Shown piece by piece: positions 1-64,000 of a stretch of 64,000 bases of DNA. The notes beneath the pieces were generated by a model. The model made no database searches and was not told where the DNA came from. It was given only the letters and a program-made list of their open reading frames with translations. Each line of letters opens with the position of its first letter. Within the stretch, counting starts at the first letter, position 1. The stretch is from Dehalococcoidia bacterium (GTDB lineage Bacteria > Chloroflexota > Dehalococcoidia > UBA6926), in contig CAXXET010000006.1 of the NCBI GenBank assembly GCA_963666115.2, positions 160,001 through 224,000 on the forward strand, written 5' to 3'. The translations under genes and the position numbers were made by a program.

Positions 1-1561
1 GGGACGGCAGTTCCGGCAAATCAAGCCGCTGCCATGCATCGAAAATCTCGTTGTCGTGCGTGAGGACGAGCGCGAGAAGGTGCTGCTCAACCACCTCGCC
101 ACGTGAGTCGTCTAATAGGCTAGAACTAATCTGGTCTGTGGGTTCTTCCGATGCTCTGGTCCTCGGCTGATCGACTCGCCCAAGTTGTCTCGGACGGCTA
201 ATTCCGGGCTGTTGCCTAATGGCGGACTCTAGTCGCTGCACGTCCATGTTCAGCGTAGTAGCCAGTTGCTCGAAGAGAGCCTGCTGCTCGTATTGGTCCC
301 GGATCTGTCGGATGATTGGAAGCAGGCGCTCAATGACTTCCTTTCTGCCTTGAGCTGAACTGGTGTCCTTGCTCTTAACTTCCGCCTGGATAAGGTAGTC
401 AAGAATGGGCGTGGCCTCTTCGACGCGCTTGCGCCAGTCATCGGGGTCGCTGCGGATGACATCGTCCGGGTCGCGGTCAGGCGGGAGGGCGATGATGCGG
501 AGCTTGGGCAGTTCTCGCCGCACGCCCATTGGAACGGCGGAGTTTGAAACGCGGACGACTTCACGCCGGAAGATGTCAAAGGCCCCCTCGAGGCTGCGGC
601 GCGTGGCCTCTTCACCGGCCGTGTCGGGATCGAGGGCGAGGGCGTAGCGGCGGGCCATGGTGCGCACGAGGCTCACCTGCCTCTCCGTGAGGGCGGTGCC
701 CATGATGGCGACGACGTTGCCGAACCCGGCCTGGTGGGCCTGCAGCGCGTCCATGTAGCCCTCGACAAGGACGACTTCGCCCCCGGCGCGGATGGCCTGC
801 TCTGCGCGGTCAAGGGCAAAAAGAGCGCCGCTCTTGTCAAAGAGCGGCGTCTGGGGCGAGTTCAGATACTTGGGCTGTGAGTCATCGAGGGCGCGGGCGC
901 CGAAACCGATGACGCGGCCTTTACCATCGCGAATCGGGAACATGAGCCGCTCACGGAAACGGTCATAGGAGCCCGGATTGCCGTCCGTGCTGTCGTCATC
1001 CCGTTCCCGTGCAATTACCAGGCCCGCCTGTAGCATCTGCTGCTCGGTGTGGCCCAGGTCGGAAAGGTGGTTCTTCAAGGCCTCCCAGCCCTTGGGCGCC
1101 ATGCCAAGCTGGAAATCCTTGACGGTCTCGTCGCTGATGCCGCGCTCTCGCAAGTAGCGCAGGGCCTGCTCGCCGGCGGGAGAGAAGGTCAGAATCCTGT
1201 GGAAGTAGTCGGCGGCGCCCTGGAGGGCCGTGTAAAGAGTATCGTTCTGCTTCCGCTGGGATTCGTCCTGTCTGCGGGTATCGGGAATGGTGACGCCCGC
1301 CCGCTCCGCCAACCGGGACAACGCCTCTGAGAAGGTCAGGTTGTCAGCGCGCTGGATGAACGAAAAGGCGTCGCCGCCCGTGCCGCACGCCCCGAAACAG
1401 TGCCATGTGCCGCGGTCCGGGAAGACGATGAACGACGGCGTCTTTTCGTTGTGGAACGGGCAGTTCGCCTTGAAATTGCGGCCCGCCTTTTGGAGCGGCA
1501 CGCGCGACTGGATAAGGTCAACGATGTCCGTGCGGGCCTTGACGTCATCGACGACAGTCAT
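1..1561 (-). CDS. dnaG: DNA primase (runs off the left edge; absent from the ORF track because no stop is in the window)
   Basis: Manual translation from ATG at 1561: MTVVDDVKARTDIVDLI...CPFHNEKTPSF...WHCFGAC (zinc finger), DRFRERLMFPI, PKYLNSPQTPLFDK, VEGYMD (TOPRIM); ATGA overlap with the dgt stop. Confidence 0.96.
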   Translation of the reverse strand, partial: MTVVDDVKARTDIVDLIQSRVPLQKAGRNFKANCPFHNEKTPSFIVFPDRGTWHCFGACGTGGDAFSFIQRADNLTFSEALSRLAERAGVTIPDTRRQDESQRKQNDTLYTALQGAADYFHRILTFSPAGEQALRYLRERGISDETVKDFQLGMAPKGWEALKNHLSDLGHTEQQMLQAGLVIARERDDDSTDGNPGSYDRFRERLMFPIRDGKGRVIGFGARALDDSQPKYLNSPQTPLFDKSGALFALDRAEQAIRAGGEVVLVEGYMDALQAHQAGFGNVVAIMGTALTERQVSLVRTMARRYALALDPDTAGEEATRRSLEGAFDIFRREVVRVSNSAVPMGVRRELPKLRIIALPPDRDPDDVIRSDPDDWRKRVEEATPILDYLIQAEVKSKDTSSAQGRKEVIERLLPIIRQIRDQYEQQALFEQLATTLNMDVQRLESAIRQQPGISRPRQLGRVDQPRTRASEEPTDQISSSLLDDSRGEVVEQHLLALVLTHDNEIFDAWQRLDLPELPS

Positions 1562-2649
1562 AGCGCCACCTCCGCCAATGGAGTGGTGGGGACGCGGCCG
1601 GCGCGCAGATCCTCGGCGGCGCGCGCCGCGAACTGGTCCGTCATGCCGGAGATATAGTCGACGGCGCGGCGCGGCGCATCGTCTTCAGGCCGCGCATAGC
1701 CCTCGGGGATCAGTTCAGGCGACTGTGTGAATGTGTCCCACAGGGTTTCGAGGATGCGGAGCGGCTCTCCGGTCTGGTCTTTGGCCGCAGTGAGATAGAC
1801 GTTGTCGAACAGGAACTCGCGGAGATCGACGATGGCGCGGAGGACGGGCTGGCTCATGGCGATGTGAGGGCGCTCGCCCTCGTCCACGTGAACGCCGTCC
1901 TGGCCGGCAACGGGCCACGACGTTTCGACAAGGTCGGCGATGATGCTGTTGAGCCGCTCGGCGTGGCGGTTGCCGAGCAGTTGGCGGACGTGGAGCGGGA
2001 TGTCCTCGGGCCGGATGACACCGGCGCGGAGAGCGTCGCCGAGATCGTGATTGACATAAGCAATCGCATCGCTAAGGCGGCAGATTTCCGCTTCAAGACT
2101 AATCCCATCATCCTCCTGCCGGATCGCGCCGAGGCCGCCGCGTCCCTTGGAGTGTTTGAGGATGCCGTCCCTGACTTCCCACGTGAGGTTCAGCCCCTCG
2201 CCGTCCTTTTCCAGGACGTCCACCACGCGAAGGCTCTGCTCGGCGTGGCGGTAGCCGCCGGGGATTCGTTCGGCGAAGAACTCTTCCCCAAGGTGGCCGA
2301 ACGGCGTGTGGCCGAGGTCATGCCCGAGCGCGATGGCTTCAGCAAGGTCTTCGTTGAGCCTGAGCGCGCGGGCGATGGAGCGGGCGATCTGGGAAACCTC
2401 AATGGTGTGCGAGAGGCGCGTCGAGAAGTGGTCGCTGAGGGGGGCGATGAAGACCTGCGTCTTGTGCTTGAGGCGGCGAAATGCCTTTGAGTGGATGATG
2501 CGGTCGCGGTCTCGCTGGAACTCCGTCCTCATGAAGGAGGGCTCTTCAGGAACGCGCCGCCCCCGCGTGTCACGGCTGAGTTGAGCAAAGGGGGAGAGCG
2601 TCTGCTCTTCCAACTGCTCGAGGTGTAGGCGAATGTGGTGATTGTTCAT
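1558..2649 (-). CDS. dgt: Deoxyguanosinetriphosphate triphosphohydrolase (HD family)
   Basis: RTEFQRDRDRIIHSKAFRRLKHKTQVF, TRLSHT, HDLGHTPFGH, DYISGMTD; typical position upstream of dnaG. Confidence 0.95.
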   Translation of the reverse strand: MNNHHIRLHLEQLEEQTLSPFAQLSRDTRGRRVPEEPSFMRTEFQRDRDRIIHSKAFRRLKHKTQVFIAPLSDHFSTRLSHTIEVSQIARSIARALRLNEDLAEAIALGHDLGHTPFGHLGEEFFAERIPGGYRHAEQSLRVVDVLEKDGEGLNLTWEVRDGILKHSKGRGGLGAIRQEDDGISLEAEICRLSDAIAYVNHDLGDALRAGVIRPEDIPLHVRQLLGNRHAERLNSIIADLVETSWPVAGQDGVHVDEGERPHIAMSQPVLRAIVDLREFLFDNVYLTAAKDQTGEPLRILETLWDTFTQSPELIPEGYARPEDDAPRRAVDYISGMTDQFAARAAEDLRAGRVPTTPLAEVAL

Positions 2650-2731
2650 GTGCAGGACAAATAAAAATAGCCCCTGTCAAGGGTTCACGGACAACGATAC
2701 CCATGCGTACCGATGGTGTCAATGAGGCGCG

Positions 2732-4201
2732 TCAGGGGCGGAGGCGGTTTTGGGGCGGGACGACGTATGGGGGGGCGGGGATGACGTGGTGGGGGGGATG
2801 CGCCCCCGCCGAACCTGTCATTCTGAGAGCAGTCGAAGAATCCCCCGCGCAGGCTGGGGCGCGGCGGGAGTCCTGGCGGAGGGTCTGGACGTGGTAGGCA
2901 AAGAAGGCTACTGCGGGGATGATGATGGAGAGCGTGGGGACCAGGGCATCGCCCAGGAAGCCTGACCCCTGGCCGAGTATCTCGCTCAGCACGGCGGCAA
3001 TGAGGGCGACGAGGGTGAAGAGCCATGTGCCGCCGAGGGCGATGAGGGCCACGTAGAGGTAGATGCGCCGGACAAGGCTGCGGGGATCGGCGTTGACGAC
3101 GCGCCACCAGAACGCGGCCCAGAGCGGCGCGCCGACGATGATCATGGTGAGGGCGACAGCAAGGACTTCGCCTTCGCCGTCTGTCGTGGTCAGCACGTCG
3201 CTATCGGTCAAGAGGGTCAGGATGGTGACGAGGAGTCCCATGAGGCCGGGGACGAGGGCGATGAGGCCGACGGCGGACATGATGTATTGGAAGGTGTGGG
3301 ACAGGGGGCGGGCGGAGTCGCGTTGTATGACAGACCAGTGGTAGGCGAGAAGGGCGAGTCCGATGAGGAGGCCGACGGCGGGGAGGATGAACTGCCGGAA
3401 GTAGATAGCGGTTGTGGCGGCATCGTCCGCGCCGACGATTTTGGCGATGACGACGTAGATGGTCGCGCTCGCGCCCCAGAGGGAGAGCAGCGCCCCGCCG
3501 ATGAAGGCGAAACCGTAGAGATAGACCTGCCGGAGGACTGATTCTTCGTCGCCGGTCACAACGGCTCGCCATTGGATTGCCCAGGCGGCGATGCCGACTA
3601 CCGCCCAGCCGGCGGCAGTACGGAGAGGGTCCTGGAAGTCTTGGGCGTCAACGAGGACGTCCGTATCAAAGACAAGGTTGTAGGCGGCATAGGCGAAACC
3701 GTAGGCGATCCAGTAGGTTCCGACGACGGCGGATGTTAGGAAGATGACGCTGAGACCGTAGACGCGCCATCGCTTGACGGTCTGGGCGCGGGAGCCGGGC
3801 TGCCCCTCCAGGTTTTCGCGCCGCCAGAGGTAGTACCAGAGACCGGCGGCGGCGATCACGCCCCCGACGTTTGCGAGCCCGTCAAAATCGCCGGCCACGT
3901 CCTGAACGACGTACAGCGCGCCGGCAAAAACATACAGGGCGGCGAGGGCCAGCGCGCCGTTGACATAAAGTTTTCGCAGCACCGACCCAGCCTCGTCGGG
4001 ATGCCGGGCGACAGCGCGGCTACCAAGGAAGTCATGTCCGAACCAGACGGGAAGGCCGACGATGATCATGGCGATCCACGTGGCCATATCGAGGGTTTCG
4101 AGACGGACGATATCGGTGGCAAGCCCGTACGCGCCCTGGAGGAGGATGGCAAAGGATACAAAGGCCGCCAGGTAAACGTATGAGCGTTGGGGGATGCTCA
4201 T
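2732..4201 (-). CDS. Multi-pass membrane protein, DUF5671-like internal repeats
   Basis: Repeated R+xYxY plus helix-pair units (RSYVYL, LRKLYV, LRQVYLY, VRRIYLY) and many hydrophobic segments. Confidence 0.65.
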   Translation of the reverse strand: MSIPQRSYVYLAAFVSFAILLQGAYGLATDIVRLETLDMATWIAMIIVGLPVWFGHDFLGSRAVARHPDEAGSVLRKLYVNGALALAALYVFAGALYVVQDVAGDFDGLANVGGVIAAAGLWYYLWRRENLEGQPGSRAQTVKRWRVYGLSVIFLTSAVVGTYWIAYGFAYAAYNLVFDTDVLVDAQDFQDPLRTAAGWAVVGIAAWAIQWRAVVTGDEESVLRQVYLYGFAFIGGALLSLWGASATIYVVIAKIVGADDAATTAIYFRQFILPAVGLLIGLALLAYHWSVIQRDSARPLSHTFQYIMSAVGLIALVPGLMGLLVTILTLLTDSDVLTTTDGEGEVLAVALTMIIVGAPLWAAFWWRVVNADPRSLVRRIYLYVALIALGGTWLFTLVALIAAVLSEILGQGSGFLGDALVPTLSIIIPAVAFFAYHVQTLRQDSRRAPACAGDSSTALRMTGSAGAHPPHHVIPAPPYVVPPQNRLRP

Positions 4202-4731
4202 GACGATGCCTCCTGAGCAATTACCGGAGTGGGGGCGGTTTCATCATCGCAATAGTCGTCCCGGATGTGTTCGAGGTTTATTGGCCACTCTGATTCCGCT
4301 ATGCGCCAGTAGCCGTCCTGGGTGCGGTGGAGTTCGAACTCGTTCTCGAACGTGTCGCGGTTGTTCGGGAGTTCAAAGAGATCAGGCTCATCACGGTACG
4401 CAACGCCGACAGTGACGATCACGGTTTCGGAATCGACCTCTTCCACGTCACCGAGCCTGACGCGATAGCGGTCATACGAGGGGGAGGTGATTCTATCGCG
4501 CAGTTCGTCGGTGGCGCACGGGGTGTTGTTTTCCTCTGTCAGCAGCAGAAGGGCCGTGTTGGCGTCCTCTTCGATGACGGCGCGGATGTAGCGCTGGACG
4601 GCGCCCTCGGGGGTGTCCGGGGGGTAGGTGGCTTCCTCGTCGTCGATGAGGCGCGGGAGGGCGACAGCGAGGATGACGAGGATGATTACGCCGGCGACGA
4701 CACCTATGAGTATTTTGGTCGATGAGTCCAT
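4198..4731 (-). CDS. Membrane-anchored hypothetical protein (NTF2-like extracytoplasmic domain likely)
   Basis: N-terminal TM helix, TPEGAVQRYIRAV and DGYWRI motifs; stop overlaps the start of the DUF5671-like gene. Confidence 0.6.
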   Translation of the reverse strand: MDSSTKILIGVVAGVIILVILAVALPRLIDDEEATYPPDTPEGAVQRYIRAVIEEDANTALLLLTEENNTPCATDELRDRITSPSYDRYRVRLGDVEEVDSETVIVTVGVAYRDEPDLFELPNNRDTFENEFELHRTQDGYWRIAESEWPINLEHIRDDYCDDETAPTPVIAQEASS

Positions 4732-4764
4732 GGGGACATTTTACATGCGGGCTTAGGGGGGTAC

Positions 4765-4822
4765 TTGACCGATCAGTCGTTGGGCAATATATTGGCAAGC
4801 GATATATCGTATTGCGCTATAT
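4765..4822 (+). promoter_or_regulatory. Putative sigma70 promoter with PadR-type operator repeats
   Basis: TTGACC (4765-4770), 17 bp spacer, TATATT (4788-4793); palindromes CAATATATTG (4785-4794) and CGATATATCG (4800-4809); three (A/C)TATAT cores at 15-bp spacing. Confidence 0.55.
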
Positions 4823-4877
4823 GCCCCTCGGAGTATCGAACCGGAGCGGAATCACCTGTGTTATGGAAGGGAGTCGC

Positions 4878-5249
4878 ATGACAGAGCAACACCCAATGCC
4901 CTCGGACTTGCTTCCCCTGCCGGTCTCGCAGCTGCATATCCTGCTTGCCCTGACAACCGGGGACAAGCATGGTTACGCAATCATGAAGGAGATCGAGGCC
5001 TTTACCGGCGAGGGGGTCAGGATGGGGCCGGGCACGCTGTACGGGGCGGCCAAACAGATGTTGAAGGCGGGGTTGATCGAGGAGAGTTTCGAGCGCCCGG
5101 ACCCTGACATGGATGATGAGCGGCGACGCTATTACCGGCTGACCGACCTGGGCCGGCAGACCCTGGACGCGGAGATCGTCCGCATGGAGCGCCTTGCCCA
5201 GACTGCCAGGAAGAAGCAGATGGACGCCATGCAGCGCCGGGGCGCGTGA
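4878..5249 (+). CDS. PadR-family transcriptional regulator
   Basis: HILLAL...HGYAIMKEI...GPGTLYG...ERRRYYRLTDLGR; start placed at ATG 4878 after a GGGAG RBS. Confidence 0.9.
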   Translation: MTEQHPMPSDLLPLPVSQLHILLALTTGDKHGYAIMKEIEAFTGEGVRMGPGTLYGAAKQMLKAGLIEESFERPDPDMDDERRRYYRLTDLGRQTLDAEIVRMERLAQTARKKQMDAMQRRGA

Positions 5250-5250
5250 G

Positions 5251-5716
5251 ATGTTCTCCACGAGGGTGTACCGGGCGCTGCTTGCAGCCTATCCGCGCGA
5301 ATTCCGCCGAGAATACGGGGATTTGATGGTCCAGTTCTTCACAGACAGGATGCGTTACGACGGCGGGGGCCTACGCGGATTGATCCTGTGGTGGCAGTTG
5401 ATCTTCGGCTCGTCTGGCGGAATCGAACAATCCCTGCGCCGCGTTGGCGCGATCATCATGTCACCGGACGAATGGGACGGCGTAACAGTGTCAACGACGT
5501 GCGTGGACGTTGCGCGGGGCAACCCGCCGACAGGCCTCGACCAGCTGCCTGAGGAGGAACGCCGGTTTGCGCAGGAGCAGGTGGATAGCCGCGCCTGAGC
5601 AGTCGTCGGACATGCTGCTCGCCTTTGCCGTCATGCTGGCGTACACCACGTTGTTCATTGCGGCTACTGCCTGGATATTCAGGCGCAGGGACATCGGCGG
5701 GGCTGCCGGCGACTGA
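5251..5716 (+). pseudogene. Degraded or chimeric membrane/permease gene downstream of padR
   Basis: N-terminus YRALLAAYPREFRREYGDLM typical of PadR-linked membrane proteins stops at 5598; a separate frame carries an ABC-2 permease-like end (AYTTLFIAATAWIFRRRDI, stop 5716). Confidence 0.5.
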
Positions 5717-6004
5717 TTAGGGCATTTCGTCGACGTGGATCTTGACGTCGCGCTGGACGGTTAGGCCGACGAGGGCGGCGCGGAGGGGCGTTGCGCCATC
5801 GTCCGGAACGCGCACGAGCAGAGTCACGCTGACGGCCGTATCGAGGGTGACAGAGGACGTAGTCTCAATTGATGCGCCGGCGCGTTCAATGGCCGCAAGA
5901 ATATCGTCGACCAGGCCGGCACGGTCATCGGCGATGGCCGTGATGATGACGCGATTCGCGTTGGTATTGTCCTGATTGGGTGACATGGGGGTAGGATACG
6001 GCAT
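5717..6004 (-). CDS. Stand-alone ACT-domain protein
   Basis: VIITAIADDRAGLVDDI...AGASI; single ACT-domain size; true start may be ATG 5986. Confidence 0.7.
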   Translation of the reverse strand: MPYPTPMSPNQDNTNANRVIITAIADDRAGLVDDILAAIERAGASIETTSSVTLDTAVSVTLLVRVPDDGATPLRAALVGLTVQRDVKIHVDEMP

Positions 6005-6016
6005 GGAGGGAGGTGT

Positions 6017-6979
6017 GTGATGGCGCGGGAGATGGTGGAGACGGTAAGGGGGCCGGTGGCGGCGAGCGAGCTGGGGTTCACGCTATCGCATGAGCACGTG
6101 ATCGTCGGGTTTCCGGGGATCAAGCAAACGTATCCGGAGTTGATGGACTGGGAGGGCATCGAGTCGGGGGGTATCGCGATGCTGTCCGAGGCGCGCGCCG
6201 AGGGACTCAATACGATCATGGACGCGACGCCGTTCGAGTTGGGCCGCGACGTGGAGATGCTGCGGCGGGTATCCGAGAGGTCGGGCGTGAATATCGTCGC
6301 GTCGACGGGAACGTACGTAGACATTCCGCGGCTTATCTGGTTTACGCACCCGGACCGCATGGCGGCAGTGTACGTGCGGGAAATCACGGAGGGGATTGAG
6401 GGAACGGGAATCAAGCCCGGTATGATCAAGGTGGCGGACAACAATTATGAACTGTCCGACGCGGAGGTGATGATCCTGCGCGCGGCGTCGCGGGCATCAA
6501 ACGAGACCGACATCCCGATCACGACCCACACGCAGCCGCTGAACAAGGTTGGGGAGCCGCAGTGGCGCATCTTCGCGGAGGAGAAAGTCGACCCGGCGCG
6601 GGTGTGCATCGGGCATTCATCGGACGCGACGGATTTCGAGTACCTGGCGGACCTGGCGCGCGAGGGAGTGTTCCTGGGGATGGACGAGCTGCCGGGGCAC
6701 CAGTTGAATGAGCCGTGGCGGGAGAAAGCAGATATGGTCAAACGCCTGCTGGACGCGGGTTTCGAGCGCAATTTGATGCTGTCGCATGACTGGTCGGTAA
6801 AGAAGCATCCCGATGATTCATGGGGCGCGTCGGAGGAGAAGCATCGGCAGGTGAACCCGGACGGGTACGCGTTCGTGGGGCGTCGGTTTGTGCCGTACCT
6901 GCGTGAGCTAGGCGTGGAGGAAGAGGCTATTCGGTTGATGACGGTGGAGAATCCGCGGAGGTTTTTGGCGGGGGAGTGA
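6017..6979 (+). CDS. Phosphotriesterase-family amidohydrolase
   Basis: VETVRGPV, TLSHEH, IKVA (carbamylated Lys), ITTHT, IGHS, LSHD, ENPRR. Confidence 0.92.
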   Translation: MMAREMVETVRGPVAASELGFTLSHEHVIVGFPGIKQTYPELMDWEGIESGGIAMLSEARAEGLNTIMDATPFELGRDVEMLRRVSERSGVNIVASTGTYVDIPRLIWFTHPDRMAAVYVREITEGIEGTGIKPGMIKVADNNYELSDAEVMILRAASRASNETDIPITTHTQPLNKVGEPQWRIFAEEKVDPARVCIGHSSDATDFEYLADLAREGVFLGMDELPGHQLNEPWREKADMVKRLLDAGFERNLMLSHDWSVKKHPDDSWGASEEKHRQVNPDGYAFVGRRFVPYLRELGVEEEAIRLMTVENPRRFLAGE

Positions 6980-7005
6980 GGGCGGAGCCTGGACTTACCC
7001 CGCTA

Positions 7006-8154
7006 TTAGCGCTCGGCCAGCGCGGACTGGATGATGCCTATCATTCGCGCGTTCGTTTCAGCGTCTTTGACGGCGATTCGTAATGAGCGGTCGCCAAGCT
7101 GCGGGCTCGTCGCCGCAGGATCCCGCAGGAAGAGGTTATGTCGGCGGCATCGCTCCATCAATTCGGTGGTCGTCGGGGCGTCCGGCGTCAGTTCCAGCAA
7201 GCAGAAGTTTGCGGTTCCGGAAATGACAGTAATACCGGGCAACAACCGAAGTTCGTCGGCCAGCCCCTTCCGCAGAGCCCTGGTTTCCCGGTAGCGGGCA
7301 TCATAATACATGGGGGCGTCCAGCGCCTTTACGGCTGCCAGTTGACCTGGGAGGCTGACGGCCCATGGCGCGGTGCGGCGTCTGAGCATACTCATCATTC
7401 GCGGAGGCCCGACAAGGTATCCCACGCGCAGCCCGCTCAGCGCGTAAACCTTGGACATGGACTTACACACCACCACATTGTCACTCTCAGCCGCAAATCG
7501 CTCCAAAGATTCATCAGGACCAAGATAGTCAACGTAGGCTTCATCAATCCAGAACAGTGTGTCTCGGGGAGAGCGTTCAATGAGTTGGATCATTTCGTCG
7601 CGCGGGATGTGCTGCCCAGTGGGATTGTTCGGGTTGACAAGAACGACCAGGTCGTAGCCTTCACTCAGAGTATGTTGCAGTTCGTCACGATCTACGACGA
7701 ATCTCTTGTCTGCCCTGAGTGTGAACCGATCAGTTCGGCATCCGATGACCTGTTCAAGCACGTGAGCGTATTCGCCGTATGAGGGGTCGAGAATCAGCGC
7801 TCTGCTACCAGATTGGAGCCAATGTATGAGAGCGAGAAATATGAGCTGTGACGAGCCTGCGCCCACGACGATTGATTCCTGGGATAATCCACGCCGTTCC
7901 GCAATCGTCTCAATCATTCCTTCGCTGCCTGTGGGCGGCGAGGTGCGCGCCAGCCAAGGCAGATGCTGCGCCAATGCTTCAACAACGGCGGGCGCAGGTG
8001 GGAACCAGGCGTCCAGCACGTCTGCATTGATGACGTCCGGCACCCGATCCAGCCGTTCAAAGCGATGGCCAATTGCGTCAAAGAACGCGCCTCCGTGAAA
8101 CGCGCCCCCCCGAAAGCAGGCATCCGAGTCAGTTTCTTCACTAATGCCGAGCAT
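7006..8154 (-). CDS. PLP-dependent class I/II aminotransferase (HisC/CobD-like)
   Basis: VNPNNPTG, IDEAYVDY, SMSKVYALSGLRVGY. Confidence 0.88.
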   Translation of the reverse strand: MLGISEETDSDACFRGGAFHGGAFFDAIGHRFERLDRVPDVINADVLDAWFPPAPAVVEALAQHLPWLARTSPPTGSEGMIETIAERRGLSQESIVVGAGSSQLIFLALIHWLQSGSRALILDPSYGEYAHVLEQVIGCRTDRFTLRADKRFVVDRDELQHTLSEGYDLVVLVNPNNPTGQHIPRDEMIQLIERSPRDTLFWIDEAYVDYLGPDESLERFAAESDNVVVCKSMSKVYALSGLRVGYLVGPPRMMSMLRRRTAPWAVSLPGQLAAVKALDAPMYYDARYRETRALRKGLADELRLLPGITVISGTANFCLLELTPDAPTTTELMERCRRHNLFLRDPAATSPQLGDRSLRIAVKDAETNARMIGIIQSALAER

Positions 8155-8225
8155 CGTACTGCCTCCGTCAATCAGTTCTCACTATTTTGCTGTTGCCATG
8201 GGAAAGCAGCACCGTCAGGCGGAGA

Positions 8226-8807
8226 TCAGTTTTCGAAGATGGCGGCGACCGGGGTGGTGAATTGGGGGAGGATGTCCTGGCCGGTTAGGGTATCGGTTTC
8301 GTGGAGGAGGACGGGGGGATTGTCGGGGCTGAAGACTTCGATGGTCTTGGTGTTCGGCCAGACGTTCCAGACCAGACGGACGCCGCTGTACAGCCACATC
8401 TGCGCCTTGTCATAGACTTCGTTGGCAGTTTGGCTGGGAGAGACAACCTCAACGGCGAGGTCGGGGACGATATCGAGAAATCCCCGGAAGTCTTCGAGTG
8501 ACGGGAGACGGCCCGCCGCGAAGAAAGCAATGTCAGGCGCGCGTACAGTATCGGGGTTTCTTTCGAGATGGATGCCGGGGTCGCCTGCGAGAACCTTGCC
8601 GATCCCGTTGGTCTTGACAAAGTTATAGAGCAATGCGCCCAGCGCCATCATGACTTCGGCATGGTTTGGATTGTTCGGCATGTCCGGGCAGAATACCCCC
8701 CTGATGAGTTCGCCTCGCCGCTCTTCCTTGCCCAGGTTGTACAATTCGTCCGCCGTCATCGGAACGGTGCCGGCGGGAGTTAGCTGGGTTTTCGTCGTTG
8801 TCGCCAT
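8226..8807 (-). CDS. Uma2 (DUF820) family endonuclease
   Basis: ELIRG, VRAPDIAF, PDLAVEVVSPS, GVRLVWNVWP, ILPQF. Confidence 0.9.
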   Translation of the reverse strand: MATTTKTQLTPAGTVPMTADELYNLGKEERRGELIRGVFCPDMPNNPNHAEVMMALGALLYNFVKTNGIGKVLAGDPGIHLERNPDTVRAPDIAFFAAGRLPSLEDFRGFLDIVPDLAVEVVSPSQTANEVYDKAQMWLYSGVRLVWNVWPNTKTIEVFSPDNPPVLLHETDTLTGQDILPQFTTPVAAIFEN

Positions 8808-8905
8808 GTGATTCTCCGGACGATGGGGCTACCTTTCGCGGTCATTATACAAGGGCGGGGCGGCGCCACCAGACGCCGCCCCGCCCTTCGTCTGCGGTTC
8901 TGACT

Positions 8906-11170
8906 CTAGGTTGTGCCGTTGTGCGTTGCCCAGAAGACGTTTTCCGGGTTGAGGGGTATCTGGCGGTGGCGGATGTTCGTCGCGCGGCTGACGGCGTTGC
9001 CGACTGCCGGGAGCGGCGGAATGATCGGCACCTCACCGACGCCCCTGACGCCAAGCGGGTTCTCCGGCGCGGGACCGCCGACGAAGATCGTCTCGATCAT
9101 CGGCAGGTCGAGCGCGGTGGGCATCCGGTAGTCGAGGAAGTTGGCATTCTTGAGGATGCCGTCCTCGCCCCACTCATAGTTCTCCCACAACGCCCAGCCG
9201 ACACCCTGCGCGACGGCGCCCTGCACCTGGCCCTCAACGGCCATCGGGTTGATGGCGCGGCCGGGGTCCTGGAAGGCGGTGTACCTGGCGATGGTGGCGC
9301 GGCCCGTATCGTCGTCGATCTCAACTTCGCAGATCTGGACGCCGGAACTGGTGACGGGGCGCACGCCGGTGGCGAGGCCGTTGCCGATAATCGCGCCGGT
9401 GCCGCGCCCAACGTTGTTGGCCGCAAGCTCATTAAGGCTCACGGTCTGCTCCGGGTTGTCACGAAGGGAGAACGTCCTGTCCGCGTAGTCGACGTCGGCG
9501 GCATCAGCCTGGAATCGCTCGGCGGCGAGGTCCTTGAGCTTGCCGATGAGGTCTTCGGAGGCGTTCTTGACGGCCATGCCGGTCACGTACGTGATGCGGC
9601 TGCCCCATGAGCCGTCGGTGTAGCCGACCGCGTCGGTGTCGCCGACGGTGGAGCGGACCTCTTCGACGGTGACGCCGAGCTCCTCGGCGGCGATTTGCGC
9701 CATGGACGTGCGCGTGCCAGTGAGGTCCACCGAGCCGACGATGAGGCTGAACGTCGCGTCCGCGTTGAGCTGGATGGAGGCGGTGGACGTGCCGGCGCCC
9801 TCGCGGCGCATTCCGATGGCAACACCGCGGCCCCGTCCCTCAGGCACCGGGGTCGTCCAGGACTCGTGGCTCTTGACGGTCTCAAGGATCTCCTTGAACC
9901 GCGTCACGGGGAGGGCCATGCCGTCACTCATCGGCGCGCCGTCATCCGTGATGTTGGCGATGCGGAGATCGATTGGGTCCATGTCCAGCGCCTCGGCCAA
10001 CTCGTCCATCATCGTCTCAATGGCGAAAGCGCCCTCCGGGAGACCCGGCGCGCGGTACGCCTGCGAGCGGGACTTGTTGGTGAGCACGTCGTAGCCGTCG
10101 GCCTGGAAGTTGGGCAGCTTGTAGGGGGAGAGGCCGGCGACGAGGATGTTGTTCACGTAGAGCGCGGAGCCGGGGAGGCATCCGGCATCGAGGTAGAACT
10201 TGGCCTCGAACGCAGTGACCTCGCCGTTCTTGTTGGCGCCCGCCTTGATCCAGCAGTAGGCGTCCGGCGCGGGGCCGGTGGCGCGGAAGACCTCGTCCCG
10301 GCTGAGGACGGTCTTGACGGGAGAGCCCGTCTTGAGAGCAAGCAGGGCGGTCGGAAGCTCAGGGACGGTGAATCCCTTGCCGCCGAAGCCGCCGCCGATC
10401 TCCAGGGGCACCACGGTCACCTTATTAAGGGGAATCTGCAGGAGGGCGGCGTTCTGGCTCTTGTTGGCGAAGGATGCCTGCGTGGTTGTGTAGATGGTGA
10501 CGTGGCCGCTGGCGTCAACATCGACGGTGCAGGCCTGGGGCTCGATGTAGCCCTGGTGCACCATGCCGATGCGGTATTCGCTTTCGAGGACGACATCCGC
10601 CTCTTCATAGCCCTTGGCGACGTCGCCGCGGGCGAGCGCCATATGCACGGAGAGGTTGGTCGGCTTGTCGCCGCGGCCCTCGAGGCTCCGCGTGCGGACT
10701 TCCTCGTGGATAATCGGCGCATCGTCCTTGATGGCGTCCTCGATGCCGACGACGGCCGGGAGCGGCTCATACTCCACCTTGATGAGTTCAGCGGCCTCTT
10801 CGGCGACGTGCGGGGAGGTGGCGGCGACGGCGGCGACGGGGTGGCCGTGGAAGAGGACGCGATCCGATGCCATGAGGAACTGCCGCAGGTACACGGCGTC
10901 CAGCGTGACCTCACCGCCCACCTGCTCATCGGAGTCGAGCGGGGGCAGGTCCTTGTGGGTGACGACGCCCTTGACGCCGGGATAGGCCTCCGCGGCGGAT
11001 GTGTCGATGCTCTTGATGCGCGCGTGGGCGTGCGGACTGCGGAGAATCTTGCAGTGGAGCGTGCCGGGCAGCGTGAGATCCGGCGCGTATACCGCCCGCC
11101 CCTTGACGCGCTCGACGGCGTCGACACGCGCGATAGGCTGTCCGATGGCCTTCTCAGGTGTTGCAACCAT
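8906..11170 (-). CDS. Xanthine dehydrogenase-family molybdopterin-binding subunit
   Basis: LRSPHAHARI, HQGYIEP, IGGGFGGK, AYRAPG, GQVQGAVAQGVG, GVRGVGE. Confidence 0.93.
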   Translation of the reverse strand: MVATPEKAIGQPIARVDAVERVKGRAVYAPDLTLPGTLHCKILRSPHAHARIKSIDTSAAEAYPGVKGVVTHKDLPPLDSDEQVGGEVTLDAVYLRQFLMASDRVLFHGHPVAAVAATSPHVAEEAAELIKVEYEPLPAVVGIEDAIKDDAPIIHEEVRTRSLEGRGDKPTNLSVHMALARGDVAKGYEEADVVLESEYRIGMVHQGYIEPQACTVDVDASGHVTIYTTTQASFANKSQNAALLQIPLNKVTVVPLEIGGGFGGKGFTVPELPTALLALKTGSPVKTVLSRDEVFRATGPAPDAYCWIKAGANKNGEVTAFEAKFYLDAGCLPGSALYVNNILVAGLSPYKLPNFQADGYDVLTNKSRSQAYRAPGLPEGAFAIETMMDELAEALDMDPIDLRIANITDDGAPMSDGMALPVTRFKEILETVKSHESWTTPVPEGRGRGVAIGMRREGAGTSTASIQLNADATFSLIVGSVDLTGTRTSMAQIAAEELGVTVEEVRSTVGDTDAVGYTDGSWGSRITYVTGMAVKNASEDLIGKLKDLAAERFQADAADVDYADRTFSLRDNPEQTVSLNELAANNVGRGTGAIIGNGLATGVRPVTSSGVQICEVEIDDDTGRATIARYTAFQDPGRAINPMAVEGQVQGAVAQGVGWALWENYEWGEDGILKNANFLDYRMPTALDLPMIETIFVGGPAPENPLGVRGVGEVPIIPPLPAVGNAVSRATNIRHRQIPLNPENVFWATHNGTT

Positions 11171-11301
11171 ATGCTTCTACCTCCATTGCGGGCGCTCATT
11201 CGGGGGCGTCCGCGTCCCTATGCCGCCGCTTGCCGATTGGAGCCTTTGCGGCGACAGGGTTAGTGTAGCGGGGCGGGCGCGCGCGGACAAGCAACACGGG
11301 G

Positions 11302-11421
11302 CTACTTATCCATATTGGCCATGTCTACGGCGGCACGGGCTATTATCTTGGCGCAGTCCACGATTTCCGCCTCGTCGATGTGGGCGTCAATCTGCGCGCC
11401 GAGGTCCGGTGTCGTTGTCAT
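11302..11421 (-). pseudogene. 39-aa mini-ORF, probable internally deleted M20/ArgE-DapE peptidase
   Basis: Strong RBS AGGAGGT; MTTTPDLGAQIDAHIDEAEIV-DCAKIIARAAVDMANMDK resembles the two termini of the M20 protein at 58823-60058. Confidence 0.45.
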
Positions 11422-11481
11422 CACTCACCTCCTGCCATAGCCTGACGACACGGCAATAGTAACGCGTTGGCTACGACGATA

Positions 11482-13860
11482 CTATCTGCTAAGCATGTTC
11501 TCTATCGCGTAGTAGAGGTCATCAGTGAAGTAGCGGCGGCCCGTGTCGGGCGGGGTAAACACGAACATGTGCTCCGCAGCATATGGGGAAACAGTATAAT
11601 CTGAGCCTTGCCCAGTGGTGCTGCCGAGTTCGACGGCGTATGCCATGATGGGGTTGTGAGGAAACGGCGTACCCGTGTCCTTTTCAAATCGCAGCGCAAC
11701 CTCTTCAAACAGGTCCAACGTGGGATCGTTGCGGGGGAACTCCGTGTGGCGGATGACGTACAGGTCAACGTCGCCTGCAAGCGGGAAGGCGATGGTTCGG
11801 TGGGCGACGTGGCTCTGTCGCAGCAGGTCTCTGTACTGGGCCCCGGGATGCCGTCGGGCTTCGATCAGGCCAAACAGGGTAACGAATTCCGCCTCGCCTA
11901 TCTGAGTAGTCAGCCATTCCTCGCCGACAACGAAAGCCGGATCGTCCAATGACACACGGGCCATCAAGCCCATCATATTCGCGTCGCGAGCATCGATGTC
12001 GTCCTGGAACCAGGAGACGGAGCCGGCGCTGAAGGTGTTCTGCCTGGCGACGCCTGCGGCCTCTTCGATGAACCGCCGAAACTGGTGTGTCCATTCAATC
12101 TCATCGGCGCTGATGCCGTCCTGGGCCCAGGGGCGGCCGGGGATGGATGCCGCGAGTTCGTCGTCCTGCCCCTGGAGTGCGAGCAGGAGGTCCGCGTACT
12201 CGTCCAGCCACCGACCCTCAGTGCGACTGATGCCGTTCAGCAGCCAGGGGAGGCGGGCCACGGCCGACGCAAGGTCGTCACCATGCAGGTATTGGGTGTC
12301 CAGTATTAGGTGATGAAGATTTCTCAGGCCCAGGACGCTCTGTTCAGACGTTTCGGGGGATTCAGCGTGGGCGTTCTCAATCACGGCGGTGACCGTATCA
12401 GGCGCCAGCGGGGTGACATCGTTGACGAAGTCCAGTATTTCCCGAACGTATTCGCGCTCTATGCCGGGCATACCGTCATCAAGCCACGGAAAGGTGGTGA
12501 GCGTGGGCGGGAGGGTCACCTCGCCGCTGAATCTGGCGTCCAAGAAGCCGGCATACGTGACGAGCAATTCAGTTTCGCCCACGTCCACATCATCCTGGAG
12601 CCAGGGGCGGGCTGTTAGCGTTGAGATGAATTCGGCGGTCTGCGGGCCCTGACTCTCGAATATGATGGCAAGGTTTTTCAACGGCACGACATCCTCAATA
12701 GCGATGCCATCCCGCACCCACCCGTATGCCAAGACAGACGCCAGCACGTCAGGCTGCTCTGCGGCAAGAGATGCGACAGAATCCGCCAGATGTTGGATTG
12801 CAGGAGCTTCCCAGCGGCCGACATCGTCGGAGATCCAGTCGTAGTTGAGGAGAGTCTCCTGATAAGCGCTGGCATCGACATCCTGAATGGCCAGCAAGTC
12901 GGCGAATGCGCGGAGGGCGCGGGTTTCATCGTTATCGAGGGAATCCGCCATCCAGGGATACGTCAGCATTATCTGCAAGGCTTGGGCGTCCTCTGGGCCT
13001 GCCTCTTGAAAGAGCTGTTCAAAGTTGCGCAGGGAATCGTTATCCCCGCCGTCAATGCCGTCTGTGACCCACTGGTATGACGCGACGGTTCTCACGGCGT
13101 CCACATGGTGGTCACCCGCCTCGATGATGAGTCTGGTCAGTTGGCCGACGGCGTCCGACTCCGGGGAGGAGACGGCGTCCTGCATCCAGGGATAGTCCGC
13201 GATGAGACGGGCCATATCGATCCGTTCAGGGGAGGCGGCAGGCGAGATATCAACGCCGGGGACGCCTATCCGCATCGCGCCGATGCCGGTCACCGTGTGC
13301 GCCTGAAAGCCGGGCGCAGCAATGTGAGCGAGCTCTTCCAGGGCTGTTGCCTCATCAGCCGCTGCGCCATCGGGAATCCACTGGTATGAGGCGAGGGTCG
13401 AGCCGAGGTTGTCGTCTACGTCTGCTGCGGCGCGTATGGCGCGAAAGGCGCGGCGATCATCGGGGCTGATTGCGCCGTTGGGGCTCATCCATGGGAGGCT
13501 GAGTACGATGTCCGCAACGGCGGGGACCTCCATCAGCAGCCAAGAGAAGTCGTCAAGCGCGCCGGCTTCTTCGGCGGTGATGCCGTCGGCGACCCAGGGG
13601 AGGGCCGCAATCTCCTCCCCAACTGTGTCATCGCTGAAGCTTATGCGGCGGATTGCAGCCCAGGCGATCCAGTGGACCGTGTCCGGCGGGGATTGGAACC
13701 AGGCGAGTCGTTCGGCGGCAGTTGGCTCAGGGGTTGGGGTGGGGATGGGAGACGGGGTGACGGCGGGGGTGGGGTCAGCCTGACGGCAGGCGCCGAGCGC
13801 GACGACCACGAGGGTAAGCGCGCCCAAGGCCAGTGCGAACCGCAAAACACGGCGCATCAT
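11482..13860 (-). CDS. Lipoprotein with ~14 W-x-x-D-G helical repeats; paralogue of 15204-18149 lacking the HExxH domain
   Basis: Lipobox ALGAC, Pro/Thr linker, repeats LPWVADGI, YQWVTDGI, YGWVRDGI, FPWLDDGM, RPWAQDGI. Confidence 0.8.
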   Translation of the reverse strand: MMRRVLRFALALGALTLVVVALGACRQADPTPAVTPSPIPTPTPEPTAAERLAWFQSPPDTVHWIAWAAIRRISFSDDTVGEEIAALPWVADGITAEEAGALDDFSWLLMEVPAVADIVLSLPWMSPNGAISPDDRRAFRAIRAAADVDDNLGSTLASYQWIPDGAAADEATALEELAHIAAPGFQAHTVTGIGAMRIGVPGVDISPAASPERIDMARLIADYPWMQDAVSSPESDAVGQLTRLIIEAGDHHVDAVRTVASYQWVTDGIDGGDNDSLRNFEQLFQEAGPEDAQALQIMLTYPWMADSLDNDETRALRAFADLLAIQDVDASAYQETLLNYDWISDDVGRWEAPAIQHLADSVASLAAEQPDVLASVLAYGWVRDGIAIEDVVPLKNLAIIFESQGPQTAEFISTLTARPWLQDDVDVGETELLVTYAGFLDARFSGEVTLPPTLTTFPWLDDGMPGIEREYVREILDFVNDVTPLAPDTVTAVIENAHAESPETSEQSVLGLRNLHHLILDTQYLHGDDLASAVARLPWLLNGISRTEGRWLDEYADLLLALQGQDDELAASIPGRPWAQDGISADEIEWTHQFRRFIEEAAGVARQNTFSAGSVSWFQDDIDARDANMMGLMARVSLDDPAFVVGEEWLTTQIGEAEFVTLFGLIEARRHPGAQYRDLLRQSHVAHRTIAFPLAGDVDLYVIRHTEFPRNDPTLDLFEEVALRFEKDTGTPFPHNPIMAYAVELGSTTGQGSDYTVSPYAAEHMFVFTPPDTGRRYFTDDLYYAIENMLSR

Positions 13861-13961
13861 TACCTCCCTGATGCTCCGGTAGGTTTAGGGGATAGTACAC
13901 CATTACGCCCTCGCTCTAACCCTCCCCCAGAGGGGGGGCGTCCCGATGGATTCCCGCTTTC

Positions 13962-15183
13962 GGAGACCTTTGCGCAACCGTGGTCTCGCCTATTTTGGGG
14001 GACGCAGGTGGCGAGAGGGCGTGTGCTCTGTCAAGAATCGATGGTGTCCGACGGGCTGTCTGGCCGGTCATGTAGGCCCGATTTCAGGGGTGTGGCGGTA
14101 TCCGGCGCTCGGATTGTGGGGTCGTGCCCGCTCAGGCCGGGGCGGGGACGAGGTGAATCATCTTCCTGAGGTTGTAGGCCATCAGCTTCAGGTACATCTC
14201 CACCCGGTTTCGGCGCAAGCCCCGGTAGCGCACGCGACTGTAGCCGTAGCTCCGTTTGAGCGTCCCAAAGACCTTCTCGACCGGGGAGCGGCGCGGCGCA
14301 ATCAGGTCATTCCGCAATTGGAGTCGCGGCGGCAACACCCGCTGATGCTTGTTGGCCCGATGCATGATCCTGTCCTTGATGCCCATCTCCTTCAGCCGCC
14401 GTCGCCGCGCTTTCGATTCGTAGGCGCGATCGCCGTACACCGCCCGCTCATCCCCGCTGATCAGTTCGTCCGCCACCTCGCTCTCATACACCACGGCCGA
14501 TGTGAATTCCGCCTGGCGCACGATGCCCGTCCCCTCGTCCACCCCCGCGTGCGCCTTGTAGCCGAAGTGCGTTCGCGATCCGCGGCCGGTGCGGCTCCAG
14601 CCCGCATCGGGGTCGGTCTCGCTCGATGCGCCAGGCCCCGCGCTCATCGGAGGGCGTCTGACCTGCGCCTCCACCAGCGTGGCATCCATCAATGTCCCCG
14701 ACTTGACGAGCAATCCCCGCTTGTCCAGCTGCGCGCCCAGCTCCTGGAAGAGCGTCTCCGCCAGGCCGCGCCGCCCCAATTCCGTGCGGAAACGGCTGAT
14801 CGTCGAGTGATCCGGCGCGTCATCCTCAAGCCCCAGCCCCACGAAGCGGCGGAAGGAGATGCGATCCGTCAGCGCCTCCTCCATCTGGGGATCCGAGGCG
14901 TTGTACCACTGCTGCAACAGGAGGATCTTCACCATCGTCAGCGGCGGATAGCTCGGCCGGCCCTCCGGCGCCGAATAGATGTCATCCACCAACCTGGCGA
15001 AGCGATCCCAATCGATCTCTGCGCCGATGCGCTCCAAGCGCGTATTCCTGCCGAGCTTCTCCGGCAGCAGCGTCTCGGCCAATGACGGCTGTCCCATCTG
15101 ACGATGCATCGCTCTCCCTCCCCTCACACCATCCGCGCTCACCCCAATTTTGGCCTGACTGGGAGAGTTATGCAAAGGTCTCC
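13962..15183 (-). mobile_element. IS5-family insertion sequence, 1222 bp
   Basis: Terminal inverted repeats GGAGACCTTTGCGCAAC (13962-13978) and GTTATGCAAAGGTCTCC (15167-15183), 15/17 match; flanking duplication TTTC (or CTTTCG if the ends are GAGACC/GGTCTC); single transposase. Confidence 0.92.
14132..15109 (-). CDS. IS5-family DDE transposase
   Basis: GRPSYP, LQQWYNASDPQMEEALTDRISFRRFVGL, PDHSTISRFR, MDATLV, FGYKAH, YGDRAY, RSPVEKVFGTLK, MAYNL; start at ATG 15109. Confidence 0.93.
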   Translation of the reverse strand: MHRQMGQPSLAETLLPEKLGRNTRLERIGAEIDWDRFARLVDDIYSAPEGRPSYPPLTMVKILLLQQWYNASDPQMEEALTDRISFRRFVGLGLEDDAPDHSTISRFRTELGRRGLAETLFQELGAQLDKRGLLVKSGTLMDATLVEAQVRRPPMSAGPGASSETDPDAGWSRTGRGSRTHFGYKAHAGVDEGTGIVRQAEFTSAVVYESEVADELISGDERAVYGDRAYESKARRRRLKEMGIKDRIMHRANKHQRVLPPRLQLRNDLIAPRRSPVEKVFGTLKRSYGYSRVRYRGLRRNRVEMYLKLMAYNLRKMIHLVPAPA

Positions 15184-15203
15184 TTTCGCGGGAAAAAGAG
15201 GCG

Positions 15204-18149
15204 TTAGGAGTTTTGGATGGTGACTTTGGCGCCGCCGTGGATGTCGTCGAAGAGGTTGTGGAAGTCTTCGAGTTTGTCCTGGGGGGTGTTGGCCAGGAAG
15301 GCATCGTAGATTCTTTGATCCGTAATCGGCTTGATCCAACCGGAGTCGCCGGCATCAACATAGAGTTGACGCATGGCGGCGGAGACGGCGTCGTGTCCCA
15401 AGCGCAGGTACATCTCCATGATGAAGAGTTCGCCAAAGGCGTAGTCGCAAATGCCGCGATCGGCTGCGCGGCCGGGATCAACCTCTCTAAGGTGATAGAG
15501 GTCGGAAATGGTATCGATTCCGCGACTCCAGCATTCGCGCCGGGTGTCTTCAATCAGGTTAGCGCGCCGTTCTTCCAAGGTTTCCTGGCCCAAGGCATCT
15601 CGCGCGTAATCGGGCAGGAATCCGGCTGCGCCTTCCGTCCACCATATCGGGGCGCGTGTGTGACCACCCCAGTACATATGACTGAATTCATGGAAGATTG
15701 CCAAATGGAAATTGGGATTGTATTTGGGCGGAGCGACCGCGACATATGACCCCATCGCAAATGCAACGTTATATTGAGGCTCTTCTCCTGCCTGCAAATT
15801 GGGTTCTATCATCACGGCAAGGGCAAACTCATGGGGGAATCGGACTCCCATAAAATGCTCCAGTTGTGTGATGATCTGTTCCATTAGGTCAAGAGTGGGA
15901 TCATCCGCCGGGAACTCCGTATGCCGGATCCCATAGAGCCTTATTTCGCCGGTCAGGGGGAGTTCGATCATTCGCTCCGCCAAGTGGTATTCGTCAAGCA
16001 AGGCGCGGAACTTATGCTCCGAGCGGGACAGGGCATCAATATACGCCATCAGGACGACACGATCACGCTCAGAACTAACCCCACGGAACCAATCCCAATT
16101 CGTGTTTTCGGGGTTACGCCACGTTTCGGACACTGCTAATCTCGCGACAAGACTTGAATCAAGATAGTCAATGTCGCTCTGGAACAACGGCAACGATCCA
16201 ATTTCTATTGCAATGCTGCGATTCTGTTCACCGCTTTCCTCCAACAGCCGACGGTATTGGTGCATCCATTCACGTTCGTCGGCGGAGATCCCGTCCAGCG
16301 CCCAGGGGCGTCTGAGAATCGATTGCGCCAAGTCTTCATTCTCGCCATCAAGTTCTCTCAGGAAAACAGCGTACTCAGCAAGCCACCACCCCTCGATCTT
16401 GACGAGACCGTCCGACAACCAGGGGAGATGGATGACGTCGTTGGCCAGCTCGCCATAGAGCCGCCTGGCGTCATTAATGGCGCCACTGAACCTCTGGAAG
16501 TTGTAGATCGCGTCCTCGAACTTCTCGTCAGAATCAAGAGCTGTTCCGTCAATGAGGGCATCGACGGTTTCAGGCGCGATCGGAGAGACGTTCTCAATGA
16601 GCCAGAAGGACTCCGCAATGTATATACGTTCACTGATTGCTATTCCATCGTCCAGCCAGGGATAGGTGATTATGCGCGGAGGCATGGTGACGCCGGGAGG
16701 GATATCCCAGCGCAGGAAGCGTTCGTACTCCGCCAAGAGCGTCTCTTCATCCTCTTCCACGCTGTCCTGAATCCAGGGGCGAGAAGTTAGCGCCACAATG
16801 AATTCACCGGTCTCATCACTGCGTTGTTCGAAGATCGGCAGGAGAGCCCTGAGCGAATCCAGGTCGGACTCCACAAGGTCATCTTGCACCCACTCATATG
16901 CGAGGACGGAATCCACGGCCTCCGGGTAATCCGGCCCAAGCAATTGCAGGGTGTCGGACAACGCGCGAATACCGGTTGCCTCGTCGGCGGTGATCGAATC
17001 GGCCAGCCACGGATAACCGAGGAGTGTCAGGACTGCCGCAGAATCATCCGCAGAACTGTTGGCCAGAATGGAACGCATTGAGGCTATGTCGGGGACTTCG
17101 CTCAACTCGAGTCCGTCCGCCACCCACGCATAGTCCAGGATAACGGGCAATGCGTCCGCGTCTTCCGGGCCGGCGTCTTCAAACAGGGATTCATAGCGCC
17201 GAATCCAACCGTATTCTGATCGGGCAATGCCGTCCTGCACCCAGTCATACGCCACGAGTGTCTTTAACGCATCTGCCTGGAGGTCGCCGGCTGATGCAGC
17301 CACTTCGCTCAGATCGCTGATGAAACCGGCCTCCGCCTGCGTCGCGTCGTCACGCGTCCAGTTGTAGCCCCACACCGTTTCCAAGGCGGCGTCTCCGCTC
17401 CGCCCTTCGACTTGAATCAACTTGCCCCAAGCGTTGAGCGCCGTCCTCTCGACCTCAGTCATATCGTCCTTGAGCCAGTCGACTTCAGCAAGCTCCCGCA
17501 GGAAGTCGATGCGCGGCGGTTCCTGCGCCGATGCCGGGCGGAGCCGCATTGCGCCGATGCCGGTCACGGTCTGGGCTTGAAAGTCCGGCGCGACGAATTC
17601 GGCGAAAGTTTCCAGCACATCGGCCTCTTCGAAAGTGACGGCTGCTTCAATCCACGAGTAGGATGCGAGCGTTGAGCCAAGGTTGCCGTCCGCGTCCGCT
17701 GCTGCGCGAACGGCTCGAAGCGCGCGGCGCTCATCCGCGGTGATGTTCGCAGTCGCGCCCATCCACGGAAATTCCAGCACGGCCGTGGCGATGGCAGGGT
17801 CTTGTTGCAGCAGCCACGAGAGATCGTCCAGCACGCCGGCCTCATCTGCGGTTATGCCATCGACGCTCCATGGCAAGCTCGCGACCTGCTGGCCGAGAGC
17901 CTCGTCTTCGACGTTGATTCGCCGGATGGCGGTTCTGGCGATCCAGTGGGCGGCGTCCGGGGGGTTGGCGAGCCAGGCTGCGTGTTGGTTGAGCTGCTCG
18001 GTGGACGTGGGGGTTGGGGTGGGGGTGGGTGGCGGCGGCGTAGGGATGGGGGTTGGCGTGGGGGCGGGCTCCTGGCAGGCGGTGAGGGCGGCGAGCGCAA
18101 GGATGAGGGCGCCAACGGCCCACCCGATCCACACAGTGCGGCGCATCAT
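15204..18149 (-). CDS. Lipoprotein with ~15 W-x-x-D-G helical repeats and a C-terminal gluzincin-like metallopeptidase domain
   Basis: Real start MMRRTVWIGWAVGAL...LTAC (lipobox) at 18149; repeats; IFHEFSHMYW...WWTEGAA (HExxH plus downstream Glu). Confidence 0.82.
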   Translation of the reverse strand: MMRRTVWIGWAVGALILALAALTACQEPAPTPTPIPTPPPPTPTPTPTSTEQLNQHAAWLANPPDAAHWIARTAIRRINVEDEALGQQVASLPWSVDGITADEAGVLDDLSWLLQQDPAIATAVLEFPWMGATANITADERRALRAVRAAADADGNLGSTLASYSWIEAAVTFEEADVLETFAEFVAPDFQAQTVTGIGAMRLRPASAQEPPRIDFLRELAEVDWLKDDMTEVERTALNAWGKLIQVEGRSGDAALETVWGYNWTRDDATQAEAGFISDLSEVAASAGDLQADALKTLVAYDWVQDGIARSEYGWIRRYESLFEDAGPEDADALPVILDYAWVADGLELSEVPDIASMRSILANSSADDSAAVLTLLGYPWLADSITADEATGIRALSDTLQLLGPDYPEAVDSVLAYEWVQDDLVESDLDSLRALLPIFEQRSDETGEFIVALTSRPWIQDSVEEDEETLLAEYERFLRWDIPPGVTMPPRIITYPWLDDGIAISERIYIAESFWLIENVSPIAPETVDALIDGTALDSDEKFEDAIYNFQRFSGAINDARRLYGELANDVIHLPWLSDGLVKIEGWWLAEYAVFLRELDGENEDLAQSILRRPWALDGISADEREWMHQYRRLLEESGEQNRSIAIEIGSLPLFQSDIDYLDSSLVARLAVSETWRNPENTNWDWFRGVSSERDRVVLMAYIDALSRSEHKFRALLDEYHLAERMIELPLTGEIRLYGIRHTEFPADDPTLDLMEQIITQLEHFMGVRFPHEFALAVMIEPNLQAGEEPQYNVAFAMGSYVAVAPPKYNPNFHLAIFHEFSHMYWGGHTRAPIWWTEGAAGFLPDYARDALGQETLEERRANLIEDTRRECWSRGIDTISDLYHLREVDPGRAADRGICDYAFGELFIMEMYLRLGHDAVSAAMRQLYVDAGDSGWIKPITDQRIYDAFLANTPQDKLEDFHNLFDDIHGGAKVTIQNS

Positions 18150-18317
18150 TATCCCCCTGCTGATACGGCATGCTTTGGGGATGATAGCGCATTGGTGCGG
18201 GGGCGGGGGTATGGGGTTTGGTTGGGTGTGGGCGTATGATTGGGGAGTTGTGGTGTTGTGGCCGGCGGCGGTCAGGCGGTGCGCGGGGAATTGGTTGAGT
18301 GGTGAGTGGAGAATCTC

Positions 18318-19109
18318 GTGAGCAGGTTTGTATCGCTTCATTTGTTGGTTGGGGCGGTTTTGGTTTTGGCAGTGGGGTTCGTTGGGGGGTGTTTTGGGGG
18401 CGGCGGGAGCGGCGGGGATGGTGAGGGGGACGTGCTTGTGCCTGCGCCTTCGGCTACCGCTACTCCGGCGGCTACGATGATTCCTTTGCGGCCTGCCAGT
18501 ACTCCTACTGCTTCCGCTAGTCCCACCGGCGTGGGGAATGAGCCGACTGTGACGCCTGTTCCGGCGGGGCCGACGGCTACTGCGGAGCCTGCGGGGTGGT
18601 GGGTGGTTGCGGAGTCGACGTGGGAGGAGACGTTCCATGTTTCGGTGGAGATTTATGGGGCTTCCACCGTGACATCGGAGGGGGAGTTCCGGGCGCGGAC
18701 CCGGCTTGAGAACGTTGGGGACGAGTCGCAGGAGTATATCCGGTGGAGCCAGTTCGATCCTGCCGTTCCGACGTGGATGGCGCTGCCTGCGCCGCCCGTT
18801 TCCGATGACACTGGGGGGCGGCCTGGGCTGCGGCTGATCGCGCTCCATGCTGACGATGATGATTTCGGGTCGGTGGAGGAATTTCCCAAGACTGAGACGG
18901 GTTCGCTGGAGCCCGGGGGCGTCGTTGAGCGGGAGGTGTCCTGGGATTTGACGGTGGCGGTTTCGGGTTCGCGGGAACGGTCGCCGGCGGCGGACGGGGT
19001 GTATACGCTTCGGGTTGAGCTTTATCCGCGGGGGGGGGATCAGTATCCGGGGTTGCCGGACGTGCTTTTGGAGTTTCCGATTCGGTTGGAGAGGGGAGTG
19101 GGGGGTTAG
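18318..19109 (+). CDS. Hypothetical lipoprotein
   Basis: Signal peptide with VGGC lipobox, Pro/Thr/Ala linker, beta-rich C-terminal domain. Confidence 0.6.
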   Translation: MSRFVSLHLLVGAVLVLAVGFVGGCFGGGGSGGDGEGDVLVPAPSATATPAATMIPLRPASTPTASASPTGVGNEPTVTPVPAGPTATAEPAGWWVVAESTWEETFHVSVEIYGASTVTSEGEFRARTRLENVGDESQEYIRWSQFDPAVPTWMALPAPPVSDDTGGRPGLRLIALHADDDDFGSVEEFPKTETGSLEPGGVVEREVSWDLTVAVSGSRERSPAADGVYTLRVELYPRGGDQYPGLPDVLLEFPIRLERGVGG

Positions 19110-20527
19110 TCGAGGAGTTTTGTGGGGTTCATTATGTTGGCGGGGTCGAGGGCGGTTTTGATGGAGCGGATTAGGTGGACGCCGCCATCGCCGAGTTCTT
19201 TGGGCAATAGGTGCTTGAGGCGGACGCCTACGCCGTGACAGTACTCGACGGTGCCGCCCATGTTTACCGCTTCGGTGATCATGGCGTCTGCGGTTTCGCG
19301 GATGCGCTGCCAGCCGTCGGGACTGCCTGACGGGTCGGCGGCGATGATGGAGAACATCTCCGGCTCTCCCCATACGGCACATTCGACGACGCTCAGGCCG
19401 GCTTCGTCAAACATCTTGATGGCGGCGAACCGCAGGTCGAGCACCTTGGAGATGGGGACGGCGGTGTGGACGTGGGCGCTGCCTCGCCTGCCGCGGTCGC
19501 GCCAGGGGTGTCGTTGGCCTGCGGCGCGTGCTTCCTTGTAGCGGAGGCCGGAGTCGTGGCGGTCTTCCCAGAATGATTGGGCAATCTCAGGGTCCAGCGC
19601 CCGCGCGCCGTATGCGGAGACGATTTCCCAAACGGTCTGCTCCTGGATATCGAGTTCGGCGGAGCCGCCCTCCAGGCTGAGGTGGAGCTGGGAGCGGCCG
19701 GGGGCGTCGGCGATGATGGGCTGGCCGCCGGATTCGGACTCGTCCTCCTGGGCGAAATCGACCATGGCAGGAGTCAGCCCCTCGCTGAAGAGCCGCTCGA
19801 TGGCGAAAAAGCCCTGCTGAAAGCTGTCGAACTCGAGGGCATAGTGGCGTCGTTCTTCGAGTTCGGGATAGACGCGGATTGTCGCTTCGGTAATGACTCC
19901 GAAGATGCCCTCCGTGCCGATGGAGAGGCTCGTCATGTCCAGCCCGGCGGCGACGTGGGGGCGGAGGGCGCGGGTGCGGACGACCTGGCCGGTCGGGAGG
20001 ACGACCTCCAGGCCGACGACCTGGCGCCCCATGGGGCCGTATTTGGCGGCGAGGTAGCCGACGCCGTTGGTTGAGATTGCGCCGCCGACGGTTGCGACGG
20101 GTTGGCTCCAGGGATCATGACCGACGAAGTGGTTGGCGTGCCGGAGGATTTCTTCGAGGTCGCCGAGGACGACGCCGGGCTGGACGGTGGCCGTGCCGTC
20201 CTGGAGGCTGACATCGAGGATCTTGTCCATGGAGGCCATGTCCAGGACGATGCCGGGGACGGTTGTGGACGCGCCGCCCATGACGCCTGTTCCGGCTCCG
20301 TAAGGGATGACGGGGACGCGGGCTTTTGTTGCGGCTTTGAGGATTTCGGCGACGTGGGCGGTGGATTGGGGGCGGATGACGGCGAGGGGTCCTTCGACAG
20401 GCTCAGGATGAAATGAGGGGGTGGGGATGGCGTCTTCGGCGTAGTCGGCGAGGGTGGGGGGGTCAGTGAGGACGTTGTCGCGGCTGACTATTTGGGTGAT
20501 TTCTATGAGGAAGTCGTTGGTGGTCAT
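19106..20527 (-). CDS. FAD-binding oxidoreductase (GlcD/ADPS-like)
   Basis: PYGAGTGVMGG, VQPGV, ATVGGAISTNG, GLEVVLPTG, IGTEGIFGVIT, YCHGVG, KTALDPANIMNP; ATGA overlap with purQ. Confidence 0.9.
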   Translation of the reverse strand: MTTNDFLIEITQIVSRDNVLTDPPTLADYAEDAIPTPSFHPEPVEGPLAVIRPQSTAHVAEILKAATKARVPVIPYGAGTGVMGGASTTVPGIVLDMASMDKILDVSLQDGTATVQPGVVLGDLEEILRHANHFVGHDPWSQPVATVGGAISTNGVGYLAAKYGPMGRQVVGLEVVLPTGQVVRTRALRPHVAAGLDMTSLSIGTEGIFGVITEATIRVYPELEERRHYALEFDSFQQGFFAIERLFSEGLTPAMVDFAQEDESESGGQPIIADAPGRSQLHLSLEGGSAELDIQEQTVWEIVSAYGARALDPEIAQSFWEDRHDSGLRYKEARAAGQRHPWRDRGRRGSAHVHTAVPISKVLDLRFAAIKMFDEAGLSVVECAVWGEPEMFSIIAADPSGSPDGWQRIRETADAMITEAVNMGGTVEYCHGVGVRLKHLLPKELGDGGVHLIRSIKTALDPANIMNPTKLLD

Positions 20528-21207
20528 GGTTTGAGGATGGAGGCGAAGATGGGGCGGCCGTCTGTGCTGCCGAGTTCGGGCTCGCAGCAGCGTTCGGGGT
20601 GGGGCATCATGCCGAGGACGTTGCGGTTTTGGTTGACGATGCCGGCGATGTTGGCGAGCGCGCCGTTGGGGTTGGCGCCAGGGGTGATTTCGCCTTCGGG
20701 GGTTGCGTAGCGGAAGATGATGCGGTTTTCGCGTTCGAGTTGGGCGATGGTGTCCGGGTCGGCGAAGTAGTTGCCGTCGCCGTGGGAGATGGGGATGTTG
20801 AGGACATCGCCCTGCTGTGAGAGCGACGTGAAGCGGCTGTCCGTGGTCTCGACGCGGAGGTTGGTCCACTGGCAGCGGTATTGGAGGTGGGCGTTGCGGA
20901 GGAGGGCGCCGGGGAGGAGTTGGGCTTCGCAGAGGACCTGGAAGCCGTTGCAGATGCCTATGACGGTCTTGCCCTCTTCGGCCATGCGGCGGATGCCGTC
21001 CATGACGGGGGAGAAGCGGGCGATTGCGCCGGGGCGGAGGTGGTCGCCGTGGGCAAAGCCGCCGGGGAGGACGGCGAGATCGTAGGCGGAGAGGTCGCTT
21101 TGGGTGTGCCAGACATAGTCCGTGGGGGTGTCAAAGACGTTGGTGAGGACGTGGTGGCAGTCTGCGTCGCTCCAGGTGCCGGGGAAGACTATGACGGCGG
21201 CTTTCAT
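20524..21207 (-). CDS. purQ: Phosphoribosylformylglycinamidine synthase subunit PurQ
   Basis: VFPGT, LPGGFAHGDHLRPG, GICNGFQVL, SHGDGNY, NPNG, GMMPHPER. Confidence 0.97.
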   Translation of the reverse strand: MKAAVIVFPGTWSDADCHHVLTNVFDTPTDYVWHTQSDLSAYDLAVLPGGFAHGDHLRPGAIARFSPVMDGIRRMAEEGKTVIGICNGFQVLCEAQLLPGALLRNAHLQYRCQWTNLRVETTDSRFTSLSQQGDVLNIPISHGDGNYFADPDTIAQLERENRIIFRYATPEGEITPGANPNGALANIAGIVNQNRNVLGMMPHPERCCEPELGSTDGRPIFASILKP

Positions 21208-21212
21208 GGTGG

Positions 21213-21665
21213 TCAGGAGAGGAGTTGTTGGACGATGTCTGAGACGTCTTTGCCGTCTGCGCGGCCTCTCATGGCGGGCATGAGGGCGCCCATGACGCGG
21301 CCGCGGTCGGCCATGCTGCGCGCGCCGAGGTCGTCGATGATTTTGCGGGCCTCGGCTTCGATTTCGTCGCGGGAGAGGCGCTCCGGGAGGTAGGACATGA
21401 CGACGGCGAGTTCGGCTTCCTGATCGTCGAGGCCGTCTTCGCGTCCGGCCTTGCGGAACTCGTCGATGGTTTCCTTGCGCTGGCGGGCCTCGCGGGCGAG
21501 GACATCGGCGGCCTCGGTGTCGTCGAGGGCCGTGTTGGGGCCTTTGGCGATGGCGGCGTTCTGGAGGGCGCTGCGCATCATGCGGATGGCGGACAGGCGG
21601 GGGCGGTCACGGTCGCGCATGGCCTGTTTCATGTCTTGTTCAAGTTGTTCGACGATGGTGGACAT
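21213..21665 (-). CDS. GatB/YqeY domain protein
   Basis: DMKQAMR...RKETIDEFRKAGR...YLP...GRVMG...GRADGK. Confidence 0.9.
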   Translation of the reverse strand: MSTIVEQLEQDMKQAMRDRDRPRLSAIRMMRSALQNAAIAKGPNTALDDTEAADVLAREARQRKETIDEFRKAGREDGLDDQEAELAVVMSYLPERLSRDEIEAEARKIIDDLGARSMADRGRVMGALMPAMRGRADGKDVSDIVQQLLS

Positions 21666-21705
21666 GGGTGAATTATGGCATAAGCGAGTAGATTCTTCGC
21701 TGCGC

Positions 21706-22362
21706 TCAGAATGACATTGCGAGGATGCGTTGGATTACTTGTTGGGGGGTTAGGTTGTCTGTGGGGATGAGATGGGCATCGTTGGCGGGTTTTAGGGGGG
21801 AATCGGCGCGTTCAAGGTCACGTTGGTCACGTTCCTGGAGTTCGGCGAGGACCTGGGGGTAGTCGCTGGGTTGGCCTCGTTCGAGGGTTTCGGCGTGGCG
21901 GCGTTGGGCGCGGGCTTCGGCGGATGCGTCAAGGTAGATTTTGAGGGGGGCGTCGTAGAGGACGACTGTGCCGATGTCGCGTCCGACCATGACGACGCGG
22001 CCATTTGCCCGCTCCGCCATGTTTCGCTGCATTGCGACGAGGACGCGGCGGACGCCGGAGAGGATGGCGACGCGGGATGCGGCGGCTGCGACTTCGGGGG
22101 AGGCGATCACATCGCTGATGTCCTCGCCGTTTATGGTTACGCGGGAGTCATCGACGGCGATTTCCGAGCGCTGCGCCAGGGGGACAACGGTGTCTTCGGA
22201 CCAGTCTTGCAGATTGGCTCGCAGGGCGAGCAGGCCGACGGCGCGGTAGAAGAGGCCGGTATCGACAAAAGTCCATCCGAGGGCCTGGGCGACGCCGCGC
22301 CCGACGGTGGTCTTGCCGGACGCGACGGGGCCGTCGAGGGCGATGGGGCCTGGATGTGTCAT
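21706..22362 (-). CDS. cmk: Cytidylate kinase
   Basis: IALDGPVASGKTT, DTGLFYRA, GRDIGTVV, RAQRR, ERDQRD. Confidence 0.95.
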   Translation of the reverse strand: MTHPGPIALDGPVASGKTTVGRGVAQALGWTFVDTGLFYRAVGLLALRANLQDWSEDTVVPLAQRSEIAVDDSRVTINGEDISDVIASPEVAAAASRVAILSGVRRVLVAMQRNMAERANGRVVMVGRDIGTVVLYDAPLKIYLDASAEARAQRRHAETLERGQPSDYPQVLAELQERDQRDLERADSPLKPANDAHLIPTDNLTPQQVIQRILAMSF

Positions 22363-22416
22363 GGATGCGCCCCCTGTGCGCGCGTGTATGGGCGCGAGTC
22401 ATGCCATAATCTAGCC

Positions 22417-22944
22417 ATGAACAACTGGGTGGACTTTGTGATTCTTGCCGCGCTTGCGGCGCCGGCCTTCGGGGGTCTGCGGGTCGGGCTGATCAAGGCT
22501 GTGACGAGCTTCGCGTCCATTATCATCGGCATCACGCTTGCCACGCTGTTCTGGCGGCAGGCGGCGGCCCTCGTCGAGGCGTTCGTGTCCGATGAGCGGC
22601 TGGCGGCATTCATTGGCTATTCGTCGATTGTCCTTGTCGTCATTATCATAGGTGTTGTCGTCGCATTCTTCCTGCGGACGCTGCTGACGATGCTGCTGCT
22701 GGGCTGGGTGGACAAGGTGGGGGGCGTGGTATTCGGGCTCGCCATCGGGAGTATTATCGTTGCGACAATGATTTTCGCGCTTGAGTCGTTCGGAGGCACA
22801 TTTGGCAAGGAGGCGCTGGCCGGGTCGGCGCTGAGCGGCTATTTCGACTTCCTCGTGCCCATCCTGCGGGAGGTCGCGGGGGATATCGACTTGCCGTCGG
22901 TCAGCCCGTCGAACGTCGTGGACCTGGTGCGCAGCGATGGATAA
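22417..22944 (+). CDS. CvpA-family membrane protein
   Basis: MNNWVDFVIL...GLRVGLI...LGWVDKVGGVVFG. Confidence 0.85.
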   Translation: MNNWVDFVILAALAAPAFGGLRVGLIKAVTSFASIIIGITLATLFWRQAAALVEAFVSDERLAAFIGYSSIVLVVIIIGVVVAFFLRTLLTMLLLGWVDKVGGVVFGLAIGSIIVATMIFALESFGGTFGKEALAGSALSGYFDFLVPILREVAGDIDLPSVSPSNVVDLVRSDG

Positions 22945-23536
22945 GAGCGCGACCAACGGCGCAGCGACGGCGGATCGGGAGACCGGGCGGCCGGGCGTGG
23001 CGCAGATTCTCAATTCCGCGGTTCTCGTGCTGAACGGCAATTTCGAGCCGCTGAACGTGACGCGGGTTCGACGCGCGCTGCTGCTGTTGATCCGGGGCAA
23101 GGCGGAGATGATCGAGAACGGGCGGGGGCACCTGCAGGCGGAGACGGCGCGGCTGGAGGTGCCGTCCGTGATCCGGTTGTCCAGCTACGTGCGGCGTCCC
23201 ATCCAGCCGCTGCGGCTTACTCGACGCGACGTGTTTTTGCGGGACGGGAACACGTGCCAGTACTGCGGGAAGCCGTCCAGGGAGTTGACGCTGGATCACG
23301 TGCTGCCGCGTCACCGGGGCGGGCAGAACACGTGGGACAACGTGGTGGCGGCGTGCGTGCGGTGCAATCACCGCAAGGCGGGGCGGACGCCACGGGAGGC
23401 GGGGATGCACCTGCTGACTGTACCCGTTGCGCCGCGCCCGAATCCGTATCACACGTTCTACCGGTTCCTGGGGGCGAATGAGAGCTGGAGGAAGTTCTTC
23501 CCGGAGCCGCGCAGAGGGTCGTCACACGGGCTATAA
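22937..23536 (+). CDS. HNH endonuclease
   Basis: VLVLNGNFEPL, PSVIRL, RDGNTCQYCG, TLDHVLPRHRGG, WDNVVAACVRCNHRK. Confidence 0.92.
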   Translation: MDKSATNGAATADRETGRPGVAQILNSAVLVLNGNFEPLNVTRVRRALLLLIRGKAEMIENGRGHLQAETARLEVPSVIRLSSYVRRPIQPLRLTRRDVFLRDGNTCQYCGKPSRELTLDHVLPRHRGGQNTWDNVVAACVRCNHRKAGRTPREAGMHLLTVPVAPRPNPYHTFYRFLGANESWRKFFPEPRRGSSHGL

Positions 23537-23600
23537 TAGGGTAGTGATCGATTTCCAACCGACAACCCGGACAACCGTGATTCGAAGGAGCTAGACAGGC

Positions 23601-23852
23601 ATGGCGTACATCATCGCAGAGCCCTGCATCGACCTGAAAGACGCCTCATGCGTCGATGTGTGTCCCGTGGACTGCATCCACACGACGGACGAGGACAACA
23701 TGTACTACATCCACCCGGATGAGTGCATCGACTGCGCGGCCTGCGAGCCTGTTTGCCCGGTGACCGCCATCTTCGAGGAGAGCGAACTCCCTGAGGAGTG
23801 GAACAGCTTCATCGCGCTGAACCGGGATTGGCCGGGCTGGGACGCGCGGTAA
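23601..23852 (+). CDS. Dicluster ferredoxin
   Basis: CVDVCPVDCI, IHPDECIDCAACEPVCPV; RBS AAGGAG. Confidence 0.95.
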   Translation: MAYIIAEPCIDLKDASCVDVCPVDCIHTTDEDNMYYIHPDECIDCAACEPVCPVTAIFEESELPEEWNSFIALNRDWPGWDAR

Positions 23853-24435
23853 GGCGCCGTTTTTTCAGCAGCAGGAAGTATTCGCGATTTCCTTTCGGGC
23901 CCATAAGCGAAGACTCGCGCACGCCCAGAACCTGGAGCCCGTTTTCGATTGCCCATAGGGCCACATCGGCGATTGCGCTTGCCCGCGCGGCGGGAGATTT
24001 GACTACGCCGCCCCGGCCTACTGATTCGCGTCCGGCTTCGAACTGCGGCTTGACGAGGGCCAGGATAATGCCGCCGGGGGTGAGGGTTTCGATGATGCTG
24101 GGCAGGACGAGGCGCAGCGAGATAAAAGACACGTCCGCGACGGCGAAGCTGATTGGCTCTTCGATTTCGAGGGGATGGCGGGCGTTGCGGCGCTCCATGA
24201 CGACCACGCGGAGGTCGTTGCGCAGCGTCCACGCAAGCTGGCCGTATCCGACGTCGACCGCGTAGACGCGATCCGCGCCGCGCTTCAGCAGGCAGTCGGT
24301 GAATCCGCCGGTGGACGCCCCGACATCGAGGCAGACGAGGCCGGCAGGATCGAGGGCGAATGCGTCGAGGGCACCGGCGAGCTTGACGCCGCCTCGGCTC
24401 ACATAGTCCCCGCGCGATTGTTTTTGGCGCGACAT
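23809..24435 (-). CDS. tlyA: TlyA-family rRNA methyltransferase (no N-terminal S4 domain)
   Basis: YVSRGGVKL, LDVGASTGGFTDCLL, VDVGYGQL, DVSFISL, LVKPQFE, GPKGNREY. Confidence 0.9.
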   Translation of the reverse strand: MSRQKQSRGDYVSRGGVKLAGALDAFALDPAGLVCLDVGASTGGFTDCLLKRGADRVYAVDVGYGQLAWTLRNDLRVVVMERRNARHPLEIEEPISFAVADVSFISLRLVLPSIIETLTPGGIILALVKPQFEAGRESVGRGGVVKSPAARASAIADVALWAIENGLQVLGVRESSLMGPKGNREYFLLLKKRRLTARPSPANPGSAR

Positions 24436-24487
24436 ATCGCCCCTACAGTATCATTTGCGTGCGATATGGACGGGAGGGATATGTCCG

Positions 24488-25378
24488 ATGGCAGTTCTGC
24501 GCCTGCTCCGCCCGACGCAGTGGACGAAGAACGGGCTGCTGTTCCTGGCATTCGCCTTTTCGTTGAACCTGCACTGGGACCTTGACGATACGGCGGCGGC
24601 GCTGCGGCTGCTGGCGCAGGCGGCGATTGGGGCGGTCATCTACATCGGGCTGTCCGGCGCGACGTACATCATCAATGACATCATCGACGCGGACCGGGAC
24701 AGGGCGCATCCGACCAAGCGGGAGAGGCCGATTGCCGCGGGATACGTGACGCCGACTGTTGGCGGGTTCGTGTCCGCCGCGCTGCTCGTCGCGTGCCTGG
24801 GCGGGGCGTTCGCGATGAGCCCGCTGATGGGGCTGATCGCGGCGGGGTACGTCAGCCTGACCATCGGCTATTCGGCGCTGTTGAAGAATGTTGTGATCAT
24901 CGACGTGACGGCGGTTGCGGCGGCGTACCTGATCCGCGTCATGGCGGGGGCGGCGGCCATCGACGTGCCGATCTCGCCGTGGCTGTACGTGTGCACGACG
25001 TTGGGGGCGCTCTTGATCGCGATTGGCAAGCGGCACGGCGAGGTTGGGCTGATGGAGGACGGGGCGACGGGCAGCCGGGGCACGCTGGATCATTACACCA
25101 CCCCTCTGCTGAACCGGATGATTGCGGTGGTCGCGCCAGCGGCGTTGATCGCGTATGCGCTGTACACGGTCACGGCTCCGAATCTGCCGACGCAGATGAT
25201 CTTGACGATTCCGTTCATGCTGTACGGGGTGTTTCGCTACTTGCAGCTGGTGCGGATGGGGCAGATTACGGGGGAGCCGGAGCGAGTGCTGCTGCAGGAC
25301 AGGCCGATGATGCTGGCGGTGATTGCGTGGATGATGGCGGTCATCGCTATTTTATTGGTGTTCCCGCGCCCGGGCTAG
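24488..25378 (+). CDS. UbiA-family prenyltransferase (decaprenyl-phosphate phosphoribosyltransferase-like)
   Basis: LRPTQWTKN, YIINDIIDADRDRAHPTKRERPIAAG, YSALLK, GKRHGE, YGVFRY. Confidence 0.88.
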   Translation: MAVLRLLRPTQWTKNGLLFLAFAFSLNLHWDLDDTAAALRLLAQAAIGAVIYIGLSGATYIINDIIDADRDRAHPTKRERPIAAGYVTPTVGGFVSAALLVACLGGAFAMSPLMGLIAAGYVSLTIGYSALLKNVVIIDVTAVAAAYLIRVMAGAAAIDVPISPWLYVCTTLGALLIAIGKRHGEVGLMEDGATGSRGTLDHYTTPLLNRMIAVVAPAALIAYALYTVTAPNLPTQMILTIPFMLYGVFRYLQLVRMGQITGEPERVLLQDRPMMLAVIAWMMAVIAILLVFPRPG

Positions 25379-25409
25379 GTTATGATGCTTTGGGGGGCAG
25401 CGGGTATTC

Positions 25410-25958
25410 ATGTCATCGTCGCCGTATCGGGTCAGCATTCTTGCGGAGGAGCCGCATCGCAAGGCGGTCACCCAGCGCTGGGTGCGTGAGGTTATCCGCC
25501 GCGCCCTGGCGGCGGAGGATGCGCCGGCGGGCGGCCGCGTTGAAGTGCTCATCGCAGGGGACGCCACCGTTTCGTCGCTGAACCGGCAGTTTCTTGCGCA
25601 GCAGGGGACGACGGACGTGCTGTCGTTTCCCGCCGAGGCGTTGGCCGGGGAAGACGATTGGCCGACGAATACGGGGGCGGCGCGCGGCGACCTCGGCATG
25701 ATCGTGCTGTCCGCGCCGCAGGCTGCCGCGCAGGCGGAGGCCAACGGTTTGAGCGTCGAAGAGGAAACGGCCCACCTGCTCGTGCATGCGATTCTTCACC
25801 TGCTTGGGCATGACCACGTGCTGAGCGAGGATGAGGAAACGATGCGGGCGCGGGAGGACGCCATCCTGATGGACGTCATCGGCAGGCCGGTTCACGGCAC
25901 GGAGCCGATGGCGTCGTCGCATTCCGACGCGCACGAGGCGGCGGGGCAGGCGCTATGA
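25410..25958 (+). CDS. ybeY: rRNA maturation RNase YbeY
   Basis: LNRQF...TDVLSFP, LGMIV, HAILHLLGHDH. Confidence 0.93.
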   Translation: MSSSPYRVSILAEEPHRKAVTQRWVREVIRRALAAEDAPAGGRVEVLIAGDATVSSLNRQFLAQQGTTDVLSFPAEALAGEDDWPTNTGAARGDLGMIVLSAPQAAAQAEANGLSVEEETAHLLVHAILHLLGHDHVLSEDEETMRAREDAILMDVIGRPVHGTEPMASSHSDAHEAAGQAL

Positions 25959-27646
25959 CAACTGAACAGGCCGCTCAGGGCCCGCACCAGGTTCTCTATC
26001 GCAAGTGGCGTCCGCAGACGCTGGAGCAGGTTGTCGGGCAGGAGCACATTACGCAGACGCTCCTGAACGCGCTGGAGCGGGACAGGGTGGGTCATGCGTA
26101 CCTGTTCACCGGGCCGCGCGGGACGGGGAAGACGAGCACGGCGCGGATACTGGCGAAGGCGATCAACTGCGAGCCGACGGGCGGGCGGGGCGAGCCGTGC
26201 AATGAGTGCGAGCCCTGCCAGCAGATCACCGACGCATCGTTCCTCGATCTCGTGGAGATCGACGGGGCGTCGAACCGGGGCATCGACGAGATTCGCGACC
26301 TGCGCGAGAAGGTGCGGTTCATGCCGGCGCGGGGGCGGAAGAAGGTGTACATCATAGATGAGGTACACATGCTTACGGCGGCGGCGTTCAACGCGCTGCT
26401 GAAGACGCTGGAGGAGCCGCCGGACCACGTGGTGTTCCTATTGGCGACGACGGAGCCGCACGCCGTTCCGCTGACCATCGCGTCGCGGTGCCAGCGGTTT
26501 GATTTCCAGCGCATCCCGGAGGAACGGGCGGCGTCGCTGCTGGGGGAGATTGCCCATGCAGAGGGGCTGAGCATGGAGGCGGAGGCGCTGAACACGGTGG
26601 TGAAGGCGTCCGGGGGCAGCCTGCGGGATGCGGAGAACCTGCTGGAGCAGCTTGCGCTGACGGCGGGCGCGGACGCGACGGCGAACGATGCGCGGCAGTT
26701 GTTCGGCATCGCGGGGTCGGGGCGGGCGCGGGAGTTGATCGCGTCGCTGCTGGGAGAGAAGGATTTGGCGGCGGGGCTGCGCGGGCTTTCGGCCCTGCAC
26801 GCGGCGGGGGTGGACATGCGGCAGATTCACCGCGAGCTGGTGAATGAGCTGCGGGCGCTGATGCTGGTGCGGGCAGGGGCGGCGGACGTGCTGGATATAT
26901 CCGATGATGAGATTGGGTCGGCGCGGGGGCTGGCGGAGAAGATCGAGCTGCCGGTGATTCGCCACGCGCTGGGGCAGATTGCGCCGTTGTCCGTGCCGAG
27001 CGGGAGCGCGCCGCTGCCGTTGGAGATGGCGTTTGCGGGCATTTCGCTGAGCGAGGCGCCGGCGCGTCAACCGCAACCCCAACAGCAGTCACAGCCACAG
27101 CAGTCACAGCCGCAGCAGCGGGCCCCCCAGTCCAAGCCTGAGCCTGCCCAGCCACGGCAGGAGCCTGCGCGGCCAAGCAGTCCGTCGCGAGCGGAACCCG
27201 AGTACCCGCGCCAGGGCGCGCGGCAATCGCCGATGGTTTCGCAGAAGCAGGGCAGCGCGGAGCCGTTTGAGATGCCGGAGGGCGACCTGACATTTGAGGT
27301 CTTGAAGGACAAGTGGCGGCAACTGGTCGACGGACTGCGCGGGGTTGGCTCGGCAGGGAATCTCGACGCATTCCTGCGCAGCGTGTCCCAGCCGCTGGCC
27401 ATCGAGAACGACAACACGATCGTGATTGGGTTCATGCACGACTTTCACAAGAACAAGATCGACGACCCGAAGTACCGCCATCTGGTCGAACAGCGCTTCG
27501 CGCACCTGCTCGGGAAGCATTACACGATTCGATGCGAGAAGATCGGGCAGGAGGAGCGCAGCGGGGGGCACCTGGTGCGGGCGGCGCAGGCGATGGGCGG
27601 GCGGGTGGTCTCGGGGCGGGACCAGGACGAGGGCGACGCGGGCTAG
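25955..27646 (+). CDS. dnaX: DNA polymerase III subunit gamma/tau
   Basis: LYRKWRPQ, GPRGTGKTS, zinc module, EIDGASNRG, IIDEVHM, FNALLKTLEEPP, SRCQRF; Gln/Pro-rich linker. Confidence 0.97.
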   Translation: MTTEQAAQGPHQVLYRKWRPQTLEQVVGQEHITQTLLNALERDRVGHAYLFTGPRGTGKTSTARILAKAINCEPTGGRGEPCNECEPCQQITDASFLDLVEIDGASNRGIDEIRDLREKVRFMPARGRKKVYIIDEVHMLTAAAFNALLKTLEEPPDHVVFLLATTEPHAVPLTIASRCQRFDFQRIPEERAASLLGEIAHAEGLSMEAEALNTVVKASGGSLRDAENLLEQLALTAGADATANDARQLFGIAGSGRARELIASLLGEKDLAAGLRGLSALHAAGVDMRQIHRELVNELRALMLVRAGAADVLDISDDEIGSARGLAEKIELPVIRHALGQIAPLSVPSGSAPLPLEMAFAGISLSEAPARQPQPQQQSQPQQSQPQQRAPQSKPEPAQPRQEPARPSSPSRAEPEYPRQGARQSPMVSQKQGSAEPFEMPEGDLTFEVLKDKWRQLVDGLRGVGSAGNLDAFLRSVSQPLAIENDNTIVIGFMHDFHKNKIDDPKYRHLVEQRFAHLLGKHYTIRCEKIGQEERSGGHLVRAAQAMGGRVVSGRDQDEGDAG

Positions 27647-27671
27647 GCGCGCGTCGCGGGAGGGCAGGCGG

Positions 27672-27980
27672 ATGGGGATGAACCGGAACATGATGCGCCA
27701 GATGCAGCAACTCCAGTCGAAGCTGGAGAAGGCGCAGAACGAGTTGGGGGAGATGACGGTTGAGGGGAGCGCCGGGGGCGGGGCGGTGACGGTGGTCATG
27801 GACGGGCACCAGACGATCCGCTCGGTGTCCATCGCGCCGGAGGCGGTTGACCCGGAGGACATTGAGACGCTGGAAGACCTGGTGCTCGGCGCGGCCAACG
27901 ACGCGAACAACAAGGCCAAGGATCTGGCCAGCAGCCACCTCGGCTCCATCACGGGCGGGCTGGGGCTGCCCAATTTCTAG
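27672..27980 (+). CDS. ybaB: YbaB/EbfC nucleoid-associated protein
   Basis: VEGSAGGGAVTV, VDPEDIETLEDLV; conserved dnaX-ybaB-recR order. Confidence 0.93.
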   Translation: MGMNRNMMRQMQQLQSKLEKAQNELGEMTVEGSAGGGAVTVVMDGHQTIRSVSIAPEAVDPEDIETLEDLVLGAANDANNKAKDLASSHLGSITGGLGLPNF

Positions 27981-27994
27981 CGTTCGGGGCGAAC

Positions 27995-28615
27995 GTGACA
28001 TCGCAGCCTGAGCAACGGGGCGGCCAGGCGGAATCCGTAACCCGCCTGACCGAGTTGTTGAGCCGACTGCCCGGCATCGGGCCGCGCAGCGCGCAGCGGC
28101 TCGCCTACCACGTGATCCGCGCTCCCAGGGAGGAGACGCGGGAGCTGGCGGAGGCGCTGCTGGGAGTCATCGAGACGGTCACGTTCTGCTCGGTGTGCCA
28201 GAACGTGACGCAGACGGACCCGTGCGCGCGGTGCGCGCTTCCGGCGGAGGACCAGTCGATCATCTGCGTGGTGGAGGAGCCGCTGGACGTTGTCGCGATC
28301 GAGCGGAGCGGGGCGTTCAAGGGACGGTATCACGTTCTGCACGGGCTGTTGTCGCCGATGGACGGGGTGACGCCGGAGAATCTTCGCATCCGTGAACTTA
28401 TCGAGCGGCTGAGGGACAACACGGTCACGGAGGTGATCATCGCCACGAATCCGTCGATGGAAGGGGAGGTGACGGCGATGTACGTGCAGGGGCTGATCAC
28501 GCCACTGGGGGTGCGGGTGACGAGGCTGGCGCGGGGGCTGCCGTCGGGGTCGGATTTGGAGTTTGCGGACGCGGTGACGGTGGCACGGGCTTTGGAGGGT
28601 AGGCAGGAGTTTTAG
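27995..28615 (+). CDS. recR: Recombination mediator RecR
   Basis: LPGIGPRSAQRLA, CSVC...CARC, ICVVE, YHVLHG, EGEVTA, LARGLPSG. Confidence 0.97.
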   Translation: MTSQPEQRGGQAESVTRLTELLSRLPGIGPRSAQRLAYHVIRAPREETRELAEALLGVIETVTFCSVCQNVTQTDPCARCALPAEDQSIICVVEEPLDVVAIERSGAFKGRYHVLHGLLSPMDGVTPENLRIRELIERLRDNTVTEVIIATNPSMEGEVTAMYVQGLITPLGVRVTRLARGLPSGSDLEFADAVTVARALEGRQEF

Positions 28616-28791
28616 GGGGCTTGAGAACGTCAACGCTCTGCGAGCATTGTAAGCAAGTGGAGTGCGGAAGAGCGCCAAAATTCCCTGAGGACGAGATGCC
28701 ACTATGCCGCTTGACGCACTTCTGTACAATCGATACAAATGGAACTGTCCAGCGCCATTTGCGGGAGTAAGCCGAGGACGCGGAAGGAGTC

Positions 28792-29097
28792 TTGAGGAAG
28801 AAAGCCATGCTTTTCCATGTAAGCCCCAAAATAGTCATTGAGCACGATTCCGGCAGGAAATACGAATGGATGGCATCTGTCCCAGGCACGAGCTTCCGCG
28901 TGTATGCCACCACCGAAAAGTCGGCTGAAAAGAGGCTCGTGAGGGCAATCAAGCTAGGATTGAATGCCCTCCACACTGCCGGTGGCCCTGAGGGAGTCAA
29001 GATGTATCTTGACCAACACTCCATCCCTTATCTTACCGAAGGTAATCTTGTAACCGTCAGAATTGGTCGTGGCAAGGAGTTGGAGCGTGCCCGCTAG
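28792..29097 (+). CDS. Small protein, HicB-like antitoxin fold (tentative)
   Basis: IVIEHD...WMASVPG...ATTEKSAEKRLVRAI pattern; lower GC than flanking genes. Confidence 0.45.
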   Translation: MRKKAMLFHVSPKIVIEHDSGRKYEWMASVPGTSFRVYATTEKSAEKRLVRAIKLGLNALHTAGGPEGVKMYLDQHSIPYLTEGNLVTVRIGRGKELERAR

Positions 29098-29341
29098 GTC
29101 ATATCCAGAGAACTCTATCCGCACGGTGTTGCTCTTGATGGGATACGGCGTGGCCTATGATGATGAAATAGAAGTATTCGTTCATCCCGGCACGCCAGGC
29201 CGCATGATTCACTTTGACTTTAGAAATGGCCGAATTAGCGAGGAGGACCTGCGCGCAACCTTTGCGTCAGAGGGTATTGATTCTACGCCGTTCTTTCACT
29301 ACCTAACATCTGAGTCCCTTCTGGATAGCATAGACGACTGA
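29087..29341 (+). CDS. Small protein, HicA-like fold (tentative)
   Basis: LLLMGY...VFVHPGTPGRMI...ISEEDLRATFASEGI; GTG start overlaps the upstream gene's 3' end. Confidence 0.45.
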   Translation: MPARSYPENSIRTVLLLMGYGVAYDDEIEVFVHPGTPGRMIHFDFRNGRISEEDLRATFASEGIDSTPFFHYLTSESLLDSIDD

Positions 29342-29556
29342 CCCCGCGCCAGTTCTGGCAGCGCGCCGCTCACTTCCATCGTTCCTCTCAGTCTGAACGT
29401 CGCCCCATTAGAGTGCGCAGCTCCTGTTGCACGCTCATTCTGCTAGGGGCAGGAATGGCGGGTGGCGGGGACATCCGGATGACAGCGGGGTGTCCGGCGG
29501 GGGTATTCTTGTCTCAGGTGGATGTTTTTGAGGCGTCGTAAGAGGGTGAGGAGGGG

Positions 29557-30399
29557 GTGATCATGGCGGATGTTTTGTATGAGAAGAATCCCGAGCAGCA
29601 TTATGCCGTTTTCATGCTGAATCGGCCTGACCGGTTGAATGCTATCGGCGGGCGGTTGATGGCGGAGCTCTTGGAGGCGTTGGAGGATTTTTCAAATGAT
29701 CCTGAGATGCGCGTGGGGATTGTGACGGGGGCGGGCAGGGCGTTCTGCGCGGGGGCGGATATGCGCGAGGGGGCCGACCGCGACGCGGCGACGAAGGCGC
29801 TTGCCGCGCGGCGGGACGCGGGTGAGATCACGGAGGATGAGTACAAAGCGGAGGCTGCCGCGCTTGCGCCGTCCGCGCCCGTCAAGTTCGACCTGTTTTC
29901 GCCGAATCCCAAGCCGTTCATCGCGGCCATCAACGGCCTTGCAGTCGGCGGCGGGATGCACTTCGTGATGGACTGCGATATCCGGATCGCGTCGTCGGAA
30001 TCGTATCTCGGATTGCCTGAGCCGAAGAGAGGCATCGCGGCAAGCTACGGGAGCCAGTATTTGGGGCGGATGATCGCGCCCGGGGAGGCGATGTTCTACC
30101 TGCTGACGGCGGAGAACATCCCGATCGACGAGGCGCATCGGATCGGGCTGGTGCATGAAGTCGTCGAACCGGAGAAGCTCATGGGGCGAGCGGTGGAGAT
30201 TGCGGAACTCATCGCGCGGAACGCTCCGCTGGCGGTTCGCGCATCCAAGGCGATGGCGCTCTTTCAACGGCGGAACGATGAGGACGATTTGAAGGAGTAT
30301 TCCGAACCAATCAGCGCGGAGGTCATGGCGTCCGATGACGTCGTTGAGGGGCGGCGGGCATTCGTTGAGAAGCGGCCGCCGCAGTGGACCGGGTCATAG
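29557..30399 (+). CDS. Enoyl-CoA hydratase/isomerase family protein
   Basis: LNRPDRLNA, TGAGRAFCAGAD, KPFIAAINGLAVGGG, CDIRIAS, PEPKRG, AFVEKRPP. Confidence 0.93.
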   Translation: MIMADVLYEKNPEQHYAVFMLNRPDRLNAIGGRLMAELLEALEDFSNDPEMRVGIVTGAGRAFCAGADMREGADRDAATKALAARRDAGEITEDEYKAEAAALAPSAPVKFDLFSPNPKPFIAAINGLAVGGGMHFVMDCDIRIASSESYLGLPEPKRGIAASYGSQYLGRMIAPGEAMFYLLTAENIPIDEAHRIGLVHEVVEPEKLMGRAVEIAELIARNAPLAVRASKAMALFQRRNDEDDLKEYSEPISAEVMASDDVVEGRRAFVEKRPPQWTGS

Positions 30400-30420
30400 G
30401 CGGGTCACAGGCGCGGGCAC

Positions 30421-31227
30421 ATGATCTCCGGACGGCCTCCCTCCACGCTGGCGCAGTCCACTCTCTACCGGGCGGACGCCGTCGTTCTGCGGCACAGCGA
30501 CCTGGGGGAGGCGGACCGTGTGCTGACGCTGTTCACGGCAGAGCACGGCAAGCTGCGGGCGACTGCGCGGGGGGCGCGCAAGCCGAAGAGCAGGCTGGGC
30601 GGGCACCTGGAGCCGCTGACGCGGGCATCGGTGCAGATTGCGCGGGGCAGGACGCTGGACGTGGTGACGCAGGCGCAGGCGGTGGAGGTGTTCCAGGCGG
30701 CGAGGGGGGATTTTTTGACGCTGCTGCACGGGCTGCACATGGCGGAACTGGTGGACAGGTTCACGCAGGAGCAGGAGCCGCAGGAGGAGTTATTCGCGCT
30801 GCTGCTGGAGGGGCTGCGGCGGCTGGATGCCGGGCAGCGGGCAGATTCGCTGGCGCGCGCGTTTGAGGCGCAGGTGTTGAACTGGGCGGGGTTCCAGCCT
30901 GCGCTGGACCGCTGCACATCCTGCGACGCCGACGCGGACGGGTCTCACGGGCAACTTGCGTTCAGCGCGCAGCTTGGGGGGCTGCTGTGTTCGTCGTGCG
31001 CATCGTCGCAGCCGGGGTGGACGCGCATCATCCCGCGAGAGACGGCGCGCGATTTGCAAGCATTGCAGCGGGAGGGGCTGGACGGGGCGGCGTCAGTGTC
31101 CACGGATGAGGGGGAGGCGGCGGAACTGGAGGCGCTGCTGCGATGGTATCTGCGCTATATCCTGGAGGTTCCGCTGGATACGGCGGGTGTTATCGACCGC
31201 GTTCGGGCGGCATCGGGAGGGCGCTAG
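30421..31227 (+). CDS. recO: DNA repair protein RecO
   Basis: LGEADRVLTLFT, GKLRATARGARKPKSRLGG, CTSC...GGLLCSSC. Confidence 0.94.
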   Translation: MISGRPPSTLAQSTLYRADAVVLRHSDLGEADRVLTLFTAEHGKLRATARGARKPKSRLGGHLEPLTRASVQIARGRTLDVVTQAQAVEVFQAARGDFLTLLHGLHMAELVDRFTQEQEPQEELFALLLEGLRRLDAGQRADSLARAFEAQVLNWAGFQPALDRCTSCDADADGSHGQLAFSAQLGGLLCSSCASSQPGWTRIIPRETARDLQALQREGLDGAASVSTDEGEAAELEALLRWYLRYILEVPLDTAGVIDRVRAASGGR

Positions 31228-31718
31228 TCCCGTTCGTTTCGGCGGCGTTCGCCGATGGTGACGGTTCCGTAGCTGAGCGATTTTATCACGCGGGCGATGA
31301 TGATTTGGACGGGGATCAGGCCGACGAGGGCGACGAGGCCCATGAGCTGGAGTTGACCGAAGGAGGGGCCTTCGGGGGGCGGCTCGGCGCCGCCCGCAGC
31401 GGCAGAGCAGCTTATGCCCAGCAGGATCAGCCCAAACATCTGGATGACGCCGACGACGAGTCTCAGCGCCTGGAGTCCCTTGATGCCCAAGTCCCTGCCG
31501 CGCCATGGGCTGAGGCGTTGAGCAGCGGGCGGCCTGAGGGCGTTTTCCTCCTGGCATTCCGGGCAGGTGTAGATTGCGGCAGTGAGGGGGTCGCCGCACG
31601 TGTTGCAGCGTCCGGCGTTGGCCTCCCGGCCGGTGATGATGACGCGGCAGGAGGGGCAGCGCGGCGTTACCTCATAGCCGCATGAGCGGCACATCCAGGT
31701 TCGTTTTTCCGTAGCCAT
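31224..31718 (-). CDS. Double zinc-ribbon protein with two C-terminal TM helices
   Basis: CRSC, CPSC, CNTC, CPEC followed by hydrophobic helices. Confidence 0.6.
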   Translation of the reverse strand: MATEKRTWMCRSCGYEVTPRCPSCRVIITGREANAGRCNTCGDPLTAAIYTCPECQEENALRPPAAQRLSPWRGRDLGIKGLQALRLVVGVIQMFGLILLGISCSAAAGGAEPPPEGPSFGQLQLMGLVALVGLIPVQIIIARVIKSLSYGTVTIGERRRNERD

Positions 31719-31740
31719 CGGACTAAGCGGTTTGCGGCGT

Positions 31741-32154
31741 CTAGCGCGCGGCGGGCGGGAACTCCACCCAGGTTTCGGTGGTGAGGGTCTGGGCGACGAG
31801 CTTGCCCGTCTCTTCCTGTGCGATCGTGCCTTCGACGATTGCGAAGCGGCTGCCCTTGTTGACGACGTTGGCCTGCGCCGTGAGGACGCCGGGCTGGCCG
31901 GGGCGGATGAAGTTGAGCTTCATCTCGATTGTGGCGTGGAGTTCATTGGGGGCGAGGAGGCTGTCCACGGCGTGGTGGATGCAGAAGTCCATGAGGGCCA
32001 TGATAACGCCGCCGGCGACGCGCGGATTATCGTCGGCGTGGAGGACGTGGCGCTCCACGGGGAGGGTGGCGGCGGCCTTGCCGTCCCCCTTTTCGGTCAG
32101 CTTCGCGCCCATCCACTCGATGAGGCGCTCCTTTTGCGCGACAGTCTCGGTCAT
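31741..32154 (-). CDS. PaaI-family thioesterase
   Basis: GGVIMALMD, ATIEMKLNFIRP, GKLVA. Confidence 0.85.
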   Translation of the reverse strand: MTETVAQKERLIEWMGAKLTEKGDGKAAATLPVERHVLHADDNPRVAGGVIMALMDFCIHHAVDSLLAPNELHATIEMKLNFIRPGQPGVLTAQANVVNKGSRFAIVEGTIAQEETGKLVAQTLTTETWVEFPPAAR

Positions 32155-32217
32155 GTTGCCTCCAGCCGCGTCTTTTGCGCGGTTTGAATCACGTCGATTT
32201 CCAGTATCATACGAAAC

Positions 32218-34119
32218 GTGGCTACGCCCGAACCAATGCAGACAGACAGAGCGACACTTTTCCTGTGGGGACGCCGCACCGCAGCCACGCTGATTGCGGC
32301 CATTTTCCTGCCCATTGCCATAGCCGCCATCACGTTCTCAGGCGCGCGGTCGTCCGTCACGGAGCCGGATGACGTGATCGGGGCGCTGAACGAGGCGGAT
32401 TTCTTCAGCTACGCGCACGACCATCTCATTCCGTCGGCCCTGGACGAACTCTTCCGGGAGACGGACAACGACGTTGTTCGCGCGGCTGAGCCGTGGAAGG
32501 GGGACGTTGCGGCTGCCCTCGAGACGGCATTTCCCGCGTCGGAGATTCGCGACGAAACGGAGAATACGCTGCGGGGCGCATGGCCGTATTTGTGGGGGCG
32601 AGAGGACGGGTTCGAGGTTGCGATTCCCGTTGCGCCACGAATGGCGCGCGGATTCGACGAGCTATCGCGCCGGGTTTCACGGGAAAACCCGGAGGTTTAC
32701 GGCCCGCTGATCGCGCTGCTTGCCGACCGGGTGGAAGAGGAGACGGCCGAGTATTCCGTGAGATCGGTGGATATGGGCGAGATTGCTGAGACGCACCTGC
32801 CGGAGATTGCGCCGAGCGACTGGCTGTTTCCGCGTCTTGGGCAGGCGGTGGACGACGTTGGGGCGTATTACATCGGGGAGACGGAGAACTCCGGGATTAC
32901 GATTCCGATCAACGACCGGGCATGGGCGGTTCAGAACGCGATCATCGACGTGTTGACGGAGGCCGACGCTGCCGATGCAGCGCTGACGGCGGCGGTTGAG
33001 TCGGGGCTGGACGGGCCAGGGCGGGCGGGGGAGCTGTCGATACCGGGGTTTGACGAGGGCGACACGGAGCTTGTGGCGGAGTACATCGTGGATGCGATTC
33101 CACGCGACGAGTTGGCCGCGGTAGAGGCGCAGGTGATCCAGGACGTGTCCGCGTATGCCGTCGGGCTGTCCGACGATTTGTTGAGTTCTCCGGTGGACCT
33201 GTCCTTGGCGCAGGCGCGGGTTGACGCTTCGACAGAAATCGCGGCGGAGGCCGAGCGGCGTCTTGACGCCAAATTCAACCTGGTGCCCGCCTGCGGGCCC
33301 AGGGAGATCCTGGACATCCGGATGCCGGAAACACTTGAAGACTTTCCGCTGTGCGCGCCCGCCATATTGACGTACACATCGTACCAGCGGGCTGTCGGGT
33401 TCGATGCGGAGAACATCGTGCGAGAGGAAGCGCAGGCGATGATCCCCCTCTCCATTTCGATCAAGTCGGATGACGTGCTGGCGGCGCTGGACCCCGGAGA
33501 ACTGGACCTCATCGAGCGGGTGCGGGAGGTTGTCGCGGAGGGAGTGACGGCGGATGCGGCGAACCTGACAGGAGAGTTGAGCGAGGAACTGTTCGAGGAC
33601 CCGAACCAGTTGCGCGAGTATATCCGCGCGGGGTTTGAGATATCGGATGAGACGCTTGAGGATGCGCTGGGGGAGGGTGATGAGCCTTCGATTCAGCAGG
33701 TCAGGGATTTGCTTGCCGCAAGCGGCATCGTCCAGATTGTGTTGTGGGTGGCTGCGGCGATATTGCTGTTCGCGGTCGCGTTCGTGGGCGGGCAGGGCTG
33801 GGAGGGGCGTCTGACGTGGGCGTCCATCGTGCTGGGGTTGAGCGCGATACTCGCGTGGCTGCTGGCGACGGCGCCGATTGAGTTTATCGTGCGGCCTGCT
33901 CTGGAGGAGTGGACGGACGAACTCATCGCGGGATTCACGGATGACGCGGCGGTGGAGCTGGTGATGCGGGTCGAGACGCTCATCACAGCCCTGCTGGATG
34001 CCGTGTCCGAAAGAGTGAGAGGGCAGGCGATCCGGGTGGGGGTGGTTGCCGGGGTGGCGTTGATCATCGCGCGGCTGCTCGCGCCGGAGTCGGTGGGGCG
34101 GCGTCCGTCCGGGCGGTGA
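32218..34119 (+). CDS. Hypothetical membrane protein with large acidic extracytoplasmic domain
   Basis: N-terminal TM and three C-terminal TM segments; 633-aa open frame with genome-typical codon usage. Confidence 0.65.
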
Positions 34120-34181
34120 GCGGGGGGGCGGCGCGGGCGCAGGCGGGCGGGTTTCGCGCGTTGTGGCAAAATAGGCTTGTC

Positions 34182-34631
34182 ATGTTGAACGTTGGCGATC
34201 CTGCGCCGGACTTTGAAATCCCACTGGGATCGGGAGAGCGGTTCAGGCTGTCTGAACACCGCGGGCGGAACGTTGTGCTGTTCTTCTACGTGCGCGCGTT
34301 CACGATGGGCTGCACGGCGCAGGTGAGGGGATTCAGCGGCGTCCATGAGGACATCATCGCCAAGAACGCGGTCGTGCTCGGCATCAGCACGGACAGCGTT
34401 GAGAAGCTGGGGCGGTTTGGGGAGGCGACGGGCGCGCCGTTCGGGCTGGGCAGCGACGGGACGAAAGAGGTGCGCCGGCTGTACGACGTGGAGCGGCGCT
34501 TCGGCCTCGGAACGTCGCGAGTGACGTATGTGATCGATGAGGGCGGCATCATCAGGGACGTGTTTCACAATGAGATCGTCATGAAGACGCATATTAGCAA
34601 GACGCTGTCGGCTCTCGACGCCCTCGAATAG
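34182..34631 (+). CDS. bcp: Peroxiredoxin (BCP/PrxQ family)
   Basis: [39 protein letters not shown]. Confidence 0.9.
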
Positions 34632-34649
34632 ACGCCGGGAGGGTTCCGT

Positions 34650-34702
34650 TTGACGCGCCCGCTCACACGTGCTACGTTCTAAGGAGCGCGAACAGGGGTT
34701 CG
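34650..34702 (+). promoter_or_regulatory. lexA promoter and SOS box
   Basis: TTGACG (34650-34655), 17 bp spacer, TGcTACGTT extended -10; perfect CGAAC-AGGG-GTTCG (34689-34702), the GAAC-N4-GTTC box of Firmicutes, Actinobacteria and Chloroflexota. Confidence 0.85.
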
Positions 34703-34747
34703 CGGGTTTTTGGCGCGGCGACGGCGTAGACACGAGGGAGGGCAGTG

Positions 34748-35380
34748 ATGGTAGAGAATCTGAGGCCACGGCAGCAGGCCATCATGAGGTTCATCGAGAA
34801 TTTCCTGGACGAGAACGGGTATCCGCCGACGGTGCGGGACATCCAGTACGGGTGCGGGATTTCATCGACGAGCGTGGTGGACTACAACCTGAAGGGGCTG
34901 GTGCGGGGCGGTTTCCTGCGTCGGTCCAAGGAGGTCTCGCGCGGGATCGAGGTTGTGGGGCGCAGCGAGCGGCGGGTGAAGATTCCCGTGCTGGCGGCCA
35001 TCGCGGCGGGTCAGCCGCTGCCGGTGTTCCCGCAGGACGTGGCGACGGCTATCGAAGAGGATTCGGTGGACATCGATTCGAACATGGCCGCGGACACGGA
35101 CAAGCTCTATGCGCTGCGGGTGAAGGGCGATTCGATGATCGACGCGCTGATCAGGGACGGGGATATGGTCGTCCTGGAGGCGCAGGAGTCGGCGCAGCCC
35201 GGCGAGATGGTGGCGGCGTGGCTCGTTCAGGAGGAGGAGGCGACGTTGAAGCGTTTCTTCCCGGAGGGCGAGCGCGTGCGGTTGCAGCCGGAGAACACGA
35301 CGATGTCGCCGATCTACGTGGACGCGCGGAACGTGCAGATCCGGGGGCGCGTGGTGGGGGTTTTGCGGCGGTACGAGTAG
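34748..35380 (+). CDS. lexA: SOS repressor LexA
   Basis: GYPPTVRDI...STSVV, IAAG cleavage site, VKGDSM (Ser), ATLKRF (Lys), LQPEN. Confidence 0.97.
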   Translation: MVENLRPRQQAIMRFIENFLDENGYPPTVRDIQYGCGISSTSVVDYNLKGLVRGGFLRRSKEVSRGIEVVGRSERRVKIPVLAAIAAGQPLPVFPQDVATAIEEDSVDIDSNMAADTDKLYALRVKGDSMIDALIRDGDMVVLEAQESAQPGEMVAAWLVQEEEATLKRFFPEGERVRLQPENTTMSPIYVDARNVQIRGRVVGVLRRYE

Positions 35381-35447
35381 GGGCGGTCCCCGCCTGCTCG
35401 GGGGATACGGCGCCACAGCGCAGACCGGCGCGTTACGAGTGCAGCCA

Positions 35448-35675
35448 ATGATGCGACGTTTCGAGCCTTTGGGTGGAGTCATCACTGATGTCGCTGTCGA
35501 TGAGGACGGCTTTGCGTCGGTTACCGTCGAGCATCCGGCCTGTGGCAGCAGCATGGGGTATGCCTCCGGTCCGCTTGACCCGGTGAGCGAGGACGTGGCG
35601 TGCAGCAACTGCGGAGAGACGCTGATGCGGTACACGGGGGAGGATGGGATAGCAGCGGACGCGCCGCACCCGTGA
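35448..35675 (+). CDS. Small hypothetical zinc-ribbon protein
   Basis: HPACG and CSNCG pairs. Confidence 0.5.
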   Translation: MMRRFEPLGGVITDVAVDEDGFASVTVEHPACGSSMGYASGPLDPVSEDVACSNCGETLMRYTGEDGIAADAPHP

Positions 35676-35728
35676 GCAAAGGCGGTCTCATGTTGTCTTG
35701 GTGGGTTAGCGCATGCACACTCTAAGGC

Positions 35729-36049
35729 ATGGTTCAGCTCCTTAGCGGCGCTTGGCGAGACCGCCTCGGCGATATTGTTGCGGCTGCAAGCCGTAGCGTG
35801 CTTATCGTCGCCCCCTACATCAAGAATGACGAAGCAGTATGGCTCTGCAATCAGTTACGCCCTGGTATCGAGGTCGTCACCCTCGCAAACTTGGATAGGG
35901 AAGCCGTTAGCAGTTCGGCTTTGGACATATCCGCTCTTCAGCATCTCGCCAGAGTGTCCTTGCTTATGACTCCAGTTCGAAGACTTGGGCGCTTGCCCAA
36001 GGAACCTGACGTCAGGCCGCGCAAGGGGATTTCATGGTTGGCGCGATGA
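35729..36049 (+). pseudogene. N-terminal fragment of a phospholipase-D-like nuclease domain
   Basis: ASRSVLIVAPYIK...SALDISAL typical of PLD-like domains; ends before any HxK motif, immediately ahead of a palindromic repeat cluster. Confidence 0.5.
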
Positions 36050-36054
36050 GATTG

Positions 36055-36120
36055 AGATTCCCGCTTTCGCGGGAATGACGGAGGGGGTCTTCACCCTTCG
36101 ACAGGCTCAGGGTGAACGGG
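36055..36120. repeat. Palindromic repeat cluster (types A and C)
   Basis: GATTCCCGCTTTCGCGGGAATGACGG and CCCTTCGACAGGCTCAGGGTGAACGG; both recur at 39708-39766. Confidence 0.85.
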
Positions 36121-36225
36121 CGGGAGTGGGCCCCCGCCTGCGCGGGGGATACGAGTGGGGCGTGTGGGCCGCCGCCTACGGGGGGGATGCGGAGGGGGTG
36201 GGGTTAGTCTGCGGAGGGGGGGCGG

Positions 36226-36369
36226 TTAGTCTGCGGAGGGGACTCTGCGTTGGCCCTGGAGTTCCATTTCCTTGTCGCAGCAGGAGATGACGACGTCGGC
36301 GGCCTTGGTCGCCAACACCTGCGTTCCACAGTCTTCACATTCGTAGCGCTTGCCTAGCTGCATTGACAT
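36226..36369 (-). CDS. Desulforedoxin-like mini-protein (47 aa)
   Basis: RBS GGAGG; MSMQLGKRYECEDCGTQVLATKAADVVISCCDKEMELQGQRRVPSAD; CxxC-X15-CC. Confidence 0.8.
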   Translation of the reverse strand: MSMQLGKRYECEDCGTQVLATKAADVVISCCDKEMELQGQRRVPSAD

Positions 36370-36446
36370 TTTTTGTCCTCCCAGCGTGCGCGCGCCGTTT
36401 GACGCGCGACTCAGTCATTCTGTTGCGTTATGCGTGATGTTTTACG

Positions 36447-36563
36447 TTACTTCTGCGCCAGCTGCGCGCCGCAGCAGGTGAGGTCGCCTTCGCCCGCCTT
36501 GGTGACGACCACCTCGACGCCGCAGTCCGCGCAACCGTATCGCTTGCCCATCTGGTTCGCCAT
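36447..36563 (-). CDS. Desulforedoxin-like mini-protein (38 aa)
   Basis: MANQMGKRYGCADCGVEVVVTKAGEGDLTCCGAQLAQK; CxxCG-X14-CCG. Confidence 0.82.
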   Translation of the reverse strand: MANQMGKRYGCADCGVEVVVTKAGEGDLTCCGAQLAQK

Positions 36564-36648
36564 GTCCCTGACTCAACCTCCCGTTCCGTCGTTGAATTGT
36601 TGAGGATGCGGGCGATTTCACAGGCCCGGAGGCCGCGCCGCCGCAAGA

Positions 36649-36684
36649 AGTCTCAGTATAGGGTTGCGTACTGAGACTCGTCAA
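36649..36684 (-). promoter_or_regulatory. Promoter overlapped by a perfect 10-bp inverted repeat
   Basis: Minus-strand TTGACG (36679-36684), 18 bp spacer, TATACT (36655-36660); AGTCTCAGTA-N10-TACTGAGACT (36649-36678). Confidence 0.6.
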
Positions 36685-36723
36685 TTGGAGCGGAGCGTGC
36701 GGGCGGCGGCGGATGCGAGTAGT

Positions 36724-36996
36724 ATGGGCGGCATGAAGGACGAGTGGTTGGCCGCGTGGGCCTTCGTCGGCATCATGATCGCGATCAAGATCGTGCTGGG
36801 CGTGATCATCTTCATCTACATGCCGCTCCGGGAGACGGCGTCGCTTTATACCGTCGTTCACCTCAGCGCCGTCTTCGGCGTGATCCCGCTGCTAGCGCTG
36901 GCGGGGGGCGGGGTTCTGTTCTGGTGGAAGGTTGTCCGCCTGCGGATGCAGCGCAAGCGGCTGCTGGAATCAGAGTGGCAAGTCGACGCGGATTAG
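36724..36996 (+). CDS. Small two-TM membrane protein
   Basis: Two hydrophobic helices and a basic tail RLRMQRKRLLESEW. Confidence 0.6.
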   Translation: MGGMKDEWLAAWAFVGIMIAIKIVLGVIIFIYMPLRETASLYTVVHLSAVFGVIPLLALAGGGVLFWWKVVRLRMQRKRLLESEWQVDAD

Positions 36997-36999
36997 CGG

Positions 37000-38088
37000 T
37001 CACTCATCGGCGAGCAGGAAGCAACTCGACGCCTTTACCACCGCCCACATCCGCGCTCCCTCGCGTATGCCCAGTTGGGTGATTGCGTGGCGCGTGACGT
37101 GGGAAACGAGGGTCAGGCCCGCGCCGCAGTCTACGGTTACGTCATGGCCGGGGGACCGCGGCTCGATGGCCGTGACGGTTCCGGCAAAGACGTTTCGGGC
37201 GGACAGCCCCTGCGGCTCGCTGTTGGCAAGGATGACGTCCGAGGAGCGGATGCCGACGGTGACCACGTCCCCCTGCCGCGCTTCGGCAAGCGGCGTTTCG
37301 AGGGTGAGCGGGGAATCATCAAGGGTCTCACAGAGCATCGCGCCGTCCTCGGGCTGGAGGCGGGCGACGCGCATCCGCAGGAGGTTCTCCACGCCGGACA
37401 GGCGGGCGATGCGCGGGGCGGCGGGCTGGCGAAGGGTTGCGACGGGATCACCCCCGGCGACGATGCGGCCGTTGTCGATGATCTGAACATGGTCTGCCAG
37501 CGCAAGCGCCTCCTCCGCGTCATGCGTCACGAGGATGACGGGCACGCGGGACGCGGTGAGGACCTGCCGGATCTCCTGGCGGACGGCGCGGCGGAGTTCG
37601 GAGTCGAGGGCGGCGAACGGCTCGTCGAGGAGGAGGACGCGGGGCCGGTTCGCCAATGCCCGCGCAAGGGCGACGCGCTGCCGTTGGCCGCCGGACAGTT
37701 CCCAGATGCGACGGCCCTGCAGCTCCTGGAGGTCAAGCGCGCGTGTGAGTTCGGCGGCGCGTGACTGGGAGGCGGGGTCGTGCGCGCCGTAGGCGATGTT
37801 GGCGGCCACCGTGAGATGGGGAAACAGGCCGTATTCCTGGGGCATGAGGCCGACGCGGCGGCGATGGGGCGGGGTCCAGAGACTTGCCGCGCTGTCAAAG
37901 ACGACCGCGCCGTCCAGCTCGATGCGTCCTTCGTCGGGTTGGACAAGGCCGGCGATGGCACGGAGGGTAAGGGACTTGCCCGCGCCGGAGGGGCCGTAGA
38001 GGACGGTGACCGTTCCGGGGTCAACGTCCCACGCGACGTCCAGCGAGAACGCGCCGATCCGGTGTCGAATCCATCCGCGGGCGCTCAT
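37000..38088 (-). CDS. modC: Molybdate ABC transporter ATPase
   Basis: GPSGAGKS, LSGGQRQRVALARAL, LLLDEPF, TOBE domain (SARN...AVVKAS). Confidence 0.92.
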   Translation of the reverse strand: MSARGWIRHRIGAFSLDVAWDVDPGTVTVLYGPSGAGKSLTLRAIAGLVQPDEGRIELDGAVVFDSAASLWTPPHRRRVGLMPQEYGLFPHLTVAANIAYGAHDPASQSRAAELTRALDLQELQGRRIWELSGGQRQRVALARALANRPRVLLLDEPFAALDSELRRAVRQEIRQVLTASRVPVILVTHDAEEALALADHVQIIDNGRIVAGGDPVATLRQPAAPRIARLSGVENLLRMRVARLQPEDGAMLCETLDDSPLTLETPLAEARQGDVVTVGIRSSDVILANSEPQGLSARNVFAGTVTAIEPRSPGHDVTVDCGAGLTLVSHVTRHAITQLGIREGARMWAVVKASSCFLLADE

Positions 38089-38885
38089 TCGAGCCTCCCG
38101 GCGGGCACGGCAGCGCGGGCGGCGGCCAGGGCAAGCACCAGCAAGACGATGATTGACGCGGCCACGAGGATGACGGCCAGGGCGAGGGCTGCGCCGACAT
38201 CGCTCTCCATCGCGCTCAGGATGGCGAGCGGCATAGTCTGGGTGCGTCCGGTGAGGTTGCCGGCGAACATGATCGTCGCGCCGAACTCGGAGATGGCGCG
38301 CGCCCACGAGAGGGCAAGACCGCCGACTAGCGACGGCCACGCCAGGGGAGCGGAGACACGCCAGAAGGTGCGCCACGGGGAGACGCCCAGGGTCTGGGAG
38401 ATTTCCTCCAGTTCGCGGGGCACGGCCTGGAACCCGAGTTTGGCGGCGCGGATGAAGAACGGGGCGGAGACGAATATCTGGGCGAGTATGACGGCGGCGG
38501 TGGTGAACGGCAGGCGGATGCCGGCGGCGTCGAGCGGGCCGCCCAGGATGCCCATGCGTCCAAAGGCCATGAGCATGGCCAAGCCCGCGACGACGGGCGG
38601 CAGGACCAGGGGAACGTCGATCAAGACATCTATGACGCGCGACGCGGGGCCTGAGCGGCGGGACAGGTAGCGAGCGATGGGGATGCCTGCTCCAACCACG
38701 ATGATCATGCTGATGAGGCTGGTGAGCAGCGAGAGGCGGAGGGCGGTGAGGGTGACGTCGGCGGTGAGGCTGTCCCAGAGGCTGCCTGCGGAGACGGCGC
38801 GGATGACGAGGGCTGTAAGAGGGAGGGCGATGAATGCGATGTAGATGAGGGTGAGGGCGCCGCCGGGGACTGTTGAGCGGTTCAT
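38085..38885 (-). CDS. modB: Molybdate ABC transporter permease
   Basis: PLVLPPVVAG, WARAISEFGATIMFAGN, TQTMPLAI. Confidence 0.94.
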   Translation of the reverse strand: MNRSTVPGGALTLIYIAFIALPLTALVIRAVSAGSLWDSLTADVTLTALRLSLLTSLISMIIVVGAGIPIARYLSRRSGPASRVIDVLIDVPLVLPPVVAGLAMLMAFGRMGILGGPLDAAGIRLPFTTAAVILAQIFVSAPFFIRAAKLGFQAVPRELEEISQTLGVSPWRTFWRVSAPLAWPSLVGGLALSWARAISEFGATIMFAGNLTGRTQTMPLAILSAMESDVGAALALAVILVAASIIVLLVLALAAARAAVPAGRLE

Positions 38886-39679
38886 GGCAGGAATCCGTGG
38901 GAGGTGAGGATTTGGCGGGCGGCGTCGGAGACGAGGAAGGTTAGGAATGCTTGGGCGGCGGGTTGGCGGGGGGAATCGGCCAGGATTGCGGCTACGTAGG
39001 TGATGTCAGCGGGGTTTTGGTCCGGGATTGCCAGGGAGCGGAGGCCGGCGTTGCGGAGATCGGAGCGGTAGACGAAACCGGCGTCGGCTTCGCCGAGCTG
39101 CACCTTTGCCAGGACGGCGCGGACGTTGGTTTCCTCGGACACTACGTTGGCGAGGACGGCGTCGTCGTATTCGGCAGGGAAACTCGATTGGCGCGCCATG
39201 TCTGCGAGGAGGGCACGGGCGTAGCGTCCGGCGGGCACGTCGGGGAGGGCAATCACGATTTGGACGCCGGGCTTCGCAAGGTCTTCCAGGGAGTGAATCG
39301 CTTGGTTTGAGTTGGCGAGGGCGACGACCATTTCGTTGGCGGCGACGTTGGCGGGTGACGAATCGGCGAGCAGGTGGGCAATTGCGTCGACGTGGCGGGG
39401 GTCTGCGGAGATGAAGACGTCGGCCTCGGCGCCCTCCTCGATCTGGGCGCGGAGGCGGGAGCTGGCGGCGAAGTGGGTTTCGATGATCACACCGTCATTT
39501 TCTGCTTCAAATGTTTCTGCCGCTTCGGTGAGGGCGTTTGTTAGGGATGATGCGGCGAATACGCGGAGGGCGGCGTCGTCATCCGGCCTGTCCGGGGCGC
39601 AGGCGGCGGAGAGGAGGAGGGCAAGGGCGGCCAGGGTGAGCATAAGCGGGTATGGGATATGGCGGGTTATGGTAGTCAC
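38882..39679 (-). CDS. modA: Molybdate ABC transporter substrate-binding lipoprotein
   Basis: Lipobox, VFAASSL, QIEEGAEADVFISA, VPAGRYA, GEADAGFVYRSD. Confidence 0.94.
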   Translation of the reverse strand: MTTITRHIPYPLMLTLAALALLLSAACAPDRPDDDAALRVFAASSLTNALTEAAETFEAENDGVIIETHFAASSRLRAQIEEGAEADVFISADPRHVDAIAHLLADSSPANVAANEMVVALANSNQAIHSLEDLAKPGVQIVIALPDVPAGRYARALLADMARQSSFPAEYDDAVLANVVSEETNVRAVLAKVQLGEADAGFVYRSDLRNAGLRSLAIPDQNPADITYVAAILADSPRQPAAQAFLTFLVSDAARQILTSHGFLP

Positions 39680-39707
39680 GGTGGTGGGTACAGTGTACCG
39701 CGCGTGC

Positions 39708-39766
39708 CCCTTCGACAGGCTCAGGGTGAACGGGGGTTAGATTCCCGCTTTCGCGGGAATGACGGA
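39708..39766. repeat. Palindromic repeat cluster (types C and A)
   Basis: Same two elements as 36055-36120, in swapped order. Confidence 0.85.
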
Positions 39767-39793
39767 GGGGGGTGGGTCGGGTATGATTTGGGT

Positions 39794-40585
39794 ATGAGTA
39801 CTACACTGCTTTCGTGGAATGTGAACGGGCTGCGGGCGGTCAACCGGAAGGGGGAATTTCCGGCGATATTGTCGAATGTCTCGCCGGACGTTCTGTGCAT
39901 CCAGGAGACGAAATCCCAGCCGGATCAACTCACGAAGGCCGTTCTGGAGGTTGCCGGGTACGAGGCGCATTTTGCCTCTGCGGAGCGCAAGGGGTATTCC
40001 GGGGTGGCGGTGTATACGAAGGCCGCGCCGAAGGACGTGTCCACCACGTTCGGGCCCGATAACCGCTGGGACAACGAGGGGCGCGTGCTGCGGCTGGATT
40101 ACGGCGAGTTCGTGCTGTTCAACGTGTATTTCCCCAACGGGCGCGCGTCCAAGGAGCGTCTTGCCTACAAGATGGAGTTCTACGACGCGTTTTTCGACCA
40201 TATCGAGTCCGAGAGGCGGGCGGGGAACAATATCGTGGTGTGCGGCGACGTGAATACGGCGCACCACGAGATCGACCTGGCGCGTCCAAAGGAGAACCAG
40301 AAGACGTCCGGGTTCCTGCCGGAGGAGCGGGCGTGGATGGACAAGCTGATGGGCAGCGGGTACGTGGACACGTTCCGCAGGTTCGTGCCGGATGAGAACG
40401 GGCACTATTCCTACTGGGACACGATGACGCGGGCACGGGAGCGCAACGTTGGGTGGCGGATCGATTACTTCTTCGTGAACGAGGAGTTGATGGATCGCGT
40501 GTCCAATGCGTTCATCCTGTCCGACGTCATGGGCTCCGATCACTGCCCGGTGGGCCTGGAACTGTCTTTTGACCTGGGGACATGA
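39794..40585 (+). CDS. xth: Exodeoxyribonuclease III
   Basis: SWNVNGLRA, IQETK, KGYSGVA, YFPNG, GDVNTAH, GWRIDYF, GSDHCPV. Confidence 0.96.
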   Translation: MSTTLLSWNVNGLRAVNRKGEFPAILSNVSPDVLCIQETKSQPDQLTKAVLEVAGYEAHFASAERKGYSGVAVYTKAAPKDVSTTFGPDNRWDNEGRVLRLDYGEFVLFNVYFPNGRASKERLAYKMEFYDAFFDHIESERRAGNNIVVCGDVNTAHHEIDLARPKENQKTSGFLPEERAWMDKLMGSGYVDTFRRFVPDENGHYSYWDTMTRARERNVGWRIDYFFVNEELMDRVSNAFILSDVMGSDHCPVGLELSFDLGT

Positions 40586-42066
40586 TTGTCCCCTCGCGCA
40601 GTCCCGAGCGCCACATCCGGCGCACGAAGATCATCGCCACGATTGGGCCCGCCTCAAGCGATGAGGGGACGCTGGCTCGCCTCATCGAGGCGGGCGTCGA
40701 TACCGTCAGGCTGAACTTTTCACACGGCACGCCGGATGAGCACGCGGACGTGGTGCGGCGAGTGCGCCGCATCGCCCAACAGACGGGCAGGGCGGTGGGC
40801 GTGCTGCAAGACCTGCAGGGGCCGCGTTTGCGAACCGGCACGTTGGCCGGCGGCGCCCCGGTGATGCTGGAGGACGGCGCTCCGTTCGTGCTGACGGCGC
40901 GGGATTTGCCGGACGGCACGGCGGGGGCGGTGTCCGTGAATCATCCGCATCTGCCGCAGGACGTGCGGCCCGGCGACAGGCTGCTGCTGGCGGACGGGGC
41001 GCTGGAGCTTGAGGTCGCGCGGAGCGACGACGATGACATTCATACGGTCGTCCTGCAGGGGGGCGAGCTTGGCGAGCGGAAGGGCATCAACGCGCCGAAC
41101 ATCAACGTGAGCGTGGCGTCGCCGACAGAGAAGGACCGGGAGGATATGGCGCGCGGCGTGACGATGGGCGTGGACCACGTGGCGCTGTCCTTCGTGCGGA
41201 CGCCGGAGGAGATCGAGGCGGCGCGAGCCATGCTGCGCGAGCTGGGCGCGCCGCATATGTCGATCATCCCCAAGATCGAGCGGTCGGAGGCACTGGACAA
41301 TATCGACGCGATACTTGGGGTGTGCGACGCGGCCATGCTGGCGCGCGGCGACCTCGGGGTCGATCTCGGCGTGGAGCGTGTTCCCATCATCCAGAAGTCC
41401 GTTGTCCACCGCGCGAACCATCGACGCGTGCCGGTGATCGTGGCGACGCAGATGCTGGAATCGATGATCGACAATCGCCGTCCAACGCGGGCGGAGGCGT
41501 CGGACGTGGCCAACGCGGTGCTGGAGGGGGCGGACGCGGTGATGTTAAGCGGGGAGACGTCGATTGGACAGTTCCCGGTGGAATCGGTGCGGACGATGGA
41601 CCGCATCATCCGGGAGGTTGAGATGAGCGACGAGTACCTGGATGTATCGCGGCGGGCGGCGGCGGATTCGGGCGGGCCGGGGACGGACCGAAAGATTGCG
41701 CGCGCCGTGGTGAGCCTGCTCTCCGACATTGGGGCCGCTGCCGTGATCGTCTTTTCACCGGACGATCTGATGCCGGAAATGCTTTCCCTGGAGCGCCCGT
41801 CTGCGCCCGTCATCGCCTTTACGGACAGCCGCGTGCTCTACCGGCGGATGGCGTTGTGGCACGCGATTCAGCCGCAGTGGGGGCTGCGGTACGACGACAC
41901 GGACGCGCTGGTCCAGTACATGCTGGCGGAATCGCGGGATCGGGGGCTTGTGCAGGCCGGGGATGAGGTTGTGGTGGCGCGGCTTGCGCCGCATGACATG
42001 GCCGACGCGCCCAATTTTATTTCCGTGCTGCGGATTCCCGAGGCGCAGCTGGGGCCGCGCAGTTGA
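40582..42066 (+). CDS. pyk: Pyruvate kinase
   Basis: TKIIATIGPAS, RLNFSHG, DLQGP, KIE, ARGDLG, ATQMLESM, PTRAE, MLSGET. Confidence 0.96.
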   Translation: MIVPSRSPERHIRRTKIIATIGPASSDEGTLARLIEAGVDTVRLNFSHGTPDEHADVVRRVRRIAQQTGRAVGVLQDLQGPRLRTGTLAGGAPVMLEDGAPFVLTARDLPDGTAGAVSVNHPHLPQDVRPGDRLLLADGALELEVARSDDDDIHTVVLQGGELGERKGINAPNINVSVASPTEKDREDMARGVTMGVDHVALSFVRTPEEIEAARAMLRELGAPHMSIIPKIERSEALDNIDAILGVCDAAMLARGDLGVDLGVERVPIIQKSVVHRANHRRVPVIVATQMLESMIDNRRPTRAEASDVANAVLEGADAVMLSGETSIGQFPVESVRTMDRIIREVEMSDEYLDVSRRAAADSGGPGTDRKIARAVVSLLSDIGAAAVIVFSPDDLMPEMLSLERPSAPVIAFTDSRVLYRRMALWHAIQPQWGLRYDDTDALVQYMLAESRDRGLVQAGDEVVVARLAPHDMADAPNFISVLRIPEAQLGPRS

Positions 42067-42082
42067 CATGGGGAATGAGGCT

Positions 42083-43576
42083 ATGAGCAGCGAACAGGAC
42101 GAACGCGCCGCGCAGACGCATTTTGACTCACGGTCGGCCAAGCTGGAGCGGCTGCGCGAGCGGGGCATCGACCCGTATCCGCGCCGTACCGAGAGGACAC
42201 ACACGGCTGTGGAGGCGCGGGAGCTCTTCGAGGCAGATGAGACCACGGAGCACAGCGTCGCCGTCGTCGGGCGGCTGATGACAATCCGGGGAATGGGGCG
42301 GCTGACTTTTGCCACGCTACGGGACGGCAGCGGGGAGATACAGGTCAGCTTCGCGCGGGATCGACTCGGAACGGACGATTACCAGGCGCTCAAGGAGCTT
42401 GATCTTGGCGATTTTCTGGGCGTTGCGGGGACGCTGTACCGGACGCGAACGGAGGAGATTACGGTCCAGGCCGAATCGTATTCCGTGCTGGCCAAGGCGC
42501 TGCGCCCGCCGCCGGAGAAGTGGCACGGGCTGCGGAACGTGGAGCAGCGGTACCGGCAGCGCTACCTGGATTTGATGGCGAACGACGAGGCGCGCGAGAT
42601 TTTTAAACATCGCAGCAACGTGGTTTCCGCAATACGACGGTTTATGGAGGAGCGGGGGTTCATCGAGGCCGAGACGCCGGTGCTTGTGCCGGTGGCGGCG
42701 GGGGCGATGGCCGCGCCGTTCGTCACGAAACACAACGCGCTGGACCGGCAGCTTTTCCTGCGCATTGCGACGGAGTTGAATCTCAAGAAGCTGCTGGTTG
42801 GCGGATTCGAGAGGGTGTTTGAGATTGGGCGCATCTTTCGGAATGAGGGAATCGACGCGGCGCACAACCCGGAATTCACGACGATGGAGTCGTATGAGGC
42901 GTATGCGTCGTACACGGACGTGATGGAGATGGTGGAATCGTTGGTCCATCACGTGTGCGTGCTCGTTCATGGCCGGGGGGCGGTGACTTACGACGGGCAG
43001 GAGATCGACCTGACGCCGCCGTGGCAGCGGCTCTCGCTGATTGACGCGATACGGGAACAGAGCGGGATCGATCTGCTGGATGACGCGATGAGGACGGCGG
43101 ATGGACTGCGGGTCGCCATGCGTGAGCGGGGGCTGACGCCGGCGGAGGATTCTTCGTGGCCGCAGCTGGCGGACAAACTGATCGGCGACCTTGTTGAGCC
43201 GCGGCTGATTCAGCCGACGTTCCTGCTGGATTATCCGATTGAGATGACGCCGCTGGCCAAGGCGACGGAGAGGGACGCGCGGCTGGTGGAGCGGTTCGAG
43301 GGATTCATCGGCGGGATGGAGGTTGCCAACTCGTTCACGGAGCTCAATGACCCCATTGAGCAGGCGGCGCGGCTGCGTGTGCAAGAAGAGAATCGAGAAC
43401 AGTTTAGAGACGAAGATTTTGACCGGCTGGATGAGGATTTCGTCACGGCGGTTGAGCACGGGATGCCGCCGGCCGGCGGGCTTGGGCTAGGCATCGACCG
43501 GATTGTGATGATCCTGACGGGGCAGATGACGATACGCGAGGTGGTGCTGTTTCCGCAGCTGCGGAGTTTGGAGTGA
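42083..43576 (+). CDS. lysS: Lysine--tRNA ligase (class II)
   Basis: RYRQRYLDL, LRIATEL, FRNEG...HNPEFT, ELNDP, GLGIDR; alternative start at 42068. Confidence 0.97.
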   Translation: MSSEQDERAAQTHFDSRSAKLERLRERGIDPYPRRTERTHTAVEARELFEADETTEHSVAVVGRLMTIRGMGRLTFATLRDGSGEIQVSFARDRLGTDDYQALKELDLGDFLGVAGTLYRTRTEEITVQAESYSVLAKALRPPPEKWHGLRNVEQRYRQRYLDLMANDEAREIFKHRSNVVSAIRRFMEERGFIEAETPVLVPVAAGAMAAPFVTKHNALDRQLFLRIATELNLKKLLVGGFERVFEIGRIFRNEGIDAAHNPEFTTMESYEAYASYTDVMEMVESLVHHVCVLVHGRGAVTYDGQEIDLTPPWQRLSLIDAIREQSGIDLLDDAMRTADGLRVAMRERGLTPAEDSSWPQLADKLIGDLVEPRLIQPTFLLDYPIEMTPLAKATERDARLVERFEGFIGGMEVANSFTELNDPIEQAARLRVQEENREQFRDEDFDRLDEDFVTAVEHGMPPAGGLGLGIDRIVMILTGQMTIREVVLFPQLRSLE

Positions 43577-43632
43577 GTTGACCCTCCCCCACAAGAGGGA
43601 GGGGATGAGTAGACTGGTTGCGGGAACGCCTG

Positions 43633-45240
43633 ATGGCACATCAAAAGTTCAATCGGCTCGTCAGCCGCCCAGCAGCGCGTTTTTGGTTGCTGGGCGTGGC
43701 GCTGGCCGGTCTCATTGTCATCGCAGGCTGCAACTCCCAACCGGAACCAACGCCGACACAACAGGCACCGACTCGCATGCTTGGTTCGGGCACTAGTTAC
43801 TATGGTGTGGCCTCCGTGGAGGAAACGATAGCGTTGGCGGATGTTATCGCCCGGGTGCGGTTGCTCTCAGTGACTGCGGTGGCGGAACAAGAGACGGGAC
43901 AGACTGACTTTATCGCCGCACTGGACTACCGGTTCCAGGTGTTGGAATACCTGAGAGGGAACGGCAGCAGCGAGCTCGTGGCGGTGGTCGATGACTTTGC
44001 GGAAACCTTTAGCGGCAGCGGAAGCGCCGTCACACGGGCACGGGCCCTGAAGGACAGGCGGGACACGCAGTGGGACGGCAGGGAAGCAATCATCTTTCTC
44101 TTGGACGACGTGCACCTGTTGCCTAGCACCAGCCGGGCGGACCGGTATTGGCTGGGTGCGCTATCCTTCCACAATCCGTGGGAAGACTACTACACGATAG
44201 CGAGTCGATGGGGAAAGAAATGGCTGCCTGCCGCTTCCTCCGGTGCAGCCGGAGCATCCATCGGCTCGGATACCCAACGCTTCCTGCTGGATGCGCCCGC
44301 AGCCTCCAGTGGGGCATCTGGGGCGTCAGGTCAGTCCGGTACCACGCCAACCGTCACGCTGTCCGATTTGAAGGTGAAGATTGCGGCCAACGACCGCGAA
44401 ATCCTAGCAGGAGGCGGCTCTGAGGAGTACAAAAACTGCCTTTACCAGAAGCTCAAGCAGGCGCGTGAGGCACAGTATGAGTTGGCTAGGATAGTCGATC
44501 TCGGCGGCCAGGGTTACTATTACAAACGCCATGATGCCGCCCTCGGCGCAGGCTTGCCTGAAGGAACGATGGCGTTCACTGACCCGGCGTATAGCGGGTT
44601 TCCGGCAACCCCGCCGCCTGATGTCGGCGATGTTCAGCTTACAGGCAGAGACGCGGCCCTGTTTAGAACGAGATGGCCGGTGATTCTGGACACGATGCGC
44701 CCCCTGCCCGCAGGAGAGTACAAGACCTATTTGGCCCCTCGTCCAAAGGAGTACATCATCTGCGACGGGGTGCCCGACTTGGAAAAGAAACGGCAAGAGT
44801 TGTTCCTGACCGTTACCGCCCCTACCGGCACGCTGCATGAGGCGTTCTTCGACCCAACAACCATTGGCACGGCCATCGGTTCGGACGCCACGAACGGGGT
44901 GTTGAAGCCCAATACGTTCACCACGTCCGCCAATACGACTACGACGCTTCACTCCATCGACTACTCTGGCAGCAACGTTCGGATGCTGTTCTCCCAGACG
45001 ACCGATCTTTCCGATAAGGAGGTCGAGTTCATCATGCTGGACGGAACGGTCGGGCTGCGTGTGCCGTTCTCTTCGGCGACGACGGAGGCGGTTGCATCTC
45101 AGGGGACGCGCTATTCCTGGGAGACGTGTTCCGCGCCGTGGGCGGCGGGCGCAAAGATCATGATCCGCATCCGAACCAAGTCTTCCAGCAGCGCCTCCAC
45201 GCCGACGTGCATCAGCGTCACGCCGACACCGGGGCTTTAG
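43633..45240 (+). CDS. Hypothetical lipoprotein
   Basis: Lipobox IAGC, PEPTPT linker, Gly/Ala/Ser-rich linkers, beta-rich C-terminus. Confidence 0.7.
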   Translation: MAHQKFNRLVSRPAARFWLLGVALAGLIVIAGCNSQPEPTPTQQAPTRMLGSGTSYYGVASVEETIALADVIARVRLLSVTAVAEQETGQTDFIAALDYRFQVLEYLRGNGSSELVAVVDDFAETFSGSGSAVTRARALKDRRDTQWDGREAIIFLLDDVHLLPSTSRADRYWLGALSFHNPWEDYYTIASRWGKKWLPAASSGAAGASIGSDTQRFLLDAPAASSGASGASGQSGTTPTVTLSDLKVKIAANDREILAGGGSEEYKNCLYQKLKQAREAQYELARIVDLGGQGYYYKRHDAALGAGLPEGTMAFTDPAYSGFPATPPPDVGDVQLTGRDAALFRTRWPVILDTMRPLPAGEYKTYLAPRPKEYIICDGVPDLEKKRQELFLTVTAPTGTLHEAFFDPTTIGTAIGSDATNGVLKPNTFTTSANTTTTLHSIDYSGSNVRMLFSQTTDLSDKEVEFIMLDGTVGLRVPFSSATTEAVASQGTRYSWETCSAPWAAGAKIMIRIRTKSSSSASTPTCISVTPTPGL

Positions 45241-45433
45241 ATTCTTCGGCTCCGCTGCGCTGCGCTCAGAATGACAGGGGAGTGGCGGCGCTGTGGGCTA
45301 CGGGATGGATTCCGGCCTTCGCCGGAATGACGGAGGCGGGGCGGAATGACGGGGTAGGGGAATTGTGGCGCTGTGGGCCAGGGGATGGATTCCGGCCTTC
45401 GCCGGAATGACGGAGGAGGGGGCGGAATGACGG
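45238..45433. repeat. Palindromic repeat cluster (type B plus an 80-bp-period duplication of a type A variant)
   Basis: TAGATTCTTCGG...CTGCGCTCAGAATGAC, then two copies of GGATGGATTCCGGCCTTCGCCGGAATGACGG-N-GGCGGAATGACGG. Confidence 0.85.
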
Positions 45434-45454
45434 ATGGGACTTCATACTGTGTAG

Positions 45455-47143
45455 ATGAGGTTGTTTGTCCTTTTTGTTCTCTGTTGTGTCGTGATGGTTG
45501 GGTGCAATGGCAGCGCCACCGCGACGCCACAGTCACGCTCTGAATCGTCCCCGATTCCGGGTGAGGACACGCCGACGTATGGCGGGGTGTTGACTCTGGC
45601 GAACCGGGGCGATCCGCCGGCGGCGTTCGATACGATGCGGACGTCCAGCATCGCTTTGCACCACGTCGGCGGGGCGCTGTTCGGCGCGGGCAACCTGGTG
45701 CGGCGGTGCAGGGAGAACATGTACCTTGCCTGCCCGGACCTGGCGTCAAGTTGGCTTGCGAATCCCGGCTTTACCGAGTGGGAATTCGCGATTCGCCGTG
45801 ACGTGACGTGGCATGACGGCGAGCCGTTCACGGCAGAGGACGCCAAATTCTGGTTCGATCTGGCGGCGAACGGGTGGGAATCGGACGGCGTCCCGGTCCG
45901 CGCGCCTGCCTATTTCCGCGGCGAGCTCGGCGAGATTGAGTCGGTTGAGGTCCTGGAGTTCAACCGGCTGCGCGTGACGCTCGCGGAGCCGAACCCGCAC
46001 TATCTGTCCGTGCTGGCCAACCCACGCCTGCGCATCGCTCACCCGAAGCACGTTTTTGAGCCGCTGTTCGAGGATGGAGAGTACAGCGCCGGGCCGCTGG
46101 ATGTCGGCGTTGTCGGCACGGGGCCGTTCCGGCTTGATCGCTATGAGCCGGGCAGCCTGATCCGCGTTGTTCGGAACGATGACTACTGGGAGCGCGGCGC
46201 GGGCGGCGATCTGCCATATCTGGACGGCATCGACTATGTGATCATGCCCAATCCGACGGCGATGGACGCGGCGTTTCGGACGGGGCGGATCGACGGCGGG
46301 GCGCGGGGGGAGGGACATTACCTGACGCAGGAGCGCAAGGCGGCCATCGACGCGCAGTTGGGGCCGGACGAGGTCTTCTACGGGGAGATGCAGGGCGGGA
46401 TGTTCCGGCTGGGTTTCAACGCGCTGCGCGAGGGGCCGTGGCAGGATGCGCGGGTGCGGCAGGCGATCTCACTGTGGATCGACCGCGAGGCAGCCATTCC
46501 GACGGTGCTGGGCGGGTTCGGTTATATCTCTCCCACGTTCAGCCCGGCCAACCCGTTCACGTCGGCGGATTTCACGACGTGGCAACGGTTCAATCGCGGG
46601 GCGTTGGAGGAGCGGCGAGCGGAGGCCATCGCCCTGATGGAGGAGGCGGGTCATGGGGACGGCTTCGAGATGGGCTACCTATGCCGCGCCCGCCTGACGG
46701 CCCGCTGCGAGTTCCTGCACAACCAACTGGCCGGGCTCGCCATCGATCTCCGGATAGAGCTGGTGGACGAGGCAGAGTGGAATCGCGGGCGAGTGAGCCT
46801 GGATTACGATTCCCAGCCCGGCTCCAACTTCACGTCGCCGATACCGGAGGGCACGGAGGCGGCGTACGGGGTGTACAGCCGGTTTCCCGATGCCTATGCC
46901 AAGCACGAGGATGCCTTTGTCACGACGCTCTACGAGGAATTGCGGGCGACGCGGACGCACCGGCAGCGGGTGACGGCGTGGCGTGAACTGGAAAGCTACG
47001 TGGTGCGGGAGCAGACGTACGTCGTGCCGATCGCGGGCAGCATACAGGTCGTTCCTTACCGGACGCACGTGAGGGGGCTGGTGATTCCGCCGGAGGACGG
47101 GCATACGCATACGGACTTCGCGACGGTGTGGGTGGATCGGTAA
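45455..47143 (+). CDS. Peptide/nickel-type ABC transporter substrate-binding lipoprotein (family 5)
   Basis: Lipobox VGC, PTYGG, WHDGEPFTAED, GTGPF, PYLDGI, DARVRQAI. Confidence 0.9.
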   Translation: MRLFVLFVLCCVVMVGCNGSATATPQSRSESSPIPGEDTPTYGGVLTLANRGDPPAAFDTMRTSSIALHHVGGALFGAGNLVRRCRENMYLACPDLASSWLANPGFTEWEFAIRRDVTWHDGEPFTAEDAKFWFDLAANGWESDGVPVRAPAYFRGELGEIESVEVLEFNRLRVTLAEPNPHYLSVLANPRLRIAHPKHVFEPLFEDGEYSAGPLDVGVVGTGPFRLDRYEPGSLIRVVRNDDYWERGAGGDLPYLDGIDYVIMPNPTAMDAAFRTGRIDGGARGEGHYLTQERKAAIDAQLGPDEVFYGEMQGGMFRLGFNALREGPWQDARVRQAISLWIDREAAIPTVLGGFGYISPTFSPANPFTSADFTTWQRFNRGALEERRAEAIALMEEAGHGDGFEMGYLCRARLTARCEFLHNQLAGLAIDLRIELVDEAEWNRGRVSLDYDSQPGSNFTSPIPEGTEAAYGVYSRFPDAYAKHEDAFVTTLYEELRATRTHRQRVTAWRELESYVVREQTYVVPIAGSIQVVPYRTHVRGLVIPPEDGHTHTDFATVWVDR

Positions 47144-47148
47144 GGGTG

Positions 47149-47354
47149 AAGGAAACTTTTGGGGGGATTTGTTTGGTTGGGGCGGGGGAAAGTATACGGA
47201 CGTTAAGTTTGGGGGAGGCGAAAGAACATTTTGGTGGGATTTGTTTGGTTGGGGTGGGGGAAAGTATACGGGAGTTAAGTTCGAGGGGGCCGAAGGAACA
47301 TTTTAGGGCGATTCTGTTACAATGATGCCCCGATAGTACGAAAGGACGCTAACG
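47149..47354 (+). repeat. 72-bp tandem repeat (two full copies plus a diverged third) upstream of fic
   Basis: 47149-47220 and 47221-47292 share GGGATTTGTTTGGTTGGGG-GGGGGAAAGTATACGG-GTTAAGTT; the third copy begins AAGGAACATTTT at 47293. Confidence 0.8.
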
Positions 47355-48512
47355 ATGCAACGCCTGGCGGGCAGCCCGAGGGGGCGCCTGGTTTCTATTC
47401 CGGCGGGCATCGACGCGTTCGTGCCGCACCCGCTGCCGCGGGAGATGTCGATGAGCGGGCCGCTTATTCGCCTCATTGCGGAGGCGTCTGAGGCTGTTGG
47501 CGTTCTCTCCGGCGTCGGGGAGACCATGCCGAACCCGCGCCTGCTTTTGCGTCCCCTGATGCGGCGCGAAGCCACGCTGTCGTCGCGCATCGAGGGCACC
47601 GTTTCAACCCTGACGGACGTGCTGGGCTACGAGGAGGGGCGGCAAGCGCGCTTCATCGATGACGCGCAGGAGGTCGTCAACTATGTCGTTGCCCTGGAGC
47701 ACGGCATTGAGCGTCTCAGCGAGCTGCCGATCTCGTACCGGCTGGTCAACGAATTGCACGCGATCCTGATGCGCGACGTGCGCGGGCAGGACATGACGCC
47801 GGGCGACTTCCGGGATCTGCAGGTCTACATCGGGTCGGCGTACAGCGGCATCCGGGGCGCGCGGTACGTTCCGCCCCCGCCGCACCTGCTGGAGGAGTTG
47901 TTCCGCGACCTCGAGGCGTTCATCAACGATGCCGACTCGCCCTTGCCCGCGCTGATGCGCTGCGCCCTGATCCATTACCAGTTTGAGGCGATTCACCCGT
48001 ACCGCGACGGGAACGGCCGGATTGGCCGCCTGCTGATTTCGCTCTTCCTCCAGGCTGTCGGCTCGCTAACGGCGCCGCTGCTGTATCTGAGCGCGTATTT
48101 CGAGCGTGACCGGATGCGGTACTACGATGAGCTTCTGAACGTGAGCGCGACGGGCGACCTGGAGCGGTGGGGGGCGTACTTCCTGGAGGGCGTCACAATT
48201 GAGGCGCGCGATACGGTGGCGCGGATTCGGCGTCTCCGGGAACTGCTGGATGAGTGGCGGGAGCGGCTGCTGTCGCGCCGGTCCGCCGCCAATGATCTGC
48301 GGCTGCTCGACGTTATCTTTGGGCGTCCAGTCATAACGGTGAACGGGGCGGCGGAGGCGCTGGGCGTGACGACGGTGGGCGTGCGACGGGTGCTGGACCG
48401 GCTTATTGACGCGGGGATGCTGCGGCGGGATCCGCGGACGCGGCCTGCGCTGTATATTGCAGACAGGGTCATCGAGGAGTTGGAGCGACCCAACGCGCTG
48501 GCGGCAGATTAA
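47355..48512 (+). CDS. Fic-family protein with N-terminal inhibitory motif and C-terminal HTH
   Basis: HYQFEAIHPYRDGNGRIGR catalytic motif; EATLSSRIEGT (S/T-xxx-E-G) motif. Confidence 0.93.
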   Translation: MQRLAGSPRGRLVSIPAGIDAFVPHPLPREMSMSGPLIRLIAEASEAVGVLSGVGETMPNPRLLLRPLMRREATLSSRIEGTVSTLTDVLGYEEGRQARFIDDAQEVVNYVVALEHGIERLSELPISYRLVNELHAILMRDVRGQDMTPGDFRDLQVYIGSAYSGIRGARYVPPPPHLLEELFRDLEAFINDADSPLPALMRCALIHYQFEAIHPYRDGNGRIGRLLISLFLQAVGSLTAPLLYLSAYFERDRMRYYDELLNVSATGDLERWGAYFLEGVTIEARDTVARIRRLRELLDEWRERLLSRRSAANDLRLLDVIFGRPVITVNGAAEALGVTTVGVRRVLDRLIDAGMLRRDPRTRPALYIADRVIEELERPNALAAD

Positions 48513-48525
48513 GTCGGCGACGGCC

Positions 48526-49071
48526 TTAGTTGGCGGTGATTACGCCGCAGGACACCCTGTCGCCGGCAGCGGGGTCATCGCCGTAGGTATCCGGCTTTTC
48601 GTGGATGATGATGGCCGAGCCGTCCTCATCCAGAATCGAGTTGTCCCGATCCGGGGCCAGGGTTATCGCCTTGTGGAAGACTTCGGCGCGGGCCGTTCCG
48701 TCCGCAGCGGCGTGGATGTTGGGCATATCGCCGGGGTGGGCGCCTCCCTCGTCCATGAAGCCGTGCCCGGTTTCATCCGGCGCGAAGTGGCCGCCTGCTG
48801 CGGTAAAGTCCGGCGAGCATTCGCCGACTCCGTGAAGGTGGAAGGCGTGCCAGCCGGGGGCGAGGCCAGACACGTCGGCGGAAACGAGGACGCCGTTGGG
48901 TCCTTGCGTCAGGGTCACGGTTCCCATCGCGGCGCCGTCCGGGGATATCATTTCCGCGCCGGCCTGTTCACCGACAGGCAGGGACTCTTCCGTGTCACAT
49001 CCCATCGCGCCAAGCATTACGAGGAATGCGGATAACGCGACGATGAAGGCGAGTCGTGGATTCACGTTCAT
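48526..49071 (-). CDS. sodC: Cu/Zn superoxide dismutase family lipoprotein
   Basis: HAFHLH, AGGHF, HPGDMPN, IIIHE, GDRVSCGVI; lipobox AMGC; RBS AAGGAG. Confidence 0.92.
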   Translation of the reverse strand: MNVNPRLAFIVALSAFLVMLGAMGCDTEESLPVGEQAGAEMISPDGAAMGTVTLTQGPNGVLVSADVSGLAPGWHAFHLHGVGECSPDFTAAGGHFAPDETGHGFMDEGGAHPGDMPNIHAAADGTARAEVFHKAITLAPDRDNSILDEDGSAIIIHEKPDTYGDDPAAGDRVSCGVITAN

Positions 49072-49211
49072 GCGGCACACTCCTTTTCGCAGGTCATGCG
49101 TTGGCGCGATGGACGAGGTCTGGGGTTACTCTTCGAAGAGTCGCGGCTATTGTACCTGATTGGGGCGGTGGGGTTGACGGATGCGTACAAACGATCAACG
49201 ATCCGATCACG

Positions 49212-50135
49212 ATGCAGCGTGCAGATGATTGGTCTCTCGAACGCGACCTGGCGACTACGGCGATTCCCGCATGGGAGTCGCATGACGGCAAATCGGCTCT
49301 CTATTGGGGGGATGCGCTGGAGATGCTGGCGGGGATTCCGGACAACTCCATCGACTGCGTGTGGACCGATCCTCCGTATCTGTTGTCCAACGACGGCATC
49401 ACGTGCGTCGGCGGGCGCATGGTGAGCGTCAACAAGGGCGAGTGGGATCGCAGCCAGGGTCTTGAGGCGGACCACGAGTTCAATTTGGTGTGGACGGCTG
49501 AGGCGTACCGTATTCTCAAGCCGACCGGCACGATCTGGGTGTCCGGCACGCTGCACGTCTACCCGAGTGTCGGGATGGCCTTGCGGCAGAACGGTTTTCG
49601 GCTGCTGAACGATATTGTTTGGGAGAAGACAAACCCGCCGCCGAATCTCGGACGGCGCACCTTCACGCACTCAACGGAGGTTGTTCTGTGGGCGAGCAAG
49701 GCGGAGAAGGGCAGCAAGCATCGCTACGTGTTCAATTACGACGAGATGCGTGAGGAGAACGGTGGCAAGCAGATGCAGACGGTGTGGAAATTCGGTGCGG
49801 CGGGCCGCGCGGAGAAGAAGCATGGCAAGCATCCGACGCAGAAGCCGGTTGCGCTGATAGAACGATGCCTGCGGGCGAGCACGAATCCCGGTGACGTGGT
49901 GCTTGACCCATTCGCGGGATCAGGCAGCACAGGCGTGACGGCGCTTGGACTGGGCCGCTCGTTCATCGGGTTTGAGTCCGTCGAGGAGTACGTAGAGATG
50001 GCTGCTCGGCGCCTCAGCCACGCTACCCCCCCCCCCCCCCCCCCCCCCCCATTTATGTCAAATACGGATGGGGCGGGCGAGGAGTCACTTTCGCCAAAGC
50101 TGCTTGAGCGCCCGTCACGCTATGGGGGCAACTAG
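49212..50135 (+). CDS. N6-A/N4-C DNA methyltransferase, beta class (DpnA/MboIB-like)
   Basis: TDPPY, LSNDGITC...MVSVNKGEWD, HPTQKP, LDPFAGSGST; C25 tract at 50026-50050; start uncertain. Confidence 0.92.
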   Translation: MQRADDWSLERDLATTAIPAWESHDGKSALYWGDALEMLAGIPDNSIDCVWTDPPYLLSNDGITCVGGRMVSVNKGEWDRSQGLEADHEFNLVWTAEAYRILKPTGTIWVSGTLHVYPSVGMALRQNGFRLLNDIVWEKTNPPPNLGRRTFTHSTEVVLWASKAEKGSKHRYVFNYDEMREENGGKQMQTVWKFGAAGRAEKKHGKHPTQKPVALIERCLRASTNPGDVVLDPFAGSGSTGVTALGLGRSFIGFESVEEYVEMAARRLSHATPPPPPPPPFMSNTDGAGEESLSPKLLERPSRYGGN

Positions 50136-50138
50136 ACC

Positions 50139-50564
50139 ATGGCAAGCCGGCGTGATACGACGACAGGGGACGTCATGGAGCAGATGGTTCAACTCGCCCT
50201 CGCGCATGGTCAATACAAGTGCGAGCGCGGCAAGACTGTCGGAACACGTCTTGGGGTTGGGCGGCACAAGATTGACACATATGCGGAGGATCAGCGCGGG
50301 CGCGTCCATCTGATCTCACTGAAGTGGCAGCAGGTGGGGGGAACGGCTGAACAGAAGATTCCGTTTGAGGTCATATCGCTCATTGACCTGCTGCTCAAGG
50401 ACGAGAGCTATTACAAGGCCCACTTGGTGCTGGGCGGGGACGGGTGGCGCTACAAGGATTTCTACGTCAATGGCGGCCTCAAGCCGTTCATACGCAACGC
50501 GGACAGGGTGAACATCACAACGCTGGACGCATTTGTGGGCGCGGCGAACCGGGGACTTCTGTAG
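50139..50564 (+). CDS. Small PD-(D/E)XK nuclease, putative cognate restriction enzyme
   Basis: HKID...LISLKWQQVGGTAEQKIPFE; starts 3 nt after the methyltransferase stop. Confidence 0.7.
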   Translation: MASRRDTTTGDVMEQMVQLALAHGQYKCERGKTVGTRLGVGRHKIDTYAEDQRGRVHLISLKWQQVGGTAEQKIPFEVISLIDLLLKDESYYKAHLVLGGDGWRYKDFYVNGGLKPFIRNADRVNITTLDAFVGAANRGLL

Positions 50565-50577
50565 TTGGTGGTGCGCG

Positions 50578-50799
50578 ATGCCGGAGGAAAAGTCTGCCGC
50601 CGACTGCCCAGAGCACCATGGACAGAGCAACTCACACAGTCGGTTGCCTCTAGATCACGTGATGAGAGGTTTGCCGGATAATCAATCGGGCATGGGGCGT
50701 CACAAGTGCCCGTACTGCGCCTACCGGCGCGGTTATCAGCAGGCAGTGGAGGATGTAAGGTCCTGGACTGACGAACACCTGCGACAACCCAACTCGTAA
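50578..50799 (+). CDS. Small Cys/His-rich hypothetical protein
   Basis: CPEHH...LPDNQSGMGRHKCPYCAYRRGY; 13 nt after the nuclease gene. Confidence 0.55.
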   Translation: MPEEKSAADCPEHHGQSNSHSRLPLDHVMRGLPDNQSGMGRHKCPYCAYRRGYQQAVEDVRSWTDEHLRQPNS

Positions 50800-50825
50800 C
50801 GCAGTTGGTGAGTGCGGGGGCGCTT

Positions 50826-50971
50826 TAGATTCTTCGACTCCGCTGCGCTGCGCTCAGAATGACAGACCCGATGGATTCCGGCCTTCGCCGGAATGACGGA
50901 GTTAGGCGTGGGGGATTCGCGTGGGTTCGCTGTGACGGGTTCACACTTCGACTGCGCTCAGGGTGAACGGG
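50826..50971. repeat. Palindromic repeat cluster (types B, A variant and C variant)
   Basis: TAGATTCTTCGACTCCGCTGCGCTGCGCTCAGAATGAC; GATTCCGGCCTTCGCCGGAATGACGG; CTTCGACTGCGCTCAGGGTGAACGG. Confidence 0.85.
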
Positions 50972-51011
50972 TCGGGGCGGTGAACCAAGGTCATTGTAGG
51001 GCCGGCCCGCC

Positions 51012-51233
51012 TTAGAGCACGAGCGCGTCTACTGTGGTATTCAAGGCTTCCGCGATGCGGGAGAGGACGCGAACGGAGCCTGTCTTGTGTCCACGCTCGA
51101 TTTCGGACAGGTAGCTCGGGCTGACCTTGGCGATTCCCGCAAGCTGCCGCAGGGTTAGTCCGCGGTGGCGGCGAAAGGCCTCGACCGGATTCGCGCCCCG
51201 AATAATCTCGACAGCCAAAGCGTGTGGAATCAA
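51012..51233 (-). CDS. XRE-family HTH protein, probably an N-terminally truncated antitoxin
   Basis: GANPVEAFRRHRGLTLRQLA...SYLSEIERG...IAEAL. Confidence 0.75.
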   Translation of the reverse strand: MIPHALAVEIIRGANPVEAFRRHRGLTLRQLAGIAKVSPSYLSEIERGHKTGSVRVLSRIAEALNTTVDALVL

Positions 51234-51366
51234 TTCCGGTACTCCATGCTAGTCATACGCCTCTCTCCGATGCAGCACATGCTCGATTCTCATGATACGC
51301 CCTCTACGTCGTTCGATGGATGGCGCGCACGGGGAGGGGCGAATCGCATACCATCCTAGTAGAGAT

Positions 51367-52548
51367 ATGGGCAGGTTTTGGGAGATATTGTTTGTTGCGG
51401 GGCGGCTGGGGCTGACTTCGTTTGGGGGGCCTATTGCGCATATTGGGTATTTCCGCGAGGAGTACGTTGTCCGGCGCAAGTGGCTGGATGAGGGCACGTT
51501 CGCGGAGTTGATCGCGCTGTGCCAATTCCTGCCGGGCCCGGCGAGCAGCCAGTTGGGGATGGCCGTCGGCATCAAGCGCGGGGGGCTGCTGGGCGGGTTC
51601 GCGGCGTGGCTGGGGTTCACGCTGCCGTCCGCGCTGGCGCTGATCCTGTTCGCGTACGGCGTGCAGGAGCTGGGGGCGCAGGAGAGCGCGGACTGGCTGC
51701 ACGGGCTCAAGATCGTCGCCGTGGCCGTTGTCGCACTGGCGCTGTGGGGCATGGGGCGGACGCTGACGCCGGACCGGACGCGAATCACAATTGCCGTCGT
51801 TGCGGCCGCCGCGCTGTTGCTGACGGGCGGGATCGCCGCGCAGTTGGCGGTGATCGTCGGGGGCGCGATCATGGGCCTGATCGTCCTGCGACCGCCGGAG
51901 CCACGAGCGGATGGCGATGCCGTTTCGAGCGGCGGGACGCGCTCTGCGATGGCGCTGCTCATCGCATTCCTCGTCTTGCTGGCCGTGCTGCCGTTGGCGA
52001 GCAGACTGACGGATAGCCTGGCCGTCGATATTATGGACAGCTTCTATCGAACAGGGTCACTTGTGTTTGGCGGCGGACACGTTGTGCTGCCGCTGTTGGA
52101 GGCGGAGGTTGTGCCGCCGGGGTGGGTGACGAGCGACGAGTTCCTGGCGGGATACGGGGCAGCGCAAGCCGTGCCGGGGCCGCTGTTCACGTTTTCGGCA
52201 TATCTCGGCGCGTCGGTGGACGGGTTGACGCCGCGCTGGGGCGGGGGGCTGCTGGCGCTGGCGGCGATATTCGCGCCGTCGTTCCTGCTGGTACCGGGGG
52301 TGCTGCCGTTCTGGGAGCGTTTGAGGGGCGTGGCGCGGGTTCGGCAGGCGTTGATGGGCGTGAACGCCGCTGTTGTGGGGCTGTTGTTGGCGGCGCTCTA
52401 TGATCCGCTCTGGACCAGCGCCATTGAGACGCCGGCGGACTTTGCCGTTGCGGCGGCGGCGTTCGCGCTGCTGGCGTTTTGGCGCGCGCCGCCGTGGATG
52501 GTGGTTGTGTTGACGGCAATAGCAGGGGCGGCGGTGGCGCAGTGGTGA
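51367..52548 (+). CDS. chrA: Chromate efflux transporter (CHR family, long chain)
   Basis: LGLTSFGGPIAH, CQFLPGPASSQ, GSLVFGGGHVVLP, AQAVPGP. Confidence 0.94.
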   Translation: MGRFWEILFVAGRLGLTSFGGPIAHIGYFREEYVVRRKWLDEGTFAELIALCQFLPGPASSQLGMAVGIKRGGLLGGFAAWLGFTLPSALALILFAYGVQELGAQESADWLHGLKIVAVAVVALALWGMGRTLTPDRTRITIAVVAAAALLLTGGIAAQLAVIVGGAIMGLIVLRPPEPRADGDAVSSGGTRSAMALLIAFLVLLAVLPLASRLTDSLAVDIMDSFYRTGSLVFGGGHVVLPLLEAEVVPPGWVTSDEFLAGYGAAQAVPGPLFTFSAYLGASVDGLTPRWGGGLLALAAIFAPSFLLVPGVLPFWERLRGVARVRQALMGVNAAVVGLLLAALYDPLWTSAIETPADFAVAAAAFALLAFWRAPPWMVVVLTAIAGAAVAQW

Positions 52549-53516
52549 ACGGCATGCTCCGATACATTGGGCTGCGGGTTGCGCTGTTCGTTCCGACGCT
52601 TTTGATTGCGTCGGTTGTTATCTTTGCGGTTCTGCGCGTGCTGCCCGGGGACGTGGTGGACGTGGTACTGGGCGGCTCGGGCGAGGTGGCGCACGATCCC
52701 ATCCAGGTTGAGCGCGCGCGAGAGGAGTTGGGGCTGGATGAGCCGCTGATCGCGCAGTACGGCTCCTGGTTGTGGAGCATGGGGACGGGCGGCTTTGGCG
52801 GCCGTTCGTTCGTCAATCGAGAGCCGATAACGTCGCTTGTGGCGCGGCAGCTGCCGGTAACGCTCCAGCTTGCGGTCTATACGATGCTGCTGGCGGCGGC
52901 GGTGGCGATACCGGTCGGGATTATCGGCGCGGTGCGGCAAGGGCGGTGGGCGGATTTCCTCGTGCGGCTGTTTGCCATTGGGGGGCAGGCGGTTCCGAGT
53001 TTCTTCATCGCCCTATTGGCATTGATAGCCTTGGTCTTGTTGTTTGGGTGGTCGCCCCCCGTCATCTATGACCACGTCTGGCAATCTCCCGTTCGACACG
53101 TCCAGTTGATGGTTTTGCCTGTCGTGATCCTCGCGTGGGGCTATGCGGCGTACCTGACGCGGATGACGCGGGCGGGGATGCTGGACGCGCTGGGGCAGGA
53201 CTATGTCCGCACGGCGCGGGGCAAGGGATTGTCCGAGCGCATCGTCCTGGCGCGCCATGCGCTCCGCAACGCGCTGATACCGGTGCTGAGCGTGGCGGGG
53301 ATACAGGTGGGGGCTTTGTTGGGCGGCGCGGTGGTGATGGAGACGATCTTCGGGCTGCCGGGGATCGGGCGGGGCATCGTGGACGCCGTCTCCGACCGCG
53401 ACTATCCAGTGGTTCAGACGTACGCGATGCTGTTCGTGTTCATCATGCTGACGGTCAATTTGGTCATCGACGTGCTCTATGCGGCGCTCGATCCGCGCAT
53501 CAACTACCGTGACTAG
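52545..53516 (+). CDS. Peptide ABC transporter permease (DppB-like)
   Basis: LPGD, LGLDEP, QDYVRTARGKGL, HALRNA, ETIFGLPGIG, RDYPVVQ, LDPRI. Confidence 0.93.
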   Translation: MNGMLRYIGLRVALFVPTLLIASVVIFAVLRVLPGDVVDVVLGGSGEVAHDPIQVERAREELGLDEPLIAQYGSWLWSMGTGGFGGRSFVNREPITSLVARQLPVTLQLAVYTMLLAAAVAIPVGIIGAVRQGRWADFLVRLFAIGGQAVPSFFIALLALIALVLLFGWSPPVIYDHVWQSPVRHVQLMVLPVVILAWGYAAYLTRMTRAGMLDALGQDYVRTARGKGLSERIVLARHALRNALIPVLSVAGIQVGALLGGAVVMETIFGLPGIGRGIVDAVSDRDYPVVQTYAMLFVFIMLTVNLVIDVLYAALDPRINYRD

Positions 53517-54351
53517 CGCATTCAGGCGCGCCGGACGGAGATTGCGGCGTCATCCCGTCGGAGCGGTCGCTTTCGCGGCGCTCGGCCTGATGGGGCTCGC
53601 AGCGGTATTCGCCGGGCAGCTCGCGCCGTACGACCCGCTTGCGCACGACGAGGCGAACGCGCTGCTGGGGCCGTCCGCCGAGCATCTCTTCGGCACGGAC
53701 AGGTTTGGGCGCGACGTGTTCAGCCGCGTGCTGTACGGAGCACGGATTTCGCTGGTGGTGGGGCTGGTGTCCGTGCTGGCGGGCACGCTGATCGGCACGA
53801 CCATTGGCATCATTTCGGCGTATGCGTCCGGCGTGGCAGACCTGGTCATACAGCGATTCATCGACGCGCTGATGGCGTTTCCGCACCTGCTGATGGCCTT
53901 GCTGCTGGTGGTTGTGCTGGAGCCGTCGCCGGTGAGCGTGATCATCGGCATCGTGGTGGCGTTCGTGCCGCAGGTGGCGCGGATCGCGCGGGCGCAGGCG
54001 CTGTCGGTCAAAGCGGAGCCGTACGTGATGGCGGCGAAATCGTTGGGCGGGAGCCCGACGCGGATTGTCGCGCGGCACGTGTTGCCGAACTCGATCGCGC
54101 CCGTGATCATCCACGCGACGGGATTCATGGAGGGGGCGGTGTTGACCGAGGCGGCGCTGAGCTTCCTGGGGCTGGGCGTGCCACCGCCCGATCCGTCGTG
54201 GGGACGGATGTTGAAGGAGGGATCGGAGGGATTTATGGAGGCCGCGCCGTGGCTGACGATCTTTCCGGGGCTGGCGTTGACGGCGCTGGTTTTCTGCGTG
54301 GCGCTCATCGGGGACGGGGTGCGGGATTTTTTGGACCCGCGGCAGCGGTGA
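53509..54351 (+). CDS. Peptide ABC transporter permease (DppC-like)
   Basis: HLFGTDRFGRDVFSR, HVLPN, EAALSFLGLG, PSWG, GDGVRD. Confidence 0.93.
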   Translation: MTSAFRRAGRRLRRHPVGAVAFAALGLMGLAAVFAGQLAPYDPLAHDEANALLGPSAEHLFGTDRFGRDVFSRVLYGARISLVVGLVSVLAGTLIGTTIGIISAYASGVADLVIQRFIDALMAFPHLLMALLLVVVLEPSPVSVIIGIVVAFVPQVARIARAQALSVKAEPYVMAAKSLGGSPTRIVARHVLPNSIAPVIIHATGFMEGAVLTEAALSFLGLGVPPPDPSWGRMLKEGSEGFMEAAPWLTIFPGLALTALVFCVALIGDGVRDFLDPRQR

Positions 54352-54429
54352 GCATCGTCGGTCTATGATTGCAGGGCATTGGTGACAGGAAGTTGTTGAG
54401 TCACGCGGCTGGGTTGCACATGTGAGTGG

Positions 54430-54484
54430 AGATTCCCGCTTTCGCGGGAATGACGGAGTGAATGCGGGAATGACGGAGTGAATG
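54430..54484. repeat. Type A palindromic repeat with tandem partial duplication
   Basis: GATTCCCGCTTTCGCGGGAATGACGGAGTGAATGCGGGAATGACGGAGTGAATG. Confidence 0.8.
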
Positions 54485-54492
54485 ATGGGTGA

Positions 54493-55173
54493 ATGGCGGG
54501 GATGATGGGCGGCGTGTTGTACGTGGTGGCGACGCCGATTGGGAACCTGGAGGATATTTCGGCGCGGGCGCTGCGCGTGCTGGGCGAGGTTGACCTGATC
54601 GCGGCGGAGGATACGCGGACGACGCGCAAGCTGCTGACGCGGTATGGGCTGCGCGTTCCGATGGTGAGCCTGTTCGATGCGAATGTGCGGCGGCGTGTTC
54701 CGGCGTTGCTCGCGGAGCTTGATGCGGGCAAGAGCATCGCGCTCGTGAGCGAGGCGGGGACGCCGCTGATCAGCGACCCGGGAGCGCAGCTGGTTCGGGC
54801 GGCGGCGGAGGCGGGCCACACGGTGACGCCGATCCCCGGGCCGACGGCCATCGCCGCGCTGCTGTCCGTCGCGGGACTGCCGGCGGATAAGTTCACGTTC
54901 CTGGGGTTTTTGCCGCGGAGGGCGGGACAGCGGCGGCGGTTGCTGGAGGAGGTAGCCGGATTGTCGTGGCCGATTGTGTTGTATGAGTCACCGCATCGCA
55001 TCATCGCGACGCTGGAGGCGTTGGGGGAGGTTTTGGGGGATCGCGAGGTGGTGATCGGGCGGGAGATGACGAAGCTGCACGAGGAGATATTCCGGGGGAC
55101 GGTTTTGGAGGCTGTGGAGCATTTTCAGAAGCCGCGGGGGGAGTTCACGGTGGTGGTGGCGGGACGGGGTTAG
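54493..55173 (+). CDS. rsmI: 16S rRNA (cytidine1402-2'-O)-methyltransferase
   Basis: LYVVATPIGNLEDI, AEDTR, AGTPLISDPG, YESPHR, REMTKLHEE. Confidence 0.96.
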   Translation: MAGMMGGVLYVVATPIGNLEDISARALRVLGEVDLIAAEDTRTTRKLLTRYGLRVPMVSLFDANVRRRVPALLAELDAGKSIALVSEAGTPLISDPGAQLVRAAAEAGHTVTPIPGPTAIAALLSVAGLPADKFTFLGFLPRRAGQRRRLLEEVAGLSWPIVLYESPHRIIATLEALGEVLGDREVVIGREMTKLHEEIFRGTVLEAVEHFQKPRGEFTVVVAGRG

Positions 55174-55187
55174 ATTCTTCGCTGCGC

Positions 55188-56021
55188 TCAGAATGACATG
55201 AGACGGTTGGTCATGGTTTGGATGGCTTCCTCGTTGTTGTCTACCAGGATGAAGCGGCGGTTGTGTTTGGCGGCTGCTTCGCCTGTCGTGCCGCTGCCGG
55301 CGAAGAAGTCCAGGACGAGGTCGCCGGGGTTGGAGTGGACTTTGATGATGCGCTCCAGGATGCCGAGCGGCTTTTGGGTGGGGTAGCCGGTCTTTTCTTT
55401 GCCAGCCGTGGGAACGATGGTGTGCCACCAGACGTCGGTGGGTGTTTTGCCGCGCGCGGCCTTTTCGGGACCGACCAGCCCCGGCGCCATGTAGGGGATT
55501 CGATCCATCTCCTCGTAGTTGAACGTGAAGTCGGAGGGGTCTTTGGCGTACCAGAGGATGTTGTCGTGCTTGGCGGACCAGCGGGATTTTGAGCGCGCGC
55601 CGTAGTCGTAGGCCCAGACGATTTCGTTGATGAAGGAGTCACGCCCGAATATGTCGTCGAGCAGCACCTTGCAGTAGTGGACCTCTCGGTAGTCGACGTG
55701 GAGGAAGAATGAGCCGTTAGGCTTGAGGACGCGCCTGGCTTCGATTAGGCGCGGTTCCAGGAATGCCAGGTAGTCGTCGAAGCTGTCCTGGTATTCGGAT
55801 TTGGCGACGCGTTCTGTGCGGTATCGCCGCCCCTGAAAGCCGACGCGGTCGCCGGAGTCTTCATCGTGCACGGTCTTGATGGACTCGCGGGATTGGGCGT
55901 GGCCGGTGTTGAAGGGTGGGTCGATGTAGATGAGGTCAACGATGGCGGGTGGCATTGTGCGGAGGTAGTCGAGGTTATCCGCTTGGATGATGGTGTTGGG
56001 GATTGTAGTGTGGGGTTCCAT
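55188..56021 (-). CDS. Solitary N6-A/N4-C DNA methyltransferase
   Basis: YIDPPFNTG, NEIVWAY, YPTQKP, LDFFAGSGTT; no adjacent nuclease. Confidence 0.92.
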   Translation of the reverse strand: MEPHTTIPNTIIQADNLDYLRTMPPAIVDLIYIDPPFNTGHAQSRESIKTVHDEDSGDRVGFQGRRYRTERVAKSEYQDSFDDYLAFLEPRLIEARRVLKPNGSFFLHVDYREVHYCKVLLDDIFGRDSFINEIVWAYDYGARSKSRWSAKHDNILWYAKDPSDFTFNYEEMDRIPYMAPGLVGPEKAARGKTPTDVWWHTIVPTAGKEKTGYPTQKPLGILERIIKVHSNPGDLVLDFFAGSGTTGEAAAKHNRRFILVDNNEEAIQTMTNRLMSF

Positions 56022-56036
56022 GGGGTGAGTGTACCC

Positions 56037-57053
56037 CTAGGAGTGGCGTTGGACTACGAAGTCTATTATGTCTTGTAGGGATTGGAGGGCGGGGTTTGGG
56101 GGGCGGTTGATTTTGCTTAGGGCGTTGCGGGCGCGGTCTGCCAGGCGGTTGGCGAGGGAATAGGAGTCTTCGACGGCGTTGGAGTCACGGATGAGGGCTA
56201 GGGCTTCTTCGACGCATTGCTCTTTATCGTGCTCCGCCATGGTGGTTCGTTCGTCGCGCAGGTGGGCGAATGGGCCTTTCTCGTTCAGTTCCGGGTGATC
56301 GGCGAGATAGAGCAGGGCGGGGAGGGTGAGGATGCCGCCGCGCAGGTCGGAGCCGATGGGCTTGCCGACTTCAGAGGCGTCGCCCTGCAGGTCGAGGATG
56401 TCGTCTACCACCTGGAACGCGGTGCCGAGGCTCATGCCGTACTCCGTGATGGCGTCGATCTCCGCCTCGTTCGCGCCGCCAAGCACCGCGCCTGAGACGG
56501 CAGACGTCGTGAACAGTGACGCCGTCTTGCGCTCCACGCGCGCCCAGTACTCTTCCTGTCCGCCGGTCCAATCGAACGCCTGCTGGATTTCGCGGAGTTC
56601 GCCGTCGGCAAGGAGGCGCAAGGTGCGGGAGAAGAGGGTGATGACGCGGACGTTGTTGGTGGCGCAGACCATCTCGGCGGAACTGGCAAAGAGGTAGTCG
56701 CCAAGCAGGAGTGCGACCTCATCGCCGTGGCGGGCGTTGATGGTGGCGGTGCCGCGCCTTAGCGACGCCTTGTCCACGGAGTCGTCATGGACGAGGGAGG
56801 CGGTGTGGAGGAGTTCGACGGCGACGGCCATGGAGATGTGGATGTCCGGGTTGAAGTCAAATAAGTGGCCGGCGAGGAGGGTGACGGCGGGGCGGGCGCG
56901 CTTGCCCGGGGTGGCGAGGATGTAGCGGAGCAGCTCATCGAGCCATGGGAAATCGTCCTCGCCGATGGCGCCGAGGCGGCGTTCCACCTCCGCCATGTCA
57001 GGCTCGATCAGTTCGAGAAAGGCCGGGGATTTGGTCGATGTCGTGTTAGTCAC
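56037..57053 (-). CDS. Polyprenyl diphosphate synthase
   Basis: GKRARP, ELLHTASLVHDDSVD, RRG, GDYL, KTASL, AFQVVDDILD. Confidence 0.94.
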   Translation of the reverse strand: MTNTTSTKSPAFLELIEPDMAEVERRLGAIGEDDFPWLDELLRYILATPGKRARPAVTLLAGHLFDFNPDIHISMAVAVELLHTASLVHDDSVDKASLRRGTATINARHGDEVALLLGDYLFASSAEMVCATNNVRVITLFSRTLRLLADGELREIQQAFDWTGGQEEYWARVERKTASLFTTSAVSGAVLGGANEAEIDAITEYGMSLGTAFQVVDDILDLQGDASEVGKPIGSDLRGGILTLPALLYLADHPELNEKGPFAHLRDERTTMAEHDKEQCVEEALALIRDSNAVEDSYSLANRLADRARNALSKINRPPNPALQSLQDIIDFVVQRHS

Positions 57054-57083
57054 GGTTGTGCGGCAGGCAGTGAGCGCGCCTGT

Positions 57084-58775
57084 CTACGCCATCGTTTCGC
57101 TTTCGGCGCCCGCGCCGAGATTGGCCATCTCACGCGCGAGCACCTGTTCCTCATCGAGTTTGGCAAAGAGGGCCTGGGGCTGCGGGAGTGATGCTCCCGG
57201 CGCGGGGCCGACTGCCGTCCAGCCGGCGTCCTGCACGCCGCCTTCAAGTCCGAGCATTTCATGGAGACGCTGGGAACTGAACGGGAGGTACGGGGCAAGG
57301 AGGGTCTTGAGTCCGCTGATGATGCCCAGGATGGTGACGAGCGTGCGGGCAGCATCGTCGCGATCCTCACGGATGGCACGCCACGGCGCGCGGTCATCCA
57401 GGTAGCGGTTGCCTTCTTGCGCGAGACTCATGGCGACGTTGAGACCGGCGCGGAAGCGGCAGGCGGCGATTTCAGCGGCGGCTTCGTCGAGCGCCTCGTT
57501 CACCCGCGCAAGGAGGCGCGCGCCCGCCTCATCGGGCTGCGCGTCCGGCACGACGCCATCGAAGAATCGTTGGAGGAACGTGAGCGCGCGGTGGACGAGA
57601 TTGCCGTAGGTGCCGACAAGCTCGTTGTTGACGCGGCGCACGTAATCCGGCCAGGTGAACTCTGAGTCGGAGGTCTCGGGCATGTTGGCGGAGAGGACGT
57701 AGCGGAGAGCGTCCGGGTCATAGTTGGCGAGGTATTCCGGCACCCAGACGGCCCAGTTACGGCTGGTAGATAGCTGGTAGCCCTCCAGGTTGAGGAACTC
57801 GTTGGCGGGGACGTCCTCCGGCAGGGCAAGGCCGTCGCCGTAGGCCATGAGCATGGCGGGCCAGATGATGGTGTGGAAGGTGATGTTGTCCTTGCCGATG
57901 AAGTAGTAGGGTTTCGCGTCTTCTCCCCACCATGCGCGCCATGCGTCCGGTTCGCCCTTGATTTCGCCAGCCCATTCCACGGAGGCGGAGAGGTAGCCGA
58001 TGACGGCCTCAAACCAGACGTAGATCCGGCGATCCTCCCAGCCGTCCAGCGGGACGGGGATGCCCCAGTCAAGGTCACGGGTATAGGCGCGGTCTTTGAG
58101 GCCCTGTTCCAGGAAGCCTGTTGTGAAATTCAGGACTTGCGGGCGCCAATGGCTCTTGTCCTTGAGCCATTCCAGGAGGCTGTCGCCGTACTCGGAGAAC
58201 TTCATCATGAAGTGCGAGCGGGTGCGGAACTCCGGAGTGCTGCCGTCCAGCGAACTGCGCGGATCGATGAGTTCGCGCGGGTCGAGGGTTCGGCCGCAGT
58301 CGTCGCACTGGTCGCCGCGCGCGGAGTCGTTGTCGCAGTGGGGGCACTTGCCGTTGATGTAGCGGTCCGGCAGGTAACGGTTCTGCGTGGGGCTGTAGGG
58401 GACTTCGCTGGCGGTTTCGTAGAGCAGGCCCTTTTCGTGGAATCGTGTGAAGAAGTCCTGGGCGATGCGGTAGTGGTTCTCCGTTTCGGTGGTGGTGAAG
58501 AGGTCCCATGAGATGCCGAGTCCGTCCCACGATTCGAGGAAGCCCCGGTGGAAACGGTCGTGGATTTCACGGGGTGAGACGCCCTCACTTTCGGCGCGGA
58601 GGGTGATGGGCGTGCCGTGCGCGTCCGAGCCGGAGACCATGAGGACGTTGTTGCCCTTCATGCGGTGAAAACGGGCAAAAATGTCCGCAGGCAGGTACGC
58701 ACCGGCGATGTGCCCGAGGTGGAGGTCTCCGTTTGCATACGGCCACGCGACCGCGATCAGGATGTTGTCCGGCAT
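57084..58775 (-). CDS. metG: Methionine--tRNA ligase (short form)
   Basis: AWPYANGDLHLGH, GSDAHG, zinc knuckle, YVWFEA, GKDNITFH, LSTSR. Confidence 0.96.
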   Translation of the reverse strand: MPDNILIAVAWPYANGDLHLGHIAGAYLPADIFARFHRMKGNNVLMVSGSDAHGTPITLRAESEGVSPREIHDRFHRGFLESWDGLGISWDLFTTTETENHYRIAQDFFTRFHEKGLLYETASEVPYSPTQNRYLPDRYINGKCPHCDNDSARGDQCDDCGRTLDPRELIDPRSSLDGSTPEFRTRSHFMMKFSEYGDSLLEWLKDKSHWRPQVLNFTTGFLEQGLKDRAYTRDLDWGIPVPLDGWEDRRIYVWFEAVIGYLSASVEWAGEIKGEPDAWRAWWGEDAKPYYFIGKDNITFHTIIWPAMLMAYGDGLALPEDVPANEFLNLEGYQLSTSRNWAVWVPEYLANYDPDALRYVLSANMPETSDSEFTWPDYVRRVNNELVGTYGNLVHRALTFLQRFFDGVVPDAQPDEAGARLLARVNEALDEAAAEIAACRFRAGLNVAMSLAQEGNRYLDDRAPWRAIREDRDDAARTLVTILGIISGLKTLLAPYLPFSSQRLHEMLGLEGGVQDAGWTAVGPAPGASLPQPQALFAKLDEEQVLAREMANLGAGAESETMA

Positions 58776-58822
58776 GTGAGTTCGTTAACTATTCTAGCGG
58801 GCGCATGTCAAACGCGGGCGTG

Positions 58823-60058
58823 TCAGCCGCAGATGTCCAACGCGGTGAGGGCGAGAACGCGGGCAACCGTGAGCACATTGTCGATGGGTATAGTGCGCTC
58901 CGTGTTGGACGTTGGGCCGTAGACGACGGGCACGGAGCCGCCCCGCGCGAACCAGCCGGCGTCCGTCCATGCGTATGAGCCTGGGTCCTGCGGGCCGACG
59001 CGCTCCGGCGCGGTTCCGGTGACGTCCGCATGCCGCCGCGCGACTGCCTGGGGGAGCATGTGGTCGATGGGCGTATCGATGCCGTGGCCGGGCACTTTCA
59101 TGCTGCGCCAATCGTCCGTGTAGGTGGCCGGGGGGCCGGCGATCTCGATGCTTGCGCCGGGGTTGGCGGCGCGGACGCCCTCCAGCACCTTATCGATGTC
59201 GGACTGCGTTTGCTCCCAGTCCTGTCCGGGCACGCCGCGCACTTCGATGATCATGGCGCAGTAATCGGGCACGTAGGACGCGCGCCACTTGAGGAAATCC
59301 GTGCCGACGCCGCCGTTAATCGCGCCGATGATCATGGTGGGGAGACCGGGTGTGGCGGGGTGCGGCTGAGCGGAGAACTCGACGTTGTCCAGCGCTTTGA
59401 CCACGTCCGCCATGACGTTGACGGCGTTGACGTATTCGGAGCGGTGCAGCATCCCGATCCAGGCGGAGGCGCCGGTGACGGTGATGACGTACTGGCATGC
59501 GCCGGAGTGCATGGTGCGGACATCGAGGAACGACGGCTCGCAGACTATGGTGTAGTCGCAGCCGATTCCTCGCTGTACGAGGTCGTAGACGCCGACGCCG
59601 CCCTGCAACTCGCCAACTACGCCGGTGAAGAGCAGATCACCGCGGAGCTGCGCGCCGGAGCGGTGGACGGCGACGGTGGCCGCGGCTGCTGCGGCGACAC
59701 CGGCTTTCATGTTGACGAGGCCGTGGCCGGTGAGGCGGCCGTCCTCCTCGTGGCAATCCCACGGGTCCAACGGGTAGTTGAGCGGGACGGGGTCGATGTC
59801 CAGATGGCCGTTGAGCATGAGCGACGATCCGCCGCCGCTTCCGGGGATGCGAACGATAAGGTCGGGGCGGCCGGGCTCATCGGACACGTCGATGAGTTCA
59901 GTGGAAAGGCCGCGCTCATCGAACCAAGCGGCAAGGAAGCGCATGACGTCCGTTTCGCTGCCGGAGAAGCTGCGATAGCTTTGCAGGTCTTTCATCAGTT
60001 GAACGACCTCATCACGGTTGATGCCGTCCAAGGCGTCCTGTTCGTTCACAGTCGTCAT
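58823..60058 (-). CDS. M20/ArgE-DapE family metallopeptidase or deacylase
   Basis: LMLNGHLD, GHGLVNMKAG, VVGELQGG, CEP, WTDA. Confidence 0.88.
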   Translation of the reverse strand: MTTVNEQDALDGINRDEVVQLMKDLQSYRSFSGSETDVMRFLAAWFDERGLSTELIDVSDEPGRPDLIVRIPGSGGGSSLMLNGHLDIDPVPLNYPLDPWDCHEEDGRLTGHGLVNMKAGVAAAAAATVAVHRSGAQLRGDLLFTGVVGELQGGVGVYDLVQRGIGCDYTIVCEPSFLDVRTMHSGACQYVITVTGASAWIGMLHRSEYVNAVNVMADVVKALDNVEFSAQPHPATPGLPTMIIGAINGGVGTDFLKWRASYVPDYCAMIIEVRGVPGQDWEQTQSDIDKVLEGVRAANPGASIEIAGPPATYTDDWRSMKVPGHGIDTPIDHMLPQAVARRHADVTGTAPERVGPQDPGSYAWTDAGWFARGGSVPVVYGPTSNTERTIPIDNVLTVARVLALTALDICG

Positions 60059-60103
60059 TTCACCACCCCCATGCGACTACTCAGCGTCTACTATAGTTGC
60101 GTG

Positions 60104-60796
60104 ATGGACAAACAGTCACTGATGTCCAGGGTTCTTCATTCGGGCGCGGCGGGGGCGTTTCGGATTGGGTCGCGGCTGGCGGTGCATGGGCGGGAGAATG
60201 TGCCGGCGGCGGGGCCTGTGATTGTGGCGGTGAATCACACGCACAACATAGACCCGGCGCTGATCGGGGTGATCATGCCCTGGCCGGTGCGATTCCTGGC
60301 GAAACGGGAACTCGTGGCGGAGGGCACTGCCGTTACGCGGTGGATTGTGCGGACGTGGGGACTGATTCCGATCACGCGGGGCAGGCTTGATCGGGATGCC
60401 CTGAGAACAGCCACGGACTACCTGCGCGGCGGCGGGGCAATCGGGATGTTTCCCGAGGGGACGCGGAGCAAAGACGGGCGGCTAGGCCATGCCCGGGCGG
60501 GGACAGGATTCCTGGCCGTGACGACGGGCGCGCCGGTCTTGCCTGTGGGAATCGAGGGTCTTGCGGGGCTGGGACACAACCCGGCGTTCGTTGCCCGGCG
60601 ACCGCGTTTCACGGCGCGCATCGGCACGCTGCTGGACTTCTCCGACCTGGCGGAATCCAAGGCGGACGATCGGTTTGAACGCGCGACGGACGAGATCATG
60701 CGGGCCATCGCGGGACTGTTGCCTGAGCACATGCGCGGCTACTATGAGGGCAGCGCGCGGGATACACAACACACAGATGAGCGCGCGGGGCGGTGA
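60104..60796 (+). CDS. plsC: 1-acyl-sn-glycerol-3-phosphate acyltransferase
   Basis: NHTHNIDP (HX4D), FLAKREL, FPEGTRS, PVLPVGI. Confidence 0.9.
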   Translation: MDKQSLMSRVLHSGAAGAFRIGSRLAVHGRENVPAAGPVIVAVNHTHNIDPALIGVIMPWPVRFLAKRELVAEGTAVTRWIVRTWGLIPITRGRLDRDALRTATDYLRGGGAIGMFPEGTRSKDGRLGHARAGTGFLAVTTGAPVLPVGIEGLAGLGHNPAFVARRPRFTARIGTLLDFSDLAESKADDRFERATDEIMRAIAGLLPEHMRGYYEGSARDTQHTDERAGR

Positions 60797-60805
60797 GGGA
60801 CGTCA

Positions 60806-62668
60806 ATGGGCGCCATCGTGGGCTACGTCGGGGTTCGGGAGGCCGTGCCGGTTCTCCTCCAGGCGCTTTCGCAGGTGCGGGACCAGCGCTATGACAGCGC
60901 CGGCGTGGCCGTGCGCGACCCGGACGGCTACTTCAACGCCGTGAAAACCGTTGGACGGCTCGATGTCCTGGAGGGCGCGTTGTCCGAAGAACCGCCTCTT
61001 GGGCACATGGGCCTGGGGCACACGCGGTGGCGGACGCACGGGGCGGTGACGACTGAGAACGCGCAGCCGCACCTGGACCGCCATGGCCTGGTCGCTGTCG
61101 TCACGAACGGCATCGTTGAGAACCACGTCGAGCTCAAGACGGAGCTACAGGGTCGCGGCCATCGCTTCGTTTCGACGACGGACGCGGAGGTGATTCCGCA
61201 TCTGATCGATGAGGAACTGTCGATGGCGGGCGCGGAGGCGAGTCTGGAGTCCGCCGTTCGAGCGGCGATGGCGCGGACACGGGGAACGCTGGCTGTGGTG
61301 GCGGCGCGCGCGGAGGAGCCGGAGACGATTGTGGCTGCGCGGAGCGGCTATGCGAGCCGCCTTGTGGTGGGGTGGGGGAACAATGAGGCGTTCGTGGCGA
61401 GTGAGGCGGGGCCGCTGATAAGCACGGCGGACAGGATCGCGTTCCTGGCGGCAGGGGAAATGGCGATCGTGACGCCGCGCGGGGTGGAATTCAAGACGCT
61501 CATGGCGGGCGTTCCGATTAGCAAGCGGTCCATTTCGCCGTCGGAGGAGCCGATGGCGGCGGCGCGGGGCGGCCACATGACGTTCATGATCAAGGAGATC
61601 ACGGAGCAGCCGGAGGCGTGGACGGACGCGCTGCGGGGGCGGGTGGATTTCGACACGGTCTCCCTGCGGATGGAGGAACTCGACTCCATCCGGGATGTTC
61701 TCCTAAGCGTTGAGCGGGTGGTGCTCACCGGTTCAAGTTCGTCACTGCACGCGGCAGATGCCGGCCGGCTGTATATCGAAGAGTTGACCGATCTGCCGTG
61801 CCAAGTTGCCGTCGGTTCAGAGATTGTCTTTGGGGATTTTGAGCTTGGCCCAAATACCCTGTTCATCGCAGTGACGGCATCGGGCGAGACGCTGGATACG
61901 CTGGGCGCGATGACCCTTGCCAGTGAACTGGGCTGCCCGACGATCATGGTGACGAATGACGAGGATTCGACTGGGGCGCTGATGGCCGACAGCGTTGTGC
62001 CGCTGCGCTGTGGACGCGAGGTTGGGATGGCGTCCACAAAGTCGTTCACGTCGTCCGTGCTCACGTTCTACCTGATCGCGATGCATCTTGCTCTCATCCG
62101 GGGAAATGACGGCGCAGAATCCGTGCCCGGCCGCCTGAACGAACTGAGCAAGCTGGCGGGGTACGCGAACCGGATTCTCGAAGATCCCTCTTTGCCCTCG
62201 GCGCTGGCGACCCGCTATTCAACGCGACGCGACGCGCTGTTCCTGGCGCATGGACGGTTGTACCCGGTGGCGGCAGAGGGGGCGTGGAAGCTCATCCAGC
62301 TTGGGTATATCCACGCCACGGCGTACCCGGGATCGGAGCTCATTCACGGCCCCATCGCCCTCGTGAACGGGGATGAGACGCCCGCCTTTGCCATTGCGCC
62401 GCACGGCCCGGAGTACGGGCGCATGGCGCTTTCGGTGCGGCTGCTCAAGGAAAACGGGGGCGTGGTGGCGGCGATTTTGACGGAGGGGGACGAGGAGCTT
62501 GCGCCGATTGTGGATCATCCCATCTTCATCCCGGCGGACACGCCGCAGTCGCTGCTGCCGCTGGTGACGGCGCTGCCGGTGCAGTTATTTGCGTATTACG
62601 CGGGGATTCAGAAGGGGAACGAGGTGGACAACCCGCGGAATATCCAGCGGCTGGAGGAGTTGATGTAG
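60806..62668 (+). CDS. glmS: GlmS (glutamine-fructose-6-phosphate transaminase) homologue with substituted catalytic residues
   Basis: Full Ntn plus two SIS architecture (YDSAG, GHTRW, NGIVEN, MIKEITEQP, SGET, ASTKSF, HGP, NPRN), but begins MGAIVG rather than MCGIVG. Confidence 0.85.
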   Translation: MGAIVGYVGVREAVPVLLQALSQVRDQRYDSAGVAVRDPDGYFNAVKTVGRLDVLEGALSEEPPLGHMGLGHTRWRTHGAVTTENAQPHLDRHGLVAVVTNGIVENHVELKTELQGRGHRFVSTTDAEVIPHLIDEELSMAGAEASLESAVRAAMARTRGTLAVVAARAEEPETIVAARSGYASRLVVGWGNNEAFVASEAGPLISTADRIAFLAAGEMAIVTPRGVEFKTLMAGVPISKRSISPSEEPMAAARGGHMTFMIKEITEQPEAWTDALRGRVDFDTVSLRMEELDSIRDVLLSVERVVLTGSSSSLHAADAGRLYIEELTDLPCQVAVGSEIVFGDFELGPNTLFIAVTASGETLDTLGAMTLASELGCPTIMVTNDEDSTGALMADSVVPLRCGREVGMASTKSFTSSVLTFYLIAMHLALIRGNDGAESVPGRLNELSKLAGYANRILEDPSLPSALATRYSTRRDALFLAHGRLYPVAAEGAWKLIQLGYIHATAYPGSELIHGPIALVNGDETPAFAIAPHGPEYGRMALSVRLLKENGGVVAAILTEGDEELAPIVDHPIFIPADTPQSLLPLVTALPVQLFAYYAGIQKGNEVDNPRNIQRLEELM

Positions 62669-62672
62669 GGGG

Positions 62673-64000
62673 TTAGACGAGGACTCCTCCTTCGATTAGT
62701 TCGCGGATGTCTGCTTCGGAGAGGCCCAGGAGTTCACGCATGACGTAGTCGTTGTGCTGGCCTAGGGCGGGGGCGCCCATGCGGATTGCGCCCGGGGTGT
62801 CCTCAAGCTTCGCGCCATAGGAGGCGTGGCCAATGTCGCCCCACTGCGGCTCCTCATGCGGAACGTTAACGATGTAGCCGCGCGCGTTCATCGCCGGATC
62901 GTAATACACTTCCTCAGTCGTTTGGGCCGCGACGGCGGGCACGCCCTGCTTCTGGAGGGTCAACATGACCTGGCGGGGGGTCAGGCTACTCGTCCACTCG
63001 GAGACGAGCTCATCGAGGGCCTCACGGTTTGCGAGACGGGCGTCCAACGTGGCGAAACGCGGGTCCTGCGTCCACTCCGGCGGGTCCTGGTTGGGCGGGG
63101 TCATGCCGCGCACCAGTCCCTCCCACTCTTCCTCCGTGTGGCAGGCGATGACGCACCAGCGGTCATCCCCGGCACAGGGGTAGGCGTCGTGCGGGGCGGC
63201 GTATTCGCGCTTGTTGCCCGTCGGCTCCTGGTTGACGCCGTTGATGACGTAGTCCAGAAGAGGGACGCCGAGCGCGTTGGCCTGCGCCTCCACCTGCGAG
63301 ACCTCGATGCGCTGCCCCTGCCCCGTCCTGAGCTTGTGATACAGCGCGGCTTGCAGCATGTAGCCGGAGAGGCCGCCGACGAAGAAATCGGCATAGTAGA
63401 CGCCGCAGCGCATGGATGGCGGCGACTCAGGATGCCCCCAGAGGTAGGTGACGCCGGAGGCCGTCTGCGCCTGCAGGCCGAACAGCACGTGGGAGGCGAA
63501 GGGGCCGGTGCTGCCCCAGCCGGGCATGCTCATGTAGACGATATCCGGCTTGACGGCACGGATGCCCTCATAGTCCAAGCCCCAGCGGGTAAGCGCGCCG
63601 GCGGCGTAGTTCTCAACGACGGCATCGCTTGTCGCCGCGAGCTTTCGGACAATGTTCTGCCCCTCCTCGAAGTGGAGGTCAACGGTGATGCTCATCTTGT
63701 TGCGGTTGAGTTCCGGGTGCATGGGGAGGATGCCGGTGATGCGCGACGCGGGGTCGAACAGCGAGGATTCGATCTTGATGACGTCCGCGCCGAAGTCCGC
63801 CAACTGGCGCGTTCCGTACGGGCCGACCCAGATGCGCGTGAGGTCCGTGATGCGGACTCCCTCCATGGGCAAGCGTCCGTTGCCGGGGTTGGCCATGACG
63901 GGGGCTGCCGACGCCGATTGCGCGGCGTTGTTCGCTTCGGCAAGCACCTCACCGGTGTGCTGGCCGAGCGTCGGGGCGGGGCGGCGCAGGGACCATGGGG
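62673..64000 (-). CDS. CaiB/BaiF family III CoA transferase, tandem two-domain protein (5' end beyond the window)
   Basis: GVRITDLT, FGADVIKIES, NRNKMS, VENY, APALGQHN; the frame stays open to the edge, where RRPAPTLGQHTGEVL is the end of a preceding CaiB domain. Confidence 0.9.
   Translation of the reverse strand, partial: PWSLRRPAPTLGQHTGEVLAEANNAAQSASAAPVMANPGNGRLPMEGVRITDLTRIWVGPYGTRQLADFGADVIKIESSLFDPASRITGILPMHPELNRNKMSITVDLHFEEGQNIVRKLAATSDAVVENYAAGALTRWGLDYEGIRAVKPDIVYMSMPGWGSTGPFASHVLFGLQAQTASGVTYLWGHPESPPSMRCGVYYADFFVGGLSGYMLQAALYHKLRTGQGQRIEVSQVEAQANALGVPLLDYVINGVNQEPTGNKREYAAPHDAYPCAGDDRWCVIACHTEEEWEGLVRGMTPPNQDPPEWTQDPRFATLDARLANREALDELVSEWTSSLTPRQVMLTLQKQGVPAVAAQTTEEVYYDPAMNARGYIVNVPHEEPQWGDIGHASYGAKLEDTPGAIRMGAPALGQHNDYVMRELLGLSEADIRELIEGGVLV

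What the first reader, a model, noticed from the sequence alone, without database searches (positions are those of the whole stretch)
11482..18149. Tandem pair of repeat lipoproteins: an intact gluzincin-like protease and a peptidase-less paralogue
Both genes have a lipobox, a Pro/Thr stalk and ~14-15 copies of a ~40-aa unit ([LYFR]-[PxDG]-W-x-x-D-[GDS]-[ILV]-x-x-x-E plus helices) that I cannot assign to a named repeat family. They share a conserved insert (FQAxTVTGIGAMR) and a post-repeat segment (IRHTEFPxxDPTLDLxE). The 981-aa copy continues into HEFSH...WWTEG, a zinc gluzincin signature. The 792-aa copy reads YAIENM at the equivalent position and stops, and has about one repeat fewer. The catalytic 3' part of the long copy looks more AT-rich. 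I infer a surface solenoid-protease system with an active enzyme and a non-catalytic binder or decoy, varying by repeat number. This is my best candidate for an undescribed system.
Basis: partly seen in the sequence, partly recalled or inferred. Interest (0 to 1): 0.75.

Follow-up and report, generated by a model that had tools for sequence, protein, structure and literature searches.

The report
Repeat-fused surface zinc protease and truncated paralogue
Two neighbouring genes encode membrane-anchored proteins built from an uncatalogued 39-residue helical repeat; one ends in an M1-like zinc protease domain, and the other lost that domain's catalytic half long ago yet has been kept intact.

Summary
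Genes 15204-18149(-) (981 aa) and 11482-13860(-) (792 aa) are 37% identical lipoprotein-type paralogues. Each has a Pro/Thr stalk and 13 detectable copies of a strictly 39-aa repeat, plus degenerate ones.

- **Repeat:** Pfam and NCBIfam do not cover it. A profile of the unit finds 891 protein clusters, and most of the best hits carry the same protease motif.
- **Long copy:** its C-terminus folds (pLDDT 92) as an M1-like gluzincin catalytic domain (VIA Z 19). H820, E821, H824 and E839 are invariant in 36 relatives.
- **Short copy:** it stops inside the active-site helix, and no remnant lies downstream. A 794-aa orthologue (75% identical, gap-free, same stop, last 142 residues 97% identical) sits on a contig that also holds a long-copy 3' end. 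The truncation and the pairing are therefore old.

The "binder or decoy" role is untested. Peptidase-less forms arose at least three times, once in a genome where no catalytic copy was found.

The parts
15204..18149 (-). Long paralogue, 981 aa: lipoprotein signal, Pro/Thr stalk, 39-aa repeats, post-repeat segment and gluzincin catalytic domain
   Evidence: ORF and translation. It has 38 relatives, and every full-length one carries HExxH-x14-E.
18075..18149 (-). Signal peptide and lipobox (LTAC, Cys25) of the long copy. The Pro/Thr stalk follows at about 18000-18074.
   Evidence: Read directly from the sequence. The lipobox regex matches 23 of the 40 proteins examined. Lgt and LspA are present in the genome.
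16215..17888 (-). Repeat region of the long copy, residues 88-645: 13 HMM-detected 39-aa units, interrupted by the FQAQTVTGIGAMR insert
   Evidence: Per-unit E-values in the genome search range from 8e-14 to 5e-8.
15207..16232 (-). Modelled C-terminal 342 aa of the long copy (residues 640-981): last helices, a beta subdomain and a helical subdomain of an M1-like thermolysin-type catalytic domain
   Evidence: AF2 model with pLDDT 92 and pTM 0.90. Foldseek finds 6a8z at E 4.9e-6. VIA finds 8sw0 at Z 19.2, 6a8z at Z 19.1 and thermolysin at Z 13.3. A profile search finds ERAP1 at E 0.006.
15633..15692 (-). Zinc-binding signature HEFSH (residues 820-824), then 14 residues, then E839 (WWTEG)
   Evidence: H820, E821, H824, W836, E839 and G840 are invariant in 36 aligned sequences.
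13951..15194 (-). IS5-family insertion sequence of 1244 bp, with its transposase ORF at 14132-15085(-). It sits in the intergenic space, 9 bp after the long gene's stop and 90 bp before the short gene's ATG.
   Evidence: NF033581 at 4e-83, plus DDE_Tnp_1 and DUF772. The terminal inverted repeats are 28 nt long. Two further full-length copies at 94% identity occur in the genome. The element is absent from the related contig, which bridges 13893 to 15201 with 145 other letters between.
11482..13860 (-). Short paralogue, 792 aa: the same signal, stalk and repeats, but truncated inside the active-site helix with no HExxH
   Evidence: 37% identity to the long copy. A GGGAGG sequence lies just upstream of the ATG. 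The orthologue P0041 is 794 aa.
11929..13611 (-). Repeat region of the short copy, residues 84-644: 13 HMM-detected units. Each unit is predicted as a short helix, a long helix and a medium helix.
   Evidence: Differences from the orthologue cluster at repeat positions 12-15, 17-18, 28-29 and 31-32.
11485..11910 (-). Retained post-repeat segment and N-terminal beta subdomain of the former catalytic domain, residues 651-792. This is the most conserved part of the short protein.
   Evidence: There are 4 differences in 142 residues against P0041. The model shows a beta hairpin at 684-704 and a helix at 714-729, while residues 746-783 have pLDDT below 50.
11171..11481 (.). Spacer downstream of the short gene, with no remnant of the lost catalytic half
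   Evidence: tblastn with residues 780-981 of the long copy and 700-901 of the third copy, run at E up to 100. No minus-strand hit falls here. The only nearby hit is at 11055-11192 on the plus strand, at E 12.

Best explanation
**What the locus is.** It belongs to a local expansion of an uncatalogued family of membrane-anchored, extracellular zinc metallopeptidases. Three paralogues lie within 27 kb.

**Architecture of a full-length member**
- a lipoprotein signal (inferred from sequence);
- a Pro/Thr stalk;
- 13 to 15 copies of a 39-residue three-helix unit that stack into an alpha-solenoid (predicted);
- a short linker domain;
- a thermolysin/M1-like gluzincin catalytic domain. In it, H820 and H824 (of the HExxH motif) and E839 would hold the zinc, and E821 would act as the general base. 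This is inferred from the fold match and from invariance.

**Likely role of the solenoid.** It probably positions the enzyme away from the membrane and binds its substrate or another surface ligand. This is inferred from its modular pairing with peptidase, PPC and LRR domains in other proteins.

**The short gene.** It is an old derivative, cut inside the active-site helix. It keeps the anchor, the solenoid and the beta subdomain that lines the substrate cleft in such folds. It has lost all metal ligands, so it cannot be a peptidase.

**Why it is not a decaying pseudogene.** Since the truncation it has remained an open, indel-free frame. Its C-terminal remnant is nearly invariant and its repeat surfaces vary. 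It is therefore most likely a maintained, non-catalytic surface protein that binds the same kind of ligand as its catalytic neighbour.

**The IS5 element.** It is a later, strain-specific insertion into the roughly 100-bp spacer between the two genes.
For: **Protease domain**
- The AF2 model has pLDDT 92.
- VIA gives Z 19.2, 19.1 and 18.5 to M1 enzymes and Z 13.3 to thermolysin.
- Foldseek gives probability 1.0 to M1 and M61 enzymes.
- A profile search gives weak hits to ERAP1, IRAP and F3.
- H, E, H, W, E and G are invariant across 36 sequences, including relatives at 21-28% identity.

**Repeat**
- The period is exactly 39 aa and the aligned units are shown.
- The P0002 model is all-alpha with pLDDT above 90 over the repeats.
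- The unit profile finds 891 clusters at E <= 1e-3. Of the 145 newly listed hits, 99 carry HE..H..EG.

**Anchor**
- Signal and lipobox.
- Lgt and LspA are present in the genome.

**Short copy is old and maintained**
- P0041 is 794 aa with the same last residues. It shows 199 differences in 792 residues, and its only 2 gaps lie in the stalk.
- Residues 651-792 are 97% identical, against 62.5% for residues 216-500.
- The P0002+P0041 clade has a long stem (0.84) and short tips (0.10 and 0.23).
- No downstream remnant was found.
- A rough estimate for codons 446-792 uses 45 amino-acid differences and at most 102 nucleotide differences in 1169 nt, over 790 non-synonymous and 251 synonymous sites. 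This gives dN/dS of roughly 0.25-0.45. It is an estimate, not a codon-model result.

**Pairing**
- A 4130-bp contig of run X4 covers the short gene and, after 145 unaligned letters, the last 123 nt of a long-copy gene. It has no room for the IS.
Against: - No biochemical or expression evidence exists. No RNA run holds the stretch, which says nothing either way.
- The last 40-50 residues of the short protein are modelled with pLDDT below 50. The retained remnant may not fold as it does in the parent.
- The near-identity of the short gene's 3' end to its orthologue could come from recent recombination rather than constraint. The adjacent long-gene end is likewise about 91% identical in DNA.
- The pairing is seen in one other contig only.
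  - No second repeat gene lies within about 1.5 kb of the family gene in the relatives' loci.
  - No close orthologue of the short copy exists in the 21 other genomes of the genus (best 39-43% identity).
- G014 has a repeat-only gene, and no catalytic domain was found there at E <= 1e-5. Peptidase-less forms therefore need no catalytic partner.
- The solenoid has no natural structural relative to suggest a ligand.
- The tree is the quick IQ-TREE version with SH-aLRT support only. The careful search did not finish.
Confidence: 0.62

Rival explanations
1. The short gene is simply a pseudogene. A nonsense or deletion event removed the catalytic half, and the remainder is drifting with no function of its own.
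For: - It lacks every catalytic residue and ends inside the active-site helix.
- Its last 40-50 residues model poorly.
- The stem branch leading to it is long, at 0.84.
- An IS now separates it from the upstream gene.
- One member of the P0032 cluster is split into 498-aa and 215-aa pieces, so decay does occur in this family.
Against: - An orthologue at 75% identity keeps the same 792-794-codon frame, with no internal gap or stop and the same terminus.
- The C-terminal remnant is the best-conserved part, at 97%. Drift would not produce that pattern.
- Rough dN/dS for the 3' 347 codons is about 0.25-0.45.
- A GGGAGG ribosome-binding sequence is intact.
- No trace of the lost half remains, so the event is old. 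Yet the rest of the gene has not decayed.
Confidence: 0.15
2. The solenoid is mainly a structural envelope component, such as a spacer or an S-layer-associated surface coat, rather than a substrate binder. On this reading the short copy and the repeat-only forms are surface-coat variants. Their variable repeat faces would be driven by phage or host recognition pressure and would have no functional link to the neighbouring protease.
For: - Repeat-only forms of about 700 aa persist at full length in several assemblies: 704 aa in 5 of 5 members of one cluster, and 699-703 aa in 3 of 5 members of another.
- In G014 such a form stands without a detectable catalytic copy.
- Variation between orthologues falls on particular repeat positions, while the Trp, Asp, Glu and Leu core positions stay fixed.
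- Repeat number varies by whole 39-aa units between paralogues.
- The family is an accessory gene family: 16 of 21 genus genomes, 0 of 19 other genera in the sample, and variable chromosomal places.
Against: - 99 of the 145 best repeat-bearing proteins carry the peptidase motif. Others carry M60 or PPC domains. The module is therefore tied mainly to proteolysis.
- The short copy keeps, and conserves best, the cleft-lining beta subdomain rather than the repeats.
Confidence: 0.15
3. The C-terminal domain is not a peptidase. It would use the HExxH-E scaffold for other chemistry, as LTA4 hydrolase's epoxide hydrolase activity or HExxH oxygenases do, or it would be a non-catalytic binding domain.
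For: - It is not a member of any curated peptidase model.
- The spacing is x14, not x18, and GxMEN is absent.
- The VIA list also includes LTA4H (Z 17.5), TAF2 (Z 14.3) and a ChlB HExxH oxygenase domain (Z 6.6).
Against: - The top matches are all active zinc peptidases.
- The full ligand set and the general-base Glu are invariant over 36 diverse sequences.
- Extracellular placement with a lipoprotein anchor fits a hydrolase acting on external polymers.
Confidence: 0.06

Closest known systems
M1 family zinc aminopeptidases. The closest is the two-domain M1 enzyme of Deinococcus radiodurans (PDB 6a8z). Others are puromycin-sensitive aminopeptidase (8sw0), tricorn-interacting factor F3 (1z1w) and ERAP1.
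   Same: - The catalytic domain has the thermolysin-like fold: VIA Z 19.2, 19.1 and 18.5 with rmsd 3.0-3.2 over 224-237 residues.
- It has HExxH plus a downstream Glu in a W..EG context.
- Both combine a catalytic domain with a helical repeat domain. That M1 enzymes carry a C-terminal ARM/HEAT-like domain is recalled, not tested here.
   Different: - The spacing is HExxH-x14-E rather than x18.
- There is no GxMEN exopeptidase motif.
- There is no Pfam Peptidase_M1 hit even at E 10.
- There is no N-terminal beta-sandwich domain.
- The repeat module is N-terminal, much longer and of a different unit.
- Sequence identity to solved M1 chains is 9-16%.
- Endo- or exopeptidase specificity is unknown.
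M61 glycyl aminopeptidases (PDB 7xyo, 8j9d), M60-like and other clan MA(E) surface metallopeptidases
   Same: - The clan-level fold matches: Foldseek E 8e-6 to 7xyo and VIA Z 12.1-12.4.
- One repeat-bearing protein (P0178) carries a true Peptidase_M60 domain instead. The repeat therefore serves several MA-clan enzymes.
   Different: There is no profile match to M61 or M60 in the window proteins. Structural scores are lower than for M1.
FP0506 elastase of Flavobacterium psychrophilum, a surface lipoprotein gluzincin of an unassigned family (PMC6414381; passages read)
   Same: It is a predicted cell-surface lipoprotein with a gluzincin signature that no curated peptidase family claims. It was shown to degrade a host matrix protein.
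   Different: It has 296 aa, no repeat module and M48-like remote similarity. It comes from another phylum. It is an analogy of kind only, and no sequence comparison was made here.
Alpha-solenoid repeat families (ARM/HEAT, TAL-effector/BurrH, designed helical repeats)
   Same: The prediction shows stacked helical units forming an elongated solenoid. The best structural rows are designed helical repeat proteins (Z 8-10.8) and TAL/BurrH (Foldseek E 2e-3, TM 0.10-0.13).
   Different: - The scores lie below the level at which helical-repeat matches mean kinship (note).
- No Pfam repeat model matches the window proteins or 67 other bearers.
- The unit is 39 aa with three helices and a P-W-x-x-D-G...E signature.
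Catalytically dead paralogues (pseudoenzymes) encoded beside active enzymes
   Same: The catalytic residues are lost, while the substrate-facing and targeting parts are retained and conserved.
   Different: Here the loss is by truncation of half a domain, not by point substitution. No regulatory or binding role has been shown.

Membership tests
Clan MA(E) gluzincin metallopeptidases | HExxH motif plus a Glu on a following helix as the third zinc ligand | tested here: met
   H820, E821, H824 and E839 are invariant in 36 aligned sequences. The motif is present in every full-length relative. The model places helices at model residues 175-184 and 196-213.
Clan MA(E) gluzincin metallopeptidases | Thermolysin-like two-subdomain catalytic fold | tested here: met
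   VIA gives Z 19.2 to 8sw0, 19.1 to 6a8z and 13.3 to thermolysin 4m65. Foldseek gives probability 1.0.
Clan MA(E) gluzincin metallopeptidases | Zinc binding and peptide-bond hydrolysis | not testable with these tools
   This needs purified protein.
Peptidase family M1 (Pfam PF01433) | Match to the curated family profile | tested here: not met
   No Pfam hit for the whole protein at E <= 1, or for the C-terminal 248 or 365 aa at E <= 10. No NCBIfam hit.
Peptidase family M1 (Pfam PF01433) | HExxH-x18-E spacing (the spacing rule is recalled) | tested here: not met
   The spacing is 14 residues in the window protein and in its close relatives.
Peptidase family M1 (Pfam PF01433) | GxMEN exopeptidase motif upstream of HExxH (the motif is recalled) | tested here: not met
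   No G.MEN or MEN occurs in P0001, P0005 or P0002.
Peptidase family M1 (Pfam PF01433) | N-terminal beta-sandwich domain before the catalytic domain | tested here: not met
   The region before the catalytic domain is all-helical repeats. No Pfam hit.
Bacterial lipoproteins | Signal peptide ending in a lipobox Cys, with Lgt and LspA in the genome | tested here: met
   LTAC at residues 22-25 in the long copy and LGAC in the short copy. PF01790 at 173.5 bits and PF01252 at 128 bits in the genome. Lipidation itself was not tested.
Named helical repeat families (ARM, HEAT, TPR, TAL, PPR, mTERF, LRR) | Profile match of the repeat unit | tested here: not met
   There are no above-threshold Pfam hits on the repeat region of the window proteins, and none is shared among 67 other repeat-bearing proteins. 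The mTERF hit has E 0.32 at 10.3 bits, against a cut-off of 23.1.
Named helical repeat families (ARM, HEAT, TPR, TAL, PPR, mTERF, LRR) | Structural match of the solenoid | tested here: inconclusive
   Foldseek finds nothing at E <= 1e-3. Its best row is BurrH at E 1.8e-3, TM 0.10. VIA's best rows are designed repeat proteins at Z <= 10.8. The model has 792 residues, and the domain was not folded alone.
IS5-family insertion sequence | DDE transposase of the family, terminal inverted repeats and several copies | tested here: met
   NF033581 at 279 bits against a cut-off of 140. The inverted repeats are 28 nt long. The genome holds 3 full-length copies. No clear target-site duplication is visible in the flanks.
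Maintained pseudoenzyme (dead paralogue) | Loss of the catalytic residues | tested here: met
   There is no HExxH, and the protein ends at the active-site helix. No remnant lies downstream.
Maintained pseudoenzyme (dead paralogue) | Purifying selection after the loss | tested here: inconclusive
   A gap-free orthologue with the same terminus. 97% identity over the last 142 aa. Only a rough dN/dS of about 0.25-0.45 from counts. The orthologue's DNA could not be fetched for a codon model.

The most novel reading that the evidence does not exclude
The 39-residue P-W-x-x-D-G...E unit may define a previously unrecognised, widespread extracellular alpha-solenoid module (about 900 clusters at 50% identity). 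On this reading the module acts as the substrate-capture arm of several kinds of surface zinc protease. In this lineage a truncated, protease-dead copy would have been kept beside the active enzyme as a working partner, for example a competitor or adaptor for the same ligand. Its repeat faces would be diversifying while its cleft remnant stays frozen. That would be a two-gene 'enzyme plus dead twin' surface system in bacteria whose near-identical DNA turns up in sponge metagenomes.
Probability: 0.25. Interest if true: 0.65.

Novelty: new variant of a known kind. Interest (0 to 1): 0.45.

Why it matters
- **An uncatalogued family.** The repeat and the catalytic domain are both invisible to Pfam and NCBIfam. 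Describing the two would give names to a sizeable block of 'hypothetical' surface proteins in uncultured Chloroflexota-type and other genomes.
- **Testable targets.** The finding points to a concrete target for protease assays and for ligand assays.
- **A natural experiment.** The truncated paralogue shows what the targeting module does on its own. Peptidase-less forms arose at least three times and persist.
- **Host interaction.** If the solenoid binds host or matrix proteins, the locus bears on how these small-genome bacteria feed on or interact with their surroundings. Pieces more than 97% identical occur in sponge-metagenome runs.
- **What is ordinary.** A repeat-bearing surface metalloprotease with a dead paralogue is a familiar kind of thing, and no new mechanism has been shown.

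Tried and rejected
**Searches that found nothing**
- **Decayed peptidase remainder downstream of the short gene:** tblastn at E up to 100 found none on the right strand.
- **Pfam and NCBIfam:** the whole proteins and the isolated C-terminus gave only sub-threshold noise, namely Lpg0393_VPS9, GpA_nuclease, mTERF and internalin K on the Pro/Thr stalk.
- **ESM Atlas look-up of the repeat block:** no usable hit.
- **Natural structural relative of the solenoid:** none convincing.
- **Short-copy orthologue in other collections:**
  - The JGI metagenome scan found only a 35%-identical full-length relative, L041.
  - The genus search found nothing above 39-43% identity.
- **Second repeat gene beside relatives' family genes:** none within the roughly 1.5-kb flanks held, or within 7.5 kb in L041.
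- **RNA evidence:** no RNA holder is listed.
- **Promoter and terminator scan of 11100-18500:** no more sites than shuffles give, and none on the gene strand.
- **Literature:** two full-text searches found no description of this family. The terms were gluzincin / lipoprotein / helical repeat / Chloroflexi, and Dehalococcoidia / sponge / metallopeptidase / repeat proteins.

**Ideas tested and rejected**
- **A functional link to neighbouring genes:**
  - The neighbours are unrelated housekeeping or miscellaneous genes.
  - The divergent 267-aa ORF is a genus core gene that lies far from the family gene in other genomes.
  - It is unrelated to the lipoprotein beside the third copy.
- **Recent gene conversion between the long and third copies:** DNA identity is only about 79% at both ends, and the flanks do not match.

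**Not run**
- **Heterodimer prediction:** I make no binding claim, and the two proteins exceed the size limit.


Full report
**What is there.** On the minus strand lie two ORFs, 15204-18149 (981 aa, P0001) and 11482-13860 (792 aa, P0002).
- They are 37% identical over about 810 aligned residues.
- Both start with MMRR, a hydrophobic stretch and a Cys (LTAC and LGAC), followed by a Pro/Thr-rich stalk.
- The genome encodes Lgt and LspA, so lipoprotein anchoring is plausible, though it is not shown.
One relative is named a Chloroflexi MAG by its source.

**The repeat is real.**
- The conserved Trp recurs at exactly 39-residue steps through the central block of each protein.
- 39 units from the three paralogues align with the signature x-x-L-x-Y-P-W-x-x-D-G-I-x-x-x-E-x-x-x-L. 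Only the Trp is invariant.
- A unit HMM finds 13 units in each window protein. The HMM was built from these units, so it fixes boundaries rather than giving independent proof.
- Single units score E 8e-14 to 5e-8 in a genome-wide search.
- The long copy has 8 units in its central block and the short copy has 7. This is the 39-aa gap.
- The AF2 model of P0002 (mean pLDDT 80, above 90 over the repeats) is all-alpha. Each unit is a 4-residue helix at P-W-x-x, a helix of about 16 residues and a helix of 8-10 residues.

**The repeat is uncatalogued but widespread.**
- Pfam and NCBIfam give nothing above threshold on either protein.
- The unit profile, searched against 1.84 billion representatives, finds 891 proteins at E <= 1e-3, 372 at <= 1e-10 and 53 at <= 1e-30.
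- Of the 145 newly listed proteins among the best 150, 99 carry an HE..H...EG pattern.
- I scanned 67 of those 145 against Pfam: all 46 without the pattern and 21 with it. No family covers the repeat.
- Other domains seen in those 67 proteins:

| Domain | Proteins | Note |
|---|---|---|
| LRR | 4 | |
| PPC | 5 | 2 at or above the cut-off, 3 below |
| Peptidase_M60 | 1 | |
| CAP | 1 | |

- The relative P0043 has a second peptidase (PF04450) at its N-terminus.
- In a 300-genome sample of the phylum, 6 genomes from 3 other families have a unit hit at E <= 1e-5.
- Within the genus, 16 of 21 other genomes have a family member, and none of 19 genomes from other genera does.
- Structure searches give only designed helical repeats (VIA Z <= 10.8) and weak TAL/BurrH rows (Foldseek E >= 1.8e-3, TM about 0.1). 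This is generic solenoid likeness, not kinship.

**The catalytic domain.**
- Residues 640-981 of P0001, modelled with a 36-sequence alignment, give pLDDT 92 and pTM 0.90.
- Foldseek puts M1 and M61 enzymes first: 6a8z at E 4.9e-6 and 7xyo at E 8.3e-6.
- VIA over 48,161 chains gives:

| Chain | Enzyme | Z |
|---|---|---|
| 8sw0 | puromycin-sensitive aminopeptidase | 19.2 |
| 6a8z | two-domain M1 enzyme, Deinococcus | 19.1 |
| 1z1w | tricorn-interacting factor F3 | 18.5 |
| 5fwq | LTA4 hydrolase | 17.5 |
| 4m65 | thermolysin | 13.3 |

- A sequence profile reaches ERAP1 only at E 0.006.
- H820, E821, H824, W836, E839 and G840 are invariant in all 36 sequences, including members only 21-28% identical.
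- Y826, C873, C901, Y903, R927 and Y930 are nearly invariant. I infer, without a test, that Y903 or Y930 plays the transition-state Tyr role of M1 enzymes. I also infer that the two Cys form an extracellular disulfide.
- Membership of M1 fails on four points:
  - the spacing is x14, not x18;
  - there is no GxMEN motif;
  - there is no profile hit;
  - there is no beta-sandwich N-domain.
Whether it is an endo- or an exopeptidase is open.

**The short copy.**
- It aligns with the long copy up to about residue 808 of the latter. That span covers the post-repeat segment and the beta subdomain (hairpin 684-704, helix 714-729 in its own model).
- It stops where the HExxH helix begins (...YYAIENMLSR*).
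- Nothing resembling the lost half lies in the 311 bp before the next gene.
- It is not a recent copy of its neighbour.
  - In the quick ML tree it forms a 100%-supported clade with P0041, on a long stem (0.84) with short tips.
  - P0001 groups with the third copy P0005 and with P0004.
- P0041 (794 aa, from a 4130-bp contig) is 75% identical, has its only 2 gaps in the stalk, and ends with the same residues.
- Identity to P0041 is uneven:

| Residues | Identity |
|---|---|
| 216-500 | 62.5% |
| 501-650 | 81% |
| 651-745 | 98% |
| 746-792 | 96% |

- Differences within the repeats pile up at unit positions 12-15, 17-18, 28-29 and 31-32. They spare the Tyr, Trp, Asp, Glu and Leu core.
- From the laid contig there are at most 102 nucleotide differences in 1169 nt. 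With 45 amino-acid differences in codons 446-792, I estimate dN/dS at about 0.25-0.45. This is a rough figure.
- The near-identical 3' end could alternatively reflect recombination.

**Pairing and the IS.**
- Between the two genes lies a 1244-bp IS5-family element at 13951-15194.
  - Its transposase matches NF033581 at 4e-83.
  - It has 28-nt inverted repeats.
  - Two more copies at 94% identity occur elsewhere in the genome.
- It starts 9 bp after the long gene's stop and ends 90 bp before the short gene's ATG. The original spacer was therefore about 99 bp.
- In run X4 a 4130-bp contig covers the short gene. It then jumps from 13893 to 15201 with 145 other letters between, and continues for 123 nt (11 differences) into the long gene's 3' end.
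  - That relative has the same long-then-short order and no IS.
  - I infer from the equal length that this is the contig that encodes P0041.
- Elsewhere the pairing is not seen. Relatives' loci hold one repeat gene each.
- The genus genomes have 0-2 full-length copies at varying places.

**Other peptidase-less forms.**
- P0032 (701 aa) and P0033 (704 aa) end before the post-repeat segment and sit on separate long tips of the tree.
- Their 90% clusters contain 699-703-aa and 704-aa members from several large contigs, plus one split copy.
- In G014 the 707-aa gene has no remnant in the 1.5 kb downstream. No catalytic domain was found in that genome (92% complete) at E <= 1e-5.
- Loss of the peptidase has therefore happened at least three times, and the solenoid persists alone.

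**Third copy and composition.**
- P0005 (901 aa, intact HEMAH) lies at G000:C6:151267-153972 on the plus strand, about 6 kb before the window start.
- Against P0001 it is a mosaic, with 90% identity at residues 51-150 and 82-93% at residues 901-981. It has gaps of whole repeat units.
- DNA identity is only about 79%.
- All three genes have lower GC3 (0.68-0.75) than most neighbouring genes (typically 0.77-0.90). The long gene's 3' 60% is the most AT-rich part. This fits an accessory gene family.

**Habitat hint.** Pieces with 0-7 differences per 200-350 nt occur in coded run X1 and in two sponge-metagenome runs. Both a near-identical strain and a diverged relative occur in a marine-metagenome run.

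**Verdict.** The functional 'binder or decoy' idea stays open.

Noticed in passing
window 13951-15194: An IS5-family insertion sequence of 1244 bp with 28-nt inverted repeats. Its transposase runs in the same direction as the flanking genes. Two more copies at 94% identity lie at G000:C6:405619-406861 and G000:C1:16952-18194. No clear target-site duplication is visible.
   Followed up: yes
G000:C6:151267-153972 (L008:6267-8972), outside the window: A third paralogue of 901 aa with an intact HEMAH...WWNEG. It is mosaic relative to the long copy and differs from it by whole 39-aa units.
   Followed up: partly
L008:4170-6062 (-): A 630-aa predicted lipoprotein (LAGCNSQ) with Pro/Thr linkers and no Pfam hit. 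It is transcribed divergently from the third paralogue. It is unrelated to the 267-aa ORF that lies beside the long copy.
   Followed up: partly
window 18306-19109 (+): A 267-aa ORF with an N-terminal hydrophobic segment, a Gly-rich linker and no Pfam or NCBIfam hit. It is conserved at 45-54% identity in 20 of 21 other genomes of the genus. It is therefore a real core gene of unknown function, and it is not linked to the protease family elsewhere.
   Followed up: partly
window 11302-11421 (-): A 39-codon ORF with a strong AGGAGG site lies between the short gene and the Mo-hydroxylase gene. The related X4 contig stops aligning at 11357, inside this ORF. The shared segment may therefore end here, and the ORF may be spurious.
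   Followed up: no
window 13918-13940: A G/C-rich inverted repeat (ccctcccc-cagag-gggggggc) lies in the original spacer between the long and short genes. It may be a transcription stop or a processing site. The terminator scan did not call it, because it has no T run.
   Followed up: no
window 8906-11170 (-) and L008:1060-2437 (+): The large Mo-binding subunit of a xanthine-dehydrogenase/CO-dehydrogenase-type enzyme lies about 22 kb from genes for the FAD and 2Fe-2S subunits, on the opposite strand. The repeat-protease paralogues and other genes lie in between.
   Followed up: no
P0043 (925 aa): A distant relative carries two peptidase domains. A PF04450-type domain (HEMVH...WLTEG) lies at the N-terminus and the family's own domain (HETAH...WFNEG) at the C-terminus, with the repeats between them.
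   Followed up: no

Follow-up and report, generated by a model that had tools for sequence, protein, structure and literature searches.

The window, the whole stretch of 64,000 nucleotides analysed here, encodes a full-length paralogue of the GlcN6P synthase GlmS in which three catalytic residues have been replaced. Judged from its sequence, the paralogue has very probably lost GlmS activity, and there is good support for selection acting on a function other than GlcN6P synthesis. The protein is best explained as a pseudoenzyme that binds ligands and serves in sensing or regulation, a reading that was given a probability of roughly 0.6.

Gene and locus

The coding sequence (P0001, 60806..62668, +) starts with ATG and specifies 620 aa plus stop; an orthologue occurs in all 22 species of the window's genus. 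The original prediction of an unbroken 620-codon frame placed 9 nt downstream of plsC was confirmed: the frame contains zero internal stops, and the TGA stop of plsC ends at 60796. The upstream gene (60104..60796, +; candidate starts ATG 60104 or GTG 60101) encodes a PlsC-type acyltransferase (PF01553). The 9 nt spacer (60797..60805, +) is accompanied by a purine-rich SD-like GAGGGA that overlaps the plsC stop. plsC lies directly before the paralogue in 22/22 species of the genus, the gap being 9 nt in 19/22, 10 nt in two more and 42 nt in the last, and the two genes are probably co-transcribed. An in-frame TGA is found 3 codons 5' of the ATG, and an N-terminal extension supplying a cysteine was therefore excluded. 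Fusion of PlsC to the paralogue by read-through of the TGA was rejected as a mechanism because the shared frame, present in 20/22 species (not G021 or G009), is not conserved in all of them. Zero Rfam matches to the glmS ribozyme were obtained at either glmS copy, the sole Rfam match being a tRNA. For positions 60131-62668, the DNA datasets listed, each with a share of at most 0.34, were metagenomes of marine, sponge and coral origin; no RNA datasets were listed.

Family assignment

Pfam domains GATase_6, GATase_7 and SIS (two stretches) were identified in the paralogue. It scored 482.7 bits against NCBIfam TIGR01135 (glmS; cut-off 418.05) and 499 bits against NF001484 (cut-off 381), and its full-length score, Ntn-GATase domain and two SIS domains place it in the GlmS family by homology. 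Architecture (two domains) and length are those of GlmS/GFAT (EC 2.6.1.16; TIGR01135; 1jxa, 2j6h, 4amv); sequence identity is 33-34% with E. coli GlmS and 42-44% with the canonical GlmS of this genome. The Ntn-glutaminase-like domain comprises residues 1-245 (60806..61540, +), and the isomerase-like domain, made of two SIS subdomains and a C-terminal tail, residues 250-620 (61553..62665, +). SIS domains elsewhere serve as non-catalytic sensors. The sugar-phosphate-binding SIS fold is common to the paralogue, NagB-II, GlmD and the RpiR/MurR sensor domains; those deaminases and sensors lack the glutaminase domain, whereas the paralogue lacks a DNA-binding domain. Scores for SIS-type GlcN6P deaminases were low (NagB-II, 72.9 against 430 bits; GlmD, 55.2 against 580).

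Catalytic and ligand-binding residues

Residues were compared through a phmmer alignment to E. coli GlmS (4amv, 1jxa; E 2e-103). The consulted part of PMC9272926 ascribes catalytic roles to Cys1, Glu488, His504 and Lys603. Lys603, in the C-terminal lid, forms the Schiff base with Fru6P, Glu488 acts as base, and His504 opens the ring across the dimer (in part PMC9272926). The alignment bore out the predicted changes Cys1 to Gly, Glu488 to Gln and Lys603 to Arg, together with the motif changes EGALKLKE to EGAWKLIQ (Leu484 is also replaced, by Trp) and PRNLAKSVTVE to the remodelled tail PRNIQRLEELM. His504 is kept as predicted and is invariant in 22/22 orthologues. The change of YRGYDS to DQRYDS was likewise found, Arg26 being replaced by Gln and Gly27 by Arg. 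Two further motif claims stood in part. HNG to TNG is a difference from E. coli only, since the genome's own working GlmS has QNG. In SQSGET to TASGET the first letter differs from E. coli only (the genome's canonical GlmS has TQSGET); the change of Gln348 to Ala is real but occurs in 18/22 orthologues. Gln348 is a phosphate-site residue, and the ligand may therefore not be Fru6P or GlcN6P.

The three central replacements had been expected to be conserved among orthologues, and they are fixed. Position 1 is Gly in 22/22, so that no Cys directly follows the Met; position 488 is Gln in 22/22 paralogues, where 21/21 canonical copies from this genus have Glu; position 603 is Arg in 22/22, within a tail of the form R-[LI]-E-[ED]-[FL]-x. 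His86 is Gln in 22/22 and Arg26 is Gln in 20/22. Residues that bind glutamine and sugar phosphate are kept. Invariant in 22/22 are Arg73, Trp74, His77, Asn98, Gly99 and Asp123 in the glutaminase-like part, and Ser303, Ser349, Thr352, Ser401, Thr402, Lys403, Lys485, His504, Arg599 and Asn600 in the isomerase-like part; the list of substrate-binding residues follows PMC9272926 in part.

Within the paralogue clade 336/622 alignment columns (54%) are invariant, and at 72 columns each group, paralogue and canonical, is fixed for a different residue. Among these 72, the paralogue has, in its own numbering, new His at positions 93, 107, 257 and 571, new Ser at 310 and 311, Trp494 and an acidic C-tail (R-L/I-E-E/D). 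Among 271 GlmS homologues compared, 253 have the full catalytic pattern; the triple replacement was found only in 10, all of the paralogue clade, and 253/261 homologues outside that clade retain the full pattern. Given this comparison, the triple replacement is more than chance.

Canonical copy, distribution and selection

A canonical glmS was found elsewhere in the genome, as the original prediction had anticipated (G000:C4:213783-215621; 692 bits to TIGR01135; motifs MCGIMG...EGALKLKE...PRNLAKSVTVE). A canonical glmS was likewise recovered from each of the 22 species of the genus; the G001 copy, at a contig end, is partial. None of the 22 paralogue frames is interrupted or shortened, identities being 73-95%, and the paralogue was found in 0/8 other genomes of the order. 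Additional GlmS-like fragments in G024 and G037 begin with MCGI and were set aside as canonical genes cut by contig ends.

Median dN/dS (NG86) was 0.056 for the paralogue and 0.063 for canonical GlmS, calculated over the 162/210 genome pairs with dS of 0.05-1.5. By domain, the values were 0.066 (GATase-like) and 0.051 (isomerase-like) in the paralogue, and 0.060 and 0.067 in canonical GlmS. The ratio, about 0.06, is thus as low as the one that these genome pairs give for the working enzyme, and together with the open frames and fixed replacements it upholds the claim of selection rather than decay. GC and GC3 were 65.1% and 80.6% in the paralogue, 66.4% and 83.1% in the canonical copy. The paralogue combines the marks of a pseudoenzyme: key catalytic residues are absent, a canonical paralogue is present in the same genome, and selection is purifying.

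Predicted structure and dimer interface

The AF2 model of the paralogue had a pLDDT of 94 and a pTM of 0.92. Its isomerase domain superposed on GlmS/GFAT isomerase-domain structures with TM 0.90-0.95 (target-normalised). The best full-length match was 3OOJ, the C1A mutant of E. coli GlmS (chains A, C and E, TM 0.80-0.83), with 0.56 for 2j6h and 1jxa. In the AlphaFold models, the domains of the paralogue are arranged as in 3OOJ and those of the canonical copy as in 2J6H/1JXA. Like the paralogue, the 3OOJ protein lacks Cys1; it is, however, an engineered laboratory variant of an active enzyme and still has Glu488 and Lys603. By its title, as cited in the consulted part of PMC5024086, Mouilleron et al. 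2012 connects the 3OOJ crystal form with an inactive hexameric state that equilibrates with the active dimer, a meaning that is taken from the PDB title and from that cited title. In sum, the paralogue differs from GlmS/GFAT in the loss of Cys1, Glu488 and Lys603, in the remodelled lid and in a predicted domain arrangement that is not of the active type.

A heterodimer of the paralogue and canonical GlmS (isomerase domains) was modelled with an ipSAE of 0.92, against 0.00 for the best of 3 controls, a pass that likeness to solved GlmS dimers predicts. The ipSAE mark is reached by 116/157 solved complexes and 2/215 mismatched pairs. Contacts agreed by at least 91% between runs, and partner pLDDT was at least 91. 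The modelling used its own alignments, and the score may reflect memory of solved GlmS homodimers. Predicted interface positions are invariant in the clade more often than the rest of the domain (41/58 vs 156/311, Fisher p 0.004). The paralogue shares the canonical residue at 24/58 interface positions and at 130/311 positions elsewhere (p = 1), and its predicted interface carries many charge changes relative to canonical GlmS. Since the interface is no more GlmS-like than the rest and its charges have changed, there is no sign of kept compatibility with GlmS.

Origin of the paralogue

In two outgroup families (f2, f3) canonical glmS lies directly after plsC, and in genera g1 and g3 it lies near glmU. 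In the window's genus the working glmS is near glmU, and the paralogue occupies the plsC-linked place used by working glmS in the two outgroup families. Within 1.5 kb, comparison of the canonical glmS surroundings in g1 with those in g2/g3 revealed no shared synteny. In the tree, which came from a quick search and has a long stem branch, the paralogues formed one clade (SH-aLRT 100, stem 1.04) nested within the GlmS clade of the order (99 and 97, both starred). Genus-level duplication was not rejected by the AU test (p 0.053). The paralogue would be the descendant of the order's ancestral plsC-linked glmS. A second copy adjoining glmU may have taken over catalysis, after which the original copy would have changed fast (stem of about 1 substitution per site) and later been frozen by purifying selection.

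A lone metagenome protein, P0011 (47% identical; sister to the paralogue clade with SH-aLRT 89), shows only the change of Cys1 to Gly. It was rejected as an evolutionary intermediate: just one sequence, from one contig, represents it, and a one-base error or a variant is possible. Its contig was not found among metagenome contigs (best of 80 loci, 53% identical), Cys is present in 74/74 of its uncut relatives there, and no P0011-like gene was detected in 30 genomes of the order (best match 61%).

Proposed function and alternative explanations

The paralogue would be a full-length, well-folded protein incapable of the GlmS reaction, because it lacks the N-terminal nucleophile, the Glu488 base and the Schiff-base Lys603. 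Both ligand pockets appear to be retained, and ligand binding with a regulatory role is, on this residue pattern, the more probable outcome. A hexose-6-phosphate (Fru6P or GlcN6P) and glutamine or glutamate would most likely be bound without turnover. Occupancy of the pockets would be relayed through protein contacts, making the protein, putatively expressed jointly with plsC, a sensor or regulatory subunit for the supply of amino sugars and envelope precursors.

Canonical GlmS is a possible partner, though judged less likely than not. A still more tentative proposal is a prozyme of the hexosamine pathway. The dead protomer would co-assemble with working GlmS and lend it His504 across the interface, giving a mixed dimer with one live site; held in the 3OOJ-like inactive arrangement, it would let occupancy by glutamine and GlcN6P govern the activity of GlmS or its oligomeric state, and the protein would have arisen in place from the ancestral plsC-linked glmS once a glmU-adjoining duplicate had assumed catalysis. 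Trypanosomatid prozymes are of this dead-paralogue type. Pseudo-amidotransferases and prozymes resemble the paralogue in being dead enzyme copies that are kept by selection and thought to act by binding; they belong to another amidotransferase class and other hosts, whereas the paralogue is bacterial and GlmS-derived. In the consulted part of PMC7605207, a herpesvirus pseudo-GAT cooperates with cellular GAT. No description of a GlmS-derived pseudoenzyme was found in full-text literature searches.

A neofunctionalised enzyme, using the retained sugar-phosphate and amino-acid pockets and the newly fixed residues for a different reaction on a related substrate, is unlikely. The columns fixed differently in the two groups, with their four new histidines, speak for it; a long stem that gives way to strong constraint is what any new function would leave, whether or not it is catalytic. 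Against it, the chain begins Gly-Ala once Met is removed and so has no N-terminal nucleophile, and Glu to Gln and Lys to Arg are minimal isosteric changes that typically abolish chemistry and keep binding. Besides GlmS, no family score came near its cut-off.

Less likely again is a structural partner that senses nothing, a pure scaffold for the co-transcribed PlsC or another envelope enzyme in which ligand binding is irrelevant. Such a role would suit the tight plsC coupling in all 22 species and a predicted dimer interface that is remodelled yet constrained. A scaffold would, however, have no need of the ligand-contacting residues of both pockets, which are invariant in 22/22 when 54% of all columns are. 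The plsC-glmS linkage is moreover older than the catalytic loss, as a working glmS comes after plsC in the outgroups, and therefore need not mean physical partnership.

That the paralogue is still a GlcN6P synthase, for instance an ammonia-dependent one working through substitute residues, is very improbable, despite a score above the curated glmS cut-off and the retention of His504 and the binding residues. Three of the four catalytic residues named in the consulted part of PMC9272926 are replaced in every species of the genus, nearly all homologues outside the clade (253/261) retain them, each species has a canonical copy, and the predicted inter-domain arrangement is unlike that of the active enzyme. 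A decaying duplicate or an assembly or sequencing artefact, which could be imagined because Cys to Gly is a single-base change and the only one in P0011, has a negligible chance in view of the 22 open frames at 73-95% identity, the dN/dS of about 0.06 in both domains, and GC and GC3 resembling those of the canonical copy.

Significance

GlmS is the committed, heavily regulated step of amino-sugar synthesis. Bacteria are known to control it through RNAs (the glmS ribozyme, GlmY/GlmZ) or through unrelated proteins, such as GlmR. EIIANtr, also one of these proteins, binds the GlmS dimer in Salmonella (PMC5024086, consulted in part). MurA is apparently absent from the lineage (best match 67 bits against a cut-off of 392.7), and the regulated amino-sugar demand is therefore probably not for peptidoglycan. 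As the paralogue lies above the curated glmS cut-off, annotation based on TIGR01135 would probably call it a working GlmS, and such misnaming would mislead pathway reconstructions and copy-number counts. A dead GlmS copy under selection of enzyme strength would add a new type of component to the amino-sugar pathway, and would provide a clean natural case of an enzyme that became a binding protein while keeping the two pockets of its ancestor.

Sequence comparison and distribution

The open reading frame at 60806..62668 (+ strand; ATG start, 620 codons, no break in frame), referred to here as the paralogue, was aligned by phmmer to the E. coli GlmS structures 4amv and 1jxa (E about 2e-103), and residues are numbered as in E. 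coli unless stated. Pfam returned GATase_6, GATase_7 and two stretches of SIS, and the NCBIfam glmS equivalog TIGR01135 scored 482.7 bits (cut-off 418.05), by which the product is judged a full-length GlmS family member. Gly stands at the Cys1 position (MGAIVG), Gln and Arg replace Arg26 and Gly27, Gln replaces Glu488 (EGAWKLIQ), and Arg replaces Lys603 in a remodelled tail (PRNIQRLEELM); His504 is retained. A hidden N-terminal cysteine was ruled out because an in-frame stop lies 3 codons 5' of the ATG. The original prediction had called the changes at Cys1, Glu488, Lys603 and YRGYDS, the retention of His504 and an unbroken 620-codon frame 9 nt past plsC, all of which were borne out. Its changes of HNG to TNG and of Ser347 to Thr hold against E. 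coli only, the genome's own GlmS having QNG and TQSGET, and its other SQSGET change (Gln348 to Ala) is carried by only 18 of 22 orthologues.

A canonical glmS was found elsewhere in the genome (2.07 Mb, 9 contigs, 100% complete), at C4:213783-215621 (692 bits; MCGIMG...EGALKLKE...PRNLAKSVTVE). Forty-one related genomes were searched. The paralogue was present and open in all 22 species of the genus (73-95% identical) and in 0/19 genomes outside it. Canonical glmS was likewise found in 22/22 species (42-44% identity to the paralogue), one copy (G001) being partial at a contig end. An order-wide search of 30 genomes (22 of the genus, three each of genera g2 and g3, and one each of the outgroup families f2 and f3) again confined the paralogue to the genus; within g2, a genome that is 69% complete returned no GlmS match whatever. 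Among 1.84 billion library representatives, the paralogues formed a single 50%-identity cluster, with nearest matches beyond it at ≤40% identity.

Residue conservation and selection

According to a review (PMC9272926), Cys1 is the sole catalytic residue of the glutaminase domain, and Glu488, His504 and Lys603 serve the isomerase step. Twenty-two paralogues were compared with 21 canonical copies. Cys1 to Gly, His86 to Gln, Leu484 to Trp, Glu488 to Gln, Lys603 to Arg and Val605 to Glu were found in every paralogue, so that orthologues were seen to keep the three central substitutions; Lys487 to Ile occurred in 21/22 and Arg26 to Gln in 20/22. Roles of further residues were placed by motif on the phmmer alignment. 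Asp29, Ser30, Arg73, Trp74, His77, Asn98, Gly99 and Asp123, which we take from E. coli structures to form the glutamine site, were invariant (22/22). So were Ser303, Ser349, Thr352, Ser401, Thr402, Lys403, Lys485, His493, His504, Arg599 and Asn600, presumably the sugar-phosphate site on the same grounds. Over the full length, just 336 of 622 alignment columns were invariant in the clade. At 72 columns each group was fixed, but for a different residue. The paralogue carries near-isosteric inert residues (Glu to Gln, Lys to Arg) in place of the chemistry-bearing ones, with the binding residues held, as is expected of a ligand-binding pseudoenzyme. A new enzymatic activity, a rival reading, is judged improbable.

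The full pattern (Cys1/Arg26/His86/Asn98/Asp123/Glu488/His504/Lys603) was present in 253 of 271 GlmS homologues compared; the ten clade members among them read Gly(Ala)/Gln/Gln/Asn/Asp/Gln/His/Arg. Two homologues unrelated to the clade were also noted: P0182 starts MPGIVG and has Asn98 to Gly and Glu488 to Val, and P0161 starts MMGGIIG with the rest of the pattern intact. Inactive or partly inactive copies of GlmS may have more than one origin.

Pairwise NG86 dN/dS was calculated on codon alignments from 21 genomes with both copies full. Median values were 0.056 for the paralogue and 0.063 for the canonical copy (162 of 210 pairs, dS 0.05 to 1.5), or 0.060 and 0.063 over all 210 pairs. By domain, the paralogue and canonical values were 0.066 and 0.060 (glutaminase-like) and 0.051 and 0.067 (isomerase-like). 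Decay was excluded because both halves are constrained and GC and GC3 are similar to those of the canonical copy.

Structure modelling

AlphaFold2 was run on the paralogue with a 100-row alignment (89 rows canonical), and one best model was kept per protein. The model had pLDDT 94 and pTM 0.92, with values below 50 in the last four residues only; canonical GlmS of the genome, modelled as a control, had pLDDT 90.3. In Foldseek the nearest match of the whole paralogue model was 3OOJ (TM 0.80-0.83 for its chains A, C and E), the C1A mutant of E. coli GlmS crystallised with Glc6P and Glu; TM was just 0.56 against the active-state entries 2j6h and 1jxa. For the canonical model, TM was 0.91-0.93 against 2j6h, 1jxa and human GFAT-1, falling to 0.55 against the same 3OOJ chains. 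These opposite preferences are a lead that the paralogue's domains are placed as in the mutant crystal form, unlike in the active enzyme. The link between that form and an inactive hexamer comes only from a paper title, Mouilleron et al. (2012), in the reference list of PMC5024086.

A heterodimer was modelled from the isomerase domains of canonical GlmS (residues 245-614) and the paralogue (its residues 250-620). It reached ipSAE 0.92 (best of three controls, 0.00), with at least 91% contact agreement between runs and partner pLDDT of at least 91. This mark is attained by 116/157 solved complexes and 2/215 mismatched pairs, counts that are a rough guide here since the alignments were self-made. 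As GlmS homodimers are solved, the pass shows likeness to them and is not evidence of binding between paralogue and GlmS. In the model, paralogue His514, the equivalent of E. coli His504, contacts residues 306-307 of canonical GlmS, beside the sugar-phosphate loop, so a mixed dimer could have one complete active site. The paralogue matches canonical GlmS at 24/58 predicted interface positions versus 130/311 elsewhere (p = 1), with many charge changes at the interface. Within the clade 41/58 interface positions are invariant versus 156/311 elsewhere (p = 0.004). The predicted interface appears functional and remodelled; self-association would account for this no less well than a mixed dimer.

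Genomic context and origin

The paralogue directly follows a PlsC-type acyltransferase gene (PF01553, + strand), whose TGA ends at 60796; the 9 nt spacer holds an SD-like GAGGGA. This adjacency was found in 22/22 species, with 9 nt between the genes in 19 of them, 10 nt in two and 42 nt in one, and the two genes are probably co-expressed. The pair is flanked by an M20-family peptidase gene (58823-60058, - strand) in 20/22 species and a family-III CoA-transferase gene (62673-63947, - strand) in 19/22. The CoA-transferase stop is 4 nt from the paralogue stop, convergent. In 20/22 species plsC and the paralogue share a frame (60104-62668 in the window), split by TGA and three codons (G-T-S); read-through would yield a fusion protein, and the relation does not hold in G021 and G009. 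A 588-aa frame at 59030-60796 (+) was rejected as a gene, being mostly antisense to the peptidase gene with real plsC as its last ~230 codons; such long spurious frames are a high-GC artefact.

In the tree (48 rows, IQ-TREE quick, LG+C20) the paralogues formed one clade (support 100, stem 1.04 substitutions per site) inside the order's GlmS clade (branches 99 and 97). Their internal branching broadly mirrors that of the canonical copies, suggesting that the two were inherited together vertically. A topology uniting the genus's paralogues and canonical copies was not rejected by the AU test (delta lnL 11.3, p 0.053), so the duplication may date to the genus or to the family. A working glmS follows plsC in both outgroup families, with gaps of about 70 nt (G026) and about 390 nt (G025); g2 and g3 have nothing GlmS-like after plsC. 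The working glmS of the genus is near glmU (0.9 kb in G009, 4.2 kb in the window's genome), as in sister genus g3 (2.2 kb). On the simplest reading, the pseudoenzyme would be the positional descendant of an ancestral plsC-linked glmS; a second copy near glmU would have taken over catalysis, and the old copy would have been lost in sister genera and kept, altered, here.

At the canonical locus (L001) a tRNA-Gly(TCC) gene (3349-3423, - strand) lies about 7 nt past the glmS stop on the opposite strand. Just upstream of glmS (L001:122-1352) the minus-strand ORFs 897..1352 (DPPF) and 122..922 (FCGCGT) overlap in different frames and resemble, respectively, the N-terminal and C-terminal parts of a single DNA methyltransferase, either a frameshifted gene or a sequencing error; they are located between glmU and glmS and may account for the 4.2 kb gap, compared with 0.9 kb in G009. 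In this genome glmU scored 398 bits, glmM gave a weak match (47.5 bits), no murA reached cut-off (best 67 bits versus 392.7, probably an aroA-type relative), and neither copy gave a glmS ribozyme match. From this survey peptidoglycan is probably not what the amino-sugar pathway supplies. Peptidoglycan may be missing from the lineage, and a different phosphohexosamine mutase may be in use.

Interpretation

No description of a GlmS pseudoenzyme or dead paralogue was found in full-text searches outside subscription journals. These did return viral pseudo-amidotransferases (PMC7605207), proteins that regulate GlmS, among them EIIANtr (PMC5024086), and multiple glmS copies in Burkholderia. Fixed replacements, held binding residues and low dN/dS support the selected non-catalytic role originally proposed over decay. 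Judged from sequence, the paralogue appears to be a conserved, selected, catalytically disabled GlmS with intact predicted ligand pockets, and the probability that it lacks GlmS activity is put at about 0.9. Its function is probably that of a sensor or regulator; a ligand-binding regulatory role is favoured with moderate confidence, and canonical GlmS is a doubtful candidate for its partner. The protein would be a pseudoenzyme whose parent enzyme is very well known, and it is confined to one uncultured genus.
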